From positions 64,178 through 128,177 of the forward strand of contig CAPIEU010000003.1 of assembly GCA_948630815.1 (NCBI GenBank): a DNA stretch of 64,000 bases. Direction: 5' to 3'. This DNA is from an uncultured Clostridia bacterium (GTDB taxonomy: Bacteria > Bacillota > Clostridia > TANB77 > CAG-508). This document shows, piece after piece, positions 1 to 64,000 of the stretch (positions are counted from its first letter, which is position 1; every line of letters starts with the position of its first letter). Position numbers and translations under genes: made by a program. Under the pieces are notes generated by a model that was given only the letters and a program-made list of their open reading frames with translations, was not told the DNA's origin and did no database searches.

Positions 1-40334: not shown

Positions 40335-40862
40335 TTACTGTAACGCTCGCCGTTCTGAAAACACACAACCACAATATTTTTGCATATATAGTCCACGTTC
40401 TCTTGCAATTTTTTGTCCTTCTCTAAATCCCACTCTAAAATCTCTATATATAAATTCAATGCCATATTCTTTTGAAAGATTTTCACATACTTCTTTTAAT
40501 ACTTCATGTTTTTGATATGGGCTTACTAGTAATGTTGTTGTAAACGCATCATATCCATGTTCTTTTGCATATCTTACTGTTTTTTCTAAACGAACCCTAT
40601 AGCAGTAATTTGAACATCTATTTTTTAAATCACCTATTACATTTTTACAAAACTCATCTAATCCATATTCTTCTTCAAATATTGCTTCAATATTAATACT
40701 TTTAGCATATTCCTTTAAGCAATCTCTTCTTGCCATATATTCTGTATATGGATGTATGTTTGGATTGTACCAATAAAGACTAGGTTCTATTCCTTCTTTT
40801 CTTAAAGTATCTATACAATAAACACTGCATGGTGCACAGCATGTATGCATTAGTAATTTCAT
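40335..40862 (-). CDS. queH: epoxyqueuosine reductase QueH
   Basis: 175 aa. MKLLMHTCCAPCSVYCIDTL...YWYNPNIHPYTEY...YCGCVFSE matches QueH/DUF208. An in-frame CGG at 40350-40352 sits 6 codons before the stop. The +1 frame is open for 22 more codons, to 40286. Confidence 0.85.
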   Translation of the reverse strand: MKLLMHTCCAPCSVYCIDTLRKEGIEPSLYWYNPNIHPYTEYMARRDCLKEYAKSINIEAIFEEEYGLDEFCKNVIGDLKNRCSNYCYRVRLEKTVRYAKEHGYDAFTTTLLVSPYQKHEVLKEVCENLSKEYGIEFIYRDFRVGFREGQKIARERGLYMQKYCGCVFSERRALQ

Positions 40863-41006
40863 TTCTTGCTTCCTTTCTTCTTACAGGGTGATTTCATCAT
40901 TTATTACAATTTGTAATAAATGATGAAATTATCATATTCTTCTTATTATTACTATTCTTTTTTGTAAACCGCTTCTATGAAAGTAATATATTTAATTATT
41001 CTCTTC

Positions 41007-42860
41007 TTATTTACACTTCACAATTCCACCTGAATTGTTTTCAAAAACTATATTGCCTAATTCGTGTATTCTTTGTTTTAATAATTTATAATAATCTGTT
41101 CTATTAAAATAAATTATATAATCAGCATTTTCTATATCATTTTTTGCATTTAACATTTTCATTGTAAGTCCATTTTGTCCTTTTCCAGTATATATGTTGT
41201 CTTTATTATTTAAATATCTTGTTAATGTATACGCCCAATAACCCTGTTCCATATCTCCTATAATTTCTACTTTGTTATCATAACTTATATTATCTTTTAA
41301 ATATTTTAATAGTTCTAGTTCTTCTAAATAAAAATCAGTTTTTTTATATTTTAGGATTGTTTTATTTGCTCCAAACACTTCTACTAGAGTGGTTGGTCTT
41401 TCATTTGGATTTAATTCCCTATTTTCTAACGTGGTGTTTACAAATAATAAGTTTAGTACTATTAGTATAATATAGAAACCTACTATTCCAAAAGAAACTT
41501 TAGGATATTTCTTATATATTTCCACTAATCCTTTGTAGTTTAAATAAAATAGAATAAACCATAAGGCAAAATAGTTTTTACTTAAATAATATATCGATAC
41601 TTTTCCAAGTGTAAAGCCAAATAGTAATAATTCTATAAAAGCTATACAAAATATCATATTCATTAAAGCAAACTTATTATCTTTCCACTTTTTTATTGCT
41701 AGATATATAGGAATTGGCAGTAATAATAACATATTAGAATATAAATTTACATATATATATCCATATGTTGCAAATCCTTTTCCAACTAAAGATGATGAAT
41801 AGTTAAAGATTGTTTCAGCATTTAGGTTTTGGTTTATTATTACCCCATATATTTCTGGTGCTAAATGATATATAAATCCTAAGAAAAATGGTATTAATAG
41901 GGTTGTTATTAATAAAATTATATTCTTTTTTGTAAATATACTTTTATCTCTTTCATAGCTACAAATACAAAAATATATCCATAATGCAGAATATAAAAAT
42001 GGTACAAACATATAATATGCACTAAATATACCAAAATTTAGTAACGCAAATATTAATACACTATATGAGAACTTTAATTGTTGATTTTTAAAATAATATA
42101 CCATGTCAAATACCAAGCATATAAGAAGTATTCCCATGCTTAAATATTCAAAGCCAAATAAGAAGCTATTTAGTGGATATCCTATTGTATATATTAGGCT
42201 AACTACAAATGCCAAAAAACGCATCTTTTTATCTACCGCAAATGTAGATATTGTTGTATACATTGATGATGCAGTTATAAATAATATAAATATTCCAAAG
42301 GCTATAAATATATTGTAATTATAAAATGGATCTATAACTCCATCTAAGCATTTCATTATTAACCCAGAATTTACATATGAAACTGTCTTTCTTGTAATAA
42401 AATTATTATAAGCTTCATCTATCTGTTTTACTAACAATGAATCATTTTCGCTAAACATTGTTGATGTTAAATAATGTACTGACGGATCGCCTGTTTCATA
42501 TTTAATATTAAATGGAACTCCAAAATTTAGATATGATACTATTAGCACTGTAATTCCTAATATCGCTATATATAGTATATCTATTTTGTTCATTTCATAT
42601 TTTTGTATCTGTTTTTTCCATAATATTAATGCAATAAGAATTACTGAAAATATAATATTAATTATTGATAAACTTGTTAATGTAATGGGTATTAAAAAGA
42701 ATGTTAGCACATAACTTATAAATGTATTATAACAAAAAATTACTCCTACCATTATATTTATAAAACTAAGTATATTTAACTTTTTGTCTGTTTTTTTAAT
42801 AAGTATGAAACTTATTACTAGTATCATTAATGACAAAATATAAATTATTTGCATCTGCAT
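41007..42860 (-). CDS. polytopic membrane protein with a C-terminal extracytoplasmic domain (GT-C-like)
   Basis: 617 aa with about 13 TM helices followed by a ~150-aa soluble domain. Family unknown. Confidence 0.45.
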
Positions 42861-43861
42861 TCTCCTTTATTCATTCCCAAATGCGTATACGCATCTGGCA
42901 TTGCTACTCTTCCCCTTGGTGTACGTGTTAAAAAACCAATTTGAATTAAATATGGTTCATATACATCTTCTATAGTTTCTACTTCTTCTCCTATTGTTAC
43001 AGCCAACGTTTCTAAACCTACTGGACCACCTTTATATTGTTCAATAATTGTTTTTAATATTTTTCTGTCTATTTCATCTAAACCTAGTTCATCTATTTCT
43101 AATTTATTTAAAGCAATTTTTGCTATTTCTAATGTAATTTTTCCATCTCCTAAAACTGCTGCATAATCTCTAACCCTTTTTAATATTCTATTTGCAATTC
43201 TAGGCGTCCCTCTAGAACGTCTTGCCATTTCATTTATTGCATTTTCTTCAATTTCTACTCCTAAAATTGTAGCTGATCTTTTTATTATTTGTGCAAGTTG
43301 TTCTGGATTATAGAGTTCAAGTCTTGATACTATTCCAAATCTATCTCTTAGTGGTGTTGTAAGTGAACCTGCTTTTGTTGTAGCTCCTATTAAAGTAAAT
43401 TTAGGAAGATCAAGTCTTATAGACCTTGCACTTGGTCCTTTGCCTATTATAATATCTAAACTAAAATCTTCTAATGCAGGATATAATATTTCTTCTACTG
43501 TTTTATTTAATCTATGTATTTCATCTATAAAAAGCACATCAAATTCTGTAAGATTTGTAAGAATCGCTGCTAAATCTCCTGGTTTTTCAATTGCTGGTCC
43601 TGAGGTTATTTTGATATTAGAATTCATTTCATTTGCTATTATGTTAGATAATGTAGTTTTTCCAAGTCCAGGAGGTCCATATAATAAAACATGGTCAAGA
43701 GGCTCACCTCTTTTTTTGGCTGCCTCTATATATATTTTCATATTTTCTTTTACTTTATCTTGTCCAATATATTCTTTTAATTCCTTTGGTCTTAATGATG
43801 TTTCTAATTTTTCTTCTTCTACCGATTCTAATTCTGGACTAGTTATATTTTCATATTCCAT
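42845..43861 (-). CDS. ruvB: Holliday junction branch migration ATPase RuvB
   Basis: 338 aa. Walker [20 protein letters not shown] and a winged-helix C-terminus. No ruvA is found upstream. Confidence 0.9.
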
Positions 43862-43890
43862 GGATTCTACACCTCATATAATATAATTTA

Positions 43891-43977
43891 TAGGGGCAGG
43901 CTACGTTAGTCCACCCTTCTATTTATCTATTAATAATTCAGTTCTACTGGGGGCAGACACAGGGCCTGCCTCTACAT
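43891..43977. repeat. two degenerate REP-like elements between ruvB and rpiA
   Basis: TAGGGGCAGGCTACGTTAGTCCACCC at 43891-43916 and GGGGGCAGACACAGGGCCTGCCTCTACAT at 43949-43977. Confidence 0.6.
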
Positions 43978-43994
43978 TTTTTATTTATAATTTC

Positions 43995-44720
43995 CTATTT
44001 TTCTATAATTACATTATATCCAATAAATAAACCTGTTTCTACTACTCCTACTATGCTTTTTAATCTTTTTTCTAAAGTTTCATCTACATTTCTAAAAACT
44101 GTATCTAAAATAACATTTCCTGACTCTGTTATAACTGGACCATCTTTTCCTTTTGCTAGTCTTAATATTATAGATTCAGCTCCCATAGCTAAAATTGCTT
44201 GTCTTACATAGTTTATTGCTCTAGGTGTAACTTCAACTGGTATTGGAAATTTATCACATATATTATTTACAAATTTAGATTCATCTACTAATATATATGT
44301 AAAACTTGAACTAACAATGTTTAACTTTTCTCTATACATTGCAGCTCCTCTACCTTTTACTAACCAGTTTTTATCATTTACTTCATCAGCACCATCAAAA
44401 CTCCAATCTGGTTTCTTTTCCATTAAACTTGCTGTTTCAATTCCTAGCTCATTACATAATAAATTAATTTCATATGATGTTGGAATTGCAGTTATTCGTA
44501 AATTTTCTTCTTTAACTTTTTTAGCTATTTCTTTTGTTGCAACAAAAGATGTAGACCCTGAACCAACACCTATACAATCTCCATCTTTTACTTTTTGGGC
44601 AATTTTTTTAGCAATTCTTAATTTCTCCTCATAGTTAGAAATTTCTCCATTCCATTCCATTTTTTGTACTATTTCTTTGTTCCAATTCATACTAATTCTT
44701 CTCCTTTTATTATAATCCAA
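43995..44720 (-). CDS. rpiA: ribose-5-phosphate isomerase A
   Basis: 241 aa. GVGSGSTSF substrate-binding motif plus the DGADEVD and KGRGAA motifs. Confidence 0.85.
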   Translation of the reverse strand: MDYNKRRRISMNWNKEIVQKMEWNGEISNYEEKLRIAKKIAQKVKDGDCIGVGSGSTSFVATKEIAKKVKEENLRITAIPTSYEINLLCNELGIETASLMEKKPDWSFDGADEVNDKNWLVKGRGAAMYREKLNIVSSSFTYILVDESKFVNNICDKFPIPVEVTPRAINYVRQAILAMGAESIILRLAKGKDGPVITESGNVILDTVFRNVDETLEKRLKSIVGVVETGLFIGYNVIIEK

Positions 44721-44723
44721 TAT

Positions 44724-44750
44724 GAGCAGACACAGGATCTGCCCCTACAA
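44724..44750. repeat. degenerate REP-like element
   Basis: GAGCAGA-CACAGGA-TCTGCCCCTACAA. Confidence 0.55.
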
Positions 44751-44762
44751 TTAATTTTTACA

Positions 44763-46661
44763 TTAATTCTTTTCTATTATTGTTGATAATTGTGCATAGG
44801 TATCTGTTGATAGTAATTGTTTTGATATAACCTTACCATCTAATTTTAAAATTCTATATGCTCTAGATTTATATCCTGCATGACCTTTTTGTACTGTTTT
44901 TGTAGTTCCTACTGGAAGTGAAGTATTTGTTCTATATTCTGTTTTCATAGGAATAACTTGTAATGTTTCAGATTGAATTATAACATCATATTCAACTTCT
45001 TCTTTACACCCATATATGTCCACTTTTATTTTTCCACCTGTTACAGTAGAAACAATTTTAATTGGATATTTTCTTGAATTTTTAAATATAAACTCTGGTC
45101 CTCCCCATGATACTGTTGCATCTGTGCTTAGTGGTACATATCCTGTCGCAAATCTGTGATTTGATCTTTTTACAATTTCTAAATTAGCACGTAATACAGT
45201 ATTATATAAGGTAGAAGATACTTGACATATTCCTCCTCCTATATCATTTACAACTTTACCTCCCACATACACTGGTGCTGATTTATATCCTTTGCCTATA
45301 GTTCTTTGTCCTACTACATTATTATACGAAAACTCTTCACCTGGCATTAATACAACACCATTTATTTTATTTGAAGAAAGTTTTATATTTGTAGTTCTAT
45401 TAAAATTTGATGCTGAAAATGAAGTAGTATATGTTGCAAGTAAATCTGGAAATGCTTCAGTTCCAATTTGATTTGTGGTTATATTTGGATTTGTTATTTT
45501 AAGTGGTACTACTATAGTATCTCCACTATTATTTACTAATGATTTTGCCTCTTCTAAACTTATATTAAAATCCACACCAACAATATGTGGATATATTGTA
45601 AATGGTTCTTTTTGGTAATATGCGTCTTTTGCTTCTTTATATATTTCTTTATGTATTTTTTCTATATCTATATTATCTGGTTCTTGTTCTATAATAGGTA
45701 TATCTATGAGTTCTTCTTCAGTTATTAAGTTAATAATGTTATTTAATATTAAGTTTTTTAATTCTTCTTTTTTTACTGAATATCCTAATTTACCTCTTGT
45801 TATAATTAAATTGTTATTCTCTATATTATATGAACTATTTAAAACTTTATCTGGTAAGTTTTCATTAGTTTCATTTATAATACTCGTTAATTTTTCTTCG
45901 TTACAAGCAAAAGAAGGCTGTATATTTACTTTAGCTAAATTTGCATTTATAATAGCATAATTATCTTTTAAAAGTTTTCCACTTCTTCCTATACTATATG
46001 CTATATCCAGTGCTTCATCTATTCCAAATTTTGCTTCTATTTCATCAAGACTAATTTCTTTACAATATTCATTATGTTTTAATTTAATGGTTTGATTTAT
46101 CTTTTTTTGATATTCTTTAGTTAATTTTTCTTTTGCTTCATCATATGTAAGACCTGAAACCTCTATTTTATTTATATAAACTCCATTTACTATTTTGTTA
46201 CTTTTTCTATTTATTAGTCCAAATACTGTTGAAAATACTACTAGTCCTATAAATAGTAAAATAGAAATTACAGTTATTGCTATAGAATATTTATGTAAAA
46301 AATCTATCTTTTTTGTTTCACTAATTTCACTTTCTACATTTATTTCATTTTCTTGGTGTTCATCTTCTTTTTCATTTTGTTCAATCATACTATCTGTTTC
46401 TATACATTTTGTTTCCTCTACAATATTTTCTTCACTTTGTTCTAATTCAATAGTTGCTTCTTTTTCTTCTATATCTTTGTCATTAGCTATGTCATCCTTT
46501 TGGTCTATAATTTCTTCTATGTCTTCAATTTCTTTATTTTGATTTGTTTCTTCACTAACAGTTTCATTTTCTTTTACTTTTTTATCATTTGTTTTTACTA
46601 CTACTTCTTCTTTATCATTTGTCAAATCTCCTTTTGATTTTTTTTCTTTTACTTTACTCAA
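44763..46661 (-). CDS. VanW family protein with N-terminal acidic low-complexity region and TM anchor
   Basis: 632 aa. Central VanW domain (GEEFSYNNVVGQRT...GYKSAPVY...GGGICQVSSTLYN) and a G5-like C-terminus. Confidence 0.75.
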   Translation of the reverse strand: MSKVKEKKSKGDLTNDKEEVVVKTNDKKVKENETVSEETNQNKEIEDIEEIIDQKDDIANDKDIEEKEATIELEQSEENIVEETKCIETDSMIEQNEKEDEHQENEINVESEISETKKIDFLHKYSIAITVISILLFIGLVVFSTVFGLINRKSNKIVNGVYINKIEVSGLTYDEAKEKLTKEYQKKINQTIKLKHNEYCKEISLDEIEAKFGIDEALDIAYSIGRSGKLLKDNYAIINANLAKVNIQPSFACNEEKLTSIINETNENLPDKVLNSSYNIENNNLIITRGKLGYSVKKEELKNLILNNIINLITEEELIDIPIIEQEPDNIDIEKIHKEIYKEAKDAYYQKEPFTIYPHIVGVDFNISLEEAKSLVNNSGDTIVVPLKITNPNITTNQIGTEAFPDLLATYTTSFSASNFNRTTNIKLSSNKINGVVLMPGEEFSYNNVVGQRTIGKGYKSAPVYVGGKVVNDIGGGICQVSSTLYNTVLRANLEIVKRSNHRFATGYVPLSTDATVSWGGPEFIFKNSRKYPIKIVSTVTGGKIKVDIYGCKEEVEYDVIIQSETLQVIPMKTEYRTNTSLPVGTTKTVQKGHAGYKSRAYRILKLDGKVISKQLLSTDTYAQLSTIIEKN

Positions 46662-46902
46662 AATTTTACTCCCCTAAATTCAAAATACATCGTGCTATAA
46701 TTATATTCATAGTACGATGTATATATTATCATATAAACGAAAAACTAACAAGATTTTTTAACTATTTTTGACTTATTTTTATTAATGTATTGCAGTTTTA
46801 TCTATTTAATGCTAATATAATATTGTTTAGCATTTATATCTATAAAATTTTTAGATTTTCTGTCTAAAATATTTTCCCAAAAATTAGTTTTATAGTAAAG
46901 GA

Positions 46903-47734
46903 GTTGGTTTTATCGAACTATTAGAATTAAAAAATGATTATACTTTTAAAAGAGTATTTGGTTATGCAGGTAATGAAGATATTACTATTGGATTATTAAA
47001 TTCTATTCTTAAAGAAAATGTATCTAAAATTACTCTTAATTGTAATCCTATATTAGAACAGGATTTATTCAATGATAAAATTGGCATTTTAGATATTAGA
47101 GCTAAAATAAATAATAATATTGATTGTGATATAGAAATGCAGTTATTAAATCAAAATAATATTGAAAAAAGAATTTTATTTTATCTTAGTAAAATGTATT
47201 CTCGGCAATATAGAAACAGGACAAGATTATAGTAAAATTAATAAATGTATTTCCATTCTTTTTATAGATTTCAATATTAATAATTTAAAGAACATACATA
47301 AATATATAACAAAATGGAATTTAAGAGAAGAAAAATATACTAATATTATCTTGACAGATGCAATTGAGATTTATATAATAGAGATGTCTAAAGTGCTACA
47401 ATATAAAGAAAATTCAAAATTAGATACTTGGATAAAATTTATTATTAATTCGGGTGATATTGATATGAAAGATGCTGATGAGTCTATGAAAAAAGCAAAA
47501 AAAGTATTAACTGAAATTAGCAAAGATGAACATGAAAGATATTTAGCTCATTTAAGACAAAAATTTATTTTAGACCAAAAAGCTATTGAAGAAACTGGCT
47601 TTGAAAAGGGCTTTAAGCAAGGTTCTAAAGAAAGTACAAAAGAAATAGCAAAAAAGCTAAAACAAAGAAATATATCTATTACTGATATTATAGAAATAAC
47701 AGGTTTAACGAAGAATGAAATAGAAATGTTATAA
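46903..47734 (+). pseudogene. Rpn-family recombination-promoting nuclease/putative transposase (PDDEXK_7/Transposase_31), lacking a canonical start and interrupted at an in-frame CGG (47203-47205)
   Basis: LELKNDYTFKRVFGYAGNEDITIGLLNSILKEN...DCDIEMQLLNQ is Rpn N-terminal. There is no ATG/GTG/TTG between the upstream stop and this region. At the junction tat tct CGG caa; the +1 frame gives SKMYSGNIETGQDYSKINKCISILFIDF, continuous with ORF 47162..47734. The C-terminus has the Rpn-typical GFEKGFKQG repeats. Confidence 0.65.
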
Positions 47735-47880
47735 ATCATTATTTAAAAATGCTAAACAAAATACGCCAAAATAATAATTTTAAAGTATTATTTTGGCGTA
47801 AATTTATTTTATCAATTTTTGACCTAAAATCGCTGTAAATTAATAGTTTGATTCTAACTAGTAACGAAAAGTATTTTTCC

Positions 47881-48001
47881 AATCTACATTTTATAATCCT
47901 TGGTGTCGCAACCTACGTTTTACACATTTAGATGTAGGTTGCTCCAAATCGCCTTTCGCTTCACTCCAGTTGATCGCTTACGTGGCTTAAAAATGTAGAT
48001 T
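47881..48001. mobile_element. MITE-like element: 12-bp terminal inverted repeats (AATCTACATTTT / AAAATGTAGATT) around a GC-richer core with an internal 9-bp hairpin
   Basis: The inverted repeats are at 47881-47892 and 47990-48001. An internal hairpin GCAACCTAC...GTAGGTTGC lies at 47908-47942. TTCC flanks both ends, a possible target-site duplication. GC is higher than the surrounding intergenic DNA. Confidence 0.5.
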
Positions 48002-48050
48002 TCCAAGATTACTTTTGTTACTATTAAATAAAACCCATTATATAGTAACC

Positions 48051-49841
48051 TTAAAATATCTCCTCAAATTCTTCTTCTGTTACAGTTTCTTTTTCTAATA
48101 ACAATTCAGCTAAAGTTTGTAATTTATCTGTATTTTTTGAAAGTATATTTATGGCTTCTTTATAAGCATTATCTATTAATGTTTTTACCTCTACTCCTAT
48201 TACATCTTCTATATTTTGTCCAAAAACAGCTAAGTTATCTTTATCTTCTAATGAAATTGGTCCTAAAGTTTCGCTCATTCCATATGCAATAACCATATCT
48301 CTAGCAATTTCTGTTGCTACTTGTATATCATTTCTTGCACCTGTTGAAATATCATTTAATGCTATTTTTTCAGCAGCACGTCCTCCAAGAAGTCCAACTA
48401 GTCTTTCTTCTAGCTCTGTTTTTGAACGATAAAATTTGTCCTCATTTGTTTTATACATTGTATATCCACCAGCTACACCTCTTGGTATTATTGATATTTC
48501 TTTTAGTGGATCACAATTATTTAAAAATCTTCCTACTATAGCATGTCCTGCTTCATGGTATGCTGTTAATCTCTTTTCTTTATCAGATATTACTCTTGTC
48601 TTTTTTTGTATTCCTACTGATACCTTTTTTACTGCCTCTTCAATGTCTTCTTGTTCAATGACAGAATGTTTATTTACAGTTGCAATAATTGCTGCTTCAT
48701 TTAAAATATTTGCAAGTTCAGCTCCAGTATATCCCGCTGTATCTTCTGCAATGCTTTTTAATGTTACATTATCAGCAAATTTCTTTTCTTTAGAATGAAT
48801 TTTAAGTATTTCCTCTCTACCTCTAACATCTGGTGGTGCTATTGTAATTTGCCTGTCAAATCTTCCTGGACGAAGTAATGCTTTATCTAGCATTTCTGGT
48901 CTATTAGTTGCTGCAAGCACTATAATTGTTTCATTTTTCTCAAATCCATCCATTTCAACCAGTAATTGATTTAAAGTTTGATTATTTTCGCTTTCTGCTC
49001 CACTGTTTGATGTACGCCTTGAACCTATAGCATCTATTTCATCTATAAACACTATACAAGGTGATATTTTTCTTGCTTTTTCAAATAGTTTTCTAACACG
49101 TGATGCACCAAGTCCTGCAAACATTTCGATAAACTCAGAACCACTCATTGAAATAAATGGAACTCCTGCTTCTCCTGCAATTGCTTTTGCAATAAGTGTT
49201 TTTCCTGTACCTGGCTTACCATATAGTAAAATCCCCTTAGGAATTTTAGCACCCATTTCATGAAATCGTTTTGGTTCTTTTAAAAAGTCGACTATTTCTA
49301 CAAGCTCTGCCTTTTCTTCATCAAGTCCAGCAACATCTGCAAATTTTATATCGGTTTTATTTTCTACACCATCATAAACCTTACCTTTATCTCCAAGCCC
49401 CTGCATTTTAAATATTAGCACAAATAATGCAACCATCATAAGAGTAGGTAATAAACTTAGTAATGTAGTTGGAATTTTCAAAAATACATTTTGTTGTTTT
49501 TGAATTAAATTAATTTCATTCCCTTTATCTATTTTTTCACTTTGAATAAGCTCAATAAAGGCTTGTGTACTAGGTACAATTGCACTTTTCTCCTCTTCTT
49601 CCCCTTTTAATTTAACCTTAATAGACGTACTTCCTACTATCATTTCTATTTTTTCAACATTTTCATCAGTAATTTCTTTTAGTAAATCTGTATAAGAAAT
49701 ATTTTTTTCTTCATCTTCTCCTTTTTTATTAATCATATATAGTCCATACATTATTATAGCAATTAATAAAATTCCAATTAGTAATATTAATAAATATAAA
49801 CTTGTTTTCTTATTTTTTTTATTATTTTCTTTCTTATCCAT
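48051..49841 (-). CDS. ftsH: ATP-dependent zinc metalloprotease FtsH
   Basis: 596 aa. Walker A GPPGTGKT, second region of homology, and the HEAGH zinc site. Confidence 0.95.
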   Translation of the reverse strand: MDKKENNKKNKKTSLYLLILLIGILLIAIIMYGLYMINKKGEDEEKNISYTDLLKEITDENVEKIEMIVGSTSIKVKLKGEEEEKSAIVPSTQAFIELIQSEKIDKGNEINLIQKQQNVFLKIPTTLLSLLPTLMMVALFVLIFKMQGLGDKGKVYDGVENKTDIKFADVAGLDEEKAELVEIVDFLKEPKRFHEMGAKIPKGILLYGKPGTGKTLIAKAIAGEAGVPFISMSGSEFIEMFAGLGASRVRKLFEKARKISPCIVFIDEIDAIGSRRTSNSGAESENNQTLNQLLVEMDGFEKNETIIVLAATNRPEMLDKALLRPGRFDRQITIAPPDVRGREEILKIHSKEKKFADNVTLKSIAEDTAGYTGAELANILNEAAIIATVNKHSVIEQEDIEEAVKKVSVGIQKKTRVISDKEKRLTAYHEAGHAIVGRFLNNCDPLKEISIIPRGVAGGYTMYKTNEDKFYRSKTELEERLVGLLGGRAAEKIALNDISTGARNDIQVATEIARDMVIAYGMSETLGPISLEDKDNLAVFGQNIEDVIGVEVKTLIDNAYKEAINILSKNTDKLQTLAELLLEKETVTEEEFEEIF

Positions 49842-49872
49842 TTATAATTTCCTTTCTTAATCTCCAGAAATA

Positions 49873-50985
49873 TTATTTCCTTGCGGTGCAAGACCGCGAA
49901 TCTCCAAGTCCTGTTTCTTTTCCTTTTTCTTCTTTTTTATCCTTTTTCTTTTCATCTTTGTCTTTTTTATCTTTAGGTTCTTTTTTATTTTCTTCATCTT
50001 TTCTTCTTTGTTGCTCTTCTATTTCCTTTTTAACTTTTTCTTGTTCTTCTATAATTTTCATAAGTTCTGCTTGTCTATTTATTAAATCTGTTTTAATCAT
50101 AAGTATTGCTACAATCATATAAATATATGATATTGTTGTATACATCCAAGTGAAATATTTTATTTCAAGTCCAGTAGTAGAATTAATTATAATATATACC
50201 ATATTTAGTAAAATTGGTAAAGTTAAAGCATATACCCCCATATTAAAAGTAGCTTTAAATCTTAATCTAATTCCAAGTATTCTAGCAAAAATAAATCCTA
50301 ATATTCCAAGCATTATAACATCAGCCATTGTACTTACAAAATATACTGTAAATAAATATATTACTATTACTACAAAAAAGCTAACATACAAATTTATATT
50401 ATTAGTATTAGCAATAAATGTTAGCACATCTTCCTTTTCAAATTCACTAATTTCATACACACTTGCAATATCTTTATATTCATATGTTATACTTTTAGTT
50501 AACATTTCATTTTTATAAATAAATCTATCTTTTAAAAATAAAATTCCATTTGCATAAGTACTAATTTCATTTTCGTAGTTTCTTTCTTGTTCTTTTGTTG
50601 CATTAGTACTAATAATAACTATTGGCAATACTTCTTTAGAATTAGTAAGTTTTAGCTCTTCTCCTGAATTAATGCTTAAATTATTATCTTTATAACTAAC
50701 TTCACTAATATTACTTTTAAAATAATCTATAGCATTATTTATAGATACACTAAACTTATAAGTAAATAAACTTGCAATTACTATAGAAAAAATTAGAATA
50801 ATTAAAGCTAAATAAGCTATTGCTTTTCTAGTTCTTTCTGTAGCAAAAATTGCATATTTTTCAAAGTCTTTTATGCTTGTTATAATTTTATTAAAAAAAT
50901 TCATATTTCGGTTATCTTCTGTCATTTTATTTCTCCCTTGCAATTTTATTAACTCGTTTTTTTCTTTAAGAAATAATATATTCAT
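49873..50985 (-). CDS. hypothetical membrane protein (DUF1189-like) with a Lys/Glu/Asp-rich C-terminal tail
   Basis: 370 aa with multiple TM helices and a charged low-complexity tail. An in-frame CGG at 49894-49896 sits 7 codons before the stop, inside a small GC-rich palindrome. Confidence 0.45.
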   Translation of the reverse strand: MNILFLKEKNELIKLQGRNKMTEDNRNMNFFNKIITSIKDFEKYAIFATERTRKAIAYLALIILIFSIVIASLFTYKFSVSINNAIDYFKSNISEVSYKDNNLSINSGEELKLTNSKEVLPIVIISTNATKEQERNYENEISTYANGILFLKDRFIYKNEMLTKSITYEYKDIASVYEISEFEKEDVLTFIANTNNINLYVSFFVVIVIYLFTVYFVSTMADVIMLGILGFIFARILGIRLRFKATFNMGVYALTLPILLNMVYIIINSTTGLEIKYFTWMYTTISYIYMIVAILMIKTDLINRQAELMKIIEEQEKVKKEIEEQQRRKDEENKKEPKDKKDKDEKKKDKKEEKGKETGLGDSRSCTARK

Positions 50986-51079
50986 TTTTAGAAATGGAGT
51001 ATGTGGAGTCTATGAAAGTCACTCTCCAGTGTCAAAACTTCTAAAAATAAATATATTACTTCCTAAGATTTGGCTCATC

Positions 51080-52477
51080 TTAAATTCGTTCTACAATCAT
51101 ATCATCTTTTAAATCTTTAACATTATACCCTTTTTCATTAATTTCATTTCTTAATTTATCTGATAAGTCCCAATTTTTATCAAGCCTTGCTTGTTTTCTT
51201 TTTTCTACTAATTCTAAAATATCATTTGGAATTTCTTCATTATTTTCTTCTAATTCATCTATTTTTATTCCTAATACAGTATCAAATTTTAACAATAAAT
51301 CAGCAAGTTTCTTAGATTTTACACTATATTTTGCTACTTCCCATACAATACTCATAGCAAGTGGCATATTCAAGTCATCATTAATTGCTTCATTGAATTT
51401 GTTTTCGTAATTATTAATAATTTCATCTTGTACATTTTCATTTCCTTCAAAGTGTTTTTTATAACTTTCTTTTAGTTTAATTAATGCTTTGTTTGAAGCA
51501 TCAATTGCTTCCCAAGTAAAGTTAATTTTATTTCTATAACTTGCTGAATAACAAAACAATTTATAAGCAAGTGGTGAATATCCTTTTTTTATTATATCAT
51601 TTAGTAAATATACATTTCCTAAACTTTTAGACATTTTTCCACCATTAATTAATAAGTATTCTCCATGCATCCAAAATTTTGCTGGATTTTTTCCTGTTAA
51701 TCCTTTACTTTGTGCTATTTCATTTTCATGATGTGTAGGTATTAAATCTATTCCTCCTGTATGAATATCAAATTGTTCCCCAAGATATTTCTTACCCATA
51801 GCAGAACACTCTATATGCCACCCAGGATAACATACACCCCAAGGGCTATCCCATTTCATTAAATGGTTTTTAGGTGCTTTTATCCATAATGCAAAATCAT
51901 ATGGATTTTTCTTTTCTTGGTCTATATCTACTCTTGCACCTGCTTTTTGTTCTTCTAAGTTTATACCAGACAAAACACCATATTCATCTAATTTTGATAC
52001 ATCAAAATAGATTGCTGTAGACGTTTCATATGCATAACCTTTTTCCATTAATCCAGAAACAAATTCAATCATTTCATTAATATGATCTGTTGCCTTACAA
52101 ATAATTTCAGGAAGTTCAATATTTAAACTTAATAAGTCATTCATAAAACGTTTAGTATAAAATTCTGCAATTTCTAAAGGTGTTTTTCCTTCTTCTTTTG
52201 CAGACTTAATCATTTTATCTTCTCCTTCGTCTGCATCTGAAACAAGGTGTCCTACATCTGTTATATTCATAATATGTTTTAGAGTATATCCATTATATTT
52301 TAAAACTCTTCTTAAAACATCTTGAAATATGTTTGTTCTCATATTTCCTATTGTTGCATCTTTATATACTGTTGGTCCACACGAATACATACGTACCTCA
52401 TTACCTTCTAAAGGTTTAAAAATATCTTTTGTTTTAGTAAGAGTATTATATAATTTTAATTCCAATTTGCAATCCAC
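51080..52477 (-). CDS. cysS: cysteine--tRNA ligase
   Basis: 465 aa. CGPTVY (HIGH-region equivalent), the zinc-binding Cys residues and KMSKSLGN. Confidence 0.95.
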   Translation of the reverse strand: MDCKLELKLYNTLTKTKDIFKPLEGNEVRMYSCGPTVYKDATIGNMRTNIFQDVLRRVLKYNGYTLKHIMNITDVGHLVSDADEGEDKMIKSAKEEGKTPLEIAEFYTKRFMNDLLSLNIELPEIICKATDHINEMIEFVSGLMEKGYAYETSTAIYFDVSKLDEYGVLSGINLEEQKAGARVDIDQEKKNPYDFALWIKAPKNHLMKWDSPWGVCYPGWHIECSAMGKKYLGEQFDIHTGGIDLIPTHHENEIAQSKGLTGKNPAKFWMHGEYLLINGGKMSKSLGNVYLLNDIIKKGYSPLAYKLFCYSASYRNKINFTWEAIDASNKALIKLKESYKKHFEGNENVQDEIINNYENKFNEAINDDLNMPLAMSIVWEVAKYSVKSKKLADLLLKFDTVLGIKIDELEENNEEIPNDILELVEKRKQARLDKNWDLSDKLRNEINEKGYNVKDLKDDMIVERI

Positions 52478-52667
52478 CTTTCTTTTTTGAAGTTTGAGGT
52501 TTGAGGTTGGAAGTTGGAGATTTAGAAATTCCTTCTAAGACTTTTCTTAAACCTCTAACTTCTAAACACTATTTTTGCTGGTTTGATTTGAAACTGAAAG
52601 TTGGAATTTAGAAAATTGCTTCGAAGACATTGCTTAATTCTAACTTCCAACTTCTAACTTCAAAAAA
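52478..52667 (-). promoter_or_regulatory. repeat-rich structured leader upstream of cysS (not a recognisable T-box)
   Basis: On the transcript, tandem GAAGUUAG/GAAGUUGG units at the 5' end are complemented about 130 nt downstream by CUCCAACUUCCAACCUCAAACCUCAAACUUC. No GGGUGG/ACCGCG T-box core is present. Confidence 0.35.
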
Positions 52668-55505
52668 TTATTTTTTTGTACCAGTTGTTGTGGTTGGTGT
52701 AGTTGGTTTAGTAGTTGTAGTATTTGTATTAGGTTTTACTGTGTTAGTAGTATTTGTATTACCACCTGTAGTTTGTGCTACTATTTTTACTGTAATTGCT
52801 TTAGTTCCAATGTTTCCTGCAGCATCTTGTACAGTATATGTTATTATATATGTTCCTACCTTAGTAGTATCAATTTGTGTTACTACTTTTCCATCTTTCT
52901 TTATTTCTGTTTTAATATTTTTTGTTATATCTCCATCAACATCATCTTTAGCTGTAGCTACTGGTAAAGTCAATTTACCATTTACTTTAATTTCTATTAT
53001 ATCTTTAGTTATTCCAGTTAAAGTAATAACAGGCTTTACAGTATCTGCTGGCTTTGTATGTGTAGGACAAGTCTCAGTTGGTGCCATATACTGTGCATCT
53101 GGAACATTATGCCATGATGTATCTGTATCTCTATTTGGTCTCGTTATAAATACTTTTTCTTCTACATTAGTACAAAACTCATTCGCTATTTTTCCAGTAT
53201 CTTTACATATTCTTAATTTAACATGTGTTTCACAAGTTTTTGAAGGCACAGTTCCTGATACAAACATTTCACTATATGCCCTATTTCCTCTTGGGTCTTG
53301 ATTGCATAATTCATTCGCAAGAAGTCCTGAATCTTTACAAATAGCAGCATTTACTAACCCACTTGGTTTATCAAATTTTGCAGATTCTAGTCCTTCATGA
53401 ATTTTATTCATAATACCGCCCCATCTTCCAGCAACAGTACCACTTCCTGGTGCTTTTGCATCTTTTCCATCATATGCAAAATACATTGCACCACTGTAAT
53501 ATGGTGTAAATCCACAAAACCATGTAATCTCTTGATTATCAGCAGTTCCTGTTTTTCCGCAAGTTTGTTGTCCTGTAACTCTAGCCCTTGTTGCAGTTGC
53601 TCCAGATGTTCCACTTATTCCTGTTCCTGTTGGCTCTGTAAGTAATGATTGCAAAATATATGCATTTTGCTCACTTAATACTCTATGTGTTTCTTGCTGT
53701 TTTTGCATTATTACATTTCCATTTGAATCTTCTACTTTTATATAAAATGTTGGTTCTATATATACACCATCATTTGCAATTGTTGCATATGCTCCTGCCA
53801 TTTCAAGTGGACTAATACCATTTGAAACTCCTCCAAGTGCTAAAGCAAGACCTGCATCTCTTGAATCATCTATTGTAGATATTCCAAATGATTTTAAATA
53901 TTCTATAGACTTAGCAGGACCTAATGTTCTCATCATTTTCACTTCTGGAATATTTCTTGATTCTCTTAATATTGATCTTATATTATATAATCCTTTATAT
54001 CTCCAATCATCATTATGTGGTTTATAACTTCCAAATGATATTGGGGTATCATCAACAACTGTTCCTGCATTTATTAGTCCTTCTTGTAATGATGGTGCAA
54101 TAACTGCTAATGGCTTTATAGAAGAACCTGGTTGCATTCCAGCACTTGTTGCTCTATTTGTTCCCCATGCTGTTTTTTCTCCTAGTACACCTCGTAATGC
54201 TACAACATATCCTGTTTTATGATCAATTATAGCCATACCTGATTGCATTTGAACTGTTATTCTATTTCCATTTTCATCTTTTTTATCTTTAGACTTTGTC
54301 GTTGTCCTCCAACTTTCATTCTCTGTATATTCTCTATCTACTATATCTTGTAAGTTTTTCTTTTCTGTAATATATATTTTATATCCACCACTCATTATTT
54401 TATTTAATGCTACTTGATAATCTAAATCATGTTCTTTTGCATATTGACTTGCAACTTGTTTAAGAGCTGCTTCTTCATTTTGAGTTAAAGAATTATAACT
54501 TGTAATATTACCCTCTTTAAAAGCAAGACCAGCATTTACTTCTTCTGTAGCTGATTTATGTTGTTCCTCATTTATCTTTCCTTGAGATAACATTTCATCT
54601 AATACAGTTTTTGTTCTGTTATTAATCCTTTCTGTCTTTGGATTTTCTTTAAAAGGATTATATATGTTTGGTGAATGGTTAATTCCTGCAATATATGCAC
54701 ATTGTGCAAGAGTTAGATCCTTTGGTGCTTTATCAAAATAATAATTTGCTGCAACTTTAACACCATAAACATTTTTTGCTCCTCCTCCAAGAGGAATTGT
54801 ATTTAAATATGACTCTAGTATTTGGTCTTTTGACATTTCTCTTTCAATTTGATATGCTTTTGCAATTTCTTTTACTTTTCTCATCGAAGATTTATCATTT
54901 TCACCAGTTGCATTTTTTATTAATTGCTGTGTAATTGTACTCCCACCATAAGTAGAATTCCCCATAAAATATTTTAATGTAGCACTTATCGTTCTTGAAA
55001 GATCTACTCCATTATGGTCATAAAATCTCTTATCTTCAATAGCAACAAATGCTTTAGGTAAATATTCTCCCATTTCTGCAAGAGTTATTATTTCTCTATT
55101 CTCATCACCATTTAAAGTTGCCACTTGATTTCCGTCTAAATCTATTAATACACTATTTTCTACACTTATTTCTAAATCTTTAACACTTATTTTAAAATCG
55201 TCTCCAAAAAGTCCAAAAAATAGACCAGCAAAAACACCTGCACCAATTATTGTAAGTATAATAATTAATGCAATAAATATTTTAAGAAATAATTTTAATT
55301 TAGGATGTTTTCCTTTTTGTTTCTTGTTCTTGTTATCTTTCTTATTTTTGTTATCTTTTTTGTCCTTGTTATCTTTCTTATTCTTGTTATCTTTTTTGTC
55401 CTTATTATTATATTCTTTATCTTTTACAGTATTAACTTTCTTAGTCTTTTCTGTATCAACTTTTTTGGTATGATTACTTTTTTTACTTCCCTTTTTAGCT
55501 CCCAT
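52668..55505 (-). CDS. bifunctional class A penicillin-binding protein (PBP1A: glycosyltransferase + transpeptidase) with C-terminal Ig-like and Thr-rich tail
   Basis: 945 aa. N-terminal Lys-rich repeat and TM helix. GT51 motifs EDKRFYDHNGVD and RKVKE. Transpeptidase motifs SSIKP, SRN and KTGT. C-terminal Ig-like domain and TTTTKPTTPTTTT tail. Confidence 0.9.
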   Translation of the reverse strand: MGAKKGSKKSNHTKKVDTEKTKKVNTVKDKEYNNKDKKDNKNKKDNKDKKDNKNKKDNKNKKQKGKHPKLKLFLKIFIALIIILTIIGAGVFAGLFFGLFGDDFKISVKDLEISVENSVLIDLDGNQVATLNGDENREIITLAEMGEYLPKAFVAIEDKRFYDHNGVDLSRTISATLKYFMGNSTYGGSTITQQLIKNATGENDKSSMRKVKEIAKAYQIEREMSKDQILESYLNTIPLGGGAKNVYGVKVAANYYFDKAPKDLTLAQCAYIAGINHSPNIYNPFKENPKTERINNRTKTVLDEMLSQGKINEEQHKSATEEVNAGLAFKEGNITSYNSLTQNEEAALKQVASQYAKEHDLDYQVALNKIMSGGYKIYITEKKNLQDIVDREYTENESWRTTTKSKDKKDENGNRITVQMQSGMAIIDHKTGYVVALRGVLGEKTAWGTNRATSAGMQPGSSIKPLAVIAPSLQEGLINAGTVVDDTPISFGSYKPHNDDWRYKGLYNIRSILRESRNIPEVKMMRTLGPAKSIEYLKSFGISTIDDSRDAGLALALGGVSNGISPLEMAGAYATIANDGVYIEPTFYIKVEDSNGNVIMQKQQETHRVLSEQNAYILQSLLTEPTGTGISGTSGATATRARVTGQQTCGKTGTADNQEITWFCGFTPYYSGAMYFAYDGKDAKAPGSGTVAGRWGGIMNKIHEGLESAKFDKPSGLVNAAICKDSGLLANELCNQDPRGNRAYSEMFVSGTVPSKTCETHVKLRICKDTGKIANEFCTNVEEKVFITRPNRDTDTSWHNVPDAQYMAPTETCPTHTKPADTVKPVITLTGITKDIIEIKVNGKLTLPVATAKDDVDGDITKNIKTEIKKDGKVVTQIDTTKVGTYIITYTVQDAAGNIGTKAITVKIVAQTTGGNTNTTNTVKPNTNTTTTKPTTPTTTTGTKK

Positions 55506-55627
55506 AAAATATCCTCCTTTGTGATACTATAAGTACATAGGCATATTATATTACAAATGTTATAAAAATGAAAGCATTTTAAGAAATTTTTAATTGTTTA
55601 TCTTAACAATAAATTTCAAATTAGGCA

Positions 55628-55654
55628 ATGTAGGGGCAGGTCTTGTGCCTGCCC
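55628..55654. repeat. REP-like palindrome, best full-length copy: ATGTAGGGGCAGG-TCTTGTG-CCTGCCC
   Basis: Perfect 13-bp stem including the outer TGTAGG half. Confidence 0.75.
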
Positions 55655-55786
55655 TTATATATTTCAATTATTATATGTATATGGTTAGGCATAATAATAT
55701 CAAAATGTAATATTACATTTGTAAATTCTTTTTCTAAATTCAAATATACATTTTCTACCATTTTTCTAATTTTGTTATTCTTTTCT

Positions 55787-55817
55787 GGACGGACTAAAGT
55801 CGCCCGCCCCTACACAT
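55787..55817. repeat. REP-like variant (GGACGGACTAAAGTCGCCCGCCCCTACACAT) overlapping the dprA stop region
   Basis: Shares the ACTAAAGTC loop and CCCCTACA tail with the copy at 62546-62574. Confidence 0.6.
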
Positions 55818-56697
55818 TATTTCTTAAATTTATCTCTTCTAACACATCTTTTACACTTGTAACACATTTTGCACCTTGTTTAATTAACTCATTTGTGCCA
55901 AAAGAATAATCACTTGTAATGTTACCTGGAATTACAAATACATCTTTCCCTTGTTCTAATGCAAAATCTACTGTTATTAGAGTTCCGCTCTTTTCTTTTG
56001 CTTCAATAACCAAAACACCATCACTTAATCCACTTATAATACGATTTCTTGCAGGAAAATTCATTTTATTTGCATTTGTGCCTATCACATATTCTGTTAA
56101 AATTAGCCCTCCATTTTCAACAATTTCATTATATAATTTTATATTTTGGCTAGGATATATTCTATCAAGACCGCTTCCTAAAATAGCTATTGTTTTTCCT
56201 TCTTGTTTTAATGCTCCTAAGTGTGCTTTACTATCTATTCCCTTTGCCATTCCACTTATAATACATATTCCCTCTTTTGATAAATCATACGCAAATTTTG
56301 TAGAAATATTTTCTCCATATTTAGTACAATTTCTACAACCTACTATTGCTATTGATTTGTTATTATGCAGTAATTGTTTATTTCCCTTATAATATAAAAT
56401 TACTGGTGCATCGTAAATATTTTTTAAATTTTTAGGATAATCTTCATCTAATATTGTAATCATTCCTATATGATATTTTTCCATATATTCTACATATTTT
56501 TCTAAATTACTTCTATATTTTTCATTTAATATTTGATTTGCTGTTACTTCTCCAACCCCCATATTCTTTAATAATTCTTCTTTTTTTAGTCCCCAAATTT
56601 CTTTTGGTGTTTTATAATTTTCTAATAATTGTTTTATTTTTATTGGTCCTACTCCTTCAATTCTAGATAACCATATCCAATATCTTTTATCGTCCAT
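55810..56697 (-). CDS. dprA: DNA-processing protein DprA (Smf)
   Basis: 295 aa. Rossmann-like DprA domain (GxxGIDxxAH-like region AKGIDSKAHLGAL and TLITVDFALEQGKDVFVIPG). Confidence 0.85.
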   Translation of the reverse strand: MDDKRYWIWLSRIEGVGPIKIKQLLENYKTPKEIWGLKKEELLKNMGVGEVTANQILNEKYRSNLEKYVEYMEKYHIGMITILDEDYPKNLKNIYDAPVILYYKGNKQLLHNNKSIAIVGCRNCTKYGENISTKFAYDLSKEGICIISGMAKGIDSKAHLGALKQEGKTIAILGSGLDRIYPSQNIKLYNEIVENGGLILTEYVIGTNANKMNFPARNRIISGLSDGVLVIEAKEKSGTLITVDFALEQGKDVFVIPGNITSDYSFGTNELIKQGAKCVTSVKDVLEEINLRNNV

Positions 56698-56712
56698 AAA
56701 TACCTCCTAATT

Positions 56713-56925
56713 TCAAATATGTTTTTCTACCATTTTCGCTAATTTTGTTATTTGATGTCTCTGGGCAGGTACAAGACCTGCCCCTACATTGTTTGTTATT
56801 ATTTTTGCTAATGTTTTTTCTCTATTTTGTGTACATATTGTTATAAAATAAAGACCTCTTTTTGAATAATCATATTCTTTTATCCTAATTGAATGTCTGT
56901 GATGTATATCTGGGTTAAATTTCAT
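56713..56925 (-). pseudogene. remnant of an IS200/IS605-family (RAYT-like) Y1 HUH transposase, internally deleted, containing a REP-like palindrome
   Basis: ATG at 56923-56925 follows a GAGGAGG ribosome-binding site. MKFNPDIHHRHSIRIKEYDYSKRGLYFITICTQNRE matches the conserved N-terminus of this transposase family, but the HuH and catalytic Tyr regions are missing (70 aa only). Codons VGAGLVPAQ are encoded by the palindrome GGGCAGGTACAAGACCTGCCC (56764-56790). Confidence 0.6.
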
Positions 56926-57044
56926 GTATTTTTTCCTCCTCACATAGCTTCCGTTTCATCTTGCACAAAAAAGAGAAACGATTAGTAATCGCTTCCCTTC
57001 GATTTTATTTAATAATATTTTTGCCCCCCACAAAATTATTATCA

Positions 57045-57890
57045 CTATTTCATTCTTGCTTTTGCAGCTTTAACAACATTTACCATAAGCATTGCAATTG
57101 TCATTGGCCCTACTCCTCCTGGTACTGGTGTTATGTATGATGCTTTTTTAGATACATCTTCAAAATCTACATCTCCTACTATTTTCCCCTCTTCATTTCT
57201 ATTTATTCCAACATCTATTACAACAGCTCCCTCTCTTACCATATCTGCTTTTATGAAATTTGGTTTTCCTAGTGCTGCAATAACTATATCTGCATTTTTT
57301 GTTGTATTTGCAAGATCTTTTGTTTTAGAATGACATATTGTTACTGTTGCATTTTTATTTAGTAAACATTGTAATAATGGTTTTCCTACAATATTACTTC
57401 TTCCTACAATAACTGCATGAGCTCCTTCAAGTGGTACATTATAACATTCTAACATTTTTATAATTCCATATGGAGTACAAGATACAAAGCAATCTTGATT
57501 TAAGCTTAATTTTCCAACATTTATTGGGTTAAATCCGTCTACATCTTTTTCTGTTGCAATTTCTTTAAATGCTTCATTTATATCTAATTGTTTTGGTAAT
57601 GGACTTTGAAGTAAAATTCCATGAATATTTTTATCCACATTTAAAATATGTATTAAATTTAATAGCTCGTCCATAGTAGTATCTTCTTCTAATAAATATT
57701 CTTTATAATCTACACCAATTTCTTCACAAGCTTTAGATTTATTTTTAACATACACCTTTGATGCTTTATCATCTCCAACCATAATAACTGCAAGTCTTGG
57801 ATTAATTCCATTTTTCTTTAGTTCATCAACTTCTTCTTTCAAATTTTCACGAATACTTTTTGCAAGTGCTTTTCCATCTATTAATTCCAT
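57045..57890 (-). CDS. folD: bifunctional methylenetetrahydrofolate dehydrogenase/cyclohydrolase
   Basis: 281 aa. The YVKNK region, the PGGVGPMT motif and the NAD(P)-binding GRSNIVGKP motif are present. Confidence 0.9.
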   Translation of the reverse strand: MELIDGKALAKSIRENLKEEVDELKKNGINPRLAVIMVGDDKASKVYVKNKSKACEEIGVDYKEYLLEEDTTMDELLNLIHILNVDKNIHGILLQSPLPKQLDINEAFKEIATEKDVDGFNPINVGKLSLNQDCFVSCTPYGIIKMLECYNVPLEGAHAVIVGRSNIVGKPLLQCLLNKNATVTICHSKTKDLANTTKNADIVIAALGKPNFIKADMVREGAVVIDVGINRNEEGKIVGDVDFEDVSKKASYITPVPGGVGPMTIAMLMVNVVKAAKARMK

Positions 57891-58020
57891 CTTTATACTC
57901 CTTTTTATAAGTATGAATATACTTTTTTCATATTGTATATTAAAGATAAATATTTTTCAATGCTTTTATAAAATTTTTTCTTATGTAGTGATGTGTCAAA
58001 TTAGACACATCAAAAAAATA

Positions 58021-58242
58021 CTAACAACATTTCTTACAACATATAAGCATTATAATTCTTATTAAAATTAATACTCCTAAAAGTACTGCTACAGCTATAA
58101 CTCCACTTAGTCCTAATAGTACAAGAATTCCTGTTAAAGCTCCTATAATTAATCCTATTACAAATGCAAATAGAACTAATAATATAGTTAATATTAAGTC
58201 TACACAACATTTTCTATTTCTACATCCATCTTGTTCAAACAT
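58021..58242 (-). CDS. small Cys-rich membrane protein
   Basis: 73 aa. N-terminal CRNRKCC, two hydrophobic helices, C-terminal CCKKCC. No family recognised. Confidence 0.4.
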   Translation of the reverse strand: MFEQDGCRNRKCCVDLILTILLVLFAFVIGLIIGALTGILVLLGLSGVIAVAVLLGVLILIRIIMLICCKKCC

Positions 58243-58344
58243 AATATTTCACCTCCTTATAACACTAGGTATGTGTTATAATATATTATATTCATGTCCT
58301 ATAAAGAGGTTACAAGTTTCAACATTGTTATATAATAAAATTTC

Positions 58345-59565
58345 TTATTCTCCTTTTTCTTCTCTAAGGTTAATCATATCTTTAACTTTCATTTCTCCTG
58401 CTCTTGTAATTTTTTCATATCCATATTTTTTCTTTAAATCATCCATTACTTTATCTAGTTTTTCTTGTTTTTTGTTATTGTTCGTATCAAATAATGATAT
58501 TTGTACTTCATTCTCACTAATAAGTTTATCTACTCTTATTCCAATTAAACGTACTCCTCTATTTTTATGTAACTCTTCTAATAAGTATTTTGCTGTTTCA
58601 TATATTTCTTTTGTTACATTAGTTGGTTTGTCTAATTTCCTTTGATGTGAAAAATTTGCAAAATCTTTTGTTCTTATTTGAACATTAACTACACTTGCTA
58701 ATAGATCATATTTTCTTAATCTAAATCCCACTTGTTCTGTTAATGCAAGTAATATCTCATTTAGTTTATTAATATTATATACGTCTTGTGGCAATGTAAT
58801 AGAGTTTCCTATCCCCTTTGGTATTTCTTGTTCATAGGTAACTTCACTTTCATCGACTCCATTTGCATATTCCCACATTATTCTTCCGTGTTTACCAAAT
58901 TTTTTTATTAATATATTTTTATCATATTTTGCAATATCTCCTATTGTTTTTATTCCAATTTGATTTAATTTACCTATGCTTTTTTTACCAACCATAAATA
59001 AATCTTGTGCTGGTAGCTTCCACATTTTATCTTCTAGCTCATTCTTAAATAAAGTATGAACTTTATCTGGTTTTTCAAAATCTGATGCCATTTTCGCAAG
59101 CAATTTGTTGTTTGATACACCTACATTTACAGTAAATCCTAATTCTTCTTTCACTCTTTTTTTTATCTCATATGCTTTATCTATTAATTTTTCATCTTTT
59201 CTTAAAAAAGAGGTTAAATCCATAAAACATTCATCTATTGAAAAACGTTCTATTTTATCTGTATATTCCAATAATAAATTATATAATTCATTAGAATGCT
59301 TTTTATAGTTATCGAAATTCCCTTGAAATACTTGAACATCAGGACATTTCTTTCTTGCTTGATAAATAGGTTCTCCTGTTCGTATTCCAAATTCTTTTGC
59401 TTTCATACTTTTAGCAAGTACCACTCCGTGCCTTGTTGCTTCATCTCCACCTATTATAGCCGGAATTGTTCTTATATCTATTTCTTCTCCTAAACTTAAT
59501 CTCTCAATAGCTGTCCATGATAAAAAAGCATTGTTTACATCTACATGTAAAATTTGTCTTTCCAT
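58345..59565 (-). CDS. dinB: DNA polymerase IV (Y-family, DinB)
   Basis: The start is probably MERQILHVDVNNAFLS (the DMNAFFA-type motif). UmuC-like fingers/palm region and the little-finger domain follow. Confidence 0.85.
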   Translation of the reverse strand: MERQILHVDVNNAFLSWTAIERLSLGEEIDIRTIPAIIGGDEATRHGVVLAKSMKAKEFGIRTGEPIYQARKKCPDVQVFQGNFDNYKKHSNELYNLLLEYTDKIERFSIDECFMDLTSFLRKDEKLIDKAYEIKKRVKEELGFTVNVGVSNNKLLAKMASDFEKPDKVHTLFKNELEDKMWKLPAQDLFMVGKKSIGKLNQIGIKTIGDIAKYDKNILIKKFGKHGRIMWEYANGVDESEVTYEQEIPKGIGNSITLPQDVYNINKLNEILLALTEQVGFRLRKYDLLASVVNVQIRTKDFANFSHQRKLDKPTNVTKEIYETAKYLLEELHKNRGVRLIGIRVDKLISENEVQISLFDTNNNKKQEKLDKVMDDLKKKYGYEKITRAGEMKVKDMINLREEKGE

Positions 59566-59605
59566 ATTATCACCATTTTTATTATAGAACATATGTTTTT
59601 AGGTG

Positions 59606-64000: not shown

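Follow-up and report, generated by a model that had tools for sequence, protein, structure and literature searches.

The window, that is, the whole 64-kb stretch of DNA that was analysed (GC content 27%), carries an intact dprA gene on the minus strand (55810..56697; 295 aa; full-length match to PF02481, 1.2e-86), flanked by three palindromes and by two pieces of a RAYT (TnpA-REP) gene. The N-terminal relic of the latter (56713..56925, minus strand; 70 aa) lies on one side of dprA, the middle fragment (55655..55786, minus strand) on the other. The three hairpins that the original prediction had placed around dprA were found at 55629-55654, 55787-55814 and 56763-56788; all are GTAG-footed and GC-rich, and they are true REP elements. 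REP A (56788 to 56763, minus strand; TGTAGGGGCAGGTCTTGTACCTGCCC) consists of a TGTAG foot, a stem of 8–9 bp and a loop of 3–5 nt, and its codons read VGAGLVPA in frame. REP C (55629-55654, plus strand; TGTAGGGGCAGGTCTTGTGCCTGCCC) is the second of the in-gene REPs, has the opposite orientation to REP B, and is 97% complementary to REP A across 29 nt; it is read out of frame in the window (KGRHKTCPY; family frame, RAGTRPAPT). REP B (55814 to 55787, minus strand; TGTAGGGGCGGGCGACTTTAGTCCGTCC; GGGCGGGC gacttta GTCCGTCC) is a variant that forms the 5' edge of a relocated block; its type recurs at 62548-62573 and also after the RAYT stop in the related locus L014. As ssDNA, REPs A and C each form a stem of 8 bp closed by a loop of 5 nt (REP A, –8.8 kcal/mol, z –2.6; REP C, –9.7 kcal/mol, z –3.2), and the fold of REP B is weaker (–4.5 kcal/mol; z –1.4).

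The open reading frame at 56713-56925 had been predicted to start as a Y1/HuH transposase, to lack both the HuH motif and the catalytic Tyr, and to hold a palindrome as its GAGLVPA codons. This was borne out in full: the quoted 70 residues were confirmed and match residues 1-68 of the orthologue P0001 (82% identity; 96% nucleotide identity to L013), neither HuH nor Tyr occurs in the translation, and the remnant's own codons hold REP A. Residues 1-47 come from the 5' end of the RAYT itself; the codons of REP A come next, and after them 16 codons from a duplicate segment. Between REP A and the dprA ribosome-binding site lies s60* (56698..56762, minus strand), a diverged, frameshifted duplicate of the RAYT codons just past REP1 (ITKLAKMVE...); it is 84-87% identical to the segment from RAYT stop to dprA in L013 and L010, and matches the in-gene segment at 55734-55779 (0/300 shuffles as good). 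An approximately 87-nt direct repeat of 74% identity (55734-55820 vs. 56707-56793) brackets dprA.

The HuH motif, which had been thought lost, persists 1 kb away, downstream of dprA. A 46-aa open reading frame there (55621-55761) contains ...FDIIMPNHIHIIIEIYKGRHKTCPYIA, the HuH motif of the RAYT family, followed by REP C. The middle fragment encodes (K)MVENVYLNLEKEFTNVILHFDIIMPNHIHIIIEI and matches residues 31-98 of P0001 by tblastn; its HuH motif, MPNHIHIII (MPNHIHGII in orthologues), is encoded at 55683-55675. Nucleotide identity to the in-gene segment is 87.8% in L013, 85.2% in L014, 82.8% in L010, and 77.9% in L009. Pfam searches with the 70-aa and the 46-aa frames singly gave no match. 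The relocated block has a tail (55598..55628, minus strand) in which a stretch of about 12 nt may prolong the RAYT frame (TLPN; similarity not significant); after the tail comes a conserved dprA-downstream motif, (A/G)ATAAACAATTAAAA. The W motif and the catalytic Y motif are absent from the whole window by tblastn, the C-terminal third of the gene being missing, and no other RAYT family member was found in the 64 kb. Since no catalytic Tyr region is left in the window, the locus encodes no active transposase, and the REPs of the window appear to be orphans. The only candidate for a C-terminal relic, at 8570-8496 (E 0.6), proved to be the C-terminus of an unrelated PHP/HhH protein, matched by chance.

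Homology became apparent only when both fragments were concatenated into one query, which matched 611 proteins, the best being PF01797 proteins of 177-179 aa with 70-82% identity. These intact orthologues carry NHIH, WQRNYYEH, and YINNNP (...EYINNNP); PF01797 gives them 32-37 bits (cut-off 23), against 14.7 bits, below the cut-off, for the concatenated fragments of the window. They score 74-76 bits with NF047646 (cut-off 80) and 22-30 bits with NF033573 (cut-off 55); the nearest NCBIfam model is REP_Tyr_transpos and the closest solved structure by sequence is 4ER8, TnpA-REP. P0001 and P0003-P0005 read ...QNREKxLxKI(x)NNVGAGLV(S/P)AQ... in frame (full-length orthologues, ...ICTQNREKxLxKIxxNNVGAGLVSAQ...), and a second, inverted REP just past HuH encodes RA(D/G)T(R/G)PAPT; both stretches are REP-encoded in all intact orthologues. 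More distant homologues, which lack the first REP, show the VGAGLV segment to be an in-frame insertion of about nine residues and no deletion scar. REPs also lie both upstream and downstream of the RAYT gene in L013, L010, and L014. The tie between the palindromes and a RAYT-type Y1/HuH transposase that the original prediction had proposed is upheld. Judged from the motifs NH[IFV]H, WQ, and YIxNNP, all of which are matched in the intact orthologues, and from the in-gene REPs, the gene is a TnpA-REP/RAYT of subclass 2.4 as described by Quentin, Siguier, Chandler & Fichant 2018 (PMC6006769), called Group 4 in Bertels et al. 2017 (PMC5581495).

The same orthologues bear on the proposal that a single IS200/RAYT-like gene of a class new to clostridia lost HuH and Tyr by an internal deletion between ...QNRE and ...VGAGLVPA..., a history consistent with a 70-aa frame devoid of HuH, Tyr, and any Pfam match. 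Alignments with the orthologues refute that history: the supposed jump is found in frame at the identical junction in intact P0001 and P0003-P0005, the loss is 3' of the REP, and the HuH segment still stands at 55655-55786. Nor can the class be called undescribed in clostridia, as RAYTs have been reported there (Bertels et al. 2017, PMC5581495), subclass 2.4 tnpAREP genes with in-frame internal REPs have been published (Quentin et al. 2018, PMC6006769), and the matches listed in the genome scan include at least eight MAG loci of class Clostridia that share this architecture.

In sister genomes the order is folD, RAYT, dprA, PBP1A. The folD-RAYT-dprA site is the same in five related genomes (L009, L010, L013, L014, L095), including two outgroups (folD, 86-87.5% nucleotide identity), both of which keep an intact RAYT gene; a single-copy, vertically inherited, syntenic gene of this kind corresponds to a domesticated RAYT according to Bertels 2017. 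The gene is intact in L009, L010, L014, and L095, and frameshifted at the in-gene REP in L013. Many homologues end at the second REP; there, as in L013, the frame may be broken truly or by an assembly error at a hairpin. In L098 the RAYT N-terminus and REP run straight into dprA, which makes it another product of the window's kind, and L096 and L099 have lost the RAYT gene wholly. In L010 and L013, a duplicate REP plus s60* stands between the RAYT stop and dprA. Window positions 56940 to 56760 align to L013 from gene start through REP1 (91%), and positions 56789 to 56650 to its post-gene REP, s60*, and dprA (84%); the pattern with L010 is alike. In L010 and L013, the left flank of REP A finds its match in the in-gene context and the right flank in the context of the post-gene REP. 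From these alignments, REP A is identified as the crossover site of the deletion that took the rest of the RAYT gene, and the deletion leaving N-terminus, REP, and dprA is read as having arisen twice, in the window and in L098. Neither dprA nor folD is found near any of 80 distant RAYT loci (0/80), so the adjacency of RAYT and dprA is lineage-specific, and a functional link between the two was rejected.

The reading frame of dprA ends inside REP B, whose GTAG foot contributes the stop codon TAG (55812-55810). The block from 55813 to 55624 aligns to the in-gene interval from REP1 to REP2 of L009, L010, and L013; compared with L099 it forms a clean 186-nt indel, starting within the GTAG foot and ending 6 nt beyond the other foot. 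That the block is framed by a target duplication of about 30 nt from the dprA 3' end was considered and discarded, as what is left is an imperfect repeat of 9–10 nt (AGAAATAAT / ATAAACAAT), not significant in AT-rich DNA. The inserts that follow dprA in L098 and L099 were likewise tried as decayed copies of the block, with alignment scores no better than those of shuffles.

Beyond dprA, TGTAGGGGCAGG with up to two mismatches matches the window 13 times (0.95 expected; 0/100 shuffles reach 13), and 11 of the 13 matches are footed hairpins after inspection, at 8455 (minus), 31704 (minus), 31725 (plus), 31851 (minus), 43889 (plus), 43975 (minus), 44748 (minus), 55630 (plus), 55813 (minus), 56787 (minus), and 62573 (minus). 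The expectation that the palindromes would recur elsewhere was followed up within the window, where at least eight more lie beyond the trio at dprA. A cluster 3' of polA (31680..31852, minus strand) comprises an inverted pair with feet outward (31851 minus, 31725 plus) and a third REP (31704 minus) with a different stem, GGGTTGCAT/ATGCAACCC. Another inverted, foot-outward pair (43889..43976) spans 87 nt overall inside a 133-nt intergenic spacer. Single REPs, all on the minus strand, are located at 44724..44749, filling the 42-nt spacer between a VanW-like and an RpiA-like gene; at 8430..8456, with a compensated stem change (GGGTAGG/CCTACCC); and at 62548..62573, of the variant type, upstream of an MmeI-like gene. 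In the window, every copy outside the relics occupies a short spacer between co-oriented genes. Single REPs have the foot on the G-rich, minus-strand side, which is the lagging-strand template (GC skew of the plus strand, –0.25). Within one gene the two in-gene REPs match; from genome to genome they vary, and the changes in their stems are compensating. This co-variation, together with the lagging-strand-template orientation, is indirect evidence that the REPs would be mobilised by their cognate RAYT. As footed imperfect palindromes, mostly extragenic and in part arranged as inverted pairs, the elements of the window are those of a REP/REPIN population. Their position in spacers of co-oriented genes would also suit ordinary terminators or regulatory hairpins unrelated to the transposase; such an origin is scarcely credible given the conserved TGTAGGGGC foot, the lack of a T-run past the stem, the two copies within the coding sequence of every intact orthologue, the co-variation of the stems with the RAYT gene's own copies, and an Rfam search of the window that gave no match. 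The dispersed REPs were also examined as descendants of the in-gene unit of REP, HuH segment, and REP, an origin rejected because their spacers and flanks have no significant similarity to the middle segment; s60*, the positive control in this comparison, was clearly significant.

Among known systems, the gene resembles subclass 2.4 in the NHIH, WQ, and YINNNP motifs and length (about 178 aa) of its intact orthologues, in GTAG-footed REPs that flank the gene, in in-gene REPs that keep the frame, and in a low copy number and syntenic position among related genomes. It differs in that the gene of the window is dead and split around dprA; with the W/Y region missing from the window, it is a relic there and not a functional member of the subclass. 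In-gene REP insertions are generally situated between HuH and Y (Quentin et al. 2018, PMC6006769); in the clade of Clostridia studied here, the first in-gene REP instead precedes HuH, in the loop after the first strand, and the pair brackets HuH. The phylum distribution was taken from the matches listed in the genome scan, relatives at ≤48% identity; in most other phyla the in-gene REPs lie between HuH and Y, as published (PMC6006769). E. coli TnpA-REP (PDB 4ER8) shares the GTAG foot, the pairing of REPs in inverted orientation, and a lone chromosomal gene with REPs on its flanks, whereas the E. coli TnpA-REP/BIME REPtron belongs to subclass 2.2 (DHLH / WE / YIHYNP) and has no REPs within its gene, and the host here is an AT-rich spore-former. 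IS200/IS605 elements (TnpA-IS200, subclass 1.1) have in common with the locus the Y1 HuH fold (PF01797), recognition of ssDNA hairpins, and a preference for the lagging-strand template. The locus is not such an insertion sequence: the Y motif of the orthologues is Y...NP (YINNNP), not Y...Q; their NF033573 scores fall below the cut-off; the gene is single-copy and syntenic, with one locus per contig, and lacks a tnpB; and its hairpins form inverted rather than co-oriented pairs. In Pseudomonas fluorescens, Bertels and Rainey are said to have described in 2011 REPINs in which two inverted REPs and their spacer are the presumed mobile unit. Foot-outward pairs exist here at 31851/31725, at 43975/43889, and within the RAYT gene, but copies are far fewer (11 in 64 kb; none in the approximately 20 kb around most relatives' genes), one such 'REPIN' has a protein-coding spacer, and mobility is putative. 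Insertions of REPs or of Rickettsia palindromic elements (RPEs) in protein-coding genes have reportedly been found as well (Di Nocera and colleagues, 2013, for one). There, as here, palindromes are tolerated in frame, and here a REP foot also ends dprA; the difference is that the host frame is the REP's own transposase and that insertion positions are conserved across the clade.

We regard the locus, with a probability of roughly 85%, as a decaying REPtron in which the RAYT was broken into two pieces flanking dprA by REP-bounded rearrangement. The ancestor would have been one vertically inherited subclass 2.4 gene (about 178 aa) between folD and dprA; within its frame, two cognate REPs with outward-facing feet would have enclosed the HuH-coding segment. 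If it acts as E. coli TnpA-REP does, the intact enzyme would bind GTAG-footed ssDNA REP hairpins, cut and rejoin there, and so spread REPs into intergenic spacers. Sequence comparison shows the first two steps as well as the family assignment and the positions. At the outset, a duplicate REP with about 60 nt of RAYT codons already separated the RAYT stop from the ribosome-binding site of dprA; a deletion that crossed over within the approximately 34-nt identical REP repeat then took out about 400 nt, comprising the middle, the second REP, and the C-terminus, and left N-terminus, REP, s60*, and dprA. In the third step, whose origin we infer, a REP-bounded copy of the HuH-coding middle would have come to lie at the dprA 3' end, the block replacing the last dprA codons and the REP foot providing the stop codon. 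Divergence from L013 is 12% for the middle block and 4% for the N-terminal relic, and the block may therefore be an older duplicate, not the piece removed by the deletion.

That greater divergence of the middle block, along with an overlap of about 87 nt at only 74% identity and differing REP variants, could also indicate two unrelated RAYT pseudogenes, from other paralogues or insertion events, that flank dprA by chance. This is unlikely, as the duplicate of REP and s60* upstream of dprA in L010 and L013 accounts for the overlap and the 64 kb holds no other family member; moreover, the identities of the middle block rank as do those of dprA (L013, 89.4%; L014, 87.5%; L010, 86.3%; L009, 76.1%), an order expected of a resident lineage and not of a foreign copy. 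Mis-joining of a MAG contig at repeated hairpins, conceivable from the source and from breakpoints at repeats, can be practically dismissed: eight contigs from independent sequencing runs have the same 70-aa gene followed by dprA, and four independent metagenome contigs spanning the locus are 100% identical throughout, so the arrangement is no artefact.

A bolder account of the third step is that the RAYT moved part of itself, the unit of REP1, HuH segment, and REP2 having been copied or excised as a REPIN and inserted 1.1 kb away at the dprA 3' end, with REP plus s60* as a second, abortive copy. The block does span REP to REP and is a clean indel vs. L099, TGTA directly 5' of it is common to donor and target, the same interval of the gene is present locally in two partial copies, and foot-outward pairs occur elsewhere in the window. 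We nevertheless hold it to be rather doubtful: it is a single instance, detached middle fragments occur in 0/80 other loci, the spacers and flanks of other REPs are unlike the middle of the gene, and the L098 and L099 inserts are not significantly similar to the block; the indel could run in either direction, and duplication then deletion, or hairpin-promoted slippage, yields the same product. It is with the same reserve that the window might be seen as the footprint of a REPIN whose spacer, in this clade, encodes the catalytic motif, and which was reinserted after being copied or excised REP to REP. If true, the RAYT would act on, and eventually destroy, its own gene, and the in-gene REP pair might act as a linked 'master copy' through which the sequence of the REPs and the specificity of the enzyme continue to co-evolve.

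Under the preferred reading, that of a decaying REPtron, the short reading frame is not an oddly deleted transposase; RAYTs of subclass 2.4 normally have such a hairpin among their codons, as published (PMC6006769). The kind of system is already known and no new class is opened: the locus is a REPtron in ordinary decay, and what is instructive about it is the REP-bounded rearrangement. A single small group of gut Clostridia presents all stages of RAYT decay side by side at one syntenic position, from intact through frameshifted (L013) and N-terminus-REP-dprA (window, L098) to lost (L096, L099). With its breakpoints at REPs, it offers a natural series on how REP-RAYT systems die and on whether in-gene REPs make the gene fragile.

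The window has a G+C content of 27% and a GC skew of -0.25 on the + strand along its entire length; the - strand holds all long ORFs examined, every REP-adjacent gene among them. The window was placed on contig CATBWK010000002.1 of MAG GCA_949507285.1. SpoIIM is encoded in it, and the host is thus an endospore-former. Around dprA the following are found on the - strand: folD (57890->57045), with a terminator-like hairpin directly after it; a 70-aa ORF (56925->56713); dprA (56697->55810; 295 aa, PF02481 match over the full length); a short HuH ORF (55761->55621; MVENVYLNLEKEFTNVILHFDIIMPNHIHIIIEIYKGRHKTCPYIA); and PBP1A with its promoter region (55505->52668). Three footed hairpins coincide with the three palindromes of the original prediction: REP A (56788->56763, - strand; TGTAGGGGCAGGTCTTGTACCTGCCC) lies inside the 70-aa ORF and codes VGAGLVPA; REP B (55814->55787, - strand) supplies TAG, the stop codon of dprA; REP C (55629-55654, + strand) is inverted and stands at the end of the HuH ORF.

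Other features of this region were recorded. A hydrophobic, Cys-rich small ORF of 73 aa (58021-58242, - strand; ending ...ICCKKCC; without Pfam match) is kept just upstream of folD in all related contigs examined. The N-terminus of PBP1A (945 aa) carries, ahead of the membrane anchor, a Lys/Asn/Asp-rich low-complexity repeat (KDKKDNKNKKDNKDKK...; 55290-55480, - strand), the product of imperfect tandem DNA repeats. A 955-aa MmeI-family type IIL restriction-modification enzyme (59606-62473, - strand; five of five MmeI domains) occupies this position in the species of the window and is absent there in L009, L010, and L014 (L numbers denote loci or contigs of other genomes compared with the window).

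With the 70-aa ORF joined to the HuH ORF as query, 611 homologues were obtained, the top ones of 177-179 aa with PF01797 and 70-82% identity across 89-97% of the query; a homologue with 60% identity to the remnant carries the annotation Candidatus Scatovivens (family Clostridiaceae). The homologue consensus reads MKFNPDIHHRHSIRIKEYDYSKxGxYFITICTQNREKILxKIxxNNVGAGLVSAQxxxTKLGxMVExxYLNLEKEFxNIxLHxYIIMPNHIHGIIEIxxRADTRPAPTxxDIICSFK..., continued by WQRNYYEHIIRNEKEYLKIQEYINNNPLNW... In this alignment ITNNVGAGLVPAQ, the supposed junction of an internal deletion, is what intact proteins normally contain. In homologues at a greater distance, GEI-IDDKMVLNxAG stands in its place and the VGAGLVSAQ-type segment is missing; this segment is thus a REP-encoded in-frame insertion of about nine residues; in intact homologues a second, oppositely oriented REP codes RADTRPAPT just past the HuH motif. 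NHIH, WQ, and YIxNNP of the homologues are the motifs of TnpA-Y1 subclass 2.4 (Bertels Group 4), for which REPs inserted inside tnpAREP genes with the frame undisturbed and, in the supplement, the same GTAG-plus-GG... REP type have been described [Quentin et al. 2018 (PMC6006769)]. Among solved structures, E. coli TnpA-REP (4ER8) matches best; among NCBIfam models it is REP_Tyr_transpos (74-76 bits, slightly below the 80-bit cut-off), and the score of the IS200 model falls well short of the cut-off set for it. By genome scan the family occurs in many phyla, including at least eight Clostridia-class MAG loci. A tblastn search of the whole window gave no sequence coding for the C-terminus (WQ or Tyr). 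Of the predicted IS200/RAYT-type element, a RAYT (REP-associated Y1/HuH tyrosine transposase) relic carrying a REP in its codons is retained; the internal deletion is not, nor is novelty in clostridia, since RAYTs in Clostridia are on record [Bertels et al. 2017 (PMC5581495)]. We read the locus as a decayed subclass 2.4 REPtron, that is, a RAYT with its REPs (probability about 0.85); the element is a degenerate, newly found case of an already described kind.

Across 29 nt, REP A is 97% complementary to REP C, and each folds into an 8-bp stem with a 5-nt loop, better than shuffles. The 12-mer foot-plus-stem motif occurs 13 times in the window against 0.95 expected (14-fold over-representation), and inspection left 11 footed hairpins in the 64 kb; no Rfam family matched anywhere in the window. 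Outside both transposase relics, all REPs lie in short spacers between co-oriented genes, one of them filling a 42-nt spacer. Three inverted, feet-outward pairs are present (31851/31725, 43975/43889, and REP B/REP C), and stem variation is compensated, for example GGGTAGG/CCTACCC in the REP at 8455. The foot of every single-copy REP is on the - strand, which according to GC skew and gene orientation is the lagging-strand template. This template is the preferred substrate of Y1 transposases, as established for IS608, and by analogy the same preference would hold for these REPs. Beside a normal pair, the REP at 31680-31705 (- strand) has the usual GTAGGGG foot and an unrelated stem (GGGTTGCAT ggt ATGCAACCC), which points to either stem turnover or a second REP lineage within one genome. 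AT-richer palindromes with ATAG...CTAT or ATAG...CTAC at both ends (4465-4490, ATAGGGGTAATTTCGCTTACTCCTAT; 9742-9768, ATAGAGGATTAGTAACTAATCCTCTAC) are reminiscent of 'double-foot' REPs as described in subclass 2.4; they could also be plain terminators.

Exact-protein look-ups led to the corresponding chromosomal site in related organisms. An intact RAYT lies between folD and dprA in L009 and L095 (outgroups; folD 86-87.5% nt identity) and in L010 and L014; in L013 the RAYT has a stop at the second REP; in L098, RAYT codons 1-47 and a REP continue without a break into the ribosome-binding site and ORF of dprA, the product being called as a 350-aa fusion; in L096/L097 and L099/L100 there is no RAYT. 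As folD identity is 92-96% within the ingroup, whose states vary, and the outgroups have an intact gene, the RAYT is ancestral at this site and was decayed or lost several times. In three relatives (L010, L013, L014) an additional REP separates the RAYT stop from dprA, followed in L010 and L013, and not in L014, by s60*, a diverged copy of about 60 nt of the RAYT codons following REP1 (REP1 and REP2 being the first and second REP inside intact genes). REPs were also seen directly upstream of ribosome-binding sites (REP -> AAAATAACAAAAATTAGGAGG -> ATG; L013:645-672, L010:10540-10625, L014:5250-5285); the in-gene segment following REP1 has a similar AAAATTAGGnnAATGG and an in-frame ATG (MVE...), which might be a putative internal start. 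Near the dprA 3' end, L010 (11390-11410) and L014 (6060-6075), both with intact RAYT, have a +1 frameshift in common, leaving ORFs of 258 and 261 aa and a 43-aa tail ORF; dprA is intact in the window, L096, L098, and L099 (ingroup; RAYT truncated or absent, 3' end present), the L013 contig (RAYT frameshifted) ends within dprA, and in outgroup L009 both genes are intact, the dprA/RAYT pattern coming from too small a sample for interpretation.

Upstream of dprA, window 56940->56760 aligns with the L013 gene start through REP1 (91%) and 56789->56650 with the L013 post-gene REP, s60*, and dprA start (84%); alignments with L010 give the same picture. REP A has in-gene context on its left and post-gene context on its right, which places a crossover inside about 34 nt identical between both L010 repeats. 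About 400 nt, from the middle segment through REP2 to the C-terminus, were removed in this REP-to-REP deletion. A product of the same kind, with another right junction (without s60*), is present in L098, so that this type of deletion occurred at least twice.

Downstream of dprA lies the HuH-coding block (55813->55624), which matches the in-gene stretch from REP1 to REP2 in the relatives (L013, 87.8%; L014, 85.2%; L010, 82.8%; L009, 77.9%), in the same order of identity as dprA (89.4%, 87.5%, 86.3%, and 76.1%, respectively), so that the block belongs to the resident gene lineage and not to a foreign paralogue. The N-terminal relic is 96.3% identical to L013 and the HuH block is more diverged, as would be expected of an older duplicate or of a pseudogene free of constraint. 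In comparison with L099 it forms a clean indel of 186 nt, ...AATAAT(G/A)TGTA[GGGGC...CCCCTACATTGC]CTAATTT..., starting within the GTAG foot of REP B and ending 6 nt past the REP C foot. An assembly artefact is ruled out by four independent metagenome contigs, 100% identical across the arrangement. The spacers of L098 and L099 were also considered as eroded copies of the block, without statistical support.

In all eight Clostridia-class loci among the matches listed and in L009, L010, L013, L014, and L095, a footed hairpin precedes the HuH codons of the RAYT ORF by about 129 nt, and an inverted one follows them at about 58 nt. Among the loci listed, most other phyla have both in-gene REPs after the HuH motif, an arrangement also described by Quentin et al. 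2018 (PMC6006769), in the main text of which the HuH-bracketing layout was not found; the latter is a clade-specific detail. In-gene stems are matched within each gene and wholly different between genomes: GGGAGGGGC/TCCCCTCCC occurs twice in L065 and L084, GGGCGGCCC/TGGCCGCCC twice in L069, and GGCGGGGG/CTCCCGCC twice in L088. In L088, L076, and L069 the REP of the gene is also present in the flanks. At protein level, covariation is seen between the peptides that the two REPs encode, L going with R and P with G (Fisher p = 0.001, phylogeny ignored). About one-third of the 120 homologues listed (among P0026-P0118; 611 in total) end soon after the HuH motif, and several read the second REP in another frame (GRSKPRPYN..., GRTESSAPT...), like the window (KGRHKTCPYIA*). 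Frameshifts recurring at the in-gene REP could account for these cases, as could contig ends or misassembly at hairpins. In other phyla, too, the main gene has partial RAYT pieces (N-terminal-only or C-terminal-only) or a second copy no more than a few kb away (L035:1195-1400; L079:2909-3211; L076; L083), so that local fragmentation recurs in this RAYT family.

By analogy with E. coli TnpA-REP and IS608, intact orthologues would bind footed single-stranded hairpins on the lagging-strand template, where they would also cleave and rejoin the DNA. Deletion and relocation may have been catalysed by the enzyme, or have arisen by homologous recombination or by slippage at hairpins; that the RAYT mobilised a REPIN (inverted REP pair with spacer) inside its own gene we consider unlikely. 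What makes the decayed REPtron of value is the natural series of decay stages at a single syntenic site, together with the REP-bounded breakpoints.
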